64,000 nt of DNA, taken from NCBI RefSeq assembly GCF_044324785.1, contig NZ_CP172127.1; one strand, written 5' to 3'. Positions within the stretch are counted from its first letter, which is position 1. The number at the start of each line of letters is the position of its first letter. Both the position numbers and the translations under genes were made by a program. The notes under the pieces are model-generated. The model was not told where the DNA came from, searched no databases, and was given only the letters and a program-made list of their open reading frames with translations. Shown one piece after another: positions 1 through 64,000 of this stretch. The DNA is from Escherichia coli. GTDB lineage: Bacteria; Pseudomonadota; Gammaproteobacteria; Enterobacterales; Enterobacteriaceae.

Positions 1-399
1 GGAGCCAGCCTGTGGGTGATGCAGGGTAAAGATAAAGAAACGTATACCGGTGTGGCGAAGTTCCTCGACTTCCTCGCGAAGCCAGAAAACGCTGCCGAGT
101 GGCATCAGAAAACTGGTTATCTGCCAATCACCAAAGCGGCGTATGACCTGACCCGTGAGCAGGGTTTTTATGAGAAAAACCCAGGGGCGGATACCGCGAC
201 GCGTCAGATGCTGAATAAGCCGCCGTTACCGTTCACCAAAGGGCTGCGTCTGGGCAACATGCCGCAGATCCGCGTGATTGTGGATGAAGAGCTGGAGAGC
301 GTGTGGACCGGTAAGAAGACACCACAGCAGGCACTGGATACCGCCGTTGAGCGTGGGAACCAGTTACTGCGCCGCTTTGAGAAATCGACGAAGTCTTAA
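1..399 (+). CDS. ugpB: sn-glycerol-3-phosphate ABC transporter periplasmic binding protein, 3' part (5' end lies upstream of window)
   Basis: ORF 16..399 reads through from the window edge; C-terminal sequence and position upstream of ugpAECQ. Confidence 0.85.
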
Positions 400-560
400 T
401 TCTCTTACCCTCACCCTAACCCTCTCCCAAAGGGAGAGGGGACCGATCGGCGTGGTATCCAGGTGCCGTGTCGGTTTGCAACTTCGCTCGGTGGGAAAGT
501 ATGCACCGCCTTTCTCCCTCGCCCCTCTGGGGAGAGGGCCGGGGTGAGGGGAACACAACA
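400..560. repeat. GC-rich composite palindromic intergenic repeat (two inverted copies of a ~35 bp hairpin unit)
   Basis: ccctcaccc-taa-ccctctccc-aaa-gggagaggg at 408-440 and its near-identical inverse complement ...ggagagggccggggtgaggg at 531-550. Confidence 0.6.
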
Positions 561-574
561 CGAAGAGTTTAACT

Positions 575-1462
575 ATGTCATCATCCCGTCCGGTGTTCCG
601 CTCGCGCTGGCTGCCTTACCTGCTGGTCGCGCCGCAGCTCATCATCACCGTTATCTTTTTTATCTGGCCTGCGGGCGAAGCGTTGTGGTACTCGCTACAA
701 AGCGTCGATCCATTTGGTTTCTCCAGCCAGTTTGTCGGTCTGGATAACTTCGTCGCGCTGTTTCATGACAGCTACTATCTCGACTCCTTCTGGACGACGA
801 TAAAATTCAGCACCTTTGTCACCGTCAGCGGTTTGCTGGTATCGCTGTTCTTTGCGGCTCTGGTGGAGTACATCGTGCGCGGCAGCCGTTTCTATCAAAC
901 CTTGATGCTGCTGCCGTATGCCGTGGCTCCCGCCGTTGCCGCCGTATTATGGATCTTCCTGTTTAACCCCGGTCGCGGGTTGATCACCCATTTTCTCGCT
1001 GAGTTCGGCTACGACTGGAACCATGCGCAAAACAGCGGTCAGGCGATGTTCCTGGTGGTGTTTGCCTCGGTGTGGAAGCAAATTAGCTACAACTTCCTGT
1101 TCTTCTATGCCGCGCTGCAATCCATTCCCCGCTCGTTGATCGAAGCCGCAGCCATCGACGGTGCAGGCCCGATTCGCCGCTTCTTTAAGATTGCGCTGCC
1201 GCTTATCGCTCCGGTGAGTTTCTTCCTGCTGGTGGTGAACCTGGTATACGCCTTCTTCGACACCTTCCCGGTGATCGACGCCGCCACGTCCGGCGGGCCG
1301 GTTCAGGCCACCACGACGCTGATTTATAAGATTTACCGCGAAGGCTTTACCGGACTGGATCTGGCTTCGTCTGCCGCGCAGTCGGTGGTGTTGATGTTCC
1401 TCGTCATCGTGCTGACGGTGGTGCAGTTCCGCTATGTTGAAAGCAAGGTGCGTTACCAATGA
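575..1462 (+). CDS. ugpA: sn-glycerol-3-phosphate ABC transporter permease
   Basis: 295 aa polytopic membrane ORF; operon position; 4-nt overlap with next gene. Confidence 0.9.
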
Positions 1463-2304
1463 TTGAGAACCGTCCGTGGCTGACGATATTCAGCCATACC
1501 ATGCTGATCCTCGGGATCGCGGTGATCCTCTTCCCGCTGTACGTGGCGTTTGTCGCGGCGACGCTGGATAAACAAGCCGTCTACGCCGCGCCGATGACGC
1601 TAATCCCCGGCCCACATCTGCTGGAAAACATCCACAACATCTGGGTGAACGGGGTAGGCACGAATAGCGCGCCGTTCTGGCGGATGTTGCTTAACAGCTT
1701 CGTGATGGCGTTCAGCATTACGCTCGGCAAAATTACCGTCTCGATGCTTTCGGCATTTGCCATTGTCTGGTTTCGTTTTCCGCTGCGTAACCTCTTCTTC
1801 TGGATGATTTTTATCACCCTGATGCTGCCAGTTGAAGTACGTATCTTCCCGACGGTGGAAGTCATCGCCAACCTGAAAATGCTCGACAGCTACGCAGGCC
1901 TGACGCTGCCGCTGATGGCCTCGGCGACCGCTACCTTCCTGTTCCGCCAGTTCTTTATGACGCTGCCGGATGAACTGGTGGAAGCCGCGCGGATCGACGG
2001 CGCGTCACCAATGCGTTTCTTTTGCGACATCGTTTTTCCGCTCTCCAAAACTAATCTGGCGGCGCTGTTTGTGATCACCTTTATTTACGGCTGGAACCAG
2101 TATTTGTGGCCGTTGTTGATTATTACCGACGTTGATCTCGGCACCACCGTGGCAGGGATTAAAGGGATGATCGCCACTGGCGAAGGCACCACGGAATGGA
2201 ACTCAGTGATGGCGGCGATGTTGTTAACCCTGATCCCACCAGTAGTGATTGTTTTAGTGATGCAGCGTGCCTTTGTGCGCGGCCTGGTCGATAGTGAGAA
2301 ATAA
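1459..2304 (+). CDS. ugpE: sn-glycerol-3-phosphate ABC transporter permease
   Basis: 281 aa membrane ORF, ATGA overlap with ugpA. Confidence 0.9.
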
Positions 2305-2305
2305 G

Positions 2306-3376
2306 ATGGCAGGACTGAAATTACAGGCAGTAACCAAAAGCTGGGATGGCAAAACCCAGGTCATTAAACCGCTGACACTTGATGTGGCGGATGGCGAATT
2401 TATCGTGATGGTCGGGCCGTCTGGCTGCGGGAAATCGACGCTGCTGCGCATGGTTGCCGGGCTGGAGCGGGTGACGGAAGGCGATATCTGGATCAACGAC
2501 CAGCGGGTGACCGAAATGGAGCCGAAAGATCGCGGGATTGCGATGGTGTTCCAGAACTACGCTCTCTACCCACATATGAGCGTCGAAGAAAACATGGCGT
2601 GGGGGCTGAAAATTCGCGGCATGGGCAAGCAGCAAATTGCCGAACGTGTTAAAGAAGCGGCGCGCATTCTGGAGCTGGACGGCCTGCTTAAACGTCGCCC
2701 GCGCGAGCTATCTGGCGGTCAGCGTCAGCGTGTGGCGATGGGGCGTGCGATTGTGCGTGAGCCGGCAGTGTTCCTGTTTGATGAGCCGCTCTCTAACCTC
2801 GATGCCAAGCTGCGTGTGCAGATGCGCCTTGAACTGCAACAGCTGCACCGTCGCCTGAAAACGACTTCACTGTACGTTACTCACGATCAGGTTGAGGCGA
2901 TGACCCTCGCCCAGCGAGTGATGGTGATGAACGGCGGCGTTGCCGAACAGATTGGCACGCCAGTTGAAGTCTACGAAAAGCCCGCCAGCCTGTTTGTGGC
3001 GAGTTTTATTGGCAGTCCGGCGATGAACCTGCTGACAGGCCGCGTGAATAACGAAGGCACGCATTTCGAACTGGACGGCGGCATCGCGCTGCCGCTAAAC
3101 GGTGGCTACCGTCAGTATGCCGGGCGTAAAATGACCCTCGGCATTCGCCCGGAACATATAGCGCTAAGCTCGCAGGCAGAAGGTGGTGTGCCGCTGGTGA
3201 TGGACACGCTGGAGATCCTCGGTGCAGATAACCTGGCGCACGGACGCTGGGACGAACAGAAGCTGGTGGTGCGACTGGCGCATCAGGAGCGCCCGACGGC
3301 AGGCAGCACACTGTGGCTGCATCTGCCGGAAAATCAGCTGCATCTTTTTGATGGTGAAACAGGACAACGAGTATGA
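2306..3376 (+). CDS. ugpC: sn-glycerol-3-phosphate ABC transporter ATP-binding protein
   Basis: Walker [13 protein letters not shown] signature LSGGQRQR; start taken at MAGLK (ATG 2306) right after the ugpE stop, not the upstream in-frame ATG 2267. Confidence 0.9.
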
Positions 3377-4116
3377 GTAACTGGCCTTATCCCCGCATCG
3401 TCGCCCATCGTGGCGGCGGTAAACTGGCCCCGGAAAACACCCTGGCGGCAATCGACGTGGGGGCAAAATACGGTCATAAGATGATCGAATTTGACGCGAA
3501 GTTATCGAAAGATGGCGAGATCTTCCTGCTCCATGACGACAATCTCGAACGTACCAGCAACGGCTGGGGCGTCGCGGGTGAACTGAACTGGCAGGATTTA
3601 CTACGCGTGGATGCGGGCAGTTGGTACAGCAAAGCGTTTAAAGGTGAGCCGCTGCCGTTGCTTTCGCAGGTGGCGGAACGCTGTCGCGAACACGGGATGA
3701 TGGCGAATATCGAAATCAAACCCACCACTGGCACCGGGCCATTAACGGGCAAAACGGTGGCGCTGGCGGCACGCGAACTGTGGGCCGATATGACGCCGCC
3801 GCTGCTGTCATCGTTTGAGATTGATGCTTTAGAAGCTGCACAACAGGCGGCACCGGAACTGCCGCGCGGTTTATTGCTTGATGAGTGGCGCGACGACTGG
3901 CGAGAACTGACCGCGCGGCTGGGCTGCGTCTCTATTCATCTCAATCATAAGTTGCTCGATAAAGCGCGAGTGATGCAGTTGAAAGACGCCGGATTACGGA
4001 TTCTGGTTTATACCGTCAATAAACCCCAGCGCGCGGCAGAGTTGCTGCGCTGGGGCGTGGATTGCATCTGTACCGATGCGATTGACGTGATTGGTCCGAA
4101 CTTTACGGCCCAATAG
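3373..4116 (+). CDS. ugpQ: cytoplasmic glycerophosphodiester phosphodiesterase
   Basis: 247 aa, GP-PDE motif HRGG, overlaps ugpC stop. Confidence 0.9.
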
Positions 4117-4543
4117 TTTTCAACGGAATATCAGGCTGCGGCGTGCTGGGCTGATTCAGCATGTCGCCGTTTCTCCTCTCCGGCAGCATATGCTGCTGAT
4201 TCAACGAACTATCCGGATTACGGTTGCTGTTTAACATCCCGCCGTTGGTGTTGGGCAGCATTTGCTGCCGGGCGGGATTTCGCTCCCCCGGCTGTGACTG
4301 CAACACCCGCTGAGAATTATTGTTTATCTGGTTTTCTAAATGCTGTTGTTGCAACTGAGTTTGCGTTTTCAGTTGCTGATTCAGCATCCCTTTTTGCTGG
4401 ATTTGCTGCGTTTGCATTTGAGTCTGCATCCGCTGCTGGCTGGGGATCTGATATCCCGGCTGGTTGGGGTTGTTCAGAGTATTAATGGGCTGTGCAAAGC
4501 CGACAAACGGCAGGAGTGCCGTAAGAATCAGAAGTCGTTTCAT
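4103..4543 (-). CDS. yhhA: secreted Gln-rich protein of unknown function
   Basis: 146 aa, N-terminal signal peptide [19 protein letters not shown]-rich low-complexity body; convergent 14-nt overlap with ugpQ 3' end. Confidence 0.8.
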
Positions 4544-4662
4544 CGCGTATCCTCCTCTGAAGATATTCTTTAAGTTTACTCCTTTCCTGCAATCATCAGG
4601 ATTAATTCAGAGTTATATACCAGGCTTAGCTGGGGTTGCCCCTTAATCTCTGGAGAATAACG

Positions 4663-6408
4663 ATGATAAAACCGACGTTTTTACGCCGGGTGGCCATTGC
4701 TGCTCTGTTCACAGGAAGTTGTTTTAGTACGGTAGCCGCGCCACCTGCGCCGTCTCCTGTTTCTTACGGCGTGGAGGAAGATGTCTTTCATCCGGTACGC
4801 GCGAAACAGGGGATGGTGGCGTCTGTAGATGCTACTGCCACTCAGGTGGGGGTGGATATCCTCAAGGAGGGCGGGAATGCCGTTGATGCCGCCGTGGCGG
4901 TGGGCTACGCGCTGGCGGTAACGCATCCGCAGGCGGGGAATCTGGGCGGCGGTGGTTTTATGTTAATCCGCTCGAAAAATGGCAACACCACGGCGATTGA
5001 TTTCCGCGAAATGGCACCCGCCAAAGCGACCCGGGATATGTTCCTTGATGATCAGGGCAACCCGGACAGCAAAAAATCACTCACTTCGCATCTGGCCTCC
5101 GGCACGCCCGGTACGGTCGCTGGTTTCTCGCTGGCGTTGGATAAATACGGCACTATGCCGTTGAACAAAGTGGTGCAGCCAGCGTTTAAACTGGCACGCG
5201 ATGGTTTTATCGTTAACGACGCGCTGGCTGACGATCTCAAAACCTACGGGAGCGAAGTGCTGCCGAATCACGAAAATAGCAAAGCTATCTTCTGGAAAGA
5301 GGGCGAGCCGCTGAAAAAGGGCGACAAGCTGGTGCAGGCGAACCTGGCAAAGAGCCTGGAGATGATTGCCGAAAACGGCCCGGACGAATTCTACAAAGGC
5401 ACGATAGCGGAACAGATTGCCCAGGAGATGCAGAAAAACGGTGGCTTGATCACGAAAGAAGATTTAGCGGCGTATAAAGCGGTCGAACGTACACCGATTA
5501 GCGGCGATTATCGCGGGTATCAGGTTTACTCGATGCCACCGCCATCTTCCGGCGGGATCCATATCGTACAAATCCTCAATATTCTGGAAAACTTCGATAT
5601 GAAGAAATACGGCTTTGGCAGCGCCGACGCGATGCAAATCATGGCAGAAGCTGAGAAATACGCCTACGCCGACCGCTCGGAATATCTTGGCGACCCGGAT
5701 TTTGTCAAAGTCCCGTGGCAGGCGCTGACCAATAAAGCCTATGCCAAATCTATTGCCGATCAAATCGATATCAATAAAGCGAAGCCGTCCAGTGAGATTC
5801 GCCCTGGCAAGCTTGCGCCTTATGAGAGTAATCAAACTACCCATTACTCTGTAGTGGATAAAGACGGTAACGCGGTGGCGGTGACCTATACGCTGAATAC
5901 CACCTTCGGTACGGGCATTGTCGCGGGCGAGAGCGGTATTTTGCTCAATAACCAGATGGATGATTTCTCCGCCAAACCGGGCGTGCCGAACGTTTACGGG
6001 CTGGTGGGCGGTGATGCCAACGCCGTCGGGCCGAACAAACGTCCGCTGTCATCGATGTCACCAACCATTGTTGTGAAAGACGGTAAAACCTGGCTGGTGA
6101 CTGGTAGCCCTGGCGGTAGCCGGATTATCACCACCGTGCTGCAAATGGTAGTGAACAGCATCGATTATGGCATGAATGTCGCCGAAGCGACCAATGCACC
6201 GCGTTTCCACCATCAGTGGTTGCCGGACGAGCTGCGCGTCGAGAAAGGATTTAGCCCGGATACGCTCAAACTGCTGGAAGCAAAAGGTCAGAAAGTGGCG
6301 CTGAAAGAGGCGATGGGCAGCACACAAAGCATTATGGTTGGGCCGGACGGCGAGTTGTACGGCGCATCCGATCCGCGCTCGGTGGATGATTTAACGGCGG
6401 GGTATTAA
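4663..6408 (+). CDS. ggt: gamma-glutamyltranspeptidase
   Basis: 580 aa starting MIKPTFLRR, signal peptide, catalytic Thr region QTTHYSVVD; upstream in-frame ATG 4636 judged an ORF-track extension. Confidence 0.92.
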   Translation: MIKPTFLRRVAIAALFTGSCFSTVAAPPAPSPVSYGVEEDVFHPVRAKQGMVASVDATATQVGVDILKEGGNAVDAAVAVGYALAVTHPQAGNLGGGGFMLIRSKNGNTTAIDFREMAPAKATRDMFLDDQGNPDSKKSLTSHLASGTPGTVAGFSLALDKYGTMPLNKVVQPAFKLARDGFIVNDALADDLKTYGSEVLPNHENSKAIFWKEGEPLKKGDKLVQANLAKSLEMIAENGPDEFYKGTIAEQIAQEMQKNGGLITKEDLAAYKAVERTPISGDYRGYQVYSMPPPSSGGIHIVQILNILENFDMKKYGFGSADAMQIMAEAEKYAYADRSEYLGDPDFVKVPWQALTNKAYAKSIADQIDINKAKPSSEIRPGKLAPYESNQTTHYSVVDKDGNAVAVTYTLNTTFGTGIVAGESGILLNNQMDDFSAKPGVPNVYGLVGGDANAVGPNKRPLSSMSPTIVVKDGKTWLVTGSPGGSRIITTVLQMVVNSIDYGMNVAEATNAPRFHHQWLPDELRVEKGFSPDTLKLLEAKGQKVALKEAMGSTQSIMVGPDGELYGASDPRSVDDLTAGY

Positions 6409-6445
6409 GGTTAGCGGCTCTCTTCGTGGGAAGAGGGCCGTATTG

Positions 6446-6730
6446 TCAGGGCAAGCCGAAGGTAGCCTTTTTTATTTCATAATCCTGTAGATATTCTTCC
6501 AGCGGCTTTGCCGTTCCAAGGGAATGAATTTCACCACTGTCTTTATCAATAATAAAAGGTGCGTTACCGGCTAAACGCGCGGCCTCATCTCCAGATTCAA
6601 GAAATTCTTGTGATTCGAAACAGAAATACCAGCCCTGGCTAAAACGTCCATGCAGAGTGATGACGACAGGGAGATCTGCATCATCAAGGTAATGGTTCGC
6701 TTTCGCGAATGCGTCGTGATAAGTAATCAT
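6446..6730 (-). CDS. yrhB: small conserved protein (YrhB-like)
   Basis: 94 aa ORF at the position and size of K-12 yrhB. Confidence 0.7.
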   Translation of the reverse strand: MITYHDAFAKANHYLDDADLPVVITLHGRFSQGWYFCFESQEFLESGDEAARLAGNAPFIIDKDSGEIHSLGTAKPLEEYLQDYEIKKATFGLP

Positions 6731-7188
6731 AATTATAATAAATATTATTGTTGATCGTTATATTATTATTCTTGCGTTATACTTTGAGAAAAGACGCGTT
6801 CATCTTCGTCAAAGATATTATAAAATGCTGGTTTTGAAAAAAGTTCATCGGATAATATACAGTCACGAAATAAGTATCTGCTAATATTTTGTGATTTCTT
6901 TTTCAGAACGTCGAACGGGATTTTCTTATTTAAGATATCAGAATCTTATGATTCGGGTGAAATTCTAACTAAATCAACATGTCACTAAAATCATCATAGC
7001 CATTAGCTATTTCGGCTAAAATGGCTAAAATAGAGATTACATGTCTTCGGTCCATCTCACTTAAGGAGTGTAGTTCCGTTGTAAGTTTTTCCATAGCTTG
7101 CATTGCTAAGTTTCGAACAAGGAATTTTCTGCTGGTAATCTCTAAAAAGATGGCATGGTTTACAATGATTTTTGTTACCTTTTGATTA

Positions 7189-7683
7189 TTATGAACAACT
7201 GTCCATGATTTCGTTTAAGAATGAAGAGAAATCACTAAACGAACTGAATATATTTTCGGTGCCAATATTATCTCTAATTTCAAAAAAGTTACTTTTAATG
7301 TCATAAGTAAATATTGAAATGCTATCATCACCGATCACTAACCGTTCTTGTAGATCAGGGTTTATGAAATCATCATTATTTCTATAAAATTCATTTACGG
7401 CAAAAAGGTTTTTAACTGAAGGTTCTGGAATCGAGAGGCTAAATAATCGTAATCCATTAGCTTCGAATCCATCCATTGCTCTTAAAAAAGTAAGATAATC
7501 AGGTTGATTCTTAAAAAGAATACTAACTTCATTACATAACTTCTCCAGGCAATTAGTTGAATTAGAATTAAATTCTATTTGGATTATACTTTCAATAAAT
7601 GATTCCTTGAGCGGTGCTTCAAATGGATGGTCTAAATCATTCATCATTTTTTTTAATTTATTTATTTGGGTTTTAGTCATCAT
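7189..7683 (-). CDS. candidate immunity protein for the upstream Hcp-HNH effector (positional equivalent of yrhA)
   Basis: 164 aa acidic ORF, start ATGATGA-overlapped with yhhZ stop (translational coupling), AT-rich codon usage. Confidence 0.6.
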   Translation of the reverse strand: MMTKTQINKLKKMMNDLDHPFEAPLKESFIESIIQIEFNSNSTNCLEKLCNEVSILFKNQPDYLTFLRAMDGFEANGLRLFSLSIPEPSVKNLFAVNEFYRNNDDFINPDLQERLVIGDDSISIFTYDIKSNFFEIRDNIGTENIFSSFSDFSSFLNEIMDSCS

Positions 7684-8858
7684 TTTGTGGGTTCCATAAT
7701 ATTTTTCATGAGAGGATAAATTGAGCCAGATGGAATGGCCCAGGGAGTGATTTTGCTTTCACCTACTAATATTCCCTTAGCTATTCGTGATTGCATGTTA
7801 GTAAAAACTTTATGATATGGTTCGTTTTCGATTAATACTAAATTTTCGAAATCATTAGTACCACCATCATCTAGAGATAGTTTATGGTGAACATTATAAT
7901 TTAGAGGAACATTGCCCTTTCTCATTCTTAAAAGGTCTTCGGCGTTGAATCTTCCAGATGCTTCGGAGGTTTTTGCAAGTTTGATAAGAAAATTTTTTCT
8001 TACAGTTTTATTAAACTCCTTTCGTAAGTTAGCTAAGTCTTTTGAAGGTCTCTTAATGTATATTATTTCTATTATGTCTATACCATCAAGAAGTTTTTGT
8101 TGACCTCTAAGTTTGCCTAAGTAACTATTTATTTCTGTATATGTATCAACATTAGAACGCTTTGTTAAAAGAATAGATGCTGTTGCTATCGCTATGCCCG
8201 CTGTTTTTTCATTTAGTATTTGATCATAGCCTTTGATTGCATCTCCACCCAGTTTTTCCGCAGTATCTCTGAATCCTTCAATGTTCCCATTGTATACGCC
8301 ACCAGCAGCAAGTAGCCTGCCAACAGCTTCGCTGTTTAACGTTTTTAAACCATTATTTGTTTTGTTTTTTGAATTTGGTAAAAACAAGCGGTTATAATTT
8401 TCAGGGAGTGCCAAATAGCTGAACTCGGTGTTAGTGATAAGATGTTGGCAGAGGATAAATTCATAACTAACAGTTATTGTTTCTGTATCCAGCTGGTTTT
8501 CAATGATCTGGTGATGAATAGCCGATAAAAAAGCGCCTCTTAGTTGTATATAATAATACTTTTCCCATCTACCAAATCTATTTATTCGATAGAAGTCAAA
8601 TCCCATAAATAATTGTTCATTATTGTTAATGGAATTAATAAATAATGGAGTGCTTTTATCAATTAATTTACAAAATGTTATACCATGGAACTGTGAACCA
8701 AGCCCCGTATTAGAAATACTATTTAAGAGTGAGAATGTAAATATTTCATTCTCATGCCCGCTCTGCCAGCGATTACCTATAGATTCAGTAGTCCCACAAC
8801 CTGCGGAGATGCTTCCTTGTTGTTCTCCCGTTACTGTCAGATAAATAATATTACTCAT
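7680..8858 (-). CDS. yhhZ: Hcp-domain protein with C-terminal HNH nuclease extension (orphan T6SS Hcp-effector)
   Basis: 392 aa; N-terminal Hcp-like region; C-terminal NYNVHHKLSLDDGGTNDFENLVLIENEPYHKV HNH-type motif; very AT-rich. Confidence 0.8.
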   Translation of the reverse strand: MSNIIYLTVTGEQQGSISAGCGTTESIGNRWQSGHENEIFTFSLLNSISNTGLGSQFHGITFCKLIDKSTPLFINSINNNEQLFMGFDFYRINRFGRWEKYYYIQLRGAFLSAIHHQIIENQLDTETITVSYEFILCQHLITNTEFSYLALPENYNRLFLPNSKNKTNNGLKTLNSEAVGRLLAAGGVYNGNIEGFRDTAEKLGGDAIKGYDQILNEKTAGIAIATASILLTKRSNVDTYTEINSYLGKLRGQQKLLDGIDIIEIIYIKRPSKDLANLRKEFNKTVRKNFLIKLAKTSEASGRFNAEDLLRMRKGNVPLNYNVHHKLSLDDGGTNDFENLVLIENEPYHKVFTNMQSRIAKGILVGESKITPWAIPSGSIYPLMKNIMEPTK

Positions 8859-9061
8859 CCCTGAAAAGTCCTTTTATAGCATGCTATTTTATCAATGGCA
8901 CTATTATGCTTGTTAATTGTTATTTATTTACTCCAGGAAATTGTAGGCGTATATATTAAAAAATAAAATATTACACTTTAGGAAGTAATTATGAGGTAAA
9001 TCTCATATATTTATTGGGAAAATAAATACATTAAAGGAAGGTATGCCGATTTTGAATGACA

Positions 9062-9088
9062 CCCTTTTTCCATCTCAGAAAAAGGGCA
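9062..9088. terminator. bidirectional hairpin terminator between yhhZ promoter region and yhhY 3' end
   Basis: ccctttttc-loop-gaaaaaggg stem with flanking T/A runs. Confidence 0.5.
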
Positions 9089-9093
9089 CTATC

Positions 9094-9582
9094 TTACTTC
9101 ACCCGCGCCATATAATACGCATCGACATATTCACCATTACGTAATGCGTACTTTTTGCCAGTCCCTTCAATCTCAAAGCCGAATTTTTTATAGACCTTAA
9201 TTGCTGGCGCGTTATCGACGAACACCGTTAGTTCAATACGATCTACCCGCAACCAGTTATCGCACATTTCAATCATCTCTCGCATCAGGGCACTGGCGAC
9301 ACCGCGATTCTTCCAGCGGGCGTCGACACAGATACCAAAATCGGCAACATGACTGCGGCGCGGGCGTTGTTGCACGTCAATGGTGAGATGGCCTACGACG
9401 ATTCCATCAATACAGGCGACTAACTGCTTGATGCCGGGACGATCGGCGAGTCGCTCCTGCCACATATGATCGGAAGGATGAGGCACCTGTAGTGTGTTGC
9501 AATACACCTCCGGCTGGGCGTGAATCTGCCTGATGGCCTCGTAATCCCGTGTTTCTGCGTGGCGTATTACTATCTCACTCAT
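9094..9582 (-). CDS. yhhY: GNAT family N-acetyltransferase
   Basis: 162 aa from MSEIVIRHAETRDYEAIRQIH; acetyl-CoA binding RGVASALM motif; the longer ORF to 9660 would overlap the ryhB promoter. Confidence 0.85.
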   Translation of the reverse strand: MSEIVIRHAETRDYEAIRQIHAQPEVYCNTLQVPHPSDHMWQERLADRPGIKQLVACIDGIVVGHLTIDVQQRPRRSHVADFGICVDARWKNRGVASALMREMIEMCDNWLRVDRIELTVFVDNAPAIKVYKKFGFEIEGTGKKYALRNGEYVDAYYMARVK

Positions 9583-9680
9583 TCCTTTGTCCTCTTTGGG
9601 GTAAATGTCCCTTTCAACATCATTGACTTTCACATACGAGTCAAATGCATTTTTTTGCAAAAAGTGTTGGACAAGTGCGA

Positions 9681-9701
9681 ATGAGAATGATTATTATTGT
9701 C
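9681..9701 (+). promoter_or_regulatory. Fur box at ryhB promoter
   Basis: atgagaatgattattattgtc resembles GATAATGATAATCATTATC consensus immediately upstream of ryhB. Confidence 0.7.
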
Positions 9702-9703
9702 TC

Positions 9704-9797
9704 GCGATCAGGAAGACCCTCGCGGAGAACCTGAAAGCACGACATTGCTCACATTGCTTCCAGTATTACTTAGCCAGCCGGGTGCTGGCTTTTTTTT
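9704..9797 (+). ncRNA. ryhB: RyhB iron-responsive small RNA
   Basis: gcgatcaggaagaccctcgcggagaacctgaaagcacgacattgctcacattgcttccagtattacttagccagccgggtgctggcttttttttt matches RyhB as I recall it, with terminator hairpin plus T-run. Confidence 0.92.
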
Positions 9798-9914
9798 TGA
9801 TCTTTCGTTCTCAATTTATCCACGGGAGTGCTTGTGTTCGTTATGCGCACTCCAGTAGGAACCACGTCCGCTTTGCGCTAAGGTGTAAATAACCACCTTA
9901 AAAAGGACGAAATC

Positions 9915-10952
9915 ATGGTCATCAACTGCGCCTTTATTGGCTTCGGCAAAAGCACCACCCGTTACCATCTGCCGTATGTACTTAACCGCAAGGATAGCTG
10001 GCATGTCGCGCATATTTTTCGCCGCCATGCGAAGCCGGAAGAACAGGCCCCCATTTACTCTCATATCCATTTCACCAGCGATCTCGACGAAGTACTAAAC
10101 GATCCCGATGTTAAGCTGGTTGTGGTCTGCACCCATGCGGACAGCCATTTCGAGTACGCGAAACGCGCGCTGGAAGCCGGGAAAAATGTGCTGGTCGAAA
10201 AACCGTTCACTCCGACGCTTGCGCAGGCGAAAGAGCTGTTTGCTCTGGCGAAAAGTAAAGGGCTGACCGTCACGCCATATCAGAATCGTCGCTTTGATTC
10301 CTGCTTCCTGACAGCGAAAAAAGCGATTGAAAGCGGCAAGCTGGGAGAGATTGTCGAAGTGGAAAGCCATTTTGACTATTACCGCCCGGTGGCAGAAACC
10401 AAACCTGGACTGCCGCAGGATGGCGCGTTTTATGGCCTTGGTGTGCATACGATGGACCAGATTATTTCTCTGTTCGGTCGCCCGGATCACGTCGCTTATG
10501 ACATCCGCAGCCTGCGTAATAAAGCCAATCCTGACGACACCTTTGAAGCGCAGCTGTTTTATGGCGACCTGAAAGCCATCGTCAAAACCAGCCATCTGGT
10601 GAAAATCGATTATCCGAAATTTATCGTTCACGGTAAGAAAGGTTCGTTTATTAAATACGGTATCGACCAGCAGGAAACCAGCCTCAAGGCTAATATTATG
10701 CCGGGCGAACCGGGATTCGCGGCGGATGATTCGGTCGGTGTGCTGGAGTATGTCAATGACGAGGGCGTGACGGTCAGAGAAGAGATAAAGCCGGAGATGG
10801 GCGATTACGGGCGCGTTTATGATGCGTTGTATCAAACCATCACTAACGGTGCGCCAAATTACGTCAAGGAATCTGAAGTTCTTACCAATCTGGAAATCCT
10901 TGAACGAGGATTTGAGCAAGCCTCTCCCTCCACAGTGACTCTCGCGAAGTAA
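9915..10952 (+). CDS. yhhX: Gfo/Idh/MocA family NAD(P)-dependent oxidoreductase
   Basis: 345 aa, N-terminal Rossmann GFGKS, recognisable family. Confidence 0.85.
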   Translation: MVINCAFIGFGKSTTRYHLPYVLNRKDSWHVAHIFRRHAKPEEQAPIYSHIHFTSDLDEVLNDPDVKLVVVCTHADSHFEYAKRALEAGKNVLVEKPFTPTLAQAKELFALAKSKGLTVTPYQNRRFDSCFLTAKKAIESGKLGEIVEVESHFDYYRPVAETKPGLPQDGAFYGLGVHTMDQIISLFGRPDHVAYDIRSLRNKANPDDTFEAQLFYGDLKAIVKTSHLVKIDYPKFIVHGKKGSFIKYGIDQQETSLKANIMPGEPGFAADDSVGVLEYVNDEGVTVREEIKPEMGDYGRVYDALYQTITNGAPNYVKESEVLTNLEILERGFEQASPSTVTLAK

Positions 10953-11074
10953 GTTTGATGGCCCCTCGAATAGTTCAATTTTTTTGAACAGAGGGGTCAA
11001 TTTTCACCCTCTATCATCCCAGGCAGATCGGGTCCACACTAAGCCCATCGAAATCATTCAGGGGGCGAATACAA

Positions 11075-11770
11075 ATGATCTACTTACGCAAAGCAAATGA
11101 ACGTGGTCATGCAAATCATGGCTGGCTGGACTCCTGGCATACTTTCTCTTTTGCCAACTATTACGATCCGAACTTTATGGGCTTCTCCGCGCTGCGCGTG
11201 ATTAACGACGACGTGATTGAAGCAGGGCAGGGCTTCGGCACTCACCCGCATAAAGATATGGAAATTTTGACCTACGTGCTGGAAGGTACTGTTGAGCATC
11301 AGGACAGCATGGGCAATAAAGAGCAGGTTCCGGCGGGTGAGTTCCAGATTATGAGTGCGGGTACGGGTATTCGTCACTCAGAGTACAACCCAAGCAGCAC
11401 CGAGCGTCTGCATCTGTATCAAATCTGGATCATGCCGGAAGAAAACGGTATTACGCCGCGTTATGAACAGCGTCGCTTCGATGCCGTACAGGGCAAACAG
11501 CTGGTGCTCTCGCCGGATGCGCGAGATGGTTCGCTGAAAGTGCACCAGGATATGGAACTGTATCGTTGGGCATTGCTGAAAGATGAGCAGTCGGTGCATC
11601 AGATTGCCGCTGAACGCCGCGTCTGGATCCAGGTGGTGAAAGGCAATGTCACCATTAACGGCGTGAAAGCCTCGACCAGCGATGGTCTGGCAATCTGGGA
11701 TGAGCAGGCAATCTCCATTCATGCGGATAGCGACAGCGAAGTGTTACTGTTCGATCTGCCGCCGGTTTAA
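11075..11770 (+). CDS. yhhW: pirin-like cupin (quercetin 2,3-dioxygenase)
   Basis: 231 aa, cupin metal ligands HPHKDME, HSEYN. Confidence 0.85.
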   Translation: MIYLRKANERGHANHGWLDSWHTFSFANYYDPNFMGFSALRVINDDVIEAGQGFGTHPHKDMEILTYVLEGTVEHQDSMGNKEQVPAGEFQIMSAGTGIRHSEYNPSSTERLHLYQIWIMPEENGITPRYEQRRFDAVQGKQLVLSPDARDGSLKVHQDMELYRWALLKDEQSVHQIAAERRVWIQVVKGNVTINGVKASTSDGLAIWDEQAISIHADSDSEVLLFDLPPV

Positions 11771-11787
11771 AACTCAACGGCATCTTT

Positions 11788-11811
11788 GAAGCCTGCCTTT
11801 TTGCAGGCTTC
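11788..11811 (+). terminator. hairpin downstream of yhhW (putative terminator)
   Basis: gaagcctgc-cttttt-gcaggcttc perfect 9-bp stem; no clear T-run after. Confidence 0.4.
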
Positions 11812-11993
11812 CTCGCTCGCTCCGGTCGCGTGCTGATGTACGCTTCCGGGGTTTTGCCGCGTCGTTAGCACAATGCGATGCAATTGATTTAGTGTATATC
11901 TAATAATTGTAAACAAGCACTGTTTTCCCCGGGAAGGTTCTGAGGCGTCCGTGTTAAACTAAGAGAATCTATCTCTTTTGTACCTTCAGGACG

Positions 11994-12989
11994 ATGAAAA
12001 AGAAAAGACCCGTACTTCAGGATGTGGCTGACCGTGTAGGCGTGACCAAAATGACGGTCAGCCGCTTTTTGCGTAACCCGGAGCAGGTTTCCGTCGCTCT
12101 ACGCGGCAAGATTGCCGCCGCTCTTGATGAACTGGGTTATATTCCCAATCGCGCGCCCGATATCCTCTCTAACGCCACCAGCCGGGCGATTGGCGTCCTG
12201 TTACCTTCTCTCACCAACCAGGTTTTCGCGGAAGTATTACGCGGAATCGAAAGCGTCACCGACGCGCACGGTTATCAGACCATGCTGGCCCACTACGGTT
12301 ATAAACCGGAAATGGAGCAAGAACGCCTCGAATCAATGCTCTCATGGAATATCGACGGACTGATCCTCACCGAACGTACCCACACGCCGCGCACCTTAAA
12401 GATGATTGAAGTGGCGGGGATTCCGGTGGTGGAACTGATGGACAGCAAGTCGCCGTGCCTCGATATTGCCGTCGGTTTTGATAACTTTGAAGCGGCACGC
12501 CAGATGACCACCGCCATTATTGCTCGCGGGCATCGCCACATTGCCTATCTCGGCGCACGTCTCGACGAACGTACTATCATCAAACAGAAGGGATACGAAC
12601 AGGCGATGCTGGATGCAGGCCTGGTGCCATATAGCGTGATGGTTGAGCAATCTTCTTCTTACTCTTCCGGTATTGAACTGATTCGCCAGGCGCGGCGGGA
12701 ATATCCGCAGCTGGATGGCGTGTTCTGTACTAATGATGACCTGGCGGTCGGCGCGGCGTTTGAATGCCAGCGTCTGGGGTTGAAAGTTCCTGACGATATG
12801 GCGATTGCCGGTTTCCATGGTCATGACATTGGTCAGGTGATGGAACCACGGTTGGCGAGCGTACTGACGCCGCGTGAGCGGATGGGCAGTATTGGCGCTG
12901 AACGCCTGCTGGCGCGTATTCGTGGCGAATCTGTGACACCGAAAATGTTAGATTTAGGTTTCACCTTGTCACCGGGCGGATCTATTTAA
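11994..12989 (+). CDS. gntR: LacI-family gluconate repressor
   Basis: 331 aa, N-terminal HTH VTKMTVSRFL, periplasmic-binding-fold body. Confidence 0.9.
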   Translation: MKKKRPVLQDVADRVGVTKMTVSRFLRNPEQVSVALRGKIAAALDELGYIPNRAPDILSNATSRAIGVLLPSLTNQVFAEVLRGIESVTDAHGYQTMLAHYGYKPEMEQERLESMLSWNIDGLILTERTHTPRTLKMIEVAGIPVVELMDSKSPCLDIAVGFDNFEAARQMTTAIIARGHRHIAYLGARLDERTIIKQKGYEQAMLDAGLVPYSVMVEQSSSYSSGIELIRQARREYPQLDGVFCTNDDLAVGAAFECQRLGLKVPDDMAIAGFHGHDIGQVMEPRLASVLTPRERMGSIGAERLLARIRGESVTPKMLDLGFTLSPGGSI

Positions 12990-13052
12990 GCCCACAAATT
13001 TGAAGTAGCTCACACTTATACACTTAAGGCACGGATGGATATTGCTTCTGAT

Positions 13053-13070
13053 ATTGTCCGGCCGGACAAT
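13053..13070. promoter_or_regulatory. perfect 18-bp palindrome ATTGTCCGGCCGGACAAT upstream of gntK
   Basis: read directly; abuts the GntR operator. Confidence 0.5.
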
Positions 13071-13098
13071 GTTACCGATAACAGTTACCCGTAACATT
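13069..13098 (+). promoter_or_regulatory. GntR operator(s) in gntKU promoter
   Basis: atgttaccgataacagttacccgtaacat; ATGTTACCCGTAACAT-type palindromic half-sites. Confidence 0.65.
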
Positions 13099-13128
13099 TT
13101 TTATTTCTTGTATTGTGGGGGCACCACT

Positions 13129-13656
13129 TTGAGCACGACTAACCATGATCACCACATTTACGTCTTGATGGGCGTATCGGGCAGCGGCAAATCTGCGGTC
13201 GCCAGTGAAGTGGCGCACCAACTTCATGCCGCGTTTCTTGATGGCGATTTCCTCCATCCACGGCGCAATATCGAAAAAATGGCCTCTGGTGAACCGCTGA
13301 ATGACGACGATCGTAAACCGTGGTTGCAGGCGCTGAACGACGCCGCGTTTGCCATGCAGCGTACCAATAAAGTGTCGCTGATCGTCTGTTCTGCACTGAA
13401 AAAACACTATCGCGACCTGCTGCGTGAAGGTAATCCGAATCTTTCTTTCATCTACCTGAAAGGCGATTTTGATGTGATTGAAAGCCGCCTGAAAGCGCGC
13501 AAAGGCCATTTCTTTAAAACCCAAATGTTGGTGACGCAGTTTGAAACGCTGCAGGAGCCGGGTGCGGACGAAACCGATGTACTGGTGGTGGATATCGATC
13601 AACCGCTGGAAGGTGTTGTGGCAAGCACCATTGAGGTTATTAAAAAAGGCAAATAA
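13129..13656 (+). CDS. gntK: thermoresistant gluconokinase
   Basis: 175 aa from (M)STTNHDHHIYVLMGVSGSGKS; P-loop; the codon at the expected start is TTG; the ORF-track ATG 13042 would run through the operator. Confidence 0.8.
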   Translation: MSTTNHDHHIYVLMGVSGSGKSAVASEVAHQLHAAFLDGDFLHPRRNIEKMASGEPLNDDDRKPWLQALNDAAFAMQRTNKVSLIVCSALKKHYRDLLREGNPNLSFIYLKGDFDVIESRLKARKGHFFKTQMLVTQFETLQEPGADETDVLVVDIDQPLEGVVASTIEVIKKGK

Positions 13657-13659
13657 GTA

Positions 13660-15000
13660 GTGACTACATTAACGCTTGTTTTAACAGCAGTAGGGTCTGT
13701 TTTACTGCTGCTGTTTTTAGTCATGAAGGCGCGTATGCACGCTTTCCTGGCTTTGATGGTGGTGTCCATGGGGGCTGGCCTTTTTTCCGGTATGCCGCTC
13801 GATAAAATCGCAGCGACGATGGAAAAAGGGATGGGAGGCACCCTCGGCTTTCTGGCGGTGGTTGTCGCCCTGGGAGCCATGTTTGGCAAGATCTTACATG
13901 AAACCGGCGCAGTCGATCAGATTGCCGTCAAAATGCTCAAATCCTTCGGTCACAGCCGCGCGCATTATGCCATCGGCCTTGCGGGGCTGGTCTGTGCGCT
14001 GCCGTTGTTCTTTGAAGTGGCGATTGTTCTGCTGATTAGCGTTGCTTTCTCAATGGCGCGCCACACCGGTACGAACCTGGTGAAGCTGGTAATCCCATTA
14101 TTCGCAGGCGTGGCGGCAGCGGCTGCGTTCCTGGTGCCGGGGCCTGCGCCAATGCTGCTGGCATCGCAGATGAACGCCGACTTTGGCTGGATGATCCTGA
14201 TTGGCCTGTGTGCGGCAATTCCGGGAATGATTATTGCCGGGCCGCTGTGGGGTAATTTCATCAGCCGCTACGTGGAGTTGCATATTCCTGACGACATCAG
14301 CGAACCACATCTCGGTGAAGGCAAAATGCCGTCCTTCGGATTCAGCCTGTCGCTGATCCTGTTGCCACTGGTGCTGGTGGGGCTGAAAACCATTGCCGCG
14401 CGCTTTGTGCCGGAAGGCTCTACCGCTTACGAATGGTTCGAGTTTATTGGTCATCCGTTTACCGCGATTCTGGTTGCTTGTCTGGTAGCAATTTATGGCC
14501 TGGCAATGCGTCAGGGTATGCCAAAAGACAAAGTGATGGAAATTTGTGGTCACGCGCTGCAACCGGCGGGGATCATTCTGCTGGTGATTGGTGCAGGCGG
14601 CGTGTTCAAACAGGTGCTGGTTGACTCTGGCGTAGGTCCGGCACTGGGCGAAGCGTTAACCGGCATGGGCCTGCCGATTGCCATCACCTGCTTCGTGCTG
14701 GCAGCTGCAGTGCGCATCATTCAGGGTTCTGCCACCGTTGCCTGTTTAACGGCGGTGGGACTGGTGATGCCGGTTATTGAACAACTGAACTATTCCGGAG
14801 CGCAAATGGCGGCGCTGTCGATTTGTATCGCCGGTGGTTCGATTGTTGTCAGCCACGTTAACGACGCCGGTTTCTGGTTGTTCGGTAAATTTACCGGCGC
14901 GACTGAAGCCGAAACACTGAAAACCTGGACCATGATGGAAACCATCCTCGGCACTGTCGGTGCTATCGTTGGGATGATTGCGTTCCAACTGTTGAGTTAA
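13660..15000 (+). CDS. gntU: low-affinity gluconate:H+ symporter
   Basis: 446 aa GntP-family permease; GTG start 3 bp after gntK stop. Confidence 0.88.
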   Translation: MTTLTLVLTAVGSVLLLLFLVMKARMHAFLALMVVSMGAGLFSGMPLDKIAATMEKGMGGTLGFLAVVVALGAMFGKILHETGAVDQIAVKMLKSFGHSRAHYAIGLAGLVCALPLFFEVAIVLLISVAFSMARHTGTNLVKLVIPLFAGVAAAAAFLVPGPAPMLLASQMNADFGWMILIGLCAAIPGMIIAGPLWGNFISRYVELHIPDDISEPHLGEGKMPSFGFSLSLILLPLVLVGLKTIAARFVPEGSTAYEWFEFIGHPFTAILVACLVAIYGLAMRQGMPKDKVMEICGHALQPAGIILLVIGAGGVFKQVLVDSGVGPALGEALTGMGLPIAITCFVLAAAVRIIQGSATVACLTAVGLVMPVIEQLNYSGAQMAALSICIAGGSIVVSHVNDAGFWLFGKFTGATEAETLKTWTMMETILGTVGAIVGMIAFQLLS

Positions 15001-15012
15001 TTACTGCGACAA

Positions 15013-15038
15013 ATTACTGCGAGCTTGCTCGCAGTAAT
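15013..15038 (+). terminator. gntU terminator hairpin
   Basis: attactgcgagc-tt-gctcgcagtaat palindrome followed by T-rich tract; preceded by a direct copy ttactgcga. Confidence 0.6.
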
Positions 15039-15139
15039 TCATTTCTCTTTTCTCCTGTCTTCATCTTTTTGATCTCTCTCGCAAATTTACCTGCTAATAA
15101 TCCGTTCTAATCACTGCCTAAAGATCGCAGGAGATAAAG

Positions 15140-17236
15140 ATGGAAAAGCACGGAGCTGAATTGCTTTTACAGCGGATGTTAGGAAATACCACCGCTACTT
15201 TCAGGGAAGGGCAATGGGAAGCCATAGATGCAGTGGTTAATCAGCGGCGAAAACTGCTGGTTGTACAGCGCACCGGCTGGGGGAAAAGTGCCGTGTACTT
15301 CATCGCCAGTAAAATCTTCCGAGATCGCGGCGCTGGCCCGACAATTATCATCTCTCCTTTGCTTGCCCTGATGCGTAACCAGGTTGCCGCCGCTGAACGG
15401 TTAGGTATTACGGCTGAAACGTTGAATTCTACAAACAGGGAAGAATGGCAGCGCATTAGCGATAAGTTGCTGCAAGGTGAGGTCGATTGCTTGCTGGTTT
15501 CCCCGGAACGATTGGCAAACCAGGACTTTATCGAAACGGTTTTATATCCTATAGCCGATCGTATTGGCTTGCTTGTGGTCGACGAGGCGCACTGCATCTC
15601 TGATTGGGGCCACGATTTTCGCCCGGATTACCGACGTATATTAGATATTTTGCGCCAACTGCCTGCGAATACCCCTGTTCTGGGTACAACCGCGACAGCG
15701 AATAACCGTGTTGTTGAGGATATCCGTCAGCAATTGGGTGACATTGTGATTCAGCGTGGAACGCTGGCTCGCGAAAGTTTGGCGCTTGATGCCTTAGTCT
15801 TAGGAGAACAGTCATCCCGTCTGGCATGGTTAGCAACGGTTATCCCTCAGTTTTCCAAATCGGGAATTGTTTATACCCTGACGACTCGCGATGCTGAACT
15901 TGTCGCCGAGTGGTTAAGGAAAAATGGTATCAGTGCATTTGCTTACTACAGCGGCGTGACTTGTGAAGGCGCGGAAGATTCTAATACTGCCAGGGAATAT
16001 CTGGAGCAGGCACTGCTGGCAAATAAAATCAAAGTGCTGGTCGCGACGACGGCATTAGGTATGGGGTTTGATAAACCTGATTTAGGTTTCGTCATTCATT
16101 ATCAGATGCCGGGGTCTATTGTCGGTTACTACCAACAGGTGGGGCGTGCCGGTCGTGCTATAGATTCCGCAGTTGGCATATTGCTTTGTGGTGGTGAAGA
16201 CCGCGCTATTCATCAATTCTTCCGTGAAAGCGCCTTTCCTGCGGAGGCGCAAATTCATGAAATACTCAACGTACTTAGCGAGAATGACGGTCTTACCCTA
16301 CGAGGCATTGAACAACGGACGAATCTTCGTTATGGGCAAATAGAAAAAGCACTGAAATTATTGGTAGCGGAAAATCCATCGCCTGTGGTGTATACCGAGA
16401 AATTATGGCGCAGAACTATCGTCAGTTTTTCTCCTGATCATGAACGAATTAACCATTTGATGAATCAGAGAAAAAGTGAGCTGGCAGACGTTGAAAGCTA
16501 TATCACGACCAAGGAGTGCAAAATGCAATTTCTGCGCCGTGCACTCGATGAGCCAAGTGCCGAACGTTGTGGTAAATGTAGCAGTTGTCTTCAGCATCCG
16601 TTATTGTCGCCCGACATTGATAGCGGCTTACTCCATGCGGCAAATTTATTTATTAAACACGCTGACCTGCCGTTAAATCTCAATAAACAGGTGGCAGCTG
16701 GGGCTTTTACGCAATACGGATTTAAAGGGAACTTGCCTGCGGGTTTACAAGGATCTACGGGGCGAATCCTTTCTCGTTGGGGAGATTCCGGGTGGGGAAA
16801 GCAGGTAGCACAGGAGAAAAAAACGGGGCGCTTCAGTGATGAGCTGGTAGAAGCATGTGCGGAAATGGTTCGCCAACGCTGGAATCCGCATCCTGAACCA
16901 ACCTGGGTATGCTGCGTTCCTTCATTAAGGCACCTCGACCTGGTTCCTGATTTTGCCCGGCGACTGGCGGCGAAACTTGGCTTACCTTTTATTGATGCCA
17001 TTGAAAAAGTCGTGGACAATCCACCGCAGAAAATGCAGCAAAACCGTTTTCACCAGTGTCAAAATCTCGACGGGGCGTTTGTGATTACCCCTCCTTTGAT
17101 GCCAGGTCCGGCGTTGCTGGTTGACGATATCGTGGATTCTGCATGGACGCTGACAGTTCTGACAGCACTGTTACGCCAGGCAGGTTGCCCGACGGTTTAT
17201 CCTCTTGCCCTTGCTTCTACCTCGGTAAAAAATTGA
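15140..17236 (+). CDS. RecQ-family DNA helicase fused to a C-terminal ComF-like phosphoribosyltransferase (PRTase) domain
   Basis: 698 aa; FREGQ motif 0, Walker A TGWGKS, DEAHCISDWGHDFRPDY, ATTALGMGFDKPD, QQVGRAGR, Cys cluster CK..CGKCSSC; C-terminal ...NLDGAFVIT...ALLVDDIVDSAWT aligns with ComF/GntX PRTase fold; good SD aggag upstream. Confidence 0.85.
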   Translation: MEKHGAELLLQRMLGNTTATFREGQWEAIDAVVNQRRKLLVVQRTGWGKSAVYFIASKIFRDRGAGPTIIISPLLALMRNQVAAAERLGITAETLNSTNREEWQRISDKLLQGEVDCLLVSPERLANQDFIETVLYPIADRIGLLVVDEAHCISDWGHDFRPDYRRILDILRQLPANTPVLGTTATANNRVVEDIRQQLGDIVIQRGTLARESLALDALVLGEQSSRLAWLATVIPQFSKSGIVYTLTTRDAELVAEWLRKNGISAFAYYSGVTCEGAEDSNTAREYLEQALLANKIKVLVATTALGMGFDKPDLGFVIHYQMPGSIVGYYQQVGRAGRAIDSAVGILLCGGEDRAIHQFFRESAFPAEAQIHEILNVLSENDGLTLRGIEQRTNLRYGQIEKALKLLVAENPSPVVYTEKLWRRTIVSFSPDHERINHLMNQRKSELADVESYITTKECKMQFLRRALDEPSAERCGKCSSCLQHPLLSPDIDSGLLHAANLFIKHADLPLNLNKQVAAGAFTQYGFKGNLPAGLQGSTGRILSRWGDSGWGKQVAQEKKTGRFSDELVEACAEMVRQRWNPHPEPTWVCCVPSLRHLDLVPDFARRLAAKLGLPFIDAIEKVVDNPPQKMQQNRFHQCQNLDGAFVITPPLMPGPALLVDDIVDSAWTLTVLTALLRQAGCPTVYPLALASTSVKN

Positions 17237-18438
17237 TGAATCTTTCAGCCAATGCACAAGCGACTCTCCTGCTAACCAGCGATTTTTCTCGCGCGGCGGC
17301 GAGTGAGTATAAACCTCTTAGTAATAGTGAATGGGGGAAGTTTGCATTATGGCTGAAGCACCAACGTATCAGTCCCGCCGATCTTCTGGTACCGCAACCG
17401 CAAGAGAAACTTACAGGCTGGAGCGATCCGCGTATTTCTCAGGAGCGTATTCTTGGCTTGCTGGCGCGTGGTCATAGTCTGGCGTTGGCGGTAGATAAGT
17501 GGCAACGCGCCGGATTATGGATCTTAACCCGCGGAGATGCCGATTATCCCGTTCGCTTGAAAAACCGATTGCGAACGGATGCTCCTCCCGTTTTATTTGG
17601 CTGCGGGAATAAAGCATTATTGCAAGCGGAAGGTATGGCGATTGTTGGCTCGCGAGATGCTCCGACTGACGATTTGCGCTATACCCAACAACTGGCAGCG
17701 AAACTGGCCCAACAGGGGATTTGCGTTATCTCTGGTGGTGCGCGAGGTATTGATGAATGTGCAATGGCGTCGGCACTGGAGGCCGGGGGAACTGCCGTTG
17801 GCGTATTAGCTGATAGCTTGTTAAAAACGAGCACGTTAGTGAAATGGCGTGAAGGGCTTATAGCAGGCAACCTGGTGTTGATTTCACCGTTTTACCCAGA
17901 GGTACGTTTCACTGTCGGCAATGCGATGGCGCGGAATAAATATATTTATTGCCTTGCTGAAAGCGCAATGGTTGTACGTGCGGGAATGACCGGTGGAACG
18001 ATAACCGGAGCGATGGAGGCGTTAAAACATCAGTGGCTGCCTGTTCTGGTTAAACCAAATCAGGATGTGCAATCAGCCAATTCACGATTAGTAGAAAATG
18101 GGGCGTCATGGAGTGCTGAACAGGCTGAGAATGTGACGATCAGACTGCCAGATGTTCCTGGGCTGATGTATGACAGAGCACTCCGTAACGCTCAACCAGA
18201 ATTGTTTTCGCTGCTCGAAGATGACGCAAATTACGCAGTAATGCCCGCGCATACCCCTGTCGATTTTTATCAACTCTTTGTGGCGGAACTGGCGATCCTT
18301 GCAAAGGAATCGATAAGTATTGAAAGGCTGGCGTCTTGTACTGGTTTAACCATCGAACAAATTAGTGTGTGGCTGAACCGCGCAGAAGAAGAGGGAAGGG
18401 TTATCCGATTGGGCGAAGGTCATTATCAGTTCAGGTAA
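17236..18438 (+). CDS. DprA/Smf-like DNA-processing protein paralogue
   Basis: 400 aa from MNLSANAQ; YPVRLKNRLRTDAPPVLFGCGN, IVGSRDAPTDDLRYTQQLAAKLAQQGICVISGGARGIDECAMASALEAGG Rossmann DprA core, C-terminal winged-helix-like tail; start shares 1 nt with the helicase stop (TGATG). Confidence 0.8.
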   Translation: MNLSANAQATLLLTSDFSRAAASEYKPLSNSEWGKFALWLKHQRISPADLLVPQPQEKLTGWSDPRISQERILGLLARGHSLALAVDKWQRAGLWILTRGDADYPVRLKNRLRTDAPPVLFGCGNKALLQAEGMAIVGSRDAPTDDLRYTQQLAAKLAQQGICVISGGARGIDECAMASALEAGGTAVGVLADSLLKTSTLVKWREGLIAGNLVLISPFYPEVRFTVGNAMARNKYIYCLAESAMVVRAGMTGGTITGAMEALKHQWLPVLVKPNQDVQSANSRLVENGASWSAEQAENVTIRLPDVPGLMYDRALRNAQPELFSLLEDDANYAVMPAHTPVDFYQLFVAELAILAKESISIERLASCTGLTIEQISVWLNRAEEEGRVIRLGEGHYQFR

Positions 18439-18440
18439 TA

Positions 18441-18478
18441 AAACAGGTGCCGCGTCTGGTTGTGTGCAGCACCTGTTT
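18441..18478 (-). terminator. yhgN terminator hairpin
   Basis: aaacaggtgc ... gcacctgttt 10-bp inverted repeat, T-run on minus strand. Confidence 0.55.
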
Positions 18479-18483
18479 GAACC

Positions 18484-19077
18484 TTACCCCTTCATCCACA
18501 TTCGAATCCCGTCGAGGAACATCTGGGTTGCCATCATCACCAGAATCAATCCCATCAGGCGTTCAAGTGCATTCACCCCTTTCTCGCCGAGCAGACGTAA
18601 AAATAGCGAAGACTGTAGCAGGATGACAAAGGTGCCACCCCAGGCCAGCAGCAGAGCAATTACCAGATGTCCCATCTGATTCGGGTACTGATGAGACAAC
18701 AACATCAGCGTGGCGAGAATAGTCGGCCCGGCGACTAACGGAATTGCCAACGGCACGATAAACGGCTCTTCACCTGCCGGAAGCCCGCTGCTATTTCCTG
18801 AAGCACTGGGGAAAATCATCTTAATGGCGATCAGAAACAGAATGATGCCGCCAGAAATGGAGACGGTTTCTGCCCGCAGGCTAAGAAATGCCAGAATTTT
18901 CTCACCCGCAAACAGGAACACCAGCATCACCAGGAGAGCAATAAGCAACTCTCGCACCATGATTGCCCGCCGTCTTTTCGGTTCAGTATGTTTCAGTACG
19001 GACATGAAAATAGGTAGGTTTCCGAGCGGATCCATAATCAGGATCAATAAAACTGCTGCAGAAATGATTTCATTCAT
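18484..19077 (-). CDS. yhgN: MarC-family inner membrane protein
   Basis: 197 aa polytopic ORF, conserved position beside asd. Confidence 0.85.
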   Translation of the reverse strand: MNEIISAAVLLILIMDPLGNLPIFMSVLKHTEPKRRRAIMVRELLIALLVMLVFLFAGEKILAFLSLRAETVSISGGIILFLIAIKMIFPSASGNSSGLPAGEEPFIVPLAIPLVAGPTILATLMLLSHQYPNQMGHLVIALLLAWGGTFVILLQSSLFLRLLGEKGVNALERLMGLILVMMATQMFLDGIRMWMKG

Positions 19078-19268
19078 AACTCAAATTCCCTGATAATTGC
19101 CGCGGACTTTCTGCGTGCTAACAAAGCAGGATAAGTCGCATTACTGATGGCTTCGCTATCATTGATTAATTTCACTTGCGACTTTGGCTGCTTTTTGTAT
19201 GGTGAAAGATGTGCCAAGAGGAGACCGGCACATTTATACAGCACACATCTTTGCAGGAAAAAACGCTT

Positions 19269-20372
19269 ATGAAAAATGTTGGTTTTATCGGCTGGCGCGG
19301 TATGGTCGGCTCCGTTCTCATGCAACGCATGGTTGAAGAGCGCGACTTCGACGCCATTCGCCCTGTCTTCTTTTCTACTTCACAGCTTGGTCAGGCTGCG
19401 CCGTCTTTTGGCGGAACCACTGGCACACTTCAGGATGCCTTTGATCTGGAGGCGCTAAAGGCCCTCGATATCATTGTGACCTGTCAGGGCGGCGATTATA
19501 CCAACGAAATCTATCCAAAGCTTCGTGAAAGCGGATGGCAAGGTTACTGGATTGACGCAGCATCGTCTCTGCGCATGAAAGATGACGCCATCATCATTCT
19601 TGACCCCGTCAATCAGGACGTCATTACCGACGGATTAAATAATGGCATCAGGACTTTTGTTGGCGGTAACTGTACCGTAAGCCTGATGTTGATGTCGTTG
19701 GGTGGTTTATTCGCCAACGATCTTGTTGATTGGGTGTCCGTTGCAACCTACCAGGCCGCTTCCGGCGGTGGTGCGCGACATATGCGTGAGTTATTAACCC
19801 AGATGGGCCATCTGTATGGCCATGTGGCAGATGAACTCGCGACCCCGTCCTCTGCTATTCTCGATATCGAACGCAAAGTCACAACCTTAACCCGTAGCGG
19901 TGAGCTGCCGGTGGATAACTTTGGCGTGCCGCTGGCGGGTAGCCTGATTCCGTGGATCGACAAACAGCTCGATAACGGTCAGAGCCGCGAAGAGTGGAAA
20001 GGGCAGGCGGAAACCAACAAGATCCTCAACACATCTTCCGTAATTCCGGTAGATGGTTTATGTGTGCGTGTCGGGGCATTGCGCTGCCATAGCCAGGCAT
20101 TCACTATTAAATTGAAAAAAGATGTGTCTATTCCGACCGTGGAAGAACTGCTGGCTGCGCACAATCCGTGGGCGAAAGTCGTTCCGAACGATCGGGAAAT
20201 CACTATGCGTGAGCTAACCCCAGCTGCCGTTACCGGCACGCTGACCACGCCGGTAGGCCGTCTGCGTAAGCTGAATATGGGACCGGAGTTCCTGTCAGCC
20301 TTTACCGTGGGCGACCAGCTGCTGTGGGGGGCCGCGGAGCCGCTACGTCGGATGCTTCGTCAACTGGCGTAA
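19269..20372 (+). CDS. asd: aspartate-semialdehyde dehydrogenase
   Basis: 367 aa from [17 protein letters not shown]; upstream ATG 19209 is an extension. Confidence 0.92.
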
Positions 20373-20644
20373 TCTTTATTCATTAAATCTGGGGCGCGAT
20401 GCCGCCCCTGTTAGTGCGTAATACAGGAGTAAGCGCAGATGTTTCATGATTTACCGGGAGTTAAATAGAGCATTGGCTATTCTTTAAGGGTGGCTGAATA
20501 CATGAGTATTCACAGCCTTACCTGAAGTGAGGACGACGCAGAGAGGATGCACAGAGTGCTGCGCCGTTCAGGTCAAAAAAATGTCACAACCAGAAGTCAA
20601 AAATCCAGTTGGATGGGGTGACACAATAAAACAGGAAGACAAGC

Positions 20645-22831
20645 ATGTCCGATCGTATCGATAGAGACGTGATTAACGCGCTAATTGCAGGCCATTTTGC
20701 GGATCCTTTTTCCGTACTGGGGATGCATAAAACCACCGCGGGACTGGAAGTCCGTGCCCTTTTACCCGACGCTACCGATGTGTGGGTGATTGAACCGAAA
20801 ACCGGGCGCAAACTCGCAAAACTGGAGTGTCTCGACTCCCGTGGATTCTTTAGCGGTGTCATTCCGCGACGTAAGAATTTTTTCCGCTATCAGTTGGCTG
20901 TTGTCTGGCATGGTCAGCAAAACCTGATAGATGATCCTTACCGTTTTGGTCCGCTAATCCAGGAAATGGATGCCTGGCTATTATCTGAAGGTACTCACCT
21001 GCGCCCGTATGAAACCTTAGGCGCGCATGCAGATACTATGGATGGCGTCACAGGTACGCGTTTTTCTGTCTGGGCTCCAAACGCCCGTCGGGTCTCGGTG
21101 GTTGGGCAATTCAACTACTGGGACGGTCGCCGTCATCCGATGCGCCTGCGTAAAGAGAGCGGCATCTGGGAACTGTTTATCCCTGGGGCGCATAACGGTC
21201 AGCTCTATAAATATGAGATGATTGATGCCAATGGCAACTTGCGTCTGAAGTCCGACCCTTATGCCTTCGAAGCGCAAATGCGCCCGGAAACCGCGTCTCT
21301 TATTTGCGGGCTGCCGGAAAAGGTTGTGCAGACTGAAGAGCGCAAAAAAGCGAATCAGTTTGATGCGCCAATCTCTATTTATGAAGTTCACCTGGGCTCC
21401 TGGCGTCGCCACACCGACAACAATTTCTGGTTAAGCTACCGCGAGCTGGCCGATCAACTGGTGCCTTATGCTAAATGGATGGGCTTTACCCACCTCGAAC
21501 TGCTGCCCATTAACGAGCATCCGTTCGATGGCAGTTGGGGTTATCAGCCAACCGGCCTGTATGCACCGACCCGCCGTTTTGGTACCCGCGACGACTTCCG
21601 TTATTTCATTGATGCCGCACACGCAGCTGGTCTGAACGTGATTCTCGACTGGGTGCCAGGCCACTTCCCGACCGATGACTTTGCGCTTGCCAAATTTGAT
21701 GGCACGAACTTGTATGAACACAGCGATCCGCGCGAAGGCTATCATCAGGACTGGAATACGCTGATCTACAACTATGGTCGCCGTGAAGTCAGTAACTTCC
21801 TTGTCGGTAACGCGCTTTACTGGATCGAACGTTTTGGTATTGATGCGCTGCGCGTCGATGCGGTGGCGTCAATGATTTATCGTGACTACAGCCGTAAAGA
21901 GGGGGAGTGGATCCCGAACGAATTTGGCGGGCGCGAGAATCTTGAAGCGATTGAATTCTTGCGTAATACCAACCGTATTCTTGGTGAGCAGGTTTCCGGT
22001 GCGGTGACAATGGCGGAGGAGTCTACCGATTTCCCTGGCGTTTCTCGTCCGCAGGACATGGGCGGTCTGGGCTTCTGGTACAAGTGGAACCTAGGCTGGA
22101 TGCATGACACCCTGGACTACATGAAGCTCGACCCGGTTTATCGTCAGTATCATCACGATAAACTGACCTTCGGGATGCTCTACAACTACACTGAAAACTT
22201 CGTCCTGCCGTTGTCGCATGATGAAGTGGTCCACGGTAAAAAATCGATTCTCGACCGGATGCCGGGCGACGCATGGCAGAAATTCGCTAACCTGCGCGCC
22301 TACTACGGCTGGATGTGGGCATTCCCGGGCAAGAAACTGCTGTTCATGGGGAACGAATTTGCCCAGGGCCGCGAGTGGAACCATGACGCCAGCCTCGACT
22401 GGCATCTGTTGGAAGGCGGCGATAACTGGCACCACGGTGTCCAGCGTCTGGTGCGCGATCTGAACCTCACCTACCGCCACCATAAAGCGATGCATGAACT
22501 GGATTTTGACCCGTACGGTTTTGAATGGCTGGTGGTGGATGACAAAGAACGCTCGGTGCTGATCTTTGTGCGTCGCGATAAAGAGGGTAACGAAATCATC
22601 GTTGCCAGTAACTTTACTCCGGTGCCGCGTCATGATTATCGCTTCGGCATTAACCAGCCGGGCAAATGGCGTGAAATCCTCAATACCGATTCCATGCACT
22701 ATCACGGCAGTAATGTCGGCAATGGCGGCACGGTACACAGCGATGAGATTGCCAGCCACGGTCGTCAGCATTCATTAAGCCTGACACTACCACCGCTGGC
22801 CACTATCTGGCTGGTTCGGGAGGCAGAATGA
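20645..22831 (+). CDS. glgB: 1,4-alpha-glucan branching enzyme
   Basis: 728 aa, GH13 motifs. Confidence 0.93.
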
Positions 22832-24801
22832 CACAACTCGCCATTGGCAAACCCGCACCCCTCGGCGCGCATTACGACGGTCAGGGCGTCAACTTCACAC
22901 TTTTCTCCGCTCATGCCGAGCGGGTAGAACTGTGTGTCTTTGACGCCAATGGCCAGGAACATCGCTATGACTTGCCAGGGCACAGTGGCGACATTTGGCA
23001 CGGTTATCTGCCGGATGCGCGCCCGGGTTTGCGTTATGGTTATCGCGTTCATGGCCCCTGGCAACCCGCCGAGGGGCATCGCTTTAACCCGGCGAAGTTG
23101 TTGATTGATCCTTGCGCGCGGCAAATTGACGGGGAATTTAAAGATAACCCGCTGCTGCACGCCGGTCATAATGAACCTGACTATCGCGACAACGCCGCCA
23201 TTGCGCCGAAATGCGTAGTGGTGGTTGATCACTATGACTGGGAGGATGATGCTCCGCCGCGCACGCCGTGGGGCAGTACCATCATTTATGAAGCCCATGT
23301 CAAAGGATTAACGTACCTGCACCCGGAGATCCCGGTCGAGATCCGTGGCACTTATAAAGCCCTGGGGCATCCGGTGATGATCAACTATTTGAAACAGTTG
23401 GGCATTACCGCGCTGGAACTGCTGCCGGTGGCGCAGTTTGCCAGCGAACCACGCCTGCAACGTATGGGTCTAAGTAACTACTGGGGTTATAACCCGGTGG
23501 CGATGTTTGCGCTGCATCCGGCGTATGCCTGCTCCCCAGAAACGGCGCTTGATGAGTTTCGCGATGCAATCAAAGCACTGCATAAAGCGGGTATCGAAGT
23601 CATTCTTGATATCGTGCTCAACCATAGTGCGGAACTGGACCTCGACGGCCCGTTATTCTCTCTGCGTGGGATCGACAACCGTAGCTATTATTGGATAAGA
23701 GAAGACGGCGATTATCACAACTGGACCGGTTGTGGCAACACGCTCAATTTGAGTCATCCGGCGGTGGTGGATTATGCCAGCGCCTGCCTGCGTTATTGGG
23801 TAGAAACCTGCCACGTCGATGGTTTCCGCTTTGATCTGGCGGCAGTCATGGGCCGTACGCCAGAGTTTCGTCAGGATGCGCCGTTGTTTACCGCTATCCA
23901 GAACTGCCCGGTGCTCTCGCAGGTGAAGTTAATTGCTGAACCGTGGGATATTGCTCCTGGTGGTTATCAGGTGGGAAATTTCCCACCGCTGTTTGCCGAG
24001 TGGAACGATCATTTCCGCGATGCTGCCCGTCGTTTCTGGCTTCATTATGATTTGCCTCTGGGGGCGTTTGCCGGGCGTTTTGCTGCCTCCAGCGATGTTT
24101 TTAAACGTAATGGTCGTCTGCCGAGTGCCGCGATTAATCTCGTCACCGCGCATGACGGTTTTACGCTTCGCGACTGCGTTTGCTTCAACCATAAACATAA
24201 TGAAGCAAACGGAGAAGAAAATCGCGACGGGACCAACAACAATTACAGTAACAATCATGGTAAAGAAGGGTTAGGCGGTACTCTTGACCTGGTTGAACGG
24301 CGTCGCGACAGCATTCACGCCCTGTTAACAACGTTGTTGCTCTCCCAGGGTACGCCGATGTTACTGGCCGGTGACGAACATGGTCACAGCCAGCATGGCA
24401 ATAACAATGCCTACTGTCAGGATAACCAATTAACCTGGTTGGACTGGTCGCAGGCAAGCAGTGGTTTAACCGCATTTACCGCCGCGTTAATCCATCTGCG
24501 CAAGCGCATTCCCGCTTTGGTGGAGAATCGCTGGTGGGAAGAAGGCGACGGCAATGTCCGTTGGCTAAATCGATATGCTCAACCTTTAAGCACGGATGAG
24601 TGGCAAAACGGGCCGAAACAGCTGCAAATTCTGCTCTCGGATCGCTTTTTGATCGCAATTAACGCCACGCTTGAGGTAACAGAGATTGTTTTACCTGCTG
24701 GGGAGTGGCACGCCATTCCCCCATTCGCTGGAGAGGATAACCCAGTGATTACGGCTGTCTGGCAGGGACCTGCACACGGATTGTGTGTGTTCCAGAGATG
24801 A
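22828..24801 (+). CDS. glgX: glycogen debranching enzyme
   Basis: 657 aa, ATGA overlap with glgB. Confidence 0.93.
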
Positions 24802-24818
24802 TAAAAAAGGAGTTAGTC

Positions 24819-26114
24819 ATGGTTAGTTTAGAGAAGAACGATCACTTAATGTTGGCGCGCCAGCTGCCATTGAAATCTGTTGCCCTGATACTGGCGGGAG
24901 GACGTGGTACCCGCCTGAAGGATTTAACCAATAAGCGAGCAAAACCGGCCGTACACTTCGGCGGTAAGTTCCGCATTATCGACTTTGCGCTGTCTAACTG
25001 CATCAACTCCGGGATCCGTCGTATGGGCGTGATCACCCAGTACCAGTCCCACACTCTGGTGCAGCACATTCAGCGCGGCTGGTCATTCTTCAATGAAGAA
25101 ATGAACGAGTTTGTCGATCTGCTGCCAGCACAGCAGAGAATGAAAGGGGAAAACTGGTATCGCGGCACCGCAGATGCAGTTACCCAAAACCTCGACATTA
25201 TCCGCCGTTATAAAGCGGAATACGTGGTGATCCTGGCGGGCGACCATATCTACAAGCAAGACTACTCGCGTATGCTTATCGACCACGTCGAAAAAGGCGC
25301 ACGTTGCACCGTTGCTTGTATGCCAGTACCGATTGAAGAAGCCTCCGCATTTGGCGTTATGGCGGTTGATGAGAACGATAAAATTATCGAATTCGTTGAA
25401 AAACCAGCTAACCCGCCGTCAATGCCGAACGATCCGAGCAAATCTCTGGCGAGTATGGGTATCTACGTCTTTGACGCCGACTATCTGTATGAACTGCTGG
25501 AAGAAGACGATCGCGATGAGAACTCCAGCCACGACTTTGGCAAAGATTTGATTCCCAAGATCACCGAAGCCGGTCTGGCCTATGCGCACCCGTTCCCGCT
25601 CTCTTGCGTACAATCCGACCCGGATGCCGAGCCGTACTGGCGCGATGTGGGTACGCTGGAAGCTTACTGGAAAGCGAACCTCGATCTGGCCTCTGTGGTG
25701 CCGGAACTGGATATGTACGATCGCAATTGGCCAATTCGCACCTACAATGAATCATTACCGCCAGCGAAATTCGTGCAGGATCGCTCCGGTAGCCACGGGA
25801 TGACCCTTAACTCACTGGTATCCGGCGGTTGTGTGATCTCCGGTTCGGTGGTGGTGCAGTCCGTTCTGTTCTCGCGCGTTCGCGTGAATTCATTCTGCAA
25901 CATTGATTCCGCCGTATTGTTACCGGAAGTATGGGTAGGTCGCTCGTGCCGTCTGCGCCGCTGCGTCATCGATCGTGCTTGTGTTATTCCGGAAGGCATG
26001 GTGATTGGTGAAAACGCAGAGGAAGATGCACGTCGTTTCTATCGTTCAGAAGAAGGCATCGTGCTGGTAACGCGCGAAATGCTACGGAAGTTAGGGCATA
26101 AACAGGAGCGATAA
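24819..26114 (+). CDS. glgC: glucose-1-phosphate adenylyltransferase
   Basis: 431 aa from [17 protein letters not shown]; GGRGTRL motif. Confidence 0.93.
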
Positions 26115-27547
26115 TGCAGGTTTTACATGTATGTTCAGAGATGTTCCCGCTGCTTAAAACCGGCGGTCTGGCTGATGTTATTGGGGCATTACCCGCAGCA
26201 CAAATCGCAGATGGCGTTGACGCTCGCGTACTGTTGCCTGCATTTCCCGATATTCGCCGTGGCGTGACCGATGCGCAGGTAGTATCCCGTCGTGATACCT
26301 TCGCCGGACATATCACGCTGTTGTTCGGTCATTACAACGGGGTTGGCATTTACCTGATTGACGCGCCGCATCTCTATGATCGTCCGGGAAGCCCGTATCA
26401 CGATACCAACTTATTTGCCTATACCGACAACGTATTGCGTTTTGCGCTGCTGGGGTGGGTTGGGGCAGAAATGGCCAGCGGGCTTGACCCATTCTGGCGT
26501 CCTGATGTGGTGCATGCGCACGACTGGCATGCAGGCCTTGCGCCTGCGTATCTGGCGGCGCGCGGGCGTCCGGCGAAGTCGGTGTTTACTGTGCACAACC
26601 TGGCCTATCAAGGCATGTTTTATGCACATCACATGAATGACATCCAATTGCCATGGTCATTCTTTAATATTCATGGGCTGGAATTCAACGGACAAATCTC
26701 TTTTCTGAAGGCCGGTCTGTACTATGCCGATCACATTACGGCAGTCAGTCCAACCTACGCTCGCGAGATCACCGAACCGCAGTTTGCCTACGGTATGGAA
26801 GGTCTGTTGCAACAGCGTCACCGTGAAGGGCGTCTTTCCGGCGTACTGAACGGCGTGGACGAGAAAATCTGGAGTCCAGAGACGGACTTACTGTTGGCCT
26901 CGCGTTACACCCGCGATACGTTGGAAGATAAAGCGGAAAATAAGCGCCAGTTACAAATCGCAATGGGGCTTAAGGTTGACGATAAAGTGCCGCTTTTTGC
27001 AGTGGTGAGCCGTCTGAGCAGCCAGAAAGGTCTCGACCTGGTGCTGGAGGCCTTACCGGGTCTTCTGGAGCAGGGCGGGCAACTGGCGCTACTCGGCGCG
27101 GGCGATCCTGTGCTGCAGGAAGGTTTCCTTGCGGCGGCAGCGGAATACCCCGGCCAGGTGGGCGTTCAGATTGGCTATCACGAAGCATTTTCGCATCGCA
27201 TTATGGGCGGCGCGGACGTCATTCTGGTGCCCAGCCGTTTTGAACCGTGCGGCTTAACGCAACTTTATGGATTGAAGTACGGTACGCTGCCGTTAGTGCG
27301 GCGCACCGGTGGGCTTGCTGATACGGTTTCTGACTGTTCTCTTGAGAACCTTGCAGATGGCGTCGCCAGTGGGTTTGTCTTTGAAGATAGTAATGCCTGG
27401 TCGCTGTTACGGGCTATTCGACGTGCTTTTGTACTGTGGTCCCGTCCTTCACTGTGGCGGTTTGTGCAACGTCAGGCTATGGCAATGGATTTTAGCTGGC
27501 AGGTCGCGGCGAAGTCGTACCGTGAGCTTTACTATCGCTTGAAATAG
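26114..27547 (+). CDS. glgA: glycogen synthase
   Basis: 477 aa, [22 protein letters not shown]; TAATG overlap with glgC. Confidence 0.93.
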
Positions 27548-30013
<2,466 letters not shown>

Positions 30014-30030
30014 TTTCACTAATAAATAGA

Positions 30031-30056
30031 ACGGGGCCAAAGGGTCCCGTTTTTTT
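30031..30056 (+). terminator. rho-independent terminator after glgP
   Basis: acgggg..cccgt stem followed by tttttt. Confidence 0.7.
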
Positions 30057-30128
30057 CGCCATCATTTCGGAAAAGTGTCCAGAAGGGGCAAGGGGACTCG
30101 GGGAGTATAATTTTGCCATTCAGAAAGA

Positions 30129-31646
30129 ATGGAAAGAATAATGCAAAACAGAAAATGGATTTTGACCTCGCTGGTAATGACTTTTTTCGGCATCCCCATT
30201 CTGGCGCAGTTTTTGGCGGCGGTTATTGCCATGCTGGGGGCCGGGCTTGCCGCTATTCTTGAGTTTTGCAATTTACTCTTTACGCCAACAATTTATCTTC
30301 TACTCAACGTCTTTATGCTGACGCTGGGCGCATTACTGCTATTTTTCTCTGGGCGAGTGTGGGCGGGCGATAACGCACCAGAAAACAGAGAAATAGCCGC
30401 CTGGCGACAATGTCTTTTTTTAGTTCCCGCTTTATTAACCCTGGTTGGCTGGATAATCACGCTACATCTGGCAGATTATCAATTTCGCCAGATGGTTTCA
30501 GGTTGGTTGGCAGATCTTATGCTTCCCTGGCTGGGTGTTTTGTTAGTCTCATTAGTCGGTGGTGAGTACTGGTGGATAGTCATTATTCCCGTTGGAACGC
30601 ATATCATTTTTTCGCTGGGATACGGCTGGCCGACAAGGCATCCTTTAACCGGCACGTCCGGGCTACGTTGCCGTAACTTACTCCTGTTTCTACTTCTCTT
30701 ACTTGGTATTGTCGCTGGGTATCAGGCCCATTTATATAAGCAGCATAACCCTGGTGTTGGTGTACGCGAAAATATTGATATCTGGGCCTGGCGACCCGAT
30801 AAACTCAATAATCGACTGACGCCGCTGCGTGGCAAACCGCAAATTCAGTTTACGCAAAACTGGCCGCGAATCGATGGTGCCACGGCGGCGTACCCAATTT
30901 ATGCTTCTGCCTTTTATGCGTTAAGCATAATACCAGAGGATTTTCACGTTTGGGATTATCTGGATAACTCTCGTACGCCAGAAGCATATAACAAAATCGT
31001 TAAGGGCGATGCTGATATTATTTTCGTGGCGCAACCTTCCGGTGGGCAGAAAAAACGTGCAAAGGAATCTGGTGTCACTTTGCTGTACACCCCCTTTGCT
31101 CGTGAAGCATTTGTTTTTATCGTCAATGCTGATAATCCAGTCAATTCCCTGACTGAACAACAAGTGCGAGACATTTTTAGTGGCGCAATTACCAACTGGC
31201 GTACTGTGGGCGGTAACGATCAGGAGATCCAGACCTGGCAACGCCCGGAAGACTCTGGCAGTCAGACGGTGATGCAATTACAGGTCATGAAAAATGTCCG
31301 TATGATCTCGCCGCAGGAAACCGAAGTGGCAAGTGTGATGGAGGGAATGATTAAAGTCGTTGCCGAATACCGTAATACAAACAACGCAATAGGTTATACC
31401 TTCCGCTATTACGCAACACAAATGAATGCCGATAAGAATATCAAATTGTTAGCGATTAACGGTATTGCACCGACTGCGGAAAACATTCGCAATGGCAAAT
31501 ATCCCTATATCGTCGATGCCTTTATGGTAACGCGGGAAAATATGACGTCAGAAACACAAAAACTGGTTGAATGGTTTTTAACGCCGCAGGGGCAGAGTTT
31601 GGTAGAAGACGTGGGTTATGTGCCGATGTATAAAACGTTGCATTAA
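30129..31646 (+). CDS. membrane-anchored PstS-like (phosphate-binding-protein fold) substrate-binding domain protein
   Basis: 505 aa; about 200 aa N-terminal multi-TM region then PBP domain (AAYPIYASAFYAL, DIIFVAQPSGG, NPVNSLTEQQVRDIFSGAITNW, SGSQ); I recall only a short remnant (yzgL) at this position in K-12. Confidence 0.7.
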   Translation: MERIMQNRKWILTSLVMTFFGIPILAQFLAAVIAMLGAGLAAILEFCNLLFTPTIYLLLNVFMLTLGALLLFFSGRVWAGDNAPENREIAAWRQCLFLVPALLTLVGWIITLHLADYQFRQMVSGWLADLMLPWLGVLLVSLVGGEYWWIVIIPVGTHIIFSLGYGWPTRHPLTGTSGLRCRNLLLFLLLLLGIVAGYQAHLYKQHNPGVGVRENIDIWAWRPDKLNNRLTPLRGKPQIQFTQNWPRIDGATAAYPIYASAFYALSIIPEDFHVWDYLDNSRTPEAYNKIVKGDADIIFVAQPSGGQKKRAKESGVTLLYTPFAREAFVFIVNADNPVNSLTEQQVRDIFSGAITNWRTVGGNDQEIQTWQRPEDSGSQTVMQLQVMKNVRMISPQETEVASVMEGMIKVVAEYRNTNNAIGYTFRYYATQMNADKNIKLLAINGIAPTAENIRNGKYPYIVDAFMVTRENMTSETQKLVEWFLTPQGQSLVEDVGYVPMYKTLH

Positions 31647-31748
31647 GCAGGATTACAATATGGATATCATTAATATTTTCCTGAACGCGGCGAATGCCCT
31701 TTTTATCTATCAGCCGTTTATGCACGATCAGCGGGCGAGGGGGTAATT

Positions 31749-32516
31749 ATGCAACCCAGCCCCGCCATGCAGGCATTAATTGAGCAGGTTTATCATATTT
31801 TTCGTCGTTATCCGGTGCCGCAGCAATTTGTTGTTTGTTGTGAATATTGCCTGAGTCAACAGGAACAAAAAGCATTACGGAATACATCGTTGCGAGCGAT
31901 TCCTTATTCCTTAATCAATGCCTGGAATAGTAGTCCAGGACCTGATCCGCAAAACAGCGATGAGGTTCGTTATTTTCTGCCGCGTTTACTGGAATTTGTT
32001 GCACAGGGGCAGTTTGACAATATTCACGAAGTATTTTCTCTACGGCGTATAAACCTTGCCAGTAAAGAAAACTGGCGTGAGGATGAACGGGAAATTTTGC
32101 AACGATTTGCTTGCCAGTATATGACTGATTGGGTATCCGGCGATGAAATTGTCGAATTACAGTACATGCTGGAAATGTTTTTCCGTGCCGATATCGCTCT
32201 TTCGCCATTGCTTGATGCCATTATTTCAGTTCCCGGCTTTTGGTCGGCAGCGTCTCTTGCCTGTTTATTGAATACGTATCGTGACGGTTATATCAGAGAT
32301 AACCAGGACGATATCGATAAAGCCATTACCACTCAAACTAATACTTGGGCTAGTAATAATCAATCCATCCTGAAAGAACGCGCGCGGCAGGCGATTGAGA
32401 ACCCACTTAAGCAGCCCGAACAGGGCACACAGTATCAGATCTGGGAAGACGACTGGATGATTGATGAGTGTTTATGCGCGATGTATGACGCATCATCCGA
32501 ATCACCAGGAAAATAA
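31749..32516 (+). CDS. hypothetical cytoplasmic protein
   Basis: 255 aa ORF, no domain recognised by eye; tightly linked to the next gene. Confidence 0.55.
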   Translation: MQPSPAMQALIEQVYHIFRRYPVPQQFVVCCEYCLSQQEQKALRNTSLRAIPYSLINAWNSSPGPDPQNSDEVRYFLPRLLEFVAQGQFDNIHEVFSLRRINLASKENWREDEREILQRFACQYMTDWVSGDEIVELQYMLEMFFRADIALSPLLDAIISVPGFWSAASLACLLNTYRDGYIRDNQDDIDKAITTQTNTWASNNQSILKERARQAIENPLKQPEQGTQYQIWEDDWMIDECLCAMYDASSESPGK

Positions 32517-32518
32517 AA

Positions 32519-33124
32519 ATGATTAAATTCCGGCTTTATATTCCCCCTGTAATTCTCGGTTTTGTTATCGTGCCAGTATTGGTATGGCCGACGGTTATTG
32601 TCTTAGCCGTACTTATATTCATGTTAACTTTTCTGGCAGAAATAACATTCTCCTTTCCGCTCCTGGTTGTGCGTATTTCTCTTCAGGAATTACAACTTGA
32701 GTTAATGGTTGAATATGCATTTTTTTTCAGTGTAATGTGGGGCATCGGTTGGCAATTCTCCCGCAGAACGCCTCCTGAATTAAAAAACAGACTGCATTGC
32801 TGGCTGGTCTTTTCTCCGGCCTATTTCTGGTTAATTCTCTCGAATTTCATTCTTTATATTACTCCAGAGAAATCAGCGTTGCTGGAAAATATCCGAAACT
32901 TCTTTCTGACGTTTGTCTGGCTTCCCCTGAATTTTTCCCCTTTTTGGCCGCAGCCGTGGACTGATTTTGTCGGCCCGATTAGTGCACAGCTTGGTTTTGC
33001 ATTGGGATATTATTGCCAGTGGTGTAGCAAAAATAGAAGCCAGGGGCAGAAGTGGGTTGAGTGGGGAACGTGCTTAAGTTTGGCGATTTTAGCTCAGGGG
33101 CCGTTATTCAATTATTTACAATGA
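32519..33124 (+). CDS. hypothetical small membrane protein
   Basis: 201 aa, several hydrophobic helices, low GC, starts 2 bp after previous stop. Confidence 0.55.
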   Translation: MIKFRLYIPPVILGFVIVPVLVWPTVIVLAVLIFMLTFLAEITFSFPLLVVRISLQELQLELMVEYAFFFSVMWGIGWQFSRRTPPELKNRLHCWLVFSPAYFWLILSNFILYITPEKSALLENIRNFFLTFVWLPLNFSPFWPQPWTDFVGPISAQLGFALGYYCQWCSKNRSQGQKWVEWGTCLSLAILAQGPLFNYLQ

Positions 33125-33177
33125 ATAGTCTAAGGAATCCAAATAGCCCGGTTGCACTTCACAACCGGGCATCATCC

Positions 33178-34683
33178 TTACGACGCCAGCGACAACTTCT
33201 GCTGCGTATACTCCACCAGCCACTGACTCACTCGAGACTGTTGTTCCGCATTCAGCCACATGCCTTGTTTTGTGCGACGCCATAGGGCATCGTCGGCGCG
33301 GCGGACCCATTCGTGATCCACAAGGTATTTCAGTTCCGCTTCGTAGAACTCATGACCGAAATCCTCCCCGAGGTCGCTTATCGCCCCTGCATTGCCGAGC
33401 AACAGCTCGCTGTTGCTGCCGTAAGTGCGTGCGTAGTGACGTGCCAGCGATTCGGTCAGGAATGGGTAACGGCGGCGCAGACGCGCGGCGTAATCGTCAC
33501 GGTCGCCTTCAATGGCACCACCCGGCAGCACGCTCTCTTTCGTCCACGCCGGACCAATGCCCTGATAATATGGCGTCAGTTTTTCCAGCGCGTGTTCCGC
33601 CAATTTGCGGTAGGTGGTCAGCTTACCGCCGAATACCGACAGCAGCGGCGCTTTGCCGTTTTCATCATGGATATCAAGGGTGTAATCACGAGTGATAGCC
33701 TGCGGCGAATCGGACTCATCATCACACAGCGGACGCACGCCGGAGTAAGTCCAGACGATATCGTCCCGGCTTAACTGCTTTTTAAAGTGCGTGTTATACA
33801 CTTTCAGCAGGTAATTGATTTCACTCTCTTCAATCTTCACTGCTTTTGGATCACCTTTGTATTCCACATCGGTGGTGCCGATGATGGAAAACTCGTCCAT
33901 CCACGGGATCACGAAGACAATACGTTTATCTTCGTTTTGCAGAATGTAGGCCTGCTTTTGTGTATGCACGCGCGGCACGACAATATGGCTGCCTTTGATC
34001 AGGCGAATGCCATAAGGCGAAGGCAGATGCATCCCGTCGTCGAAGAACTGCTTTACCCACGGGCCGGTGGCGTTCACGAGGCCGCGCGCTTGCCAGCTAT
34101 ATTTTTTGCCGGTATCGATATCTTCCGCTTCCACAATCCACAGGCCGTTTTCGCGGCGAGCAGAAGTAGCACGAGTACGAGTAAGCACTTCTCCGCCTTT
34201 ACGCACCACCATCTGGGCGTTGGCGAGTACCAGACGGGCGTCGTCTACCCAACAGTCGGAATATTCGAATCCGCGCTTAATTTCCTGTTTTAACACTGAA
34301 TTTGCGCCAAAACGCAAACCGGTTGACCCCGGCAGGCTGGTGCGTTTACCCAGATGATCGTACATAAACAGACCAATGCGAATCATCCACGCCGGGCGCA
34401 GATGCGGACGATGCGGCAGGCGAAAACGCATCGGGAAGGCGATATGCGGGGCCATTTTCAGTAGCACTTCACGTTCAGCCAGCGCCTCGCTGACCAGGCG
34501 GAATTCATAGTGCTCAAGGTAGCGCAGGCCACCGTGAATGAGTTTTGAACTGGCGGAAGAGGTCGCGCAAGCGAGATCCTGCGCCTCCAGCATCAGCACG
34601 GATAAACCGCGTCCAGCGGCGTCTGCCGCGATACCAGCACCATTGATGCCGCCACCTATCACAATCAGATCTTTGGTTTCCAT
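33178..34683 (-). CDS. glpD: aerobic glycerol-3-phosphate dehydrogenase
   Basis: 501 aa from METKDLIVIGGGINGAG FAD-binding motif. Confidence 0.93.
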   Translation of the reverse strand: METKDLIVIGGGINGAGIAADAAGRGLSVLMLEAQDLACATSSASSKLIHGGLRYLEHYEFRLVSEALAEREVLLKMAPHIAFPMRFRLPHRPHLRPAWMIRIGLFMYDHLGKRTSLPGSTGLRFGANSVLKQEIKRGFEYSDCWVDDARLVLANAQMVVRKGGEVLTRTRATSARRENGLWIVEAEDIDTGKKYSWQARGLVNATGPWVKQFFDDGMHLPSPYGIRLIKGSHIVVPRVHTQKQAYILQNEDKRIVFVIPWMDEFSIIGTTDVEYKGDPKAVKIEESEINYLLKVYNTHFKKQLSRDDIVWTYSGVRPLCDDESDSPQAITRDYTLDIHDENGKAPLLSVFGGKLTTYRKLAEHALEKLTPYYQGIGPAWTKESVLPGGAIEGDRDDYAARLRRRYPFLTESLARHYARTYGSNSELLLGNAGAISDLGEDFGHEFYEAELKYLVDHEWVRRADDALWRRTKQGMWLNAEQQSRVSQWLVEYTQQKLSLAS

Positions 34684-34717
34684 GCTGCCCTCATTCACTT
34701 TCGTTAAAGCTCACAAA

Positions 34718-34735
34718 TGTTCGTTATCGAACATA
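34718..34735. promoter_or_regulatory. GlpR operator in glpD/glpE divergent control region
   Basis: atgttcgttatcgaacat near-perfect palindrome of the GlpR operator type. Confidence 0.65.
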
Positions 34736-34794
34736 TTAGCAAAGAATCGCGCTTTAGGTAACATTGAAAAAACATTTTAGAGTGATATGTATAA

Positions 34795-35199
<405 letters not shown>

Positions 35200-35231
35200 C
35201 GCTTTATACTGTCCCCTTTTGTGTGGAATAA

Positions 35232-36074
<843 letters not shown>

Positions 36075-36090
36075 TTCCAGGGATTTATAA

Positions 36091-36849
36091 ATGAAACAAA
36101 CACAACGTCACAACGGTATTATCGAACTGGTTAAACAGCAGGGTTATGTCAGTACTGAAGAGCTGGTAGAGCATTTCTCCGTCAGCCCGCAGACTATTCG
36201 CCGCGACCTCAATGAGCTGGCGGAGCAAAACCTGATCCTGCGTCACCATGGCGGTGCGGCGCTGCCTTCCAGTTCGGTTAACACGCCGTGGCACGATCGT
36301 AAAGCCACCCAGACCGAAGAAAAAGAGAGGATTGCCCGCAAAGTGGCGGAGCAAATCCCCAACGGCTCGACACTGTTTATCGATATCGGCACCACGCCGG
36401 AAGCGGTGGCGCACGCGCTGCTTAATCACAGCAATTTGCGTATTGTCACCAACAATCTCAATGTTGCTAACACGTTGATGGTAAAAGAAGATTTCCGCAT
36501 TATTCTCGCCGGTGGCGAACTGCGCAGCCGCGATGGCGGGATCATTGGCGAAGCGACGCTCGATTTTATCTCCCAGTTCCGCCTTGATTTCGGCATTCTG
36601 GGGATCAGTGGCATCGATAGCGACGGCTCGCTGCTGGAGTTCGATTACCACGAAGTTCGCACCAAACGCGCCATTATTGAGAACTCGCGCCACGTTATGC
36701 TGGTTGTCGATCACTCGAAATTTGGCCGTAACGCGATGGTCAATATGGGCAGCATCAGCATGGTAGATGCCGTCTACACCGACGCCCCGCCGCCAGTAAG
36801 CGTGATGCAGGTGCTGACGGACCACCATATTCAACTGGAGCTGTGCTGA
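36091..36849 (+). CDS. glpR: DeoR-family glycerol-3-phosphate regulon repressor
   Basis: 252 aa, N-terminal HTH. Confidence 0.92.
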   Translation: MKQTQRHNGIIELVKQQGYVSTEELVEHFSVSPQTIRRDLNELAEQNLILRHHGGAALPSSSVNTPWHDRKATQTEEKERIARKVAEQIPNGSTLFIDIGTTPEAVAHALLNHSNLRIVTNNLNVANTLMVKEDFRIILAGGELRSRDGGIIGEATLDFISQFRLDFGILGISGIDSDGSLLEFDYHEVRTKRAIIENSRHVMLVVDHSKFGRNAMVNMGSISMVDAVYTDAPPPVSVMQVLTDHHIQLELC

Positions 36850-38429
36850 TCCTGCACGGCTTCCCACGTCAGACCAAAACGCGCCAGGTATTTGCGTAGC
36901 CGATCCGCGTCATTGACGCTGGCTTTGCCCTGGCGCGAAACGTCAAAAAGCTGGCGTCCCGCAGCAGAAAGCGATTTTGCCTGGCGGCAGATAGCGATAA
37001 CGTGTTCCAGTTGCAGCCGATCAAAGAGGTCGATGTTTTCTGCCTCAGCGCCCAGCAGTTGCGTAAGCGCGGAGGGACGGCTCTCCTGCCAGTTATAGCG
37101 CAGACGGTTTATCTCATCTTCTACGGTTTCCAGAGTAATGCGCCCGCTATCGGCAAAGGTTGCCATCCGCGTGACGCTGGCAGAAAGTTCTCGAAAGTTA
37201 CCGCGCCATGTTGCCTGGGGAGATGTCGCAAAAGCCAGCCAGGCGCGCCGTGCTTCGGTGTTAAAACGCACGCTGTCGCCGGTGAGTGAGGCGTGGCGCT
37301 CCACTTCATAATCCAGGTTAGGTTCAATATCTTCCTGGCGCTGGCGCAGTCCCGGCAGGGTGAAGGTCCAGAGATTGATCCGCGCGTACAGATCTTCGCG
37401 AAATTTGCCTTCGGCAACCAGTTGGCGCAAATCGCGCACCGTTCCGGCGATCAGCTGAAAATCACTGCTCACCTGGCTATCGCTGCCAAATGGGTAAAAG
37501 GTTTTCTCTTCAATGGCTTTCAGCAACATCGCCTGTTCGTCTGCGCCCAGTTCGCCAATCTCATCAAGAAACAACATGCCACCGTTGGCGCTGCGTAATA
37601 ATCCTTCACGAGATTCCCGCGCCCCGGTAAACGCGCCTTTCACATGACCAAACAGCGTCGACATGGCGGTATCGCCGCGCAGGGTGGCGCAGTTCACTTC
37701 TACAAATGCGCCGCTAAACTGATGCCGCGCCTGTTTTAATTCGAAGATGCGTCGTGCCAGAAACGACTTGCCCGCACCGGTTGGGCCGTTAAGCAGGATC
37801 GGTGCGCGGGATTTGATCGCCACTTTTTCGATCTGCTCAATCATGCGGTTGAAGTGGGGGTTGCGTGTGGCAATGCCGGATTTGAGGAAGTCGAGGGTTT
37901 GCTGGCGTTCCTCGGCAAAGCGGCTGGCGATGGCGTTATAACGGCTTAAATCGAGATCGATAATCGTCACTTCACCTGCGCCGCGTGGTTGTTCTTTTTT
38001 GCGCGGTGGTGAAGATTGTATCAGCCGGGCGGGCAGGTAACGCGCTTCCGCCAGCAGAAACCAGCAAATCTGCGCGACGTGGGTGCCGGTGGTAATGTGA
38101 ATTAAGTATTCTTCTTTATCAGGGTGAAACGCGTACCCACGGGCGAAATCATGCAGGCAGGCGTAGACCTCTTCGAAATCCCACGGGTTATGCAGTTCTA
38201 TCTCAACGCCCACCACTTCTGTTTCTGGCGAAACGCTGGCGATATCGCGTTTAAGCGTTTCGAATAGCGAGCGCGAGCGGGCATCGTGCAATAATTCCAG
38301 TCGATCGATGACTAACGATTCTTGCTGGCATAAACAAAGCGTCGGACGCCATTTCGACCAGCGCTGACTGCCGCGCCCGGCATAATCCAGCACCGTTCCG
38401 ACAAAACCAAAAGCCACTGTTTTACGCAT
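36831..38429 (-). CDS. rtcR: sigma-54-dependent transcriptional activator of rtcBA
   Basis: 532 aa, AAA+ sigma-54 activator motifs GPTGAGKS, GAFTGA; 19-nt convergent overlap with glpR. Confidence 0.9.
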   Translation of the reverse strand: MRKTVAFGFVGTVLDYAGRGSQRWSKWRPTLCLCQQESLVIDRLELLHDARSRSLFETLKRDIASVSPETEVVGVEIELHNPWDFEEVYACLHDFARGYAFHPDKEEYLIHITTGTHVAQICWFLLAEARYLPARLIQSSPPRKKEQPRGAGEVTIIDLDLSRYNAIASRFAEERQQTLDFLKSGIATRNPHFNRMIEQIEKVAIKSRAPILLNGPTGAGKSFLARRIFELKQARHQFSGAFVEVNCATLRGDTAMSTLFGHVKGAFTGARESREGLLRSANGGMLFLDEIGELGADEQAMLLKAIEEKTFYPFGSDSQVSSDFQLIAGTVRDLRQLVAEGKFREDLYARINLWTFTLPGLRQRQEDIEPNLDYEVERHASLTGDSVRFNTEARRAWLAFATSPQATWRGNFRELSASVTRMATFADSGRITLETVEDEINRLRYNWQESRPSALTQLLGAEAENIDLFDRLQLEHVIAICRQAKSLSAAGRQLFDVSRQGKASVNDADRLRKYLARFGLTWEAVQDQHSSS

Positions 38430-38562
38430 CTTAGATATCCTTATAAAAGACGATATTTCATTATCGGCAAATTGGCTTTGCGGGAAATCTCCGTTTACGG
38501 ACGTAAAGATTTAATCTATTAAAAACAATGAATTAAAAAATTAAGCTGCTTATTTAATTTTC

Positions 38563-38578
38563 TGGCACGACGGTTGCA
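38563..38578 (+). promoter_or_regulatory. sigma-54 (-24/-12) promoter of rtcBA
   Basis: TGGCACgacggTTGCA about 37 bp upstream of rtcB ATG. Confidence 0.8.
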
Positions 38579-38614
38579 ATTATCAGGACATACCAACGAA
38601 AAGAGAAAAACAAA

Positions 38615-39841
38615 ATGAATTACGAATTACTGACCACTGAAAATGCCCCGGTAAAAATGTGGACCAAAGGCGTGCCGGTAGAAGCCGATGCGCGTCAGCA
38701 ACTTATTAATACGGCGAAGATGCCGTTTATTTTCAAACATATTGCGGTAATGCCTGATGTACACCTGGGTAAAGGTTCCACCATTGGTAGCGTGATCCCG
38801 ACCAAAGGGGCGATTATTCCGGCGGCGGTGGGCGTGGATATCGGTTGTGGAATGAACGCACTGCGTACCGCGTTAACGGCGGCAGACCTGCCGGAAAACC
38901 TGGCGGAGCTGCGTCAGGCAATTGAATCTGCCGTGCCGCACGGGCGTACTACCGGGCGTTGTAAACGTGATAAAGGCGCATGGGAAAATCCGCCTGTTAA
39001 CGTCGATGCGAAATGGGCTGAGCTGGAAGCCGGTTATCAGTGGTTAACGCAAAAATATCCCCGTTTCCTTAACACTAACAACTATAAACACCTGGGAACG
39101 CTGGGAACGGGTAACCACTTTATTGAAATCTGCCTTGATGAGTCGGACCAGGTGTGGATTATGCTGCACTCCGGTTCACGCGGAATCGGTAATGCCATCG
39201 GAACTTACTTTATCGATCTGGCGCAAAAAGAGATGCAGGAAACGCTTGAAACGTTGCCGTCGCGTGATCTGGCGTACTTTATGGAAGGTACGGAATACTT
39301 TGATGATTACCTGAAAGCCGTGGCCTGGGCGCAGCTTTTTGCCAGCCTTAACCGCGATGCGATGATGGAAAACGTGGTAACGGCGTTGCAGAGCGTTACG
39401 CAGAAAACGGTAAGACAGCCACAAACGCTGGCGATGGAAGAGATCAACTGTCACCACAACTATGTGCAAAAAGAACAGCACTTTGGTGAAGAGATCTACG
39501 TGACGCGTAAAGGCGCGGTGTCTGCGCGTGCTGGTCAATATGGAATTATTCCCGGTTCGATGGGGGCGAAGAGCTTTATCGTCCGTGGGCTGGGAAATGA
39601 AGAGTCGTTCTGTTCGTGCAGCCACGGTGCCGGGCGGGTAATGAGCCGTACCAAAGCGAAAAAACTGTTCAGCGTGGAAGATCAAATTCGTGCCACCGCG
39701 CATGTGGAATGCCGTAAAGATGCCGAAGTGATCGACGAAATCCCGATGGCGTATAAAGATATTGATGCGGTGATGGCGGCACAAAGCGATCTGGTGGAAG
39801 TTATCTATACCCTGCGTCAGGTGGTGTGCGTAAAAGGATAA
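38615..39841 (+). CDS. rtcB: RNA-splicing ligase RtcB
   Basis: 408 aa, conserved metal-binding His/Cys motifs. Confidence 0.92.
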   Translation: MNYELLTTENAPVKMWTKGVPVEADARQQLINTAKMPFIFKHIAVMPDVHLGKGSTIGSVIPTKGAIIPAAVGVDIGCGMNALRTALTAADLPENLAELRQAIESAVPHGRTTGRCKRDKGAWENPPVNVDAKWAELEAGYQWLTQKYPRFLNTNNYKHLGTLGTGNHFIEICLDESDQVWIMLHSGSRGIGNAIGTYFIDLAQKEMQETLETLPSRDLAYFMEGTEYFDDYLKAVAWAQLFASLNRDAMMENVVTALQSVTQKTVRQPQTLAMEEINCHHNYVQKEQHFGEEIYVTRKGAVSARAGQYGIIPGSMGAKSFIVRGLGNEESFCSCSHGAGRVMSRTKAKKLFSVEDQIRATAHVECRKDAEVIDEIPMAYKDIDAVMAAQSDLVEVIYTLRQVVCVKG

Positions 39842-40861
<1,020 letters not shown>

Positions 40862-40903
40862 TATAAAGATGTAAGCCGGATCCGACGTATTATCCGGCTA
40901 AAC

Positions 40904-43615
<2,712 letters not shown>

Positions 43616-44109
43616 TCACTTCACTGTGGAAAATGAGGAAATATTATTTTTTTTGCGCTTCGTAATTAATGGTTATAAGGTCGGCCAGAAACCTTTCTAA
43701 TGCAAGCGATGACGTTTTTTTATGTGTCTGAATTTGCACTCTGTCACAATTCCAAATCTTTATTAATGACTCACCTAAAACGACGCTGATCCAGCGTGAA
43801 TACTGGTTTCCCTTATGTTCATCAGATTCATTTAAGCAAGGGTTTCTTCTTCATTCCTGATGAAAGTGCTATCTAAAAAGATGATCTTAATAAATCTATT
43901 AAGAATGAGATGGAGCACACTTGATATTTTACTTATGTAACTGTTTCACTCCTTTACTTAATTTATAGAGTTACCTTCCGCTTTTTGAAAATACGCAACG
44001 GCCATTTTTTGCACTTAGATACAGATTTTCTGCGCTGTATGGCATTGATTTGCTGCTAATCCTGTGGTTTGCACTAGCTTTAAGTGGTCGAGATCACATT
44101 TCCTTGCTC

Positions 44110-44160
44110 ATCCCCGCAACTCCTCCCTGCCTAATCCCCCGCAGGATGAGGAAGGTCAAC
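44110..44160 (+). promoter_or_regulatory. malP promoter region with MalT-box-like hexamers
   Basis: gcaGGATGAgg and tcctcc (GGAGGA reverse) about 70-100 bp upstream of malP. Confidence 0.4.
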
Positions 44161-44196
44161 ATCGAGCCTGGCAAACTAGCGATAACGTTGTGTTGA

Positions 44197-46614
<2,418 letters not shown>

Positions 46615-46623
46615 GGAAGCTCG

Positions 46624-48705
46624 ATGGAAAGCAAACGTCTGGATAATGCCGCGCTGGCGGCGGGGATTAGCCCCAATTACATCAATGCCCACGGTAAACC
46701 GCAGTCGATTAGCGCCGAAACCAAACGGCGTTTGCTTGACGCGATGCATCAACGTACCGCCACGAAAGTGGCGGTAACGCCAGTCCCGAATGTCATGGTT
46801 TATACCAGCGGCAAAAAAATGCCGATGGTGGTGGAGGGCAGCGGCGAATATAGCTGGCTGCTGACCACCGAAGAAGGAACGCAGTACAAAGGCCATGTAA
46901 CGGGGGGCAAAGCGTTCAATCTACCGACGAAGCTGCCGGAAGGTTATCACACGCTGACAGTCACCCAGGACGACCAGCGCGTGCATTGCCGGGTGATTGT
47001 CGCCCCGAAACGCTGTTACGAACCGCAGGCGTTGCTGAACAAACAAAAGCTGTGGGGTGCCTGCGTTCAGCTTTATACGCTGCGATCGGAAAAAAACTGG
47101 GGTATTGGGGATTTTGGCGATCTCAAAGCGATGCTGGTGGATGTGGCAAAACGTGGCGGGTCGTTCATCGGTCTGAACCCGATTCATGCCCTCTATCCGG
47201 CAAATCCGGAAAGTGCCAGCCCTTACAGCCCGTCTTCTCGCCGTTGGCTGAATGTGATTTATATCGACGTTAACGCCGTCGAAGATTTCCATCTTAGCGA
47301 AGAGGCTCAGGCCTGGTGGCAGTTGCCGACCACGCAACAGACGCTGCAACAGGCGCGGGATGCCGACTGGGTCGATTACTCCACGGTTACCGCCCTAAAA
47401 ATGACAGCATTGCGCATGGCGTGGAAAGGTTTCGCGCAACGTGATGATGAACAGGTGGCCGCGTTTCGCCAGTTTGTTGCAGAGCAAGGCGACAGCCTGT
47501 TCTGGCAGGCGGCGTTTGACGCGCTACATGCCCAGCAAGTGAAAGAGGACGAAATGCGCTGGGGCTGGCCTGCATGGCCAGAGATGTATCAGAGCGTGGA
47601 TTCACCAGAAGTGCGCCAGTTCTGCGAAGAACATCGTGATGACGTCGATTTTTATCTCTGGTTGCAGTGGCTGGCTTACAGCCAGTTTGCCGCCTGCTGG
47701 GAGATAAGCCAGGGCTATGAAATGCCGATTGGCTTGTATCGTGACCTGGCCGTTGGTGTAGCAGAGGGTGGAGCAGAAACCTGGTGCGACCGGGAGTTGT
47801 ATTGCCTGAAAGCGTCGGTTGGAGCACCGCCGGATATCCTCGGCCCGTTGGGGCAGAACTGGGGATTGCCGCCAATGGACCCGCATATTATCACCGCGCG
47901 TGCCTATGAACCGTTTATCGAGCTGTTGCGTGCCAATATGCAAAACTGCGGCGCATTACGAATTGACCATGTGATGTCGATGCTGCGTTTGTGGTGGATA
48001 CCGTATGGCGAGACGGCAGATCAGGGGGCATATGTTCACTATCCGGTGGATGATCTGCTCTCGATTCTGGCACTCGAAAGTAAACGTCATTGCTGCATGG
48101 TGATTGGTGAAGATCTCGGTACCGTACCGGTAGAGATTGTCGGTAAGCTGCGCAGCAGCGGTGTGTACTCCTACAAAGTGCTCTATTTCGAAAACGACCA
48201 AGAGAAGACATTCCGCTCACCGAAAGCGTACCCAGAGCAGTCGATGGCGGTTGCGGCGACACACGACCTGCCTACGCTGCGTGGTTACTGGGAGAGCGGG
48301 GATCTAACGCTGGGCAAAACGCTCGGACTGTACCCGGATGAAGTGGTACTGCGCGGTCTGTATCAGGATCGCGAATTGGCGAAGCAAGGACTACTGGATG
48401 CTCTGCATAAATATGGTTGTCTGCCAAAACGTGCCGGGCATAAGGCATCGTTGATGTCGATGACGCCGACGCTGAATCGTGGCTTACAGCGCTACATCGC
48501 CGATAGCAACAGCGCCCTGTTAGGACTACAGCCAGAAGACTGGCTGGATATGGCGGACCCGGTAAATATTCCCGGCACCAGTTACCAGTATAAAAACTGG
48601 CGGCGCAAGCTCTCCGCAACGCTTGAGGCGATGTTTGCCGATGATGGCGTGAACAAGTTGCTGAAGGATTTGGACAGACGGCGCAGAGCGGCAGCGAAGA
48701 AGTAG
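46624..48705 (+). CDS. malQ: 4-alpha-glucanotransferase (amylomaltase)
   Basis: 693 aa. Confidence 0.92.
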   Translation: MESKRLDNAALAAGISPNYINAHGKPQSISAETKRRLLDAMHQRTATKVAVTPVPNVMVYTSGKKMPMVVEGSGEYSWLLTTEEGTQYKGHVTGGKAFNLPTKLPEGYHTLTVTQDDQRVHCRVIVAPKRCYEPQALLNKQKLWGACVQLYTLRSEKNWGIGDFGDLKAMLVDVAKRGGSFIGLNPIHALYPANPESASPYSPSSRRWLNVIYIDVNAVEDFHLSEEAQAWWQLPTTQQTLQQARDADWVDYSTVTALKMTALRMAWKGFAQRDDEQVAAFRQFVAEQGDSLFWQAAFDALHAQQVKEDEMRWGWPAWPEMYQSVDSPEVRQFCEEHRDDVDFYLWLQWLAYSQFAACWEISQGYEMPIGLYRDLAVGVAEGGAETWCDRELYCLKASVGAPPDILGPLGQNWGLPPMDPHIITARAYEPFIELLRANMQNCGALRIDHVMSMLRLWWIPYGETADQGAYVHYPVDDLLSILALESKRHCCMVIGEDLGTVPVEIVGKLRSSGVYSYKVLYFENDQEKTFRSPKAYPEQSMAVAATHDLPTLRGYWESGDLTLGKTLGLYPDEVVLRGLYQDRELAKQGLLDALHKYGCLPKRAGHKASLMSMTPTLNRGLQRYIADSNSALLGLQPEDWLDMADPVNIPGTSYQYKNWRRKLSATLEAMFADDGVNKLLKDLDRRRRAAAKK

Positions 48706-48717
48706 TAGGGTGCGGTT

Positions 48718-48745
48718 GATGCCGGATGCGATGCATCCGGCAGTC
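48718..48745. repeat. REP element
   Basis: gatgccggatgcgatgcatccggcagtc between convergent malQ and gntT. Confidence 0.7.
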
Positions 48746-48752
48746 AGTGTTA

Positions 48753-50069
48753 TCAAATCACCATATTCAGCAGCAGACAGCCTACCAGACCGCACACCGA
48801 GATAATGGTTTCTAGCATCGACCAGGATTTGATGGTCTCGCCGATAGTCAGGTTAAAGTACTCTTTGAACAGCCAGAAGCCCGGATCGTTCACGTGAGAG
48901 AAAATCACACTACCGGAACCAACCGCAATAACCATCAGCTCCGGGCTAACACCCGTCGTTGCAATCAGCGGTGCCGCGATACCACCCGCAGTGATTGCCG
49001 CAACGGTTGCGGAACCCAGCGCGATACGCAGTACGGCAGCAATCGACCAGGCCATCAGCAGCGGAGAAATGTTGGTTTCGTGCATCATGGAAGCAATGTA
49101 TTTGTCCACGCCGCTGTCTACCAGCACCTGCTTGAACGCACCGCCACCACCGATAATCAACAGCATCATCGCAATGATTTTGATGGAAGAAACCAGCGTG
49201 TCGTTAATCTGATCCATTGAACGACCACGGTTCAGACCAAAAGTGAACATCGCAATCAGCACGGCAATCAGCGTTGCCATTACCGGGTCACCGAGGAACT
49301 CCGCTACCGGCAGGAAAGCGTGACCTTTCGGCAGGATCATTTCGGCAATCGCACGCATCGCCATCAGTACAACCGGCACCAGAGAGGTCCAGACGCTGAC
49401 GCCAAAACTCGGCATCTCTTCTTCGCTGAAGGTTTTCGCGCTGTACAGACCTTCCGGGATCGGCTTATCGATACCTTTCAGCACGCGAGCGTAAACCGGA
49501 CCGGCGAGAATCACGGTCGGGATTGCCAGAATAGTACCGTACAGCAGGGTTTTACCCATGTCGGCATTGAAAATGGTGGCAATCGCAGTCGGACCCGGAT
49601 GCGGTGGCAGGAAGCCGTGGGTCACAGACAGTGCAGCCGCCATTGGTACACCAACATACAGCAGTGGAATATTCGCGGAAGCCGCGATGGTAAACACCAG
49701 CGGCAGCATCAGCACGAAACCCACTTCATAGAACAGGGCAAAACCAACGGTAAAACCGGTCAGTACCACCGCCCACTGGATGTGTTTTTTACCAAATTTA
49801 GCAATCAGCGTGGTGGCGATACGTTGTGCGCCACCGCAGTCTGCCAGCATTTTGCCCAGCATTGCGCCAAAACCCATGATCAGGGCAAGGCTACCGAGCG
49901 TCCCGCCGACACCGGCTTTGATGGAGCCAATAACTTTATCCAGCGGCATTCCTTGCATTAATCCAACAGCAAGCGCCACGAGGACGAGAGCGATGAAGCC
50001 GTTCATTTTGAAACGGATCATCAGGAGCAACAACAAGATTACACCGATAGCAACAATGACTAATGGCAT
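48753..50069 (-). CDS. gntT: high-affinity gluconate transporter
   Basis: 438 aa GntP family, MPLVIVAIGVILLLLL. Confidence 0.92.
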   Translation of the reverse strand: MPLVIVAIGVILLLLLMIRFKMNGFIALVLVALAVGLMQGMPLDKVIGSIKAGVGGTLGSLALIMGFGAMLGKMLADCGGAQRIATTLIAKFGKKHIQWAVVLTGFTVGFALFYEVGFVLMLPLVFTIAASANIPLLYVGVPMAAALSVTHGFLPPHPGPTAIATIFNADMGKTLLYGTILAIPTVILAGPVYARVLKGIDKPIPEGLYSAKTFSEEEMPSFGVSVWTSLVPVVLMAMRAIAEMILPKGHAFLPVAEFLGDPVMATLIAVLIAMFTFGLNRGRSMDQINDTLVSSIKIIAMMLLIIGGGGAFKQVLVDSGVDKYIASMMHETNISPLLMAWSIAAVLRIALGSATVAAITAGGIAAPLIATTGVSPELMVIAVGSGSVIFSHVNDPGFWLFKEYFNLTIGETIKSWSMLETIISVCGLVGCLLLNMVI

Positions 50070-50235
50070 GATTTACCTGGCCTTTCATTTGTTATGGGTA
50101 ACGTCAATTTTCTGACGACAAACTCTAATTATCCCAATCGGGAACAGAGATATTGCGGCACCACGACTGATACCCACTAAAACTAATTATTGTAGTCAGA
50201 TGTCAGGAGTATGTTTGGTACCCATGTGAATGATA

Positions 50236-50251
50236 CGGGTAACATCCGGCG
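50236..50251. promoter_or_regulatory. GntR operator in gntT promoter
   Basis: atgatacgggtaacat (ATGTTACCCGTATCAT on the gntT strand). Confidence 0.6.
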
Positions 50252-50371
50252 TTTGAGAATCACCAGAGCGGGGTAAATTTAAATTATGAGAGGTTGGTCA
50301 TATTATCGCGGGGAAACGAAAGGAGGGATTTGCCAAAGCAATGCTGCGCCAACGTCTGGCACATGTTCAAC

Positions 50372-50429
<58 letters not shown>

Positions 50430-51005
50430 TTAGTAGTAGGAGTGCTCGCCGCGCTGGTGTTCGGTGAGATCGCGCACACCTTTCAGCTCCGGGAATTCGT
50501 TCAGCAGCTGCTTCTCGATCCCTTCTTTCAGCGTCACATCTACCATAGAACAACCGTTACAGCCGCCGCCAAATTGCAGAATGGCGTAACCGTCTTCGGT
50601 GATTTCCATCAGCGAAACGCGACCACCGTGACCAGCAAGCTGTGGGTTGATCTGCGACTGCAGCATATACTCCACGCGCTCCATCAGCGGTGCATCGTCT
50701 GCGACTTTACGCATTTTGGCGTTAGGCGCTTTCAGCGTTAACTGGGAACCCAACTGGTCTGTAACAAAGTCGATCTCTGCATCTTCCAGGTAAGGAGCGC
50801 TTAACTCATCAACATACGCGGTCAGCAGGTCAAATTTCAGGGCAGTGTCGGTGGCTTCCACAGCATCCGGCGGACAATAAGAAACGCCACATTCAGCGTT
50901 AGGCGTGCCAGGGTTAATCACAAATACGCGGATTTGTGTCCCTTCTTCCTGATTTGCCAGCAGTTTGGCAAAGTGCGCTTGTGCAGCATCGGAAATACGG
51001 ATCAT
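50430..51005 (-). CDS. nfuA: Fe-S cluster carrier protein NfuA
   Basis: 191 aa, C-terminal CNGC motif. Confidence 0.92.
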
Positions 51006-51063
51006 AGTAATGGCCTAATAGTTGACTATTTTAGTTGGTTATAATACGCCCATCATCGAGGCT

Positions 51064-52555
<1,492 letters not shown>

Positions 52556-52583
52556 GTGGCTTTTGAAATGGCGAGACAGAATT

Positions 52584-53462
52584 TTACTGACTCGCCGCAG
52601 CCAACTCTTCTTCTGACACCCCGGTAAAACGCATGATGTCCGCAAGAGGGACTCCGGATTCAAGCATTATTTTTGCTATATACAAGGCTTTGGATTGTTC
52701 CCCCTCTTGCCGCAATCTTTCCGCAATAGTCATTAAGCTCTCCTTGTGTTTCGGTGAATGTTCGGCAACGCCGTCGATAAAATCGTTAAAACGTACCGCA
52801 TCGCCGGTTTGCAAGATGTAATTAAACAGCCCTTTGATTTGTCTGTCATTAGCGTATCCACTACTTAATAAGCAGGCCATTTGCTCTACCAGCCCCATCA
52901 GATCGCGTTGACGGATATGTTTTTGAATTAACTCCAGCAGAGCCATACGTCGGTGCTGCATGATTTCATCATCAGGCATGACGGTGACATCAATCAGCGG
53001 AAATGCGGAGGCATAAAGCTGCCTTGCCAGTTTGGGATCGGCGAAACAATCCAGCCAACACAGAGAATAGGGATAGGGGCTTTCAATACCGTGGTAAAAC
53101 AACAATGGCACCACCATCGGCAACGTTTTGTATCCGGCATCCAGGTGATTTTGCATTGCGGCAATGGCGTAACGCATCATGCGAAATGCGATCAGTTTGT
53201 TTGAGGTGCTTTGATGTTCAATCAGACAATAGATGTATCCTGGTCCTTGTTCCGTTTTCACCGACCACAGCACGTCGGAATAGCTTTCACGCAGATCGTC
53301 ATCAATAAAGCTGCTCGACTCCAGCTTGAGGGTTTTCATATCACAGAGCGCGTGAATAGGTGCCGGTAAATGAAACGCAAGAAAATCGCGCGCCGTCTCC
53401 GGTTGGCGTAAAAAGAGTTTGAACAGCGCATCGTGTGGGGTGGAACTCTGCTTTTTGCTCAT
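52584..53462 (-). CDS. rpnA: Rpn-family recombination-promoting nuclease (transposase_31 / PD-(D/E)xK-like)
   Basis: 292 aa, known in K-12 as yhgA. Confidence 0.8.
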
Positions 53463-53611
53463 GGCGTTCCTTCACCTGTTATTTGAATGCCGCGACTCTA
53501 CGCGCCACTCCACACCTGTGCATTAGCCAGTTTTCATCCCTGCGAGACGCTTTCAGAGGAACTTACGTCGCGCTGCAAGAATTGCATTTTTATGGAAAGC
53601 CGCACGCAAAA

Positions 53612-53640
53612 AAGCCCGGATGCAAACGCATACCGGGCTT
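53612..53640. terminator. hairpin terminator downstream of feoC
   Basis: aagcccggatgc ... gcataccgggctt flanked by A/T runs. Confidence 0.55.
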
Positions 53641-53664
53641 TTCAAAACAGGCGATGGAGTAAGG

Positions 53665-53901
53665 TTAACGCAGCGCCCACCACTCGCGCAGGCAGGCTTT
53701 GCCTTCCGGGCAGCTTTTACAACTGCCAGAGAGGCAGCCGTCAGGTTCTTCCTGAATCCGCACGGCTTTGCCCATGCTTTCCAGCTGTTGCAGCATGGCG
53801 TTAATCATTGGCTGCGGCGTATTCAATGCCTGGCTTATCTGGGCCGCTTCCATACGGCCCCGTAACGCCAGCAAATCACGTACCTGAATAAGTGAAGCCA
53901 T
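53665..53901 (-). CDS. feoC: ferrous iron transport protein FeoC
   Basis: 78 aa from [15 protein letters not shown], CxxGxC cluster; start shares 1 nt with feoB stop. Confidence 0.88.
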
Positions 53902-56222
53902 TAATGGCAATCACCGGTGGTGCTGGCTGCGCAGCAACTGCTTACCGATTTGCGCGTTGCCAGCAGTTCGATATTCACCCGGCTACGCGCGCGGCGCAGC
54001 AGACCGATAACCACGATGTTAAACAGGATAACCGCCAGAATGCACACCAGGCTGTAAGTTGGATGCTGGCTGTAGCTGGCGACTTGATAGAACAATGTTG
54101 CCAGCGAGTAAGCGATATTCAGCCCCCACAAGATGGAGAAGCCCATCCAGCCACGGCTTGATTCACGGGCGATAGCACCCATCACCGAGATGCACGGTAC
54201 GTACAGCAGGACGAAAATCAGGTAGCTGTATGCGGCAGCTGCGCTACCGAATTTCTGATCCATCACACCCATCGCCCCGGTACCCATTTCGCCGTCGCCT
54301 TTGCTCGCTTCAATCGGGTTCATCAGTACGCTAAGGCTGAAGGTGTCTTTCAGGCTCTGCCAGGTTTCATCTACCGCACTGAACAGCTCTTCACCGAGGT
54401 TAAATTCCGCCGGATTGAACTCTTCGTCCTGAATATTTTCTGCGGTGTAGAGGGTGTTGAGCGTACCCACCACCACTTCTTTCGCCATTGCGCCTGTAAA
54501 CAGACCAACCGTTGCCTGCCAGTTATCTTCATGCACGCCAATCGGCTTGAAGACTGGGGTGATCACCCGGCTGACGGAAGCCAGCGCCGAGTCGTTGATG
54601 TTATCGACGATTTTCCCGCTCAGAGAGAAGCTGTTGAAAGCACTCAGGAAAATGCTGACGATGATAATCACTTTACCAGCACGCAGAACGAAGCCTTTCA
54701 GACGCTGCCAGGTCTGGATAATCAGGCTTTTAACGTGTGGTACATGGTAGACCGGCAGCTCCATGACAAACGGCGTCGCTTCACCGCGCATGATGGTGTA
54801 CTTGAGCATCAGGCCAGTCAGCACCGCCATCACAATACCGAGCAGATACAGCGAGAAGACCGCCAGCGCTCCGTTCTGCCCGAAGAAAGCAGCCGCAAAT
54901 ACTGCGAAGATAGCCAGACGCGCGCCGCAGGACATAAACGGTGCCATCATGATGGTCATCAGACGTTCACGCGGTGCATCAAGCGTACGTGCGCCCATTA
55001 CCGACGGTACGTTACAACCGAAACCAACGATCAGCGGTACAAAGGATTTCCCCGGCAAGCCCAGCGCCTGCATCAGACGGTCCATCACAAACGCCGCACG
55101 CGCCATATATCCGGAGTCCTCAAGGAAGGAGAGGAACAGGTACATCATGCCGATCTGCGGCACCAGTGGCAGCACGGTGTTAATACCGCCGCCCAGGCCC
55201 TGGGCGAGGAAGATAGTCAGCCAGTCCGGGAAGTGGAGCGTGTAGCCAATCCACTGAATACCATGCACAAATAGCGCCACGGAGCCGACGTCAAACAGCG
55301 GCTGTAACGCCCCGCCGATGTTGATAGCCAGCAGGAACATCAGGTACATCACAAAGAGGAAAATCGGCAGACCGAGGAAACGGTTGAGCACGATTTTATC
55401 TACCGCAGTGGTGAAACGGCTGGGTTCTGCCGTCAGGGTGTTGCTTACCACATCACAGATGGCAGCAATGCACTGGTAACGCGCATCGGCAATGTGCAGC
55501 GCCGGATCGTCCATCTCATTACGCAGACGGGCGAGGGCGGCATCAAGATGCTGCGACGCTTCACCGGCGTAGGCGCGGCTGTAGATATCTCCTTCCAGCA
55601 TTTGCAAGCCCAGCCAGCGACGTTGTTTCAGCGGGATGTCGGAAGGCATCACTTTTGCCAGTGAATCTGCTTCGTTGAGTAGCGGCTGTGCGTAATGCAC
55701 CAGTTCCACATTCTCGTTAGCTTTATAGCGATCAATCGCCAGCTTGAGCGCTTCAATACCGCGACCACGGGTTGAAACCAGCGGGATCACCGGGCAGCCA
55801 AGACGCGCCGACAGAGCATCAATTTCAATACGAATATTTTGCTTCTCGGCAATGTCGAGCATGTTCAGTGCCACGATGCAGGGAATGCCGAGTTCCAGCA
55901 GTTGTAGCGTCAGGTACAGGTTACGCTCAAGGTTAGACGCATCCACCACGTTAATCAGCAGGTCGGCGTCGCCACTCAAAATGTAGTGACAGGCGATTTG
56001 CTCATCGAGCGAGGTCTGCGATGAGATGGTGGTCAGAGAGTAGGTGCCGGGCAGGTCCACCAGCGTGACCTGATGATCGGTGGTGGAGAATTGCCCTTCT
56101 TTACGTTCGACGGTAACGCCAGCCCAGTTACCTACTCGCTGACGTGCGCCAGTGAGCTGGTTAAATAAGGTTGTCTTGCCAGAATTTGGATTACCAATTA
56201 AGCCAATGGTTAATTTTTTCAT
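53901..56222 (-). CDS. feoB: ferrous iron transporter FeoB (GTPase-permease)
   Basis: 773 aa from [21 protein letters not shown]. Confidence 0.93.
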
Positions 56223-56238
56223 TGTTGTTATCACCGTA

Positions 56239-56466
56239 TTAACAGGAAACCGCTTCCACTTCTAATAAGGCCAGATCTTTTTTGCGTAATACCAGGCTCA
56301 CACGACGGGTTTCGATATGAATGGGGTCGCCGAGTGGAGCGACGCGCACCACATTAAAAGAGGAGCCAGGTAACATGCCAAGAGAAAGCAGTTTTTGGCG
56401 ATATGCCGGGCTGATTTCACGGGAAAAGCCAGTGATTTTCCACGCAGTATCTGGAGTGTATTGCAT
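56239..56466 (-). CDS. feoA: ferrous iron transport protein FeoA
   Basis: 75 aa SH3-like. Confidence 0.9.
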
Positions 56467-56576
56467 AGGTGCCTACTTGTTTCTCATTAACTGGATAACT
56501 ACCTCATGGGGCGTTTGACAGCGACATGAGACCAGATGATTTGCCAACGAAGGAGAGATTAAATAATCAACAACAC

Positions 56577-56602
56577 AATGATAATGAGAATGGTTTCTAT
56601 CA
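56577..56602. promoter_or_regulatory. putative Fur box in feoABC promoter
   Basis: caatgataatgagaatggtttctatc. Confidence 0.5.
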
Positions 56603-56655
56603 GCAATACTTAAAATGTGTGCGAATGTTGGTTTGAATAATAATCTGACTCAATG

Positions 56656-56669
56656 TTGATGTGGCTCAA
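56656..56669. promoter_or_regulatory. putative FNR site in feoABC promoter
   Basis: TTGATgtggCTCAA vs TTGAT-N4-ATCAA. Confidence 0.4.
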
Positions 56670-56802
56670 GGTTATATCGCAGCGAAAATATAATTCGAAT
56701 AGCGAATTACCAGGACTGGTTAATGTTTAATTAAAGTTTCAGTTGTTAATGAAGTGATAAATATTAACGGGATATATTGTGAGTTTGGTTGTGGAATAAA
56801 AA

Positions 56803-56822
56803 GGCCGGAGATATTCTCCGGC
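56803..56822. terminator. hairpin terminator downstream of tex
   Basis: gccggaga-ta-ttctccggc with T-run on minus strand. Confidence 0.55.
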
Positions 56823-56839
56823 ACTTTTATGTCAGGCAA

Positions 56840-56885
56840 GGCGTTCGTTGCCAGATGCGGCGTGAACGCCTTATCGCGCAGGTTT
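56840..56885. repeat. REP element
   Basis: tgccagatgcggcgtgaacgccttatcgcgcagg. Confidence 0.65.
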
Positions 56886-56903
56886 AGGGGCCAGTCCGGG
56901 CGT

Positions 56904-59225
56904 TTAACGTTTTTTGCCCATTGCTGCCGCCAACGCATCCATCATCGCGCTGTTACCGGCAGGCTGCGCTTCACGCCCACGCGGTTTGGCTGCCGGGCGG
57001 TTGTTTTGCGGGCGTTCATTACCGCCGCCGCGACGGGCGTTGGTTTCGCCAGGCTGCTCGTCCAGACGCATAGTCAGGGCGATACGTTTACGCTGAAGAT
57101 CGACTTCGAGCACTTTCACCTTCACAATGTCGCCCGCTTTCACCACGGTATGCGGATCTTCCACAAACTTGTTCGACAATGAAGAGATGTGAACCAGGCC
57201 GTCCTGATGCACGCCAATATCGACAAACGCGCCAAAGTTGGTGACGTTGGTCACCGCACCTTCGAGGATCATACCCGGTTGCAGGTCGTTCATTGTCTCG
57301 ACGCCATCGGCAAACTGAGCGGTTTTAAATTCCGGACGCGGATCGCGACCCGGTTTTTCCAGCTCTTTGATGATGTCAGTTACCGTCGGTACACCGAATT
57401 TTTCATCAGTAAAGTCAGACGCTTTCAGGTTACGCAGCTCGCTGCTGTTACCCATCAGATCTTTCAGTGCCTGCTGTGTTGCTGCCAGAATGCGTTCCAC
57501 CACCGGATAGGCTTCCGGGTGAACGGTAGAGGCGTCCAGCGGGTTATCACCGTGGTTAATGCGCAGGAAGCCCGCGCACTGCTCGAAGGCTTTCGGCCCC
57601 AGACGGCTCACTTTTAACAGTTGCTGACGGTTCTGGAACTGACCGTTCTCATCGCGCCAGGCCACGATGTTTTGCGCCATCATGCGCGTCAGGCCCGCCA
57701 CGCGGGTTAACAGCGGAACAGAAGCGGTGTTGAGATCAACACCGACGGCGTTTACGCAGTCTTCTACTACTGCGTCCAGTTTGCGGGCCAGTTGCGTCTG
57801 GCTGACGTCATGCTGATACTGACCTACGCCGATAGATTTCGGATCGATTTTCACCAGCTCCGCCAGCGGATCCTGCAAACGGCGGGCGATAGACACCGCG
57901 CCACGCAGCGAAACGTCGAGATCCGGGAACTCCTGCGCTGCCAGCTCGGAAGCCGAGTAAACCGACGCGCCAGCTTCACTGACGATCACTTTCTGCGCGG
58001 TCACTTTCGGGAACTGCTTCTGCACGTCGAGATAGAAACGCTCAGTTTCGCGGGAAGCTGTACCGTTGCCGATCGCCACCAGTTCAACGTTATGCTTTTC
58101 ACACAGGGCAGCAACGGTCATCGCTGCTTTTGCGGCTTGTCCGGTGTGCGGGTAAATGGTATCGGTCGCCACCAGTTTGCCAGTTGCATCGACCACCGCT
58201 ACTTTTACCCCGGTACGCAGACCCGGATCGAGGCCCATCGTTGCACGCAGTCCGGCTGGGGCCGCCATCAGCAGATCGTGCAGGTTACGGGCAAAGACGT
58301 TGATTGCTTCATCTTCCGCGCGTTCGCGCACGGTGCCCATCAGTTCGGTTTCCAGATGCATCAGCACCTTGATGCGCCACGTCCAGCTCACCACGCCTTT
58401 GCGCCAGCTATCCGCCGGGGCATTGTTCAGGCGCAGGCCGAGATGATCCATAATGATTTGCTCGCAATAGCTCTCTTTTGGCGGCTCATCGAACTGCGGA
58501 TCGGCATTCAGCGAAAGCTGAAGTACGCCTTCGTTACGACCACGGAACATCGCCAGCGCGCGGTGAGAAGGCACCGTTGACAGCGGTTCGTGATGATCGA
58601 AATAGTCGCGGAATTTCGCCCCTTCCTCTTCTTTACCACTCACCACCGTAGAAACTAAATGCGCGTTCTTCCACAGATAATCACGTACTTTTGCCAGCAG
58701 CGCGGCATCTTCGGCAAACCGTTCCATCAGGATATAGCGCGCGCCGTCCAGCGCGGCTTTGGTATCTGCCACGCCTTTATCGGCATCAATATATTGTGCA
58801 GCGGCGACTTCTGGCGTGTGTGACGGATCGCTCCACAGCAGGTCAGCCAACGGCTCAAGCCCTGCTTCAATGGCGATTTGCCCGCGGGTGCGGCGTTTAG
58901 GTTTGTAGGGCAGGTAGAGGTCTTCGAGTTCGGTTTTGCTTAGTGTGGCGTTGATGGCATTCGCCAGCTCGTCAGTGAGTTTGCCTTGCTCGGAAATGGA
59001 CTTGAGGATCGCCTGACGTCTCTCTTCCAGCTCGCGCAGATAGCTCAGACGCGTTTCCAGATTACGCAGCTGCGTGTCATCCAGACCGCCGGTGATTTCC
59101 TTACGATAACGTGCGATAAACGGCACGGTATTCCCTTCGTCAAGCAGGCGAACGGCAGCGTCAACCTGTTCCGGGCGCGCCTGAATTTCACCCGCAATAA
59201 TGCGGCAGAACGAATCATTCATCAT
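56904..59225 (-). CDS. tex: transcription accessory protein Tex (S1 domain)
   Basis: 773 aa, YqgF/HhH/S1 architecture; known as yhgF in K-12. Confidence 0.9.
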
Positions 59226-59321
59226 GGTTTGAGTTCATCTTTTCGGATCAAAAATCAGGGGATAGTTATACGGACTGGCTGGCAAAAATGCCAGCCATCG
59301 GCAGGAGGTTAAGACTCTTCC

Positions 59322-59798
59322 TTACGGTTTCACGTACTCGATAGCATTAACATACCAGCTCGCTTCCCCGGCAGGGGTATTGACCACCGCCAAATCGCCC
59401 ACCTCTTTTTTCAGCAATGCGCGAGCCATCGGGGAATCGATAGAGATGTAATCTTTACGGCCAAAAATTTCATCGTAGCCGACAATACGGAAACGGTGAG
59501 TCACGCCATCGTCGTTTTCAATCTCCACCCACGCGCCAAAAAAGACTTTGCCTTCCTGCTGCGGGGAGTAATCGACGATTTTGAGATTTTCCATGCATTT
59601 AGTGAGATAGCGCACGCGACGGTCGATTTCACGCAGGCGCTTTTTATTATACTGATAGTCAGCATTTTCGCTGCGGTCGCCCAGACTTGCGGCCCAGGTC
59701 ACCTTTTTTGTGACCTCCGGGCGTTCTTCACGCCAGAGATAATTTAGCTCTTGTTTGAGTTTTTCATACCCTTCCCGGGTAACCAGGGGCGTTTTCAT
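59322..59798 (-). CDS. greB: transcript cleavage factor GreB
   Basis: 158 aa from MKTPLVTREGYEKLKQEL. Confidence 0.92.
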   Translation of the reverse strand: MKTPLVTREGYEKLKQELNYLWREERPEVTKKVTWAASLGDRSENADYQYNKKRLREIDRRVRYLTKCMENLKIVDYSPQQEGKVFFGAWVEIENDDGVTHRFRIVGYDEIFGRKDYISIDSPMARALLKKEVGDLAVVNTPAGEASWYVNAIEYVKP

Positions 59799-60025
59799 CT
59801 CGTTGATTCCCTTTGTCTGTTTGATAATGCGCACATTGGGTATAACGTGATCATATCAACAGAATCAATAATGTTTCGCCGAATAAATTGTATACTTAAG
59901 CTGCTGTTTAATATGCTTTGTAACAATTTAGGCTGAAATTCATACCAGATTTAGCTGGTGACGAACGTGAGCTTTTTTAAGAATACACGCTTACAAATTG
60001 TTGCGAACCTTTGGGAGTACAAACA

Positions 60026-62094
<2,069 letters not shown>

Positions 62095-62097
62095 ATA

Positions 62098-62127
62098 AAA
62101 CGGGAGGCGAAGGTGCCTCCCGTTTTA
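62098..62127. terminator. bidirectional terminator after envZ, overlapping antitoxin stop
   Basis: cgggaggc-gaaggt-gcctcccg followed by tttt. Confidence 0.7.
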
Positions 62128-62421
62128 GATTGTTTTCAATTGATTGATAATGAAAGGATTCGCTTGCAAAAGCAGGAGCAATTTTCGGGGTGCTCCGGTA
62201 GGTTGACGGCGTTTGGTTTCCCAGCTTTTGACCAGGTCATAACTTACCCCTACGGCGACAGCAAAATCTTGCTGACGTAAACCCGTTGCTTCACGGATCG
62301 CTTTTACATCGATCTCGCTATAAGTATGGACGTGCTCTGGTTCAGGCGTTTCTTCACCCTTTTCGATGCGTACCATTTCTTCTGCGCTGGCAAGAAGATC
62401 AGCAAATAATTCGTCTTTCAT
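62125..62421 (-). CDS. HTH (XRE-type) antitoxin, HigA-like
   Basis: 98 aa, helix-turn-helix LRQQDFAVAVGVSYDLVKSWE, downstream of toxin. Confidence 0.7.
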   Translation of the reverse strand: MKDELFADLLASAEEMVRIEKGEETPEPEHVHTYSEIDVKAIREATGLRQQDFAVAVGVSYDLVKSWETKRRQPTGAPRKLLLLLQANPFIINQLKTI

Positions 62422-62479
62422 CTGTTTTCAATGCCTCCGTTGGCATTTCGGCCATGGTGGAATTTGTGGAGCTTCAACA

Positions 62480-62797
62480 TTAAAGCAGCTTCTCGGACAA
62501 TAGTTTCAATGCCTTTCTTTGTTCTTCTGTTAAATCATCCTGTTCATTTTTAGGATAAATCAACGCCAGATAAATTCGGCCATTGCGTGTTACGTTGTAA
62601 TAAATTATCCGAATGCCACCCCGTTTCCCCATTCCAGAACGGTTCCAGCGAATTTTTCTAAAACTGCCTGTGCCTGCGATAATGTCACCGGCAGTGGGAT
62701 CTTGAATGAGTAGTTCCTGAAAAGCCCGGAACTCATCATCAGGTAACAATAACTGGCGGCGTTTGCTAAATCCTTGTAGTTCAATAAACGTGAACAT
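62480..62797 (-). CDS. RelE/ParE-superfamily toxin, HigB-like
   Basis: 105 aa basic protein ...GIRIIYYNVTRNGRIYLALIYPKNEQ; toxin-first arrangement. Confidence 0.65.
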   Translation of the reverse strand: MFTFIELQGFSKRRQLLLPDDEFRAFQELLIQDPTAGDIIAGTGSFRKIRWNRSGMGKRGGIRIIYYNVTRNGRIYLALIYPKNEQDDLTEEQRKALKLLSEKLL

Positions 62798-62829
62798 AAT
62801 GCATCCTGCGGTCTATTGATAATTATAAG

Positions 62830-62842
62830 TGTACCGTGTACA
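62830..62842. promoter_or_regulatory. inverted repeat TGTAC-N3-GTACA in TA promoter (candidate autoregulatory operator)
   Basis: read directly, 33-45 bp upstream of toxin start. Confidence 0.4.
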
Positions 62843-62863
62843 TATTGGTAGCTAATTAGATAT

Positions 62864-62894
62864 AAAAAAACCCCTTATCCGTTTGGATAAGGGG
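62864..62894 (-). terminator. pckA rho-independent terminator
   Basis: ccccttatcc-gttt-ggataagggg with 7-T run on minus strand. Confidence 0.75.
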
Positions 62895-62913
62895 GCAATG
62901 AGATTTCAGCTGA

Positions 62914-64000
62914 TTACAGCTTCGGACCAGCCGCTACCAGCGCGGCACCCGCTGGGGTGTCGGTGTATTTATCGAAGTTGTCGATAAACAGTTTTGCCAG
63001 CGTTTCAGCTTTTTCCTGCCACTGTTCCGGAGAAGCGTAGGTGTTACGCGGATCGAGGATCCTGGTGTCTACGCCCGGCAGTTCGGTTGGGATCGCCAGG
63101 TTAAACATCGGCAGAGTGAAGGTTTCTGCGTTATCCAGCGAACCGTTGAGGATGGCGTCGATAATGGCGCGGGTATCTTTAATGGAGATACGTTTGCCAG
63201 TGCCGTTCCAGCCGGTGTTAACCAGATACGCCTGCGCGCCTGCCGCCTGCATACGTTTCACCAGCACTTCTGCGTACTGCGTCGGGTGCAGCGACAGGAA
63301 TGCCGCGCCGAAGCAGGCGGAGAAGGTTGGCGTCGGTTCGGTGATGCCGCGCTCTGTACCAGCCAGTTTGGCGGTGAAGCCAGAGAGGAAGTGGTACTGG
63401 GTTTGATCGGCAGTCAGACGAGAAACCGGCGGCAGCACACCAAAGGCGTCTGCGGTCAGGAAGATAACTTTAGTTGCGTGGCCCGCTTTGGAAACCGGCT
63501 TAACAATGTTATCGATGTGATAGATCGGATAAGAAACGCGGGTGTTCTCGGTTTTTGAACCATCATCAAAGTCGATAGTGCCATCTTCACGCACGGTGAC
63601 GTTTTCCAGCAGCGCATCGCGACGGATAGCGTTGTAGATTTCAGGTTCCGCTTCTTTCGACAGCTTGATAGTTTTTGCGTAGCAGCCGCCTTCGAAGTTA
63701 AACACGCCGTCATCGTCCCAGCCGTGCTCGTCATCGCCAATCAGGCGACGTTTCGGGTCGGTGGAAAGGGTGGTTTTACCGGTGCCGGAAAGGCCGAAGA
63801 ACACCGCAACATCGCCTTTCTCACCAACGTTGGCGGAGCAGTGCATAGAAGCGATACCTTTCAGCGGCAGCAGGTAGTTCATCATTGAGAACATCCCTTT
63901 CTTCATTTCGCCGCCGTACCAGGTGCCGCCAATCAGCTGCATGCGCTCGGTCAGGTTAAACGCCACGAAGTTTTCGGAATTCAGACCCTGTTCTTTCCAC
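62914..64000 (-). CDS. pckA: phosphoenolpyruvate carboxykinase (ATP), 3' part (5' end beyond window)
   Basis: C-terminal region with [10 protein letters not shown]-loop; ORF runs to window edge. Confidence 0.92.

Follow-up and report, generated by a model that had tools for sequence, protein, structure and literature searches.

What does a protein of the DprA family do when its gene lies directly behind one encoding a toxic helicase-PRTase protein? The question is raised by a gene, on the plus strand between gntU and yhgN, in the 64,000-nucleotide stretch of Escherichia coli DNA analysed here (the window; NCBI RefSeq assembly GCF_044324785.1, contig NZ_CP172127.1), the product of which RefSeq names 'DNA-processing protein DprA'. 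A preliminary description interpreted the gene as an accessory paralogue of DprA, coupled to the helicase gene and suggestive of ssDNA sensing or processing of foreign DNA; the first two elements stand and the third is putative, but the description missed both the antitoxin role and the named, published system. With high confidence, we identify positions 17236-18438 as rqlI (psyrA), the antitoxin gene of the toxin-antitoxin and anti-phage module RqlHI/PsyrTA; its product is DprA-like, and the toxin, RqlH/PsyrT, is encoded at 15140-17236. The pair is already known, being an allele of the RqlH-RqlI locus described in the ExPEC strain F11 (Russell & Mulvey 2015, PLoS Pathog 11:e1005317; PMC4670107), for which PsyrT-PsyrA is an alternative name (Sberro 2013; Millman 2022). 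The features of the locus are as follows.

15001-15139, plus strand: left end of the insert, with the terminator-like hairpin of gntU (15012-15039) and then a leader of about 100 nt for rqlH, running to AGGAGATAAAG-ATG.
15140-17236, plus strand: rqlH (psyrT), 698-aa toxin, assigned from PADLOC PsyrT, NCBIfam recQ_fam, Pfam and active-site residues.
17234-17238, plus strand: TGATG junction, read from the sequence, in which the rqlH stop codon TGA and the rqlI start codon ATG have one base in common.
17236-18438, plus strand: rqlI (psyrA), 400-aa DprA-like antitoxin, assigned from PADLOC PsyrA and from Pfam DNA_processg_A and SLOG LDcluster4.
18441-18478, no strand assigned: 10-bp inverted repeat at the insert's right end, read from the sequence (AAACAGGTGC...GCACCTGTTT) and flanked by the convergent genes rqlI and yhgN.

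Profile searches and comparison with the published locus both identify the pair. PADLOC model PDLC03927 (PsyrA) matches RqlI with an E-value of 6.3e-201 and 666 bits, aligning protein residues 1-400 with profile positions 1-397 of 398, and the PADLOC PsyrT model matches residues 3-697 of the upstream protein (E = 0); these matches, together with the inclusion of PsyrTA among the phage-defence systems of Millman 2022, place the pair in a conflict or defence system. The lengths of the two proteins (698 and 400 aa) are those of F11 RqlH and RqlI (PMC4670107), and K49 (Walker A), D148 (DEAH) and DIVD663 (PRPP-loop) of the toxin are intact at their published positions. RqlI shares 98% identity with a cluster of 3041 sequences from E. 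coli, and the locus has 97% nucleotide identity to those of CFT073 and Nissle 1917.

The open reading frame at 17236-18438 is real, its 400-aa translation including YPVRLKNRLRTDAPPVLFGCGN, IVGSRDAPTDD and VISGGARGIDECAMASALEAGG, and the helicase-PRTase frame ends at 17236, where the junction reads ...AAATTGATGAAT.... RefSeq/PGAP annotates instead the longest possible frame, 17143-18438, with a product of 431 aa. The start at 17143 was rejected, since its 31 additional codons lie inside rqlH and are unconserved; 17236 is the correct start because all of the aligned homologues (19/19) begin at the equivalent MN(L)S. Judged from the alignment, the RefSeq start codon of rqlI appears to be placed 31 codons too far upstream.

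Given the product name, RqlI might be taken for a duplicate of housekeeping DprA/Smf that loads RecA onto incoming ssDNA for transformation or recombination, and the Pfam DNA_processg_A domain and a domain layout in three parts, as in long DprAs, are likewise in keeping with this. We nevertheless consider such a duplicate extremely improbable. RqlI falls well short of the cut-off for either dprA equivalog (102.2 bits against 191.15 for the NCBIfam equivalog TIGR00732, and 80 bits against 495 for PRK10736), and its 32% identity to E. coli Smf covers 156 aa of the Rossmann core only. Canonical dprA is elsewhere, adjoining def/fmt in the closest genome, and the gntU-yhgN position of rqlI is not a def-fmt/dprA-smg-topA-like neighbourhood. 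Furthermore, the gene is missing from 70% of E. coli genomes, being present in only 1650 of 5426, has a toxin gene as partner in every locus, and its deletion is harmful only when rqlH is present (PMC4670107). The cut-off scores, the core-only identity and the separate canonical dprA effectively refute a housekeeping Smf, and the earlier designation of an accessory DprA-family paralogue is upheld.

An AlphaFold2 (AF2) model of RqlI (pLDDT 85.7), combined with Pfam, Foldseek and homologue alignments, divides the protein into the following segments.

17236-17508, plus strand: N-terminal domain (aa 1-91), helical and, by its position, SAM-like (AF2 helices, Foldseek, conservation).
17518-18135, plus strand: Rossmann (DprA/SLOG) core, aa 95-300 (Pfam, alignments, AF2).
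18148-18255, plus strand: low-confidence, length-variable linker, aa 305-340 (pLDDT below 50, homologue lengths).
18265-18435, plus strand: C-terminal winged-helix domain, aa 344-400 (AF2, three helices and a beta-hairpin, pLDDT about 90).

The three-domain DprA-family architecture suggested from the sequence is thus borne out by the Pfam core, the AF2 layout and Foldseek matches to full-length DprA. The Rossmann-like core matches Pfam DNA_processg_A (PF02481) over residues 89-292 with an E-value of 3.9e-50, far beyond chance, a SLOG LDcluster4 match covers residues 135-296, and the expected C-terminal winged helix is evident in the model at 344-400; the linker at 305-340 is disordered and differs in length by tens of residues among homologues. 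One detail required correction: the motif previously quoted as the N-terminal region (YP...PPVLFGCGN) opens the Rossmann/Pfam domain and lies outside the true N-terminal domain. The latter is highly conserved among family members and is placed like those of S. pneumoniae DprA and ShosA. The best Foldseek matches are 3MAJ (full-length DprA), 8ZVA (ShosA) and 3UQZ (S. pneumoniae DprA), E-values against DprA structures ranging from 1e-11 to 1e-18, and SpDprA and ShosA are aligned over about 300-320 columns, the Rossmann-only H. pylori chains over about 205-230.

Within the core, the principal motifs are G138-S139-R140, SGGARGID (166-173), R233-N234 and a loop and helix containing G253-G254-T255...E261. 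R140 and R233, both conserved in the family, align with R52 and R143 of H. pylori DprA (residue numbers from PMC12961424), and the position of H. pylori DprA R170 is occupied by M260, beside the family-invariant E261. With this third ssDNA-binding arginine replaced, DprA-style ssDNA binding may be altered in RqlI; the third arginine of ShosA is dispensable for antitoxin function (PMC12961424). RqlI truncations lacking aa 1-84 or 1-129, which also lacked the C-terminal HTH, lost antitoxin function, and a construct comprising residues 1-320 gave full rescue (PMC4670107), so the winged helix is dispensable for antitoxin activity.

The toxin RqlH consists of a RecQ-like SF2 helicase (approximately aa 20-355) and a C-terminal PRTase (approximately aa 509-698). 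It scores 252.8 bits against NCBIfam recQ_fam, above the cut-off of 219.8, and its Pfam matches are DEAD, Helicase_C, RecQ_Zn_bind (weak, 443-484) and Pribosyltran (weak, 605-683). DpdF models also match RqlH, and a truncated copy bears the RefSeq name 'ComF family protein'.

Published functional data refer to the ExPEC F11 orthologue, which is 97-98% identical, and functional claims on RqlHI derive from one 2015 study and from screens. In strain F11, rqlH and rqlI are co-transcribed, as determined by RT-PCR; RqlH alone leads to the SOS response, filamentation, mutagenesis and viability loss, this genotoxicity requires the PRPP-binding pocket of the PRTase (D663), and RqlI neutralises RqlH and co-immunoprecipitates with it in a manner that depends on the PRTase domain (PMC4670107). 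Consistent with an antitoxin, transformation with a psyrA deletion construct was not possible (Millman 2022). As regards phage defence, PsyrTA of E. coli NILS69 did not detectably protect K-12, in which it was expressed, against the phages tested, and phage defence by this E. coli allele is therefore only putative; a native-host NILS69 deletion mutant was also built, for which the available part of that report gives no PsyrTA phenotype (10.1101/2024.12.20.629700). Our literature search found structures and mechanism for ShosTA only, and no recent mechanistic paper on PsyrTA.

Neutralisation of a PRTase might also be achieved enzymatically, were RqlI a LOG-like phosphoribohydrolase that binds or hydrolyses the phosphoribosylated RqlH PRTase product in a SLOG/LOG-type pocket. 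This would agree with Fig 10 of PMC4670107, a model in which RqlI resolves the modified nucleotide. Besides the SLOG LDcluster4 match, Foldseek and phmmer find LOG, MoCo-carrier and PpnN proteins, E261 is invariant, and in a profile alignment the family consensus GAEENL resembles GTAEELL of PpnN. However, the DprA matches are far stronger than the LOG matches, and PpnN is aligned only weakly by hhalign (probability 9.7%). The LOG arginine position is unconserved in this weak alignment, in which RqlI also lacks the LOG/SLOG PGGxGTxxE motif with its catalytic Glu and upstream Arg. PpnN E264, which is mutated (E264A) in PDB 9hs3 and which we take to be the catalytic Glu, falls opposite M260, in a column that holds M, L, Q or E in relatives. 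The weakness of this local alignment and the presence of M260 at the E264 position lead us to disfavour a catalytic antitoxin of the LOG type, which we regard as very unlikely.

We turn next to how the pair is carried in the chromosome. Homology to K-12 extends as far as the gntU stop codon (15000) and no further, and an insert of 3483 bp (15001-18483) stands in place of the 56-bp gntU-yhgN spacer of K-12. Signatures of mobile-element insertion were sought and discounted, as the insert simply replaces the spacer, neither target duplications nor flanking repeats being present; the GC content, 49.3% compared with 51.7% for the window, is unremarkable. The leader carries the Shine-Dalgarno sequence of rqlH, AGGAGATAAAG, before the ATG. 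In a strict scan upstream of rqlH, only two sites matched a consensus sigma-70 promoter; both are on the minus strand and none is on the plus strand, and chance alone would give more. The inverted repeat at 18441-18478 is, from its sequence and position, probably a bidirectional terminator, but was not called by a strict terminator scan, the loop being too long. An Rfam scan of the window returned only RyhB (9733-9797) and nothing in or near the locus. Among 5424 E. coli genomes the gntU-yhgN site exists as just two alleles, occupied in 1650 and empty in 3774, on which grounds a variable defence hotspot at this position was rejected. The same site is also occupied in Citrobacter, Silvania and Klebsiella, and across four enterobacterial genera RqlI is far more diverged at this site than its flanks.

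The association with the toxin gene, in comparison, is invariable. The coupling to a helicase-PRTase gene that had been proposed for this locus proves obligate: every species-representative locus (80/80) has such a gene directly upstream in the same orientation, and a count of 9/9 was likewise obtained; in every one of the 51 loci with a scorable junction the stop and start codons lie within 4 nt of each other (4-nt overlap in 24, 1-nt overlap in 13, 1-nt spacer in 14). From this arrangement we infer that rqlI is translationally coupled to rqlH. In 14 of the 80 species-representative loci the pair is embedded in a type I R-M operon; these operons belong to a single mobile family, and the pair sits between their hsdS and hsdR genes. 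Relatives embedded in this way include loci from V. cholerae and Shewanella.

A mechanism can be proposed. The 1-nt overlap would tie synthesis of the antitoxin to that of the toxin; on phage infection RqlI would be titrated or lost, possibly through binding of phage ssDNA or replication intermediates in the retained DprA groove (R140, R233), or possibly through host expression shut-off; and infection would be aborted by the damage that the freed, helicase-guided PRTase inflicts on DNA or on nucleotide metabolism. By analogy with ShosA (PMC12961424), ssDNA sensing by RqlI is plausible. A more specific version, in which RqlI acts as an infection sensor that phage ssDNA strips from the RqlH PRTase, and in which the R-M-embedded pairs constitute a PrrC-like back-up, is put forward tentatively, and we think it rather unlikely to hold in full. 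According to this version, ssDNA or replication intermediates occupying the R140/R233 groove would displace RqlI and unleash the PRTase, and pairs between hsdS and hsdR would fire upon restriction evasion. Our literature search found no account of a phage trigger for RqlHI or of its wiring to R-M. By itself the locus adds little, the gene pair having been genetically characterised in 2015 and catalogued as PsyrTA in PADLOC and DefenseFinder; the two-allele polymorphism, the shared site, the tight junctions and the R-M embedding nonetheless provide a usable guide for experiments on trigger, substrate and ssDNA sensing.

Comparison with known systems places the locus closest to RqlH-RqlI of F11, with which it agrees in species, gene order, protein lengths and the positions of K49, D148 and D663, without substantive difference; it is an allele of the F11-type rqlHI locus (97-99.9% nucleotide identity), and its stop/start overlap is that reported for most rqlHI strains (PMC4670107). 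Canonical DprA/Smf proteins (3MAJ, 3UQZ, 4LJR) share with RqlI the DNA_processg_A core and the GSR and ARN motifs, and the long DprAs also share the helical N-domain, Rossmann fold and C-terminal winged helix. RqlI differs from them in falling below the equivalog cut-offs, in genomic context, in the replaced third arginine and in having GGTxxGAxE...WxPxWVKP where canonical DprA has SGSxxTAR...GRxVxAxPG; the demonstrated role of canonical DprA is RecA loading in natural transformation, and that of RqlI is toxin neutralisation. ComFA/ComFC and DpdF resemble RqlH in combining a helicase with a ComF-type PRTase; in contrast to these, RqlH unites both in one toxic polypeptide of the RecQ clade, and rqlHI has no competence or Dpd gene neighbourhood.

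ShosTA (8ZVA, 9VZO) is, like RqlHI, an anti-phage toxin-antitoxin module that pairs a PRTase-domain toxin with a DprA-fold antitoxin, and both ShosT and RqlH cause DNA damage and filamentation. ShosA, a dimer of SAM and DprA folds, binds ssDNA through R139 and R234 and interacts with RecA, not ShosT, an interaction disrupted by surplus ssDNA (PMC12961424; PMC11961720); RecA binding or loading on ssDNA has been shown for both ShosA and DprA (PMC12961424), and the RecA-contact residues of ShosA are K200 and R206. RqlI could work in the same type IV manner: instead of binding the toxin, it would act mainly as a RecA partner that binds ssDNA, repairs or prevents DNA damage induced by RqlH and detects ssDNA of phage origin. 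The match of RqlI to ShosA models and structures, with a helical N-domain and Rossmann core in both, and the retention of the two key arginines as R140 and R233 make this possible, though on balance doubtful: RqlI has lost the third arginine, its PADLOC score is 94.8 bits for ShosA compared with 666 for PsyrA, and, unlike ShosA with ShosT, it co-immunoprecipitates with its toxin, through the PRTase domain. A ShosA-like mode and direct inhibition of RqlH could also coexist. The two systems differ further in that ShosT has no helicase whereas RqlH has a RecQ-like one, in that ShosA lacks the C-terminal winged helix modelled by AF2 in RqlI, and in sequence, the similarity between ShosA and RqlI being weak, with a Foldseek identity of about 20%.

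The gene at 17236-18438 is the already known rqlI (psyrA), the antitoxin gene of the RqlHI (PsyrTA) pair. Its 400-residue translation carries all three strings quoted from it in the preliminary description, and it lies in the following gene order.

Gene order of the E. coli chromosome around rqlHI
11994-12989: gntR
between gntR and gntU: gntK
13660-15000: gntU
15140-17236, + strand: rqlH, 698-aa ORF
17236-18438, + strand: rqlI, 400 aa
18484-19077, - strand: yhgN
beyond yhgN: asd, then glgB, glgX and glgC

Elsewhere in the window, a low-GC (~39%) segment on the - strand (7189-8858) carries the gene of an Hcp/TssD-domain fusion of 392 aa, which is probably a T6SS Hcp-toxin of the yhhZ type; next comes a YrhA-family protein of 164 aa, probably its immunity partner. 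The small RNA RyhB (Rfam RF00057, 83 bits) lies at 9733-9797 (+), and a scan of the 64-kb window gave no other Rfam match at the gathering threshold.

Read in the sequence, the TGA of rqlH (17234-17236) and the ATG of rqlI (from 17236) overlap by 1 nt as TGATG. RefSeq/PGAP instead starts rqlI at the ATG at 17143, giving a longer in-frame ORF of 431 aa that overlaps rqlH by 94 nt. Since all 19 aligned homologues, from other genera, begin at MN(L)S, the position of 17236, the coordinates first proposed are correct; judged from this alignment, the annotated start probably lies 31 codons upstream of the true one (window 17143-17235). The protein is likewise 400 aa in the 2015 description of the system (PMC4670107), and an ORF scan of the gene found no competing opposite-strand ORF of 80 aa or more.

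In PADLOC, RqlI matches the PsyrA model over its whole length (E 6.3e-201), and the protein encoded upstream matches PsyrT (E = 0); the second match of RqlI is the distant ShosA (95 bits). RqlH contains DEAD and Helicase_C domains, with weak RecQ Zn-binding and PRTase matches, and exceeds the NCBIfam RecQ-family cut-off. Both proteins are identical in length to the E. coli pair of Russell & Mulvey 2015 (698 and 400 aa; PMC4670107), and the RqlH residues mutated in that study (K49, D148 and DIVD663) occur at exactly the published positions. There, rqlH and rqlI were co-transcribed; without RqlI, RqlH led to SOS induction, filamentation, mutagenesis and killing, a toxicity dependent on the PRPP pocket of its PRTase domain; and RqlI, the neutralising antitoxin, co-immunoprecipitated reciprocally with RqlH unless the PRTase domain (residues 509-698) was removed. 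Residues 1-320 of RqlI sufficed for function, and constructs without the first 84 or 129 residues, which also lacked the C-terminal HTH, were inactive. The P. syringae orthologues were named PsyrT and PsyrA by Sberro 2013, and Millman et al. 2022 placed PsyrTA among phage-resistance systems; their attempt to transform a psyrA deletion failed. PsyrTA of E. coli NILS69 protected against none of the tested phages to a detectable degree (10.1101/2024.12.20.629700).

RqlI was accurately described as a DprA-family paralogue of full length that ends in a winged helix. Residues 89-292 match Pfam DNA_processg_A (E 3.9e-50), a SLOG cluster-4 match overlaps this region, and an AlphaFold2 model built with 50 homologues as input (mean pLDDT 85.7) predicts the following architecture, the linker being delimited also from the homologue alignment.

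Predicted domains of RqlI
aa 1-91: helical N-domain
aa 95-300: Rossmann core
aa 305-340: disordered linker of variable length
aa 344-400: C-terminal winged helix, three helices and a beta-hairpin

The motif YP...PPVLFGCGN, previously assigned to the N-terminal region, instead opens the Rossmann domain. The best Foldseek matches were full-length R. palustris DprA (3MAJ), E. coli ShosA (8ZVA) and S. pneumoniae DprA (3UQZ), followed by the H. pylori DprA core and then, with much weaker scores, by MoCo-carrier and LOG proteins; these weaker matches explain the 'MoCo-binding domain' noted in 2015 (PMC4670107).

RqlI is not an Smf orthologue: it scores far below both NCBIfam dprA equivalog cut-offs (102 bits against 191, and 80 against 495), and in an alignment with Smf, reconstructed from the frameshifted dprA of E. 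coli strain N3, its only match covers 156 residues in the Rossmann core at 32% identity. Strain N3 is the closest complete genome (99.9% identity across the locus). Its canonical dprA/smf (L012, the N3 locus, 20036-21162) adjoins def/fmt and is annotated as frameshifted, which may reflect an assembly error or a genuine pseudogene; were the frameshift real, RqlI would be the sole intact DprA-family protein of that strain.

Pairing with the helicase-PRTase gene holds in all the relatives covered. A DEAD/Helicase_C(/PRTase) protein of ~700 aa is encoded upstream of rqlI in each of the nine loci retrieved by looking up the exact protein, and tblastn places an RqlH homologue directly upstream on the same strand in 80/80 loci from species representatives of a GTDB genome scan. 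In the 51 loci with a confidently placed start codon, the genes overlap by 4 nt in 24 and by 1 nt in 13, and are separated by a 1-nt spacer in 14; Fig 9 of the 2015 paper (PMC4670107) agrees with these results. Nine of the 1650 E. coli carriers fall below 80% coverage of the locus. In at least one E. coli genome (NZ_OZ501598.1), rqlI is kept and rqlH is reduced to its 3' (ComF/PRTase) part (53% coverage), which looks like a natural truncation of the toxin, similar to the IS-disrupted Shigella sonnei case reported in 2015 (PMC4670107).

Homology to K-12 ends at the gntU stop codon, and 3483 bp (15001-18483) here replace the 56-bp gntU-yhgN spacer of K-12 (1802-1857 of L002, the empty junction), with no target duplication evident on comparison with that junction. 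The pair occurs in 1650 of 5426 complete E. coli genomes, including CFT073, Nissle 1917 and O157:H7, always chromosomally and always at gntU|yhgN; the empty K-12-type junction occurs in 3774, together making up all 5424 genomes having the locus. No third allele or other cargo was found among these 5424, and with exactly two alleles the site is unlike the usual variable defence hotspot. The same site downstream of gntU holds rqlHI in Citrobacter werkmanii (L010), Silvania hatchlandensis (L013) and Klebsiella grimontii (L014). In the latter two, GntU shares 95-97% identity with its E. coli counterpart, whereas RqlI identity across the three is only 58-64%; the antitoxin has therefore diverged much faster than its flanks, a pattern that fits either a long stay at the site during which RqlI changed rapidly or a replacement of alleles via the conserved flanks.

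The system is still of interest for its mechanism and for its restriction-modification (R-M) context. The TGATG overlap would tie synthesis of RqlH and RqlI together, and infection might titrate or remove RqlI. The DprA paralogue abutting the helicase-PRTase gene, as first observed, is confirmed, and the interpretation given with it is partly supported. Sensing of ssDNA by RqlI is plausible by analogy, since R140 (GSR) and R233 (ARN) are conserved, equivalent to R52 and R143 of H. pylori DprA and R139 and R234 of ShosA, and since ShosA must bind ssDNA and RecA to neutralise ShosT, its interaction with RecA being disrupted by excess ssDNA (PMC12961424). However, ShosA does not bind ShosT (PMC12961424), unlike RqlI, which co-immunoprecipitates with its toxin, and the third DprA arginine (H. 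pylori R170; TAR in Smf) is M260 in E. coli RqlI (M260-E261, window 18013-18018), both of which weaken a simple transfer from ShosA. At this site the PsyrA family carries an acidic pair (consensus EE in GAEENL, with E261 invariant in family alignments A1 and A2) resembling the LOG motif GTAEELL, which could mark RqlI as a LOG-type hydrolase, i.e. an enzymatic antidote. Such a role is disfavoured for this protein, because a weak profile alignment with E. coli PpnN pairs M260 with E264, the position altered in PDB entry 9hs3, and this column is variable in the PsyrA family.

Among the 80 species representatives, 14 have rqlHI inside a type I R-M operon, flanked by hsdS and hsdR (gene order hsdM-hsdS-rqlH-rqlI-hsdR), and the nine look-up loci include three complete examples and one decayed; the hosts, distant relatives, include Marinobacter, Vibrio, Shewanella, Providencia, Chelonobacter, Alteromonas and Kluyvera, and HsdS remnants occur at four further loci.

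R-M-linked loci (numbers of the homologous loci fetched)
L003, L004, L006, L007 (decayed); L015, L017, L026, L027, L029, L031, L035, L038, L048-L051, L060, L062

The great likeness of HsdR across genera (~1800 bits by tblastn against three reference HsdR proteins), together with an adjacent integrase in two loci, suggests that these operons are one highly conserved, apparently mobile cassette. No description of rqlHI inside a type I R-M operon was found in the searchable literature; the arrangement recalls that of PrrC inside EcoprrI.

Follow-up and report, generated by a model that had tools for sequence, protein, structure and literature searches.

The convergent genes glpR and rtcR of Escherichia coli share 19 nt of sequence at their 3′ ends. 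This overlap is most probably a passive, near-neutral by-product of gene packing and not a regulatory device, the two transcripts ending independently of each other, each inside the partner gene. Of little consequence in itself, it neatly illustrates the general principle that a convergent coding overlap alone implies neither shared termination nor interference. Short overlaps arise neutrally upon loss or shift of a stop codon. Moreover, since bacterial transcripts routinely end inside a neighbouring gene, often via Rho, a convergent overlap need not mean shared termination.

Genes and geometry of the overlap

The window, that is the whole 64,000-nt stretch of E. coli chromosome that was analysed, carries glpD, glpEGR, rtcR, rtcBA and malT; the ORFs beyond malT would fit malPQ and gntT. 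Pfam matches, orthologs and RefSeq annotation establish both ORFs at the junction as genuine protein genes, oppositely oriented and with common 3′ ends (Table 1). The two products are full length with respect to RefSeq proteins and orthologs. Their Pfam domains (HTH_DeoR, residues 6-61, and DeoRC, 74-231, in GlpR; RtcR, 2-185, Sigma54_activat, 187-354, and AAA_lid_14, 362-443, in RtcR) all stop short of the overlap. The original prediction, which had named the two genes and described their convergence and the length of their overlap, was thus borne out to the nucleotide by the ORFs, by Pfam and by the annotation of MG1655.

Table 1. Features at and beyond the glpR/rtcR junction, in window positions.
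Feature	Position	Strand	Description
glpR CDS	36091..36849	+	252 aa, C-terminus ..HHIQLELC; stop codon TGA at 36847-36849
rtcR CDS, sigma-54-dependent activator of rtcBA	36831..38429	-	532 aa, C-terminus ..WEAVQDQHSSS
Convergent glpR/rtcR coding overlap	36831..36849	both	19 nt, with both stop codons
Hairpin in glpR-sense RNA	36837..36863	+	GGAGCUGUGC, loop UGAUCCU, GCACGGCUUC; 10 bp, -16.4 kcal/mol
Second stable structure, glpR-sense read-through region	36880..36937	+	9-bp G+C stem CGCGCCAGG/CCUGGCGCG, -33.8 kcal/mol
glpR-sense read-through into antisense rtcR	36850..37183	+	up to the published Rho peak

On the glpR side, the overlap comprises the last base of codon I247, the codons Q-L-E-L-C and the stop; on the rtcR side, it comprises the last base of codon D527, the codons Q-H-S-S-S and a TGA stop that is read from 36833 down to 36831. 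The part in which sense codons face sense codons amounts to 13 nt (36834-36846). The two genes are set third codon position against third codon position, the least constraining phase, so that synonymous change is still possible in each gene. Among Escherichia species, the only variable sites within the 19 nt are 36834 (A/G) and 36840 (G/A), two such shared third positions at which the changes are synonymous in both frames.

Opposite glpR, and spanning it from end to end, an ORF of 260 aa at 36085-36867 (-) is read in a frame other than that of rtcR. Probably this is no gene but a 'shadow' of the coding frame of glpR.

Annotation and prevalence in E. coli

The overlap is already known, being annotated and fixed in E. 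coli. In MG1655 (NC_000913.3), rtcR (b3422) is annotated at 3558268..3559866 and glpR (b3423) at 3559848..3560605, which gives the identical 19-nt overlap, and the annotations of strains N3 and A0 34/86 have equal geometry. The sequences of MG1655 and of the window are identical within 60 nt on each side of the overlap. The two strains differ in that glpR is intact (252 aa) in the window whereas it is a pseudogene in K-12 MG1655, with a 1-nt frameshift near codon 51 (positions 4349-5106 of the MG1655 locus, L001). Apart from this frameshift, GlpR of the window matches the MG1655 pseudogene, and it does not differ at all from that of strain N3 (100% identity); RtcR and its MG1655 counterpart share 97.6% identity. 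In the literature searched, papers naming both rtcR and glpR do so in gene lists only, and the overlap is not discussed.

A 31-mer spanning the overlap was found in 5423 of the 5426 complete E. coli genomes (with at least 99% identity in 5398), and a 281-nt query covering the junction matched 5424 of them. An alternative stop that would remove the overlap from one of the genes was looked for and does not occur: both stop codons are the first in frame and are fixed across E. coli. Together with the full-length proteins, the matching annotations and the prevalence of the 31-mer, these first in-frame stops refute an annotation or sequence artefact, which can be set aside with near certainty.

The overlap in other genera and its expected length

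A scan for RtcR using one genome per species returned 21 loci. In five Escherichia species, Klebsiella oxytoca, Intestinirhabdus alba and Superficieibacter electus, glpR is found convergent to rtcR. The overlap is 19 nt long, with the RtcR tail DQHSSS, in the Escherichia species and in K. oxytoca. It reaches 35 nt in I. alba, where a frameshift caused by a 7-nt deletion gives RtcR the tail ISTAPAEYGDR, and it is 4 nt long (CTAA/TTAG) in S. electus, where RtcR ends in ..KEMAN. Across these four genera and three overlap lengths, the C-terminal QLELC of GlpR is kept in all the glpR-rtcR lineages compared.

The conserved sequence of RtcR stops at about residue 522-526 (..RKYLARFGLxWxx). RtcR proteins from Pseudomonas, Iodobacter, Accumulibacter and Desulfo- lineages can be aligned only up to residues 525-527 of the query, and the tails that follow this core in the distant homologues are unrelated, differing in both length and sequence. 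Because the alignment ends at 525-527 and the tails differ, the overlapped DQHSSS is an unconserved tail. Judging from these sequence comparisons, it is the antisense of the conserved GlpR C-terminus that sets the sequence of the RtcR tail.

Most of the distant rtcR loci have a spacer 3′ of rtcR. In one Pseudomonas locus, rtcR is followed by a canonical hairpin and then by seven Ts. Independently of glpR/rtcR, the 3′ end of rtcR overlaps a convergent neighbour by 6 nt in a Desulfovibrionaceae MAG (L020, 4121-4126), and in Accumulibacter a convergent neighbour lies about 15 nt from the rtcR 3′ end (L009, 3770-3786).

When the rtcR frame is continued through the antisense of glpR, stop codons are met with a mean spacing of about 103 nt. 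At this spacing, the 19-nt run-in is short and no more than expected by chance. Among the seven convergent gene pairs of the window, glpR/rtcR is the only one that overlaps, the other six being separated by 28-1271 nt; the overlapping state is thus a minority one here, yet not an unusual one. In E. coli, 663 adjacent gene pairs overlap, of which 75 are convergent (Huvet and Stumpf, 2014; PMC4161906). According to the account of Kingsford (2007) given in PMC3887535, random 3′ extension to the next stop codon explains the lengths of convergent overlaps. The glpR/rtcR pair has the features of such 3′-extension pairs (models of Fukuda, 2003, and Kingsford, 2007; PMC4161906): it is short, labile between lineages and set wobble against wobble, and the residues gained by extension form an unconserved tail of the protein. 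With no notable difference from the others, it is an ordinary member of the class.

Transcription termination around the junction

A scan for the intrinsic terminator consensus on both strands of 35800-38800 gave no site at or near the junction. The nearest terminator-like site on the + strand is a weak 5-bp hairpin at 37018-37032. An intrinsic bidirectional terminator at the junction was therefore rejected, there being no G+C hairpin with a U-tract on both strands.

Published data are available for the glpR strand in MG1655, where DirectRNA-seq was performed with and without bicyclomycin (Adams et al., 2021; eLife, PMC7815308, Supplementary file 2). A Rho termination region was reported at position 3559514 on the minus strand and classed as 'antisense rtcR'. 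Reads upstream and downstream of this position number 154 and 29 without bicyclomycin, and 153 and 256 with it (Rho score 8.89, p 2.7e-27). Mapped through the MG1655 locus L001, the peak falls inside antisense rtcR, 334 nt past the glpR stop, its position being coarse since the method uses 800-nt windows. In MG1655, in which glpR is a pseudogene, the glpR-strand transcript thus continues beyond the junction until Rho halts it within antisense rtcR. It should be noted that untranslated glpR RNA in MG1655 could shift the site of Rho loading as compared with the intact glpR of the window.

These data bear directly on the idea that the two genes have no room for independent terminators. The intergenic spacer is indeed missing, as is an intrinsic terminator at the junction, but termination does occur further on, in the Rho region within antisense rtcR. 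Since terminators can sit inside an opposing gene, the 'no room' conclusion fails, as it presumes that they are intergenic.

Curated Term-seq tables of the same study (PMC7815308) contain no 3′ end within MG1655 3559400-3559999 and no entry for glpR, and entries for glpR and rtcR are likewise absent from the SMRT-Cappable-seq tables. With no curated Term-seq end near the hairpins of Table 1, trimming of the transcript back to these hairpins stays an inference. The C/G ratio at 36804-36933 is 1.2-1.25, and the region is strongly structured, which makes for a weak rut signature.

As outlined by Dar and Sorek (2018; PMC6061677), Rho-dependent transcripts end as a rule at stable stem-loops devoid of U-tracts, with rut sites just downstream. 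Measured against this outline of protected 3′ ends, glpR is similar in two respects, with bicyclomycin-sensitive termination downstream of its stop codon (in MG1655) and stable stem-loops devoid of U-tracts right at and after this stop. It differs from the ends so outlined in that no steady-state 3′ end is reported at its stem-loops and in that its rut signature is weak.

RNA structures at and beyond the junction

The glpR stop codon sits in the loop of the hairpin at 36837-36863. Compared with shuffled sequences, this hairpin is markedly stable on the + strand (z = -4.8) and less so on the - strand (-11.5 kcal/mol, z = -1.5). No U-tract follows it on either strand, the next sequence being CACGUCAGACC on the + strand and AGUUGAAUAU on the - strand. 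The hairpin is weaker in B2 E. coli and is missing from Klebsiella, Intestinirhabdus and Superficieibacter. Its one two-sided change falls short of significant covariation, 168 of 500 shuffles scoring equally well. Protection of the 3′ end may be its putative function.

The original prediction had also put forward shared termination. Such termination at the overlap finds no support in the hairpin, which lacks a U-tract, folds less stably on the rtcR strand and is not backed by significant covariation, nor in the curated Term-seq tables of PMC7815308, which hold no 3′ end at the junction.

The second structure, at 36880-36937, falls inside rtcR codons (RKYLAR / SRQG) and is more stable than shuffled sequences on both strands (z = -5.1 on +, -3.2 on -). 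Across 9 orthologs, 90% of cells pair in its stem, yet two-sided changes are absent. Conservation of the protein, through the conserved LAR and SRQ codons, may explain this pairing. The covariation tests being null for both structures, conservation of neither RNA structure is demonstrated. In terms of predicted folding, the glpR-sense hairpins do far better than shuffled sequences (z ~ -5), which leaves room for some selection on RNA structure.

The 9-bp stem is a perfect inverted repeat, CGCGCCAGG/CCTGGCGCG. On the + strand, the 36880-36937 structure is followed by no U-tract. On the rtcR-sense strand, UUUUGG comes after the repeat, some 40 nt ahead of the rtcR stop, which makes the structure resemble an intragenic terminator. 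Finally, an Rfam scan of 35000-39000 at E <= 1 returned nothing other than a spurious match to a eukaryotic lncRNA.

Polymorphism of the rtc locus

In about 10% of the E. coli genomes with a match (577 of 5425), at least 80% of the 2.5-kb glpR-rtcR stretch is missing. In the B2-type genome Eco-15, a deletion fuses a 399-nt 3′ remnant of rtcR to a partial rtcA. The rtcR 5′ end and the rtcR-rtcB intergenic region are removed, while glpR and the 19-nt junction are intact. Since Eco-15 keeps glpR and the junction without the rtcR 5′ end, glpR is independent of convergent rtcR transcription. As far as gene content can tell, this rtcR-deleted genome argues against an obligatory collision-based or shared termination.

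Related rearrangements were observed elsewhere. B2/ST131-type strains carry a fusion of the rtcR 3′ remnant to partial rtcA, with loss of rtcB (window 36831-40861; L024, 3132-3918; L023). What remains of rtcR in the E. coli genome that represents the species in GTDB corresponds to no more than about 33 codons. A large deletion in E. coli NCTC11023 (L027, 3092-3810) joins a truncated glpR (from about window position 36555) to a truncated malP and takes rtcR, rtcBA and malT. In a single genome, E. coli ETEC1701 (L026, 2428-4553), a deletion runs across the junction. There, glpR has lost the part encoding its C-terminus, and the annotated rtcR measures 1572 nt, 64 of which overlap the glpR remnant.

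The identity of the 2.5-kb stretch (36000-38500) to other E. coli genomes falls into two bands, with 4002 genomes at 95-99% and 1423 at 90-95%, the best match being 98.3%. It was also observed that rtcR is far more divergent than glpR, RtcR being 97.6% identical to the K-12 protein and GlpR 100% identical to those of K-12 and N3. These observations suggest that the rtc locus exists as separate alleles, or that recombination has occurred with a boundary close to the junction.

Proposed origin of the overlap and alternative explanations

In Escherichia and K. oxytoca, the rtcR frame meets no stop codon ahead of glpR and continues for six codons (DQHSSS). The extension covers the antisense of the conserved GlpR QLELC-stop segment as far as the first antisense stop. 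Extension to the next in-frame stop is a known route of 3′ extension, which the overlap probably followed. In the proposed scheme, transcription of each gene would end inside the partner gene and not at the junction. For glpEGR, the end would be the Rho-dependent one published for MG1655, a few hundred nucleotides into antisense rtcR, and the mRNA may afterwards be trimmed to the stem-loops at 36837-36863 and 36880-36937. For rtcR, transcription is probably terminated by Rho within antisense glpR. With each transcript ending inside the partner gene, the two mRNAs would have complementary 3′ regions. Head-on encounters of RNA polymerases would also be possible between the two genes. Transcriptional interference, which the original prediction had given as an implication of the overlap, is physically possible but hypothetical at this locus, and glpR cannot require it, since Eco-15 keeps glpR and the junction in spite of the loss of the rtcR 5′ end. 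The predicted effect of the overlap on the expression of glpR and rtcR is probably small.

In one alternative explanation, the hairpin at 36837-36863 would be a bidirectional terminator driven by collision, at which converging polymerases stall each other and leave sharp, overlapping 3′ ends. Terminators of this type consist of a stem-loop between convergent genes and act independently of Rho (Ju et al., 2019; Wang et al., 2022, bioRxiv 10.1101/2022.10.23.513370). The resemblance lies in the convergent arrangement of glpR and rtcR and in the stem-loop devoid of a U-tract at the gene boundary. The model asks for a stem-loop between convergent genes, with neither Rho nor the sequence of an intrinsic terminator; a stable stem-loop (-16.4 kcal/mol, z -4.8) does stand exactly on the overlap, and no intrinsic terminator is present there. 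However, read-through on the glpR strand is sensitive to bicyclomycin in MG1655, the peak lying 334 nt past the glpR stop; terminators of the collision class, by contrast, are described as acting without Rho. Coincident 3′ ends are not documented, the curated Term-seq tables containing none at the junction. Moreover, the stem-loop is asymmetric between strands, with only -11.5 kcal/mol and z -1.5 on the rtcR strand, and it is unconserved, being weakened in B2 E. coli, absent from Klebsiella, Intestinirhabdus and Superficieibacter, and free of significant covariation. Finally, the B2-type genome Eco-15, which has lost the promoter region of rtcR, retains glpR. A collision terminator is, on these grounds, unlikely.

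A coupling of the excludon type was also considered. Here, glpEGR read-through, antisense to the 3′ region of rtcR, would lower RtcR, or the reverse, either by interference or by RNase III cleavage, and would tie the activity of the glycerol regulon to the RNA-repair operon. Regulatory convergent 3′ overlaps are known, as exemplified by ExcludonFinder (PMC12288877) and by mscL/arfA (PMC10070815). As in these systems, transcripts of opposite neighbours overlap, which for the present pair is seen on the glpR strand, with the glpR-sense transcript extending into antisense rtcR in MG1655; the junction is, in addition, fixed in E. coli. In contrast to excludons, glpR and rtcR give no evidence of mutually exclusive expression or of RNase III processing. 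Furthermore, the literature searched contains no functional link between the glp and rtc regulons, neither the length of the overlap nor the flanking structure is conserved from one genus to the next, and Rho limits the antisense read-through. In addition, rtcR is often deleted while glpR is retained, and is dispensable in many strains. Such a coupling is about as unlikely as a collision terminator. Improbable too is the idea that Rho-limited glpEGR read-through and the exceptionally stable stem-loops at 36837-36863 and 36880-36937 together form an excludon-like or collision-type element that sets RtcR levels. If true, inducibility of the RtcBA RNA-repair operon would follow transcription of the glp regulator operon.

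The preferred reading remains that of an overlap gained passively through gene packing. Since E. coli strains differ here, some having an intact rtcR, others an rtcR remnant devoid of its promoter or a frameshifted glpR, the glpR-rtcR pair is potentially a small natural test bed.

Other features of the window

The intergenic region between rtcR and rtcB contains an exact match to the sigma-54 promoter consensus, TGGCACGACGGTTGC, at 38563-38577 (+), 38 nt upstream of the rtcB start. It is the sole zero-mismatch match to this consensus in the window and agrees with the presence of a sigma-54 interaction domain in RtcR. Upstream of glpD, three ORFs encoding 505, 255 and 201 aa occupy 30129-33124 (+). 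The 505-aa ORF has a PBP_like_2 domain, and the 255- and 201-aa ORFs are without a Pfam match. In E. coli NCTC11023, a hypothetical-protein CDS of equal length (606 nt, 201 aa) adjoins glpD.

Follow-up and report, generated by a model that had tools for sequence, protein, structure and literature searches.

The gene rpnA (yhgA) of Escherichia coli carries a Pfam name, Transposase_31, that suggests a mobile-element origin and a product name that suggests a role in recombination, and within its own reading frame lie the apparent signals for a second, much shorter protein. The question raised by the copy analysed here, which lies in a 64-kb stretch of E. coli DNA referred to below as the window, is which of these features best describes the locus. 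The original prediction presented the gene as a conserved part of the core genome whose product promotes RecA-independent recombination and which derives from a domesticated mobile element. It is very probable that the locus is instead a chromosomal toxin-antitoxin system arranged as a gene within a gene, in which rpnA specifies a nuclease together with its own internal antitoxin. This is the current view of rpnA, which the original prediction overlooked, and all of the sequence parts that belong to it are present in the window.

The assignment of the gene to a family and to an orthologous group is straightforward (coordinates for all features are collected in Table 1). The product matches Pfam PF04754 (Transposase_31, YhgA-like) with an E-value of 1.4e-91, the match covering profile positions 1-202 of 203, and it scores 154.7 bits against TIGR01784 (cutoff 52.1), which places it in the Rpn family. 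Within the family its best NCBIfam match, at 691.5 bits, is to the equivalog NF007361 ('recombination-promoting nuclease RpnA'), for which the curated cutoff is 583, while the second-best NCBIfam model, NF007418, which is the model passed by K-12 RpnE, gives 412 bits and falls below its own cutoff. A score above the equivalog cutoff, combined with the K-12 gene order feoC-rpnA-bioH, identifies the gene as the orthologue of RpnA, and its original naming as rpnA/yhgA is therefore upheld by the same kind of profile search that had been proposed for challenging it. A tblastn search with RpnA found no second rpn copy in the 64-kb window.

The position of the gene was evaluated using a 2.3-kb query that runs from gntX' through bioH, rpnA and feoC to feoB', with a match defined as coverage of at least 80% of the query. 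Of the 5426 complete E. coli genomes, 5424 gave a match, each a single one on the chromosome, and among the matches listed every one is annotated with rpnA between bioH and feoC. Within E. coli this bears out the description of rpnA as a core-genome gene with a conserved place between bioH and feoC, and the conservation of the position extends to Escherichia whittamii and to Salmonella, where an rpn gene occupies the same slot.

Table 1. Coordinates of the features discussed, given as window positions unless another locus is named.
Feature	Position	Strand	Description	Basis
bioH	51785-52555	+	convergent on rpnA 3' end, 28 bp gap
Hairpin over rpnA stop codon	52570..52596	-	stable hairpin, in the 28-bp gap to bioH	RNA fold
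rpnA CDS (RpnA-L)	52584..53462	-	292 aa, toxin/nuclease; ATG start, TAA stop included	six-frame ORF list
rpnA-S	52584..52733	-	in-frame internal antitoxin gene, M244-Q292, 49 aa; stop included	7TH0 match
Shine-Dalgarno of internal start	52740-52745	-	AAGGAG, codons K240-E241	read from sequence
Transposase_31 / YhgA-like domain	52836..53441	-	residues 8-209	Pfam match
PD-(D/E)XK nuclease core (predicted)	53091..53345	-	residues ~40-124
Q84 codon	53211-53213	-
E82 codon	53217-53219	-
D63 codon	53274-53276	-
rpnA 5' intergenic region	53463..53603	-	between feoC terminator and rpnA ATG
feoABC intrinsic terminator	53604..53642	-	GC-rich hairpin and U6	inverted repeat I22 and RNA fold
feoC	53665-53901	-	upstream of rpnA; then feoB, feoA
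RyhB small RNA	9733-9797	+		Rfam RF00057, 83 bits
Two-gene toxin-antitoxin pair	62125-62421 and 62480-62797	-	between envZ and pckA
tnpB ORF of E. whittamii	L008 4580-5710		376 aa	PF01385, PF07282, PF12323
RpnA-S ORF of E. whittamii	L008 5848-5997		49 aa, intact

The PD-(D/E)XK signature takes in Rpn proteins a family-specific D...ExQ form, represented here by D63, E82 and Q84. Six residues of K-12 RpnA (D11, D63, E82, Q84, R94 and D165) were mutated by Kingston 2017, and with the changes D11A, D63A, E82A and Q84K the effects on recombination, toxicity and the SOS response were all lost (PMC5350276). All six are present in the RpnA of the window and are identical in all eight other sequences with which it was aligned, namely K-12 RpnA to RpnE, the alternative-tail allele described below, the Salmonella slot gene and E. 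marmotae RpnB; among 38 homologues D63 and E82 are invariant and Q84 is at least 90% conserved. An AlphaFold2 model computed with these 38 homologues has a mean pLDDT of 71.8, with most of the core at 75-91, and gives the order strand 40-47, strand 61-70, strand 73-83, helix 91-108, strand 116-124. The model puts D63 on the second strand and E82 and Q84 at the end of the third, which is the placement expected for a PD-(D/E)XK core, and its nearest solved nucleases are NucS, N.BspD6I and AddA. A restriction-endonuclease-like PD-(D/E)XK fold may be predicted for RpnA from the topology of this model together with the sequence motifs, and Mg2+-dependent cleavage of DNA in vitro has been reported for the K-12 protein (PMC5350276; PMC10400941).

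The internal gene begins at M244. The minus strand reads CAC AAG GAG AGC TTA ATG ACT at this point, so that AAGGAG is followed by a spacer of 6 nt and by the ATG at 52733 that encodes M244. The 38 homologues show at least 90% conservation at M244 and E241 and 100% conservation at T245 and A247. Residues 244-292 align from end to end with PDB entry 7TH0, a 49-residue chain deposited as recombination-promoting nuclease RpnA, with 47 of 49 residues identical (E 4.4e-22); the crystal structure of RpnA-S was solved by Zhong 2023 (PMC10400941). The AlphaFold2 model is helical across residues 237-291, and this, with the 7TH0 alignment, identifies RpnA-S as the three-helix dimerisation module. The copy of Pfam that was used holds no match for the 49-residue RpnA-S, and PF27070 (HTH_Rpn_C) is listed in the precomputed annotations of RpnA homologues. 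Compared with the paralogues and the Salmonella gene, the tail of the window copy has no extra four-residue repeats at position 261 ('EGEQ|SKAL'), the residue that Zhong 2023 marked as the approximate insertion point of such repeats (PMC10400941). Residue 261 is Y in the window and H in K-12, and since it belongs to helix 1 of RpnA-S and coincides with the repeat-insertion position, neutralisation could differ between the two alleles.

The role of the internal gene has been established in K-12 by Zhong 2023 (PMC10400941). An internal translation start is found there in all five rpn genes of E. coli, and the C-terminal tail, RpnS, is produced separately by way of an internal transcript. The combined changes K240R, E241D and M244L, which alter the ribosome-binding site and the start, abolished RpnA-S in K-12. 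RpnA-L alone is a strong DNase in K-12, is toxic and inhibits growth, whereas RpnA-S blocks both the cleavage by RpnA-L and the induction of the SOS response in a cognate-specific manner. RpnA-S dimerises, the mass of the complex of the K-12 proteins fits two L plus two S, and the complex dissociates at pH 9-10. RpnA-S is also the more abundant of the two products in K-12, where native RpnA-L was undetected under the laboratory conditions tested (PMC10400941).

The transcriptional setting of the window copy can be described in part from the sequence. The intrinsic terminator of feoABC lies in a 56-nt stretch (53600-53655) that folds with -29.2 kcal/mol (z -4.8) and is followed by UUUUUU; it insulates rpnA from the upstream operon, and the promoter of rpnA-L must therefore lie within the intergenic region between this terminator and the rpnA start. 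A scan of 52400-53900 for the sigma-70 consensus detected no promoter, either upstream of rpnA or internally for rpnA-S, and a looser scan gave only weak candidates, of which the one upstream of rpnA is TGCACA-16-TAGAGT at 53522-53495 (8/12 match). For the internal transcript a transcription start is given by K-12 dRNA-seq data cited in Zhong 2023 (PMC10400941). At the other end of the gene the hairpin over the stop codon lies in a 65-nt stretch (52548-52612) that folds with -21.2 kcal/mol (z -4.06) on the minus strand, and is possibly a 3' end or stabiliser element of rpnA; the T tract that follows it is weak, so that a terminator function is only inferred. Four matches of the terminator scan within the rpnA open reading frame have weak 7-bp stems and were judged to be due to chance.

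Two further features of the window were recorded. The whole-window Rfam scan gave no family at the rpnA locus, and RF00057, which corresponds to RyhB, is the sole family that reaches its gathering score anywhere in the 64 kb. The two-gene pair between envZ and pckA consists of a 105-aa toxin of the RelE family (PF06296) and a 98-aa HTH_3/HTH_31 protein, the latter annotated as NadS family in strain N3; in K-12 the corresponding gap measures only 75 bp, and the pair is therefore an accessory insertion relative to K-12.

The comparison of alleles across E. coli separates the behaviour of the nuclease core from that of the tail. The window rpnA differs from that of K-12 at 28 nucleotides, which are concentrated in the 3' quarter of the gene: the final 232 nt diverge by 6.5% and the 647 nt before them by 2.0%, with a Fisher p of 0.002 for a boundary that was placed after looking at the data. 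With the boundary moved to where RpnA-S starts, the values are 5.3% for the tail and 2.7% for the rest (p 0.12). In most E. coli genomes identity to the window is 90-95% for the tail and 95-100% for the core, and a more diverged tail would fit variation in a specificity module. With the gene alone as query, matches spanning 80% or more of rpnA came from only 4661 of the 5426 genomes. The segment that contains the catalytic core (53182-53385) is found in 4663 of the 5426 and is absent from 763 (~14%), among which are genomes of ST131, while the RpnA-S segment (52584-52760) is matched in 5424. The loss of the nuclease core from ~14% of E. coli genomes indicates that the toxin is dispensable.

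Four classes of allele can be distinguished on the basis of example loci that were fetched and aligned. The first is the intact K-12-type gene, to which the window belongs. The second is a 297-aa allele with a swapped tail, seen for instance in strain 317, for which a diagnostic 261-nt segment is present in 854 of 5426 genomes (~16%); it is 99% identical to the window before M244 but only 59% identical in the tail, where it has one extra four-residue repeat, and it preserves the reading frame and the internal start and passes the RpnA equivalog at 673 bits. In the strain 317 locus (L003, 2230-2613) the alternative tail is followed by ~190 nt of foreign sequence and by a stop-disrupted relic of a K-12-type tail. 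The third class comprises frameshifting deletions that remove the catalytic core, of 245 nt in strain P4 (L004, 1528-1536) and of 439 nt in ST131 strain 4433 (L005) and strain GmM077 (L007), both at ~1577-1580. The 49-aa RpnA-S open reading frame and its Shine-Dalgarno sequence are intact in both of the class's deletion loci that were translated, and in P4 the short repeat GATGCG stands at either end of the deleted stretch, which points to a microhomology-mediated event. The fourth class has a 9-nt in-frame deletion. The original remark that the gene should be kept in mind when local indels are interpreted thus holds in so far as indels do occur, but they sit within rpnA itself and not around it.

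The alignment with E. coli strain N3, the closest complete genome, is ungapped, with 99.5% identity over 24.3 kb (K-12 MG1655, ~97%), and the RpnA of N3 differs from that of the window at 1 residue. The 121 mismatches between the window and N3 fall mainly in three patches (48000-49500, 51000-52500 and 58000-59500); the patch over gntX and bioH holds 38 in ~1.5 kb and ends near the bioH/rpnA boundary, and rpnA has one. The pattern resembles that left by mosaic recombination, with one patch bounded close to the rpnA 3' end.

Outside E. coli the same slot shows further changes. In E. whittamii (L008, 3821-5997) rpnA is split after approximately residue 216 by an IS605-type tnpB, and RpnA-S is left whole. 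Salmonella enterica (L086, 4001-4927) shares the order yhgF, feoA, feoB, feoC, rpn, bioH, gntX, nfuA, gntT with E. coli, and its slot holds a 308-aa rpn gene (P0082) with the architecture and catalytic residues of the window RpnA and with four extra tail repeats. This gene is 61% identical to the window RpnA, whereas the flanking products are far better conserved (FeoB 92%, FeoC 87%, BioH 79%, GntX 83%, NfuA 98%); it scores 442 bits against the RpnA equivalog cutoff of 583, and it is 66-71% identical to each of RpnA, RpnB, RpnD and RpnE, and so no closer to RpnA than to the others. The low identity and the failed equivalog cutoff indicate that the slot position is conserved but that the Salmonella occupant is no simple orthologue, and either very fast evolution in place or replacement would account for it. 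Replacement has likewise been argued by Kingston et al. for rpnC between panC and panD (PMC5350276).

More distant relatives were sought in two ways. In a large protein database the lengths of RpnA homologues climb by 4 aa (292, 296, 300 ... 320), steps that match the published variation in four-residue repeats. A scan of genome contigs, which used exact 8-residue seeds and missed E. coli and Salmonella, so that absence there is uninformative, returned one syntenic locus (that of E. whittamii) and ~50%-identical paralogues in Photorhabdus, Xenorhabdus, Erwinia and others. Photorhabdus and Xenorhabdus have many rpn loci per genome, ~45-55% identical to RpnA; P. namnaonensis has at least seven of them and P. 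akhurstii also has seven, which indicates large expansions of rpn paralogues in these insect pathogens.

The interpretation of the locus depends on how its several possible origins and roles are weighed. The Pfam name Transposase_31 is historical, and the reading that it invites, in which rpnA is a domesticated transposase or insertion-sequence relic ('ISNCY') that marks an old mobile-element insertion, is already largely refuted and has almost no probability left. Besides the Pfam and NCBI names, the patchy and horizontally transferred distribution of the family (PMC10400941) and the many rpn copies per genome in Photorhabdus and Xenorhabdus speak for it. A repeat search of 51700-54300, however, found no terminal inverted repeats or target-site duplications around rpnA. 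The repeats in this interval are short pairs (10-25 nt) at chance level, imperfect or embedded in the neighbouring coding sequences, and none of them brackets the gene; a 12-nt perfect inverted pair (I10) that was considered as an insertion-sequence end sits in the coding sequences of rpnA and feoC and was attributed to chance. Across the Rpn family there are no defined ends, a transposase role is 'highly unlikely', and no autonomous transposase with the Rpn fold is known, according to Zhong 2023 (PMC10400941); the activity seen in vitro is non-specific cleavage (PMC5350276). The earlier description of rpnA as a domesticated gene derived from a mobile element consequently finds no support either at this locus or in the family, and the gene is better described as a horizontally mobile, defence-type gene that has become fixed at the feoC-bioH position.

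Two other readings accept that the protein is or was a nuclease but assign it a different significance. According to one, RpnA is a dedicated recombination-promoting nuclease whose breaks aid the RecA-independent acquisition of foreign DNA, with the small protein merely a regulator. The effect itself, which the original prediction cited correctly, is well documented for over-expressed protein (Kingston 2017, PMC5350276): over-expression of RpnA, RpnB, RpnC or RpnD led to more RecA-independent recombination in a conjugal assay, and no such increase was seen with catalytic mutants. The horizontal mobility of Rpn genes and the 'housekeeping roles' left open by Zhong 2023 (PMC10400941) are also compatible with it. 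The reading is nevertheless improbable, since the effect appears only when the protein is over-expressed, with constructs that, unknown to the experimenters, also made the antitoxin, since native RpnA-L is undetectable in K-12, and since a defence role has been demonstrated for the homologue RpnP2 (all PMC10400941); the deletion of the core in ~14% of E. coli genomes tells against it as well. The boost in recombination is more plausibly a side effect of DNA breakage than a selected function. According to the other reading, which is less probable still, rpnA is a neutral or mildly harmful remnant drifting towards loss, and the window copy is merely one that has not yet decayed. The frameshifting deletions of 245 and 439 nt, the core gone from 763 genomes, the tnpB that interrupts the E. 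whittamii gene and the undetected RpnA-L of K-12 (PMC10400941) could all be expected under drift, but 86% of genomes retain the core at 95-100% identity, all of the tested functional residues are intact in the window copy, and the tail swap in 854 genomes preserves both the reading frame and the internal start. The 28 nucleotide differences from K-12 produce only 4 amino-acid changes, which suggests purifying selection and argues against drift.

The preferred reading, that of a toxin-antitoxin gene within a gene, draws on what the window itself displays: an intact open reading frame with all of the catalytic residues, an internal Shine-Dalgarno sequence and ATG, a near-identical RpnA-S, insulation from the feo operon by a predicted terminator, and no recognisable transposon ends. 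The full open reading frame would yield RpnA-L, a Mg2+-dependent PD-(D/E)XK DNA endonuclease with little or no sequence specificity, and the C-terminal three-helix module would also be produced separately as the 49-aa RpnA-S from an internal transcript with its own ribosome-binding site and ATG. RpnA-S would bind RpnA-L in a complex, probably of two L and two S, and block cleavage, so that the nuclease would stay latent unless something upsets the complex, which alkaline pH does in vitro and phage infection might do in nature. For the window allele, with Y261 and V282, we infer the translation of RpnA-S, the toxicity of RpnA-L, neutralisation and complex formation by analogy with K-12. Antiphage defence as the physiological role of RpnA is a narrower proposition, with a roughly even chance of being correct; within the Rpn family protection against phage has been demonstrated only for the plasmid-borne RpnP2 (Zhong 2023, PMC10400941), and no model of PADLOC-DB 2.0.0, a library dated 2023 that may lack Rpn models, matches RpnA-L or RpnA-S.

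A broader proposal, which is tentative and rather unlikely, is that the feoC-bioH slot is a site of Rpn defence that has been remodelled repeatedly, with selection able to act on the small antitoxin in its own right. It would connect the absence of the core from 763 genomes with the presence of the RpnA-S segment in 5424, the whole RpnA-S of E. whittamii and the 854 swapped tails, and also with a Salmonella gene whose distance from RpnA is much the same as its distance from RpnB, RpnD and RpnE. If it is true, an orphan RpnA-S could provide immunity against incoming or paralogous Rpn toxins or could act as a helix-turn-helix regulator, and the window copy would represent the ancestral, fully armed state of the slot.

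Both the gene and its family are already known, as are its biochemistry and the internal antitoxin, and the locus is in this sense ordinary for E. coli. The primary sources are Kingston 2017 (PMC5350276) and Zhong 2023 (PMC10400941) with its commentary, and an orthology-methods paper has dealt with the synteny of rpnA across Escherichia genomes and with a 68-aa open reading frame that resembles the RpnA tail. The loss of the nuclease with retention of the antitoxin segment, and the non-orthologous occupant in Salmonella, were not found stated in these papers and are modest additions, which concern other genomes and not the window. For annotation, two overlapping products should be recorded, the toxin RpnA-L and the antitoxin RpnA-S, and the locus is to be treated as a likely latent defence module and not as a transposase relic. 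Internal deletions, tail replacement and insertion of an IS make rpnA itself a hotspot of structural change, and alignments and pan-genome calls at this position should therefore expect allele classes and not simple presence or absence.

The closest characterised system is K-12 RpnA (YhgA, b3411), which has the same length of 292 aa and is identical to the window protein at 288 of 292 residues (98.6%). The differences, with the window residue given first, are E22D, H235R, Y261H and V282L, of which those at 261 and 282 fall within RpnA-S, and the two copies share the feoC-bioH slot, the catalytic residues, the internal Shine-Dalgarno sequence and M244 ATG, and the lack of extra repeats. The K-12 paralogues RpnB, RpnC, RpnD and RpnE have the same Transposase_31 domain, the same six residues and an 'MTIAE' internal start; they are 53-70% identical to the window RpnA before M244 but only 18-46% identical in the tail, which carries additional four-residue repeats, and they lie at other loci (panD-panC, hisP-yfcH, glpC-yfaU and mdtM-yjiR), none of them in the window. 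The plasmid system RpnP2-L/S of ECOR13, compared here by its published description (PMC10400941), belongs to the same family and follows the same gene-within-gene toxin-antitoxin logic as rpnA, but it is plasmid-borne and more toxic, and it is the sole member with demonstrated antiphage activity, which is directed against T-even phages.

Follow-up and report, generated by a model that had tools for sequence, protein, structure and literature searches.

Known HigB/HigA systems and the layout of the envZ-pckA segment

The HigB/HigA systems of Rts1 and of E. coli K-12 (ygjN/ygjM) are toxin-first pairs that consist of a ribosome-dependent mRNase of the RelE superfamily and an HTH-XRE antitoxin. 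Rts1 HigB belongs to Pfam family PF05015 and K-12 HigB to PF09907, whereas the toxin analyzed here belongs to PF06296. This last family has been reviewed under the name 'PF_RelE', and it includes members named HigB2 that are encoded toxin-first and degrade mRNA in a ribosome-dependent manner (PMC11980606). The closest known system is V. cholerae HigB2/HigA2 (VCA0468/0469; PDB 5JA8, 5JAA, 5J9I and 8A0X). Alanine substitution of residues R51, R64, Y82 and K84 of VcHigB2 strongly cuts its activity when assayed by in vitro translation, and the peptide consisting of residues 3-22 of VcHigA2 suffices alone to neutralize the toxin (PMC5416850). The Rts1 antitoxin, in contrast, leaves the active site uncovered and makes no use of an N-terminal disordered segment in the style of HigA2 (PMC5416850). 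The operator of VcHigA2, as defined by footprinting, is TGTACGC-N5-GCGTACA and lies over the core promoter (PMC11006873). Two other systems are relevant to the comparison. HigBA from the Y. ruckeri plasmid pYR4 was toxic in experiment, was neutralized by its HigA and stabilizes the plasmid (PMC11429247). Salmonella SehA has been described as 'HigB-like', but it is devoid of the canonical active site and acts through an additional helix at its C-terminus as an inhibitor of RNase III (PMC12817084).

The window analyzed is the whole stretch of 64,000 nucleotides of E. coli DNA, in which envZ ends at position 62094 (stop codon, 62092-62094) and the stop codon of pckA is located at 62914-62916. The open reading frame listing and the sequence place the gap between both genes at 62095-62913, an extension of 819 bp, while the same gap is 75 bp long in K-12 MG1655. 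A first-pass annotation of the window had described the gap as short in K-12 and of about 0.8 kb here, which agrees with these figures; of the interval that it proposed, 62098-62913, the end is exact and the start falls 3 bp inside the true gap. The two minus-strand open reading frames of 105 and 98 amino acids that it reported, separated by 58 bp, were reproduced exactly by the listing and the sequence. The features found in the segment are the following.

62096-62127, bidirectional: intrinsic terminator with a 13-bp perfect stem (100% complementary) flanked by an A-run and a T-run
62125-62421, minus strand: antitoxin gene (higA2-like, annotated nadS), 98 amino acids
62422-62479, minus strand: spacer between toxin and antitoxin genes, 58 bp, which holds the antitoxin Shine-Dalgarno sequence GGAGG
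62480-62797, minus strand: toxin gene (higB2-like, Pfam PF06296), 105 amino acids
62804-62807, minus strand: toxin Shine-Dalgarno sequence AGGA, 6 nt 5′ of the ATG
62864-62894, minus strand: pckA intrinsic terminator with a 10-bp stem, a 4-nt loop and T7, present in the occupied allele only

The hairpin at 62096-62127 is common to the convergent envZ (plus strand) and antitoxin (minus strand) genes, and it is also found in K-12. The stop codon of envZ is within its A-run flank, and the antitoxin gene ends in a minus-strand TAA (62125-62127), two bases of which fall in the T-run of the envZ terminator (62123-62126), as had been noticed before. Since both stop codons are in the flanks of the hairpin, the 30 bp between envZ and the antitoxin gene consist of the bidirectional terminator alone. 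The stretch from the pckA stop codon to the terminator T-run is wholly unlike in the two alleles, 788 bp here and 44 bp in K-12. The K-12 pck gene lacks a dedicated terminator and relies on the envZ hairpin, while the occupied allele includes the terminator at 62864-62894, for which a homologous hairpin is located at the same position in Citrobacter and Kluyvera. In a reading that we consider rather unlikely, the placement of the antitoxin stop codon within the envZ terminator, together with a terminator dedicated to pckA, could couple the antitoxin to the expression of ompR-envZ or of pckA through convergent transcription.

The N-termini and the lengths of both open reading frames are kept in about 25 other species, and dN/dS values were 0.01-0.13 for both genes wherever dS could be estimated. 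These results indicate that both are real genes rather than chance open reading frames. The toxin-first order is identical in all 27 related loci, and a counterpart of the toxin Shine-Dalgarno sequence, CAGGA or CAGGGA, is kept in every related locus of the upstream alignment described below. Among the relatives the spacer between the genes ranges from an overlap of 4 nt to a length of 85 nt, without conservation of its sequence. A hairpin in the spacer (AATGCC...GGCATT) was considered as a structure masking the antitoxin ribosome-binding site and was discarded, its fold energy being equal to the mean of shuffled sequences (z = 0.0). A scan of positions 58000-64000 against Rfam at E <= 0.1 found no RNA family.

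The toxin and the antitoxin

The toxin amino acid sequence was compared with those of proteins of solved structure, and V. cholerae HigB-2 was the sole match (phmmer against PDB, E 1.3e-23), with 49% identity over 98 ungapped residues. The match to Pfam PF06296 (RelE) was modest and partial (E 1e-5, 26.2 bits, residues 44-104), and this was the only family found in the Pfam scan, in which PF05015 and PF09907 went unmatched. The toxin also matched phrog_5869 (E 1e-33), while no NCBIfam model and none of the PADLOC defense models matched it. An AlphaFold model (21 homologues) had a pLDDT of 89.5 and the element order E-H-H-E-E-E-H, with the loop at residues 52-62 as its sole low-confidence stretch, in agreement with the RelE-like fold of HigB2 toxins, which has a helix at the C-terminus and a disordered basic loop joining strands 2 and 3. 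When this model was compared with PDB structures, the best 11 fold matches were all VcHigB2, with E down to 9e-12 and TM scores of 0.75-0.85. Structures of the Rts1 and K-12 types of HigB were absent from both the sequence and the fold matches.

The residues predicted to be catalytic, R50, R63, Y81 and K83, correspond to R51, R64, Y82 and K84 of VcHigB2, and they are invariant in 21 of 21 sequences, VcHigB2 included. The toxin also retains the IIYY strand and the basic, glycine- and lysine-rich loop of VcHigB2, and shares with it the toxin-first operon and the toxin fold. Thus, the toxin belongs to the HigB2 lineage (PF06296) and not to the HigB families of Rts1 or K-12. It also shares the family and the gene order with the toxin of Y. 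ruckeri pYR4, to which it is 57% identical. However, pYR4 HigBA is a plasmid addiction module, while the pair in the window is chromosomal and has no replicon to stabilize; likewise, it is located between two housekeeping genes, while V. cholerae HigB2/HigA2 resides in the superintegron. The toxin protein (WP_000493756.1) is identical among divergent E. coli strains with intact alleles. Paralogues were not detected in the window by tblastn, nor was a second copy found at the DNA level in any E. coli genome. The A. baumannii protein known as 'HigB2Ab' was not used as evidence, as it is a GP49-domain toxin and is a member of another family despite its name.

The antitoxin matched the NCBIfam model NadS (NF041265) over residues 5-96 of 98 with 76.8 bits, above the curated cutoff of 60; Pfam HTH_31 and HTH_3 matched residues 39-76, and VcHigA-2 was found in PDB with E 5e-5. 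PADLOC returned generic HTH models only. In the structural model of the antitoxin the pLDDT was 90-95 for residues 41-90 and 68-78 for residues 1-40, and the best fold matches were the VcHigA2 structures 5jaa and 5j9i (C-terminal domain against 5j9i, TMt 0.84, rmsd 1.7 Å). As in VcHigA2, the protein is predicted to consist of an N-terminal toxin-neutralizing segment, at about residues 1-22, and a C-terminal HTH-XRE domain responsible for DNA binding and dimerization, at about residues 39-97. The neutralizing peptide of VcHigA2 (residues 3-22) aligns with its N-terminus, MKDELFADLLASAEEMVRIEKGE, and with the LFA-L motif therein. The overall identity to VcHigA2 is nevertheless only 29%, and only one of the four residues that contact bases in VcHigA2 is retained, R68, E71, N72 and R77 corresponding to D62, K65, S66 and R71. 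Judging from the sequence comparison, the antitoxin is of the same family as VcHigA2 and has a different DNA specificity. The origin of the name 'NadS' was not found in the literature.

Profile searches had been suggested by the first-pass annotation, and the matches of the toxin to PF06296 and of the antitoxin to NF041265 bear out its classification of the proteins as a RelE/ParE-superfamily toxin, in agreement with the HigB2 sequence and fold matches, and an XRE-HTH antitoxin, in agreement with HTH_31/HTH_3 and the VcHigA2 fold. The qualification of the pair as HigBA-like is correct with respect to the gene order and the V. cholerae HigBA2 prototype; it does not extend to the Rts1 and K-12 HigB families. 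SehA/SehB is also a toxin-first enterobacterial chromosomal pair, in which SehB is an HTH antitoxin that represses its operon. It was discarded as a closer analogue because the residues of the toxins differ, SehA is devoid of an active site of the RelE type, and the antitoxins differ in size (about 143 amino acids in SehB compared to 98 here).

We conclude that the pair very probably constitutes a type II toxin-antitoxin operon of the chromosome and belongs to the HigB2/HigA2 family known from V. cholerae. Homology, fold, catalytic residues, gene order, the palindrome described below, purifying selection and distribution were all obtained for this locus. Toxicity, mRNA cleavage, neutralization, DNA binding and lability of the antitoxin would be expected by analogy with the characterized homologues. 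A search of the literature by protein accession, by locus and among surveys of E. coli toxin-antitoxin systems found no experimental study of the envZ-pckA pair.

Putative promoter and operator, and proposed mechanism

The nucleotide sequence upstream of the toxin gene was compared in an alignment that comprises the 130 nt 5′ of the gene in the window, in strain Nissle 1917 and in 26 loci of other species. A scan for consensus promoters did not call a promoter for the pair, which is attributable to its weak -35 region; the promoter is proposed on the basis of a perfect -10 box and of the cross-species alignment. The features upstream of the toxin gene are the following.

62822-62827, minus strand: consensus -10 box TATAAT of the putative promoter of the pair (sequence and upstream alignment)
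62830-62842, minus strand: putative operator palindrome TGTACACGGTACA (TGTAC-N3-GTACA), between the -35 and -10 regions
62845-62850, minus strand: TACCAA at the -35 position, weak (sequence)

Within the 64 kb of the window, GTAC-N3-GTAC was found a single time, compared to 0.18 occurrences expected. Of 30 loci, 26 have one or two palindromes at a distance of 40-85 nt from the toxin ATG on its 5′ side; the four exceptions are the empty K-12 site, the Nissle deletion allele, E. coli 36C_1, which has an IS3 insertion, and a Pseudomonas remnant. Throughout the related loci (about 190 kb) the palindrome is nearly confined to the region upstream of the toxin, with one stray match. In copies of the pair from other genomic surroundings there are two palindromes at a distance of 30-31 bp, on either side of a TTGA -35 sequence; such a double arrangement is found in most enterobacterial relatives outside of the envZ-pckA site, while V. 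cholerae has one operator. In the envZ-pckA copies of E. coli, E. albertii, Citrobacter and Kluyvera, a single palindrome is combined with a weak -35 region and a consensus or near-consensus -10 box. Taken together, the sequence comparisons suggest that the palindrome TGTAC-N3-GTACA is likely the operator.

The putative operator resembles that of VcHigA2 in being a palindrome with TGTAC outer half-sites that is located over the core promoter. However, the half-sites are 6 bp nearer to each other, the TGTAC motifs being separated by N3 here and by N9 in V. cholerae. Because both the contact residues and the half-site spacing differ, DNA recognition cannot be simply transferred from the V. cholerae system. 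By analogy, the mode of regulation may be transferable from V. cholerae and the exact recognition is not.

These comparisons lead us to propose the following mechanism. A single promoter, with its perfect -10 box and weak -35 region, would drive expression of both genes, and transcription would stop at the terminator hairpin that also serves envZ. The antitoxin would dimerize via its C-terminal HTH domain, bind TGTAC-N3-GTACA between the -35 and -10 regions and repress the operon, while its N-terminal segment, MKDELFADLLASAEEMVRIEKGE, would fold onto the toxin and keep it inactive. Upon depletion of the antitoxin, the toxin would enter the ribosomal A site and cut the mRNA being translated by means of R50, R63, Y81 and K83. 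Cleavage of mRNA by the toxin would then halt translation and growth.

Distribution, decay of the toxin and alternative readings

A survey of the envZ-pckA gap in 5426 complete E. coli genomes found the full segment in 1328 (24.5%), always chromosomal, as a single copy and at this site, and the K-12-type gap of 75 bp in 4031. The possibility that the pair is universally present and annotated otherwise had been raised at the outset; besides being limited to these carriers, the pair is designated in RefSeq as 'type II toxin-antitoxin system RelE/ParE family toxin' and 'nadS'. Most E. coli lost the pair or never had it. Outside of E. coli, the pair also resides at this site in E. albertii and in two species each of Citrobacter and Kluyvera. 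In the two latter genera, the copies share with the window the derived single operator, a CGCAGGA ribosome-binding region and the homologous pckA terminator. dS values with respect to these copies are saturated, the genes being of about 100 codons, and are not decisive for dating. The occupied allele is bordered exactly by the stop codon of pckA on one side and by the T-run of the envZ terminator on the other. Distant relatives were found in 900 PLSDB plasmid records, nearly all with less than 60% identity, and in a few phages.

The description of the pair as inserted, made by the first-pass annotation, is true relative to K-12. It could be taken to mean that a mobile cassette was recently acquired and landed in the envZ-pckA gap of this strain, and the absence of the pair from K-12 and the 4031 genomes with an empty gap would be compatible with such an event, as would the abundance of relatives on plasmids and their presence in phages. 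The E. albertii pair, furthermore, is 98-100% identical to that in the window although the flanking pckA is only 93.9% identical; the pair being closer than its flank, some exchange between species probably took place. A recent acquisition is however very improbable. None of the 1328 carriers has the pair elsewhere or in more than one copy, and among E. coli lineages the divergence of the segment (0-2.1%) scales with that of the flanks (0.1-3.6%). Flanking direct or inverted repeats, the marks of transposition or site-specific insertion, were not found. Comparison of the 44 bp found only in the K-12 gap with the occupied allele revealed neither similarity (score 16 compared to a shuffle mean of 17.5) nor a remnant of this allele; since there is no scar in the K-12 allele, the junctions do not reveal the direction of the event. 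Occupation of the same site in other genera, with shared derived promoter features in Citrobacter and Kluyvera, also points away from a recent insertion in E. coli. Because of the shared site, the codivergence with the flanks and the lack of repeats or remnants, the sequence data favor an old presence/absence polymorphism, in which the pair is a vertically coinherited and dispensable resident, polymorphic or lost repeatedly. They are also evidence for an occupation of the envZ-pckA site that predates the divergence of Escherichia, Citrobacter and Kluyvera.

The other two alternatives concern the activity of the proteins. The toxin could be a ParE-like gyrase poison and not an mRNA endonuclease, since both classes of toxin have the same basic fold (PMC11980606) and the RefSeq name 'RelE/ParE family toxin' allows either activity. 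ParE structures (8c24 and 7r5a) are indeed the fold matches that come after VcHigB2, with E 4e-3 to 2e-2. Such an activity is nonetheless extremely unlikely, because the HigB2 fold matches are about nine orders better, with TM scores of 0.78-0.85 compared to 0.43-0.53 for ParE, the only sequence match among solved structures is HigB2 with none to ParE, and the R/R/Y/K set of the RelE type is conserved. It was also considered that the locus could primarily encode a transcription factor, with NadS as a regulator of host targets and the 'toxin' as an attenuated or non-nucleolytic protein-binding partner, as could be thought by comparison with SehA. Its merits are a precedent in SehA, which inhibits RNase III instead of cutting mRNA (PMC12817084), the expression of a nadS annotated in K-12 BW25113 reported by PIRT-Seq (PMC12350097), and the behavior of the antitoxin, which is more conserved than the toxin (84-94% identity compared to 69-83%) and is intact where the toxin is broken. 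We regard this reading as quite unlikely. SehA is of another lineage and has no canonical active site, whereas the four catalytic residues of the RelE type are invariant here, and the SehA residues named as critical, Y53, D61, H88, Y91, K93, T95, Y97 and Y98, are unmatched at those positions. In addition, the toxin is under strong purifying selection, and the operator motif is found within the 64 kb only at the promoter of the module itself. A role dedicated to phage defense received no support from the PADLOC models. A toxin-antitoxin operon of the HigB2/HigA2 family thus remains the preferred explanation.

Several alleles have lost the toxin. In Nissle 1917 the toxin gene has the nonsense mutation E22*, and the exact allele was found in 107 genomes; coupled to it is the deletion of 7 bp, whereby one half-site of the putative operator is lost (104-108 genomes). 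The toxin of E. coli 36C_1 is broken by the IS3 insertion, and truncated, frameshifted or deleted toxin genes were found in K. sichuanensis, Phytobacter, P. bodei, Enterobacteriaceae B14 and Photobacterium. The antitoxin open reading frame is intact in every one of these cases. The repeated inactivation of the toxin with conservation of the antitoxin indicates that the toxin can be dispensed with and would be compatible with a function of the antitoxin beyond neutralization. Loss of the toxin before the antitoxin is what would be expected when an addictive pair decays. The NadS antitoxin may also have a role of its own that outlasts the toxin, either as a host regulator or as an anti-addiction factor that cross-neutralizes HigB2 toxins from plasmids or phages, although we consider this rather unlikely.

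The kind of module found at this locus is already known, as annotation pipelines name the pair, and structures of the family have been solved and its mechanism worked out. The analysis means that a strain-variable 0.8-kb segment located beside osmoregulation genes is a standard toxin-antitoxin module of the HigB2/HigA2 type. It also yielded, as by-products, a comparative definition of the putative enterobacterial NadS operator, TGTAC-N3-GTACA, single at envZ-pckA and double elsewhere, the count of carriers, and a collection of natural toxin-dead alleles (Nissle E22*, the IS3 insertion and the deletions in other genera). The locus is therefore a natural series for the study of the decay of chromosomal toxin-antitoxin systems and of the reasons why antitoxins outlive toxins. 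A role of NadS of its own, if true, would explain why the antitoxin is intact and more conserved where the toxin is dead.

Operator and junction architecture

The loci from other genomes that carry a related toxin-antitoxin pair (numbered L003 onwards) were compared with the HigB2-type toxin and HigA2/NadS-type antitoxin genes located between envZ and pckA in the window. Across L005-L024 (about positions 2903-2970, upstream of the toxin genes), the copies found outside the envZ-pckA site have two TGTAC-N3-GTACA palindromes; the distance between them is 30-31 bp, or roughly three turns of the helix, and the -35 element lies in between. Only the promoter-proximal palindrome is present in the envZ-pckA lineage, where the place of the distal one is taken by the pckA terminator.

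The other end of the locus differs between genera. While in E. coli the envZ terminator is directly fused with the antitoxin stop codon, in Kluyvera (L013, L030) about 100 bp separate this stop codon from envZ, and the interval includes a REP-like, GC-rich palindrome (GCCCGGCC...GCCGGGAC) as well as a terminator unlike that of E. coli.

Two oddities were noted in the databases. The PLSDB record NZ_OL790696.1 (H53) is a 4.8-Mb E. coli chromosome listed as a plasmid, and a toxin homologue is labelled 'transcription elongation factor GreB' in the 'Acinetobacter phage MD-2021a' records CAKLQH020000045.1 and CAKLQF020000035.1 (H73, H74).

Alleles with a disrupted toxin gene

The allele of E. coli Nissle 1917 (L003, 3385-3811, corresponding to window positions 62480-62913) has an E22* nonsense codon together with D21K in the toxin gene and has lost one half of the operator palindrome through a 7-bp deletion; its antitoxin gene is intact. 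The exact nonsense 71-mer was found in 107 complete genomes and the 7-bp operator deletion allele in 104-108.

In other loci decay affects the toxin gene only. The toxin gene of E. coli 36C_1_fosA3 (L035, 3450-4680) is interrupted at its 5' end by an IS3-family element; what remains is a truncated toxin coding sequence and an intact nadS. At the same envZ-pckA site of Kluyvera sichuanensis (L030, 3001-3377) the toxin gene is deleted except for its first 17 codons, although the antitoxin ORF is intact. Toxin-only frameshifts or truncations are also present in Photorhabdus bodei, Enterobacteriaceae bacterium B14, Photobacterium ganghwense and Phytobacter ursingii (loci L025-L028).

Sequence diversity of the locus

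In Escherichia albertii NBRC 107761 (L004, 3700-4110) the toxin-antitoxin segment shares 98-100% identity with the window, while pckA shares only 93.9%. Downstream of the pair, envZ is reduced to its last ~80 codons. Next come a fragment from within pckA, the 3' end of pckA for a second time, and finally unrelated ORFs; this arrangement either is the scar of a rearrangement or results from faulty assembly.

The intact E. coli alleles (L031-L034) were compared with the window. Their toxin coding sequences (window 62480-62797) differ at 0-2 of 318 nucleotides (0-0.63%), while the differences reach 1-2.7% in the adjoining antitoxin gene and 1.6-3.6% in the envZ and pckA flanks. Therefore, the synonymous diversity of the toxin gene is unusually low.

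Follow-up and report, generated by a model that had tools for sequence, protein, structure and literature searches.

A conserved GTAC-N3-GTAC palindrome as the putative autoregulatory operator of a chromosomal HigBA2-type toxin-antitoxin operon in Escherichia coli

Does the short palindrome preceding a chromosomal toxin-antitoxin gene pair of Escherichia coli act as the operator of these genes, or is it a fortuitous repeat in AT-rich DNA? The initial annotation of the 64-kb stretch analysed here (hereafter, the window) had reported a perfect TGTAC-N3-GTACA repeat at positions 62830-62842, located 33-45 bp upstream of the toxin start. Both statements were borne out, since the plus strand reads TGTACCGTGTACA at this place, i.e., TGTAC-CGT-GTACA with perfect 5-bp arms and a 3-bp spacer (the minus-strand reading being TGTACACGGTACA), and the toxin ATG is at position 62797 on the minus strand. 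The palindrome is flanked by G on its 5′ side and T on its 3′ side, strict complementarity ending at the 5-bp arms. This site is the single match in the window to TGTACNNNGTACA and also the single match to the core GTACNNNGTAC.

Taken by itself, the palindrome of the window is no better than chance. A perfect repeat with 5-bp arms and a spacer of 0-10 bp appeared in 64% of the shuffles of the 73-bp AT-rich stretch that extends from the pckA terminator to the toxin ATG, the 5-N3-5 geometry appeared in about 12% of the shuffles of the same stretch (P about 0.12), and 83 perfect 5-N3-5 repeats are present in the window as a whole. The palindrome is significant only because it is conserved in related loci.

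The palindrome belongs to a 0.8-kb insert carried on the minus strand between envZ (60742-62094, plus strand) and pckA (minus strand, stop at 62914). This insert contains a toxin gene of 105 aa (62480-62797, minus strand) located ahead of an antitoxin gene of 98 aa (62125-62421, minus strand), 58 nt apart on the same strand. The toxin ATG is preceded at 6 nt by a Shine-Dalgarno-like AGGA (62804-62807, minus strand), whose position is kept in the alignments as AGGA or AGGGA. On the upstream side, the intrinsic terminator hairpin of pckA (62871-62894, minus strand), recognised by a terminator scan, by its inverted repeat and by the pckA stop, is followed by a T-tract and stands directly upstream of the inferred promoter. 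On the downstream side, the terminator scan identified a hairpin with 13-bp perfect arms (62096-62127, both strands) as a bidirectional terminator common to envZ (plus strand) and the toxin-antitoxin operon (minus strand). The cassette was found in 1331 of 5426 complete E. coli genomes (about a quarter), always on the chromosome, its carriers including UPEC and probiotic strains.

The gene pair is a toxin-first type II module of the HigBA2 type, consisting of a HigB-2-like toxin and a NadS/HigA-2-like antitoxin. Gene order, HigB-2 homology and the organisation of the antitoxin, with an N-terminal segment and a C-terminal XRE helix-turn-helix, all agree with this assignment. The toxin, a HigB-2 homologue of the RelE/ParE superfamily labelled RelE/ParE family toxin in RefSeq, matched the Vibrio cholerae HigB-2 structures 5ja9 and 5ja8 over residues 3-100 (E=1e-23; 1.3e-23 for 5ja9) and narrowly passed the Pfam model PF06296 (27.6 bits for a cutoff of 27). 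It would function as a ribosome-dependent mRNA endonuclease neutralised by the antitoxin. The antitoxin gene is named nadS in the RefSeq annotation of E. coli, and its product belongs to the NadS family according to the NCBIfam equivalog model NF041265 (76.8 bits for a cutoff of 60, residues 5-96), with additional Pfam matches to HTH_3 and HTH_31. It was aligned over its full length with V. cholerae HigA-2 at 27% identity, with E=2e-4 for the single sequence and 4e-9 for a profile of 23 sequences. The best structural matches in the PDB for its AF2 model (pLDDT 86.6), in which residues 2-20 form a helix, were HigA2: the C-terminal domain superposes on 5j9i with TM 0.75-0.83 and rmsd 1.6-2.4 A, a further match being the C-terminal domain of MqsA (3fmy, TM 0.78). 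V. cholerae HigA2 itself obtained 36 bits on the NadS model, under the cutoff of 60, so that the window antitoxin falls in a sister subfamily of the characterised HigA2. The initial annotation had referred to HigA-type antitoxins; the antitoxin of the window is of the HigA-2/NadS type and not the classical HigA of Rts1.

Two further assignments were considered and discarded. The module is not MqsRA, as the antitoxin of 98 aa is devoid of cysteine, and thus of a CxxC motif, and the half-site sequence is unlike AACCT-N3-AGGTT; on the model TIGR03830 the antitoxin matched by its helix-turn-helix part alone (model positions 64-126, E=1.8e-7, 31 bits for a cutoff of 61.8). The idea that E. coli YiaG (PRK10072) might also read the motif was dropped; on the PRK10072 model, the antitoxin of the window scored under the cutoff. 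Our literature searches on NadS as an antitoxin, on the E. coli locus and on its RefSeq protein accessions returned nothing relevant. A gene annotated nadS by PGAP has been reported in E. coli K-12 BW25113, its expression being detected in a PIRT-Seq screen (PMC12350097).

To evaluate conservation, we used the alignment of antitoxin homologues to scan one genome per species and thus obtained 80 loci from Enterobacterales, Oceanospirillales, Aeromonas, Idiomarina, Serratia and others, with antitoxin identities ranging from 99% to 42%. Exact TGTAC-N3-GTACA sites numbered 73 within 520 bp upstream of the antitoxin start (56 of 79 loci), as compared with none in the 354 kb that remained. Of the core GTAC-N3-GTAC, 102 copies were recovered upstream (69 of 79 loci, 2.5 per kb) and only two elsewhere (0.006 per kb). 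Among the loci with a recognisable toxin N-terminus, all 49 carried the core at no more than 140 bp upstream of the toxin, a situation encountered in 0.14% of shuffled regions. Where no site was found, toxin and promoter were mostly deleted or the contig ended.

The spacer of the exact sites is free, with 36 different triplets among 71 distinct sites, and the arms are invariant, partly by construction since the logo was conditioned on exact matches; the unbiased measures are the enrichment and the count of 49 out of 49. The bases directly beside the exact sites are a purine (R) on the 5′ side and a pyrimidine (Y) on the 3′ side, and the G...T flanks of the window site agree with this family-wide R-TGTAC-N3-GTACA-Y. 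The related loci are not recent copies of a single sequence: they vary in their spacers as well as in their flanks, and the identity of the antitoxins falls as low as 42%. Only six of the 80 loci are located between pck and envZ, so that the motif goes with the cassette rather than with its genomic surroundings, and in related loci it is confined to the 5′ side of the cassettes, never flanking them on both sides. As for the antitoxins, the DNA-reading segment S-x-[DE]-x-x-K-S-W-E-x-x-R-R is kept across the family. We observed no clean pattern of co-variation between recognition-helix residues and the outer operator bases (e.g., GGTAC...GTACC or CGTAC...GTACG). Judged from these alignments, the association of fixed arms, free spacer and co-inheritance with a helix-turn-helix gene is the classical footprint of a putative dimeric repressor site.

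The position of the site relative to the promoter was examined in a register table of 30 loci, i.e., 29 Enterobacterales loci and the window. The hexamer separated by 2 nt from the upstream end of the promoter-proximal 13-mer resembles TTGAnn (T1 in 26/30 loci, T2 in 26/30, G3 in 17/30, A4 in 17/30) and the hexamer located 2 nt after the 13-mer corresponds to TAnnnT (T1 in 26/30, A2 in 27/30, T6 in 28/30). With the order -35, 2 nt, 13-mer, 2 nt and -10, the operator would thus exactly fill a 17-bp spacer. At the window locus, the inferred -10, a perfect TATAAT (62822-62827, minus strand), begins 2 nt downstream of the palindrome, with the same offset as in related loci, and the -35-equivalent position is occupied by TACCAA (62845-62850, minus strand), which matches the consensus at two positions out of six and represents a weak or absent -35. 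A scan for consensus sigma-70 promoters called none on the toxin-antitoxin strand of the window because of this poor -35; the window promoter is a putative one, placed by homology and register with related loci alone.

In most of the tabulated loci, a further site is present upstream at a distance of 29-31 bp, or roughly three turns of the helix, and falls just past the -35. The lineage with the cassette between pck and envZ (E. coli, E. albertii, Citrobacter, Kluyvera) has the proximal site alone; its -35 is weak, its -10 agrees fully or nearly so with the consensus, and the place of the distal site and of the -35 is taken by the pckA terminator. At the window locus we detected no second degenerate operator 24-31 bp upstream or downstream of the site with one mismatch allowed, the space being taken up by the pckA terminator. 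The E. coli allele is a reduced version of the family architecture: it has one site, and both the distal site and a good -35 are missing, apparently since nothing separates the start of the cassette from the pckA terminator.

We consider it very probable that the palindrome is the autoregulatory operator of this chromosomal HigBA2-type operon, bound by the antitoxin dimer to repress both genes. The operator reading proposed in the initial annotation gained support from the occurrence of the same palindrome before every one of the 49 homologous modules that bear a toxin, in unrelated contexts and in several orders of Gammaproteobacteria, the operator itself remaining a putative one. An antitoxin dimer would bind the 13-bp site with one helix-turn-helix per GTAC half-site; since the site is enclosed by the -35 position and the TATAAT -10, whose spacer it fills, the bound dimer would exclude RNA polymerase and toxin and antitoxin would be repressed together. 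By analogy with HigBA2 of V. cholerae and Acinetobacter baumannii, the affinity would probably be tuned by the bound toxin and by the N-terminal part of the antitoxin, which is disordered in these systems. Whereas the sequence, the gene family, the conservation of the motif and its register with the -10 and -35 boxes are shown directly, we infer from these comparisons that the antitoxin binds and represses, where transcription starts and what the toxin contributes.

The best characterised system for comparison is HigBA2 of V. cholerae, whose operator TGTACGC-N5-GCGTACA was mapped by footprint, co-crystal structure, ITC and reporter assays (PMC11006873). For HigA2 alone, the KD is about 25 nM, and repression was observed in vivo; the operator begins after the -35 and extends over the -10, binding is strengthened by the disordered N-terminal region of HigA2, and the contacts involve A3, G5 and the partners of C4 and C6 in the 17-mer, i.e., ACGC (PMC11006873). 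Structures of HigA2 with the operator have been deposited as 8a0w and 8a0x, the latter being that of the HigB2-HigA2 tetramer. The V. cholerae module and that of the window are homologous and both toxin-first, with the same antitoxin fold and a single palindrome between -35 and -10 whose outer pentamers are TGTAC and GTACA. However, the V. cholerae arms are 7 bp long with an inner GC/GC that is absent from the 5-bp arms (core GTAC) of the window, and the TGTAC pentamers are 9 bp apart in V. cholerae and 3 bp apart in the window; moreover, V. cholerae has one operator whereas many relatives of the window module have two. The window site was thus not assigned to the V. cholerae HigA2 operator type, the bases that follow TGTAC being unconserved over the 71 distinct sites; it combines the position of the V. 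cholerae operator with an MqsA-like spacing.

The residue correspondence was drawn from sequence alignments. HigA2 R68 corresponds to D62 of the window antitoxin (D or E in the family), E71 to K65 (nearly invariant), N72 to S66 (invariant) and R77 to R71 (invariant). Since three of these four contact residues differ, as does the half-site spacing, the recognition mode seen in the HigA2 crystals is not simply transferable to the NadS antitoxins.

PmqsRA carries paired palindromes, and MqsA reportedly regulates other genes that carry its motif. The MqsA operator in E. coli PmqsRA is 5′-AACCT-N3-AGGTT-3′ (PMC4894380); MqsA shares with the window the 5-N3-5 geometry, a related C-terminal XRE helix-turn-helix and a toxin-first module. 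It differs from the window module by its half-site sequence, by its N-terminal zinc-binding domain and by its toxin, MqsR, which is not HigB-2-like. The plasmid-borne HigBA2 of A. baumannii resembles the window module by its type (HigB2/HigA2): its HigA2 autorepresses, with HigB2 as co-repressor, and its operator sequence was left undefined in that work (PMC5906591). Finally, the E. coli YefM-YoeB operator consists of paired 5′-TGTACA-3′ hexamers separated by 12 bp from centre to centre (PMC1802561). It resembles the window site as a GTAC-containing palindromic motif at a toxin-antitoxin promoter conserved across homologous cassettes, but the YefM antitoxin has an unrelated Phd/YefM fold, its module is antitoxin-first, and the hexamers are 12 bp apart instead of 7 bp for the tetramers of the window. 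We thus did not classify the window site as a YefM-YoeB operator, since it consists of one 13-mer, in which 7 bp separate the GTAC cores, and genes other than yefM and yoeB follow it.

Several other explanations of the palindrome have to be weighed against the antitoxin operator. That of a repeat without function would fit the abundance of short inverted repeats in AT-rich intergenic DNA, visible here in the shuffles (64% and 12%) and in the 83 repeats of the window, but the same arms precede the toxin in 49 of 49 toxin-bearing loci (0.14% of shuffles) and exact copies number 73 upstream of the antitoxin versus none in 354 kb, which effectively refutes this explanation, the least credible of all. 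Reading of the site by a regulator other than the cognate antitoxin, such as YefM-YoeB or a global factor of the host, is very unlikely as well. The YefM operator cores are indeed TGTACA (PMC1802561) and the minus strand of the window site begins with TGTACA; nevertheless, the centre-to-centre distances differ (12 bp for the hexamers, 7 bp for the GTAC tetramers), the base that follows TGTAC is not conserved, yefM is not found beside the site in the window, and, in different orders and genomic contexts, the motif accompanies genes of the NadS family. We attributed a slightly lower likelihood still to a role at the nucleic-acid level, in which the repeat would form an RNA or DNA hairpin (attenuator, processing site or part of the pckA terminator) or mark a recombination or boundary site of the cassette. 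In favour of such a role, 28 bp separate the site from the pckA terminator, and the insertion at whose edge it is found is an accessory one (1331 of 5426 E. coli genomes). Yet the stem would have just five pairs and a loop of 3 nt, folding of the 76-nt region was not better than that of its shuffles (z=+1.27), Rfam gave nothing above threshold, and in related loci the motif is present on the 5′ side only and mostly not beside pck. Furthermore, the site would be mostly untranscribed from its own promoter because it is upstream of the inferred -10.

A different case is that of an operator for which the toxin-antitoxin complex would be the effective repressor, the antitoxin alone being weak, so that the site would sense the toxin:antitoxin ratio. 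This possibility refines the main explanation, and we regard it as a tentative one that we do not favour. It would be in line with the co-repressor role of HigB2 in A. baumannii (PMC5906591), with the structure of the HigB2-HigA2 tetramer on its operator (8a0x) and with the paired sites 29-31 bp apart of many relatives, which would suit cooperative higher-order binding. On the other side, HigA2 of V. cholerae, taken by itself, has a KD of about 25 nM for its operator and acts as a repressor in vivo (PMC11006873), and the E. coli allele has a single site.

Variation within E. coli provided information on the antitoxin operator from another angle. With a 101-bp query around the operator, we obtained 108 genomes in the 90-95% identity band, and all five sampled members of this band (CFT073, Nissle 1917, AF20, RM14723, and 2015C-4136CT1) carried a 7-bp deletion that changes TGTACACGGTACAC into T-------GTACAC and removes one half-site (window equivalent 62830-62836). 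This deletion looks like a slippage between two copies of GTACAC. The same five genomes exhibited a clustered 3-nt substitution, GATGAG to AAGTAG (window 62732-62740), that turns toxin codon 22 into a stop, and the toxin nonsense allele was present in 107 E. coli genomes. Conversely, the three intact-toxin alleles sampled all retained the palindrome despite other nearby changes. The operator deletion and the toxin nonsense mutation probably form a single haplotype and thus one or at most two evolutionary events. Their joint presence would be expected if operator and toxin were functionally coupled, either causal direction being possible; the operon may have escaped repression once a half-site was lost, and the nonsense mutation in the toxin may have been selected as a consequence. 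If true, this haplotype would be a natural record of operator function. In any case, the operator-deletion allele is a natural one directly comparable with the intact allele. About 107-108 complete genomes of E. coli share the haplotype (seen in loci L082, L083, L087, L088, and L089), among them CFT073, Nissle 1917 and ATCC 25922, and the antitoxin gene is intact in it.

The site defines a precise candidate operator, R-TGTAC-N3-GTACA-Y with the core GTAC-N3-GTAC, for a widespread and uncharacterised HigBA2-like subfamily; in the literature open to our searches, we came across no earlier description of a GTAC-N3-GTAC operator for the NadS subfamily. The element is an ordinary kind of control site and leaves the general view of toxin-antitoxin autoregulation unchanged. 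The close relatives V. cholerae HigA2, MqsA and NadS differ in half-site spacing, which bears on the specificity and cross-talk of XRE antitoxins. The recognition helices of NadS may be about 2 bp closer than those of V. cholerae HigA2, as in MqsA. Because the site is identical in the cassettes of Enterobacterales, Oceanospirillales, Aeromonas and Idiomarina, NadS antitoxins could also cross-regulate one another or other genes bearing the motif. A reading that joins all these elements, namely a compact GTAC-N3-GTAC site read by NadS antitoxins unlike that of V. cholerae HigA2, possible cross-regulation, and a toxin nonsense mutation driven by half-site loss, seems to us rather unlikely to hold as a whole.

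Some variations on the family architecture were observed in Oceanospirillales. Symmetric outer-base variants, GGTAC-N3-GTACC or CGTAC-N3-GTACG, were present in loci L040, L041, L044, L045, L050, L051 and L052, either at promoter-distal sites or, in some loci, at the sole site. Relative to the toxin ATG, the Oceanospirillales sites are centred on positions near -26 and -50, 24 bp apart (versus 29-31 bp), GGTAC...GTACC being frequent at the distal one and the proximal site abutting the ribosome-binding site. The antitoxin gene also occurs with a deleted or truncated toxin in several species, corresponding to orphan NadS regulators (around positions 2300-2500 in each of the loci that follow); GTAC-N3-GTAC was retained directly upstream in three such loci (L009, L019, and L031), and both toxin and operator were lost in four others (L029 and L021-L023).

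Other repeats were noticed in the window insert. The AT-rich palindromes ATAATTAT (62820-62827, overlapping the -10) and CTAATTAG (62852-62859) are located around the operator, with arms of 4 bp only and no conserved counterpart among the related loci aligned, and were treated as composition effects. An exact 11-nt direct repeat, TTTCAATGCCT, is present at the 3′ end of the toxin gene (62504-62514) and just before the antitoxin start (62426-62436). The gap between the two genes (62422-62479, 58 nt) is long as compared with some relatives, in which it ranges from -11 (overlap) to more than 100 nt; the work on V. cholerae (PMC11006873) and on A. baumannii (PMC5906591) describes no internal operator or promoter between the toxin and antitoxin genes. 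The hairpin downstream of the operon (62096-62127) has T/A runs on both sides and includes the antitoxin stop codon in its stem, and it gave a sub-threshold Rfam match to sraA (26.6 bits for a gathering score of 56). Lastly, the envZ-pckA intergenic region (62095-62913) is a variable spot: at least one strain, 2017-02-2CC (L081), carries a gene of the SMI1/KNR4 family after envZ instead of the cassette, the envZ terminator (33 bp) being the only part that it has in common with the window at this place.
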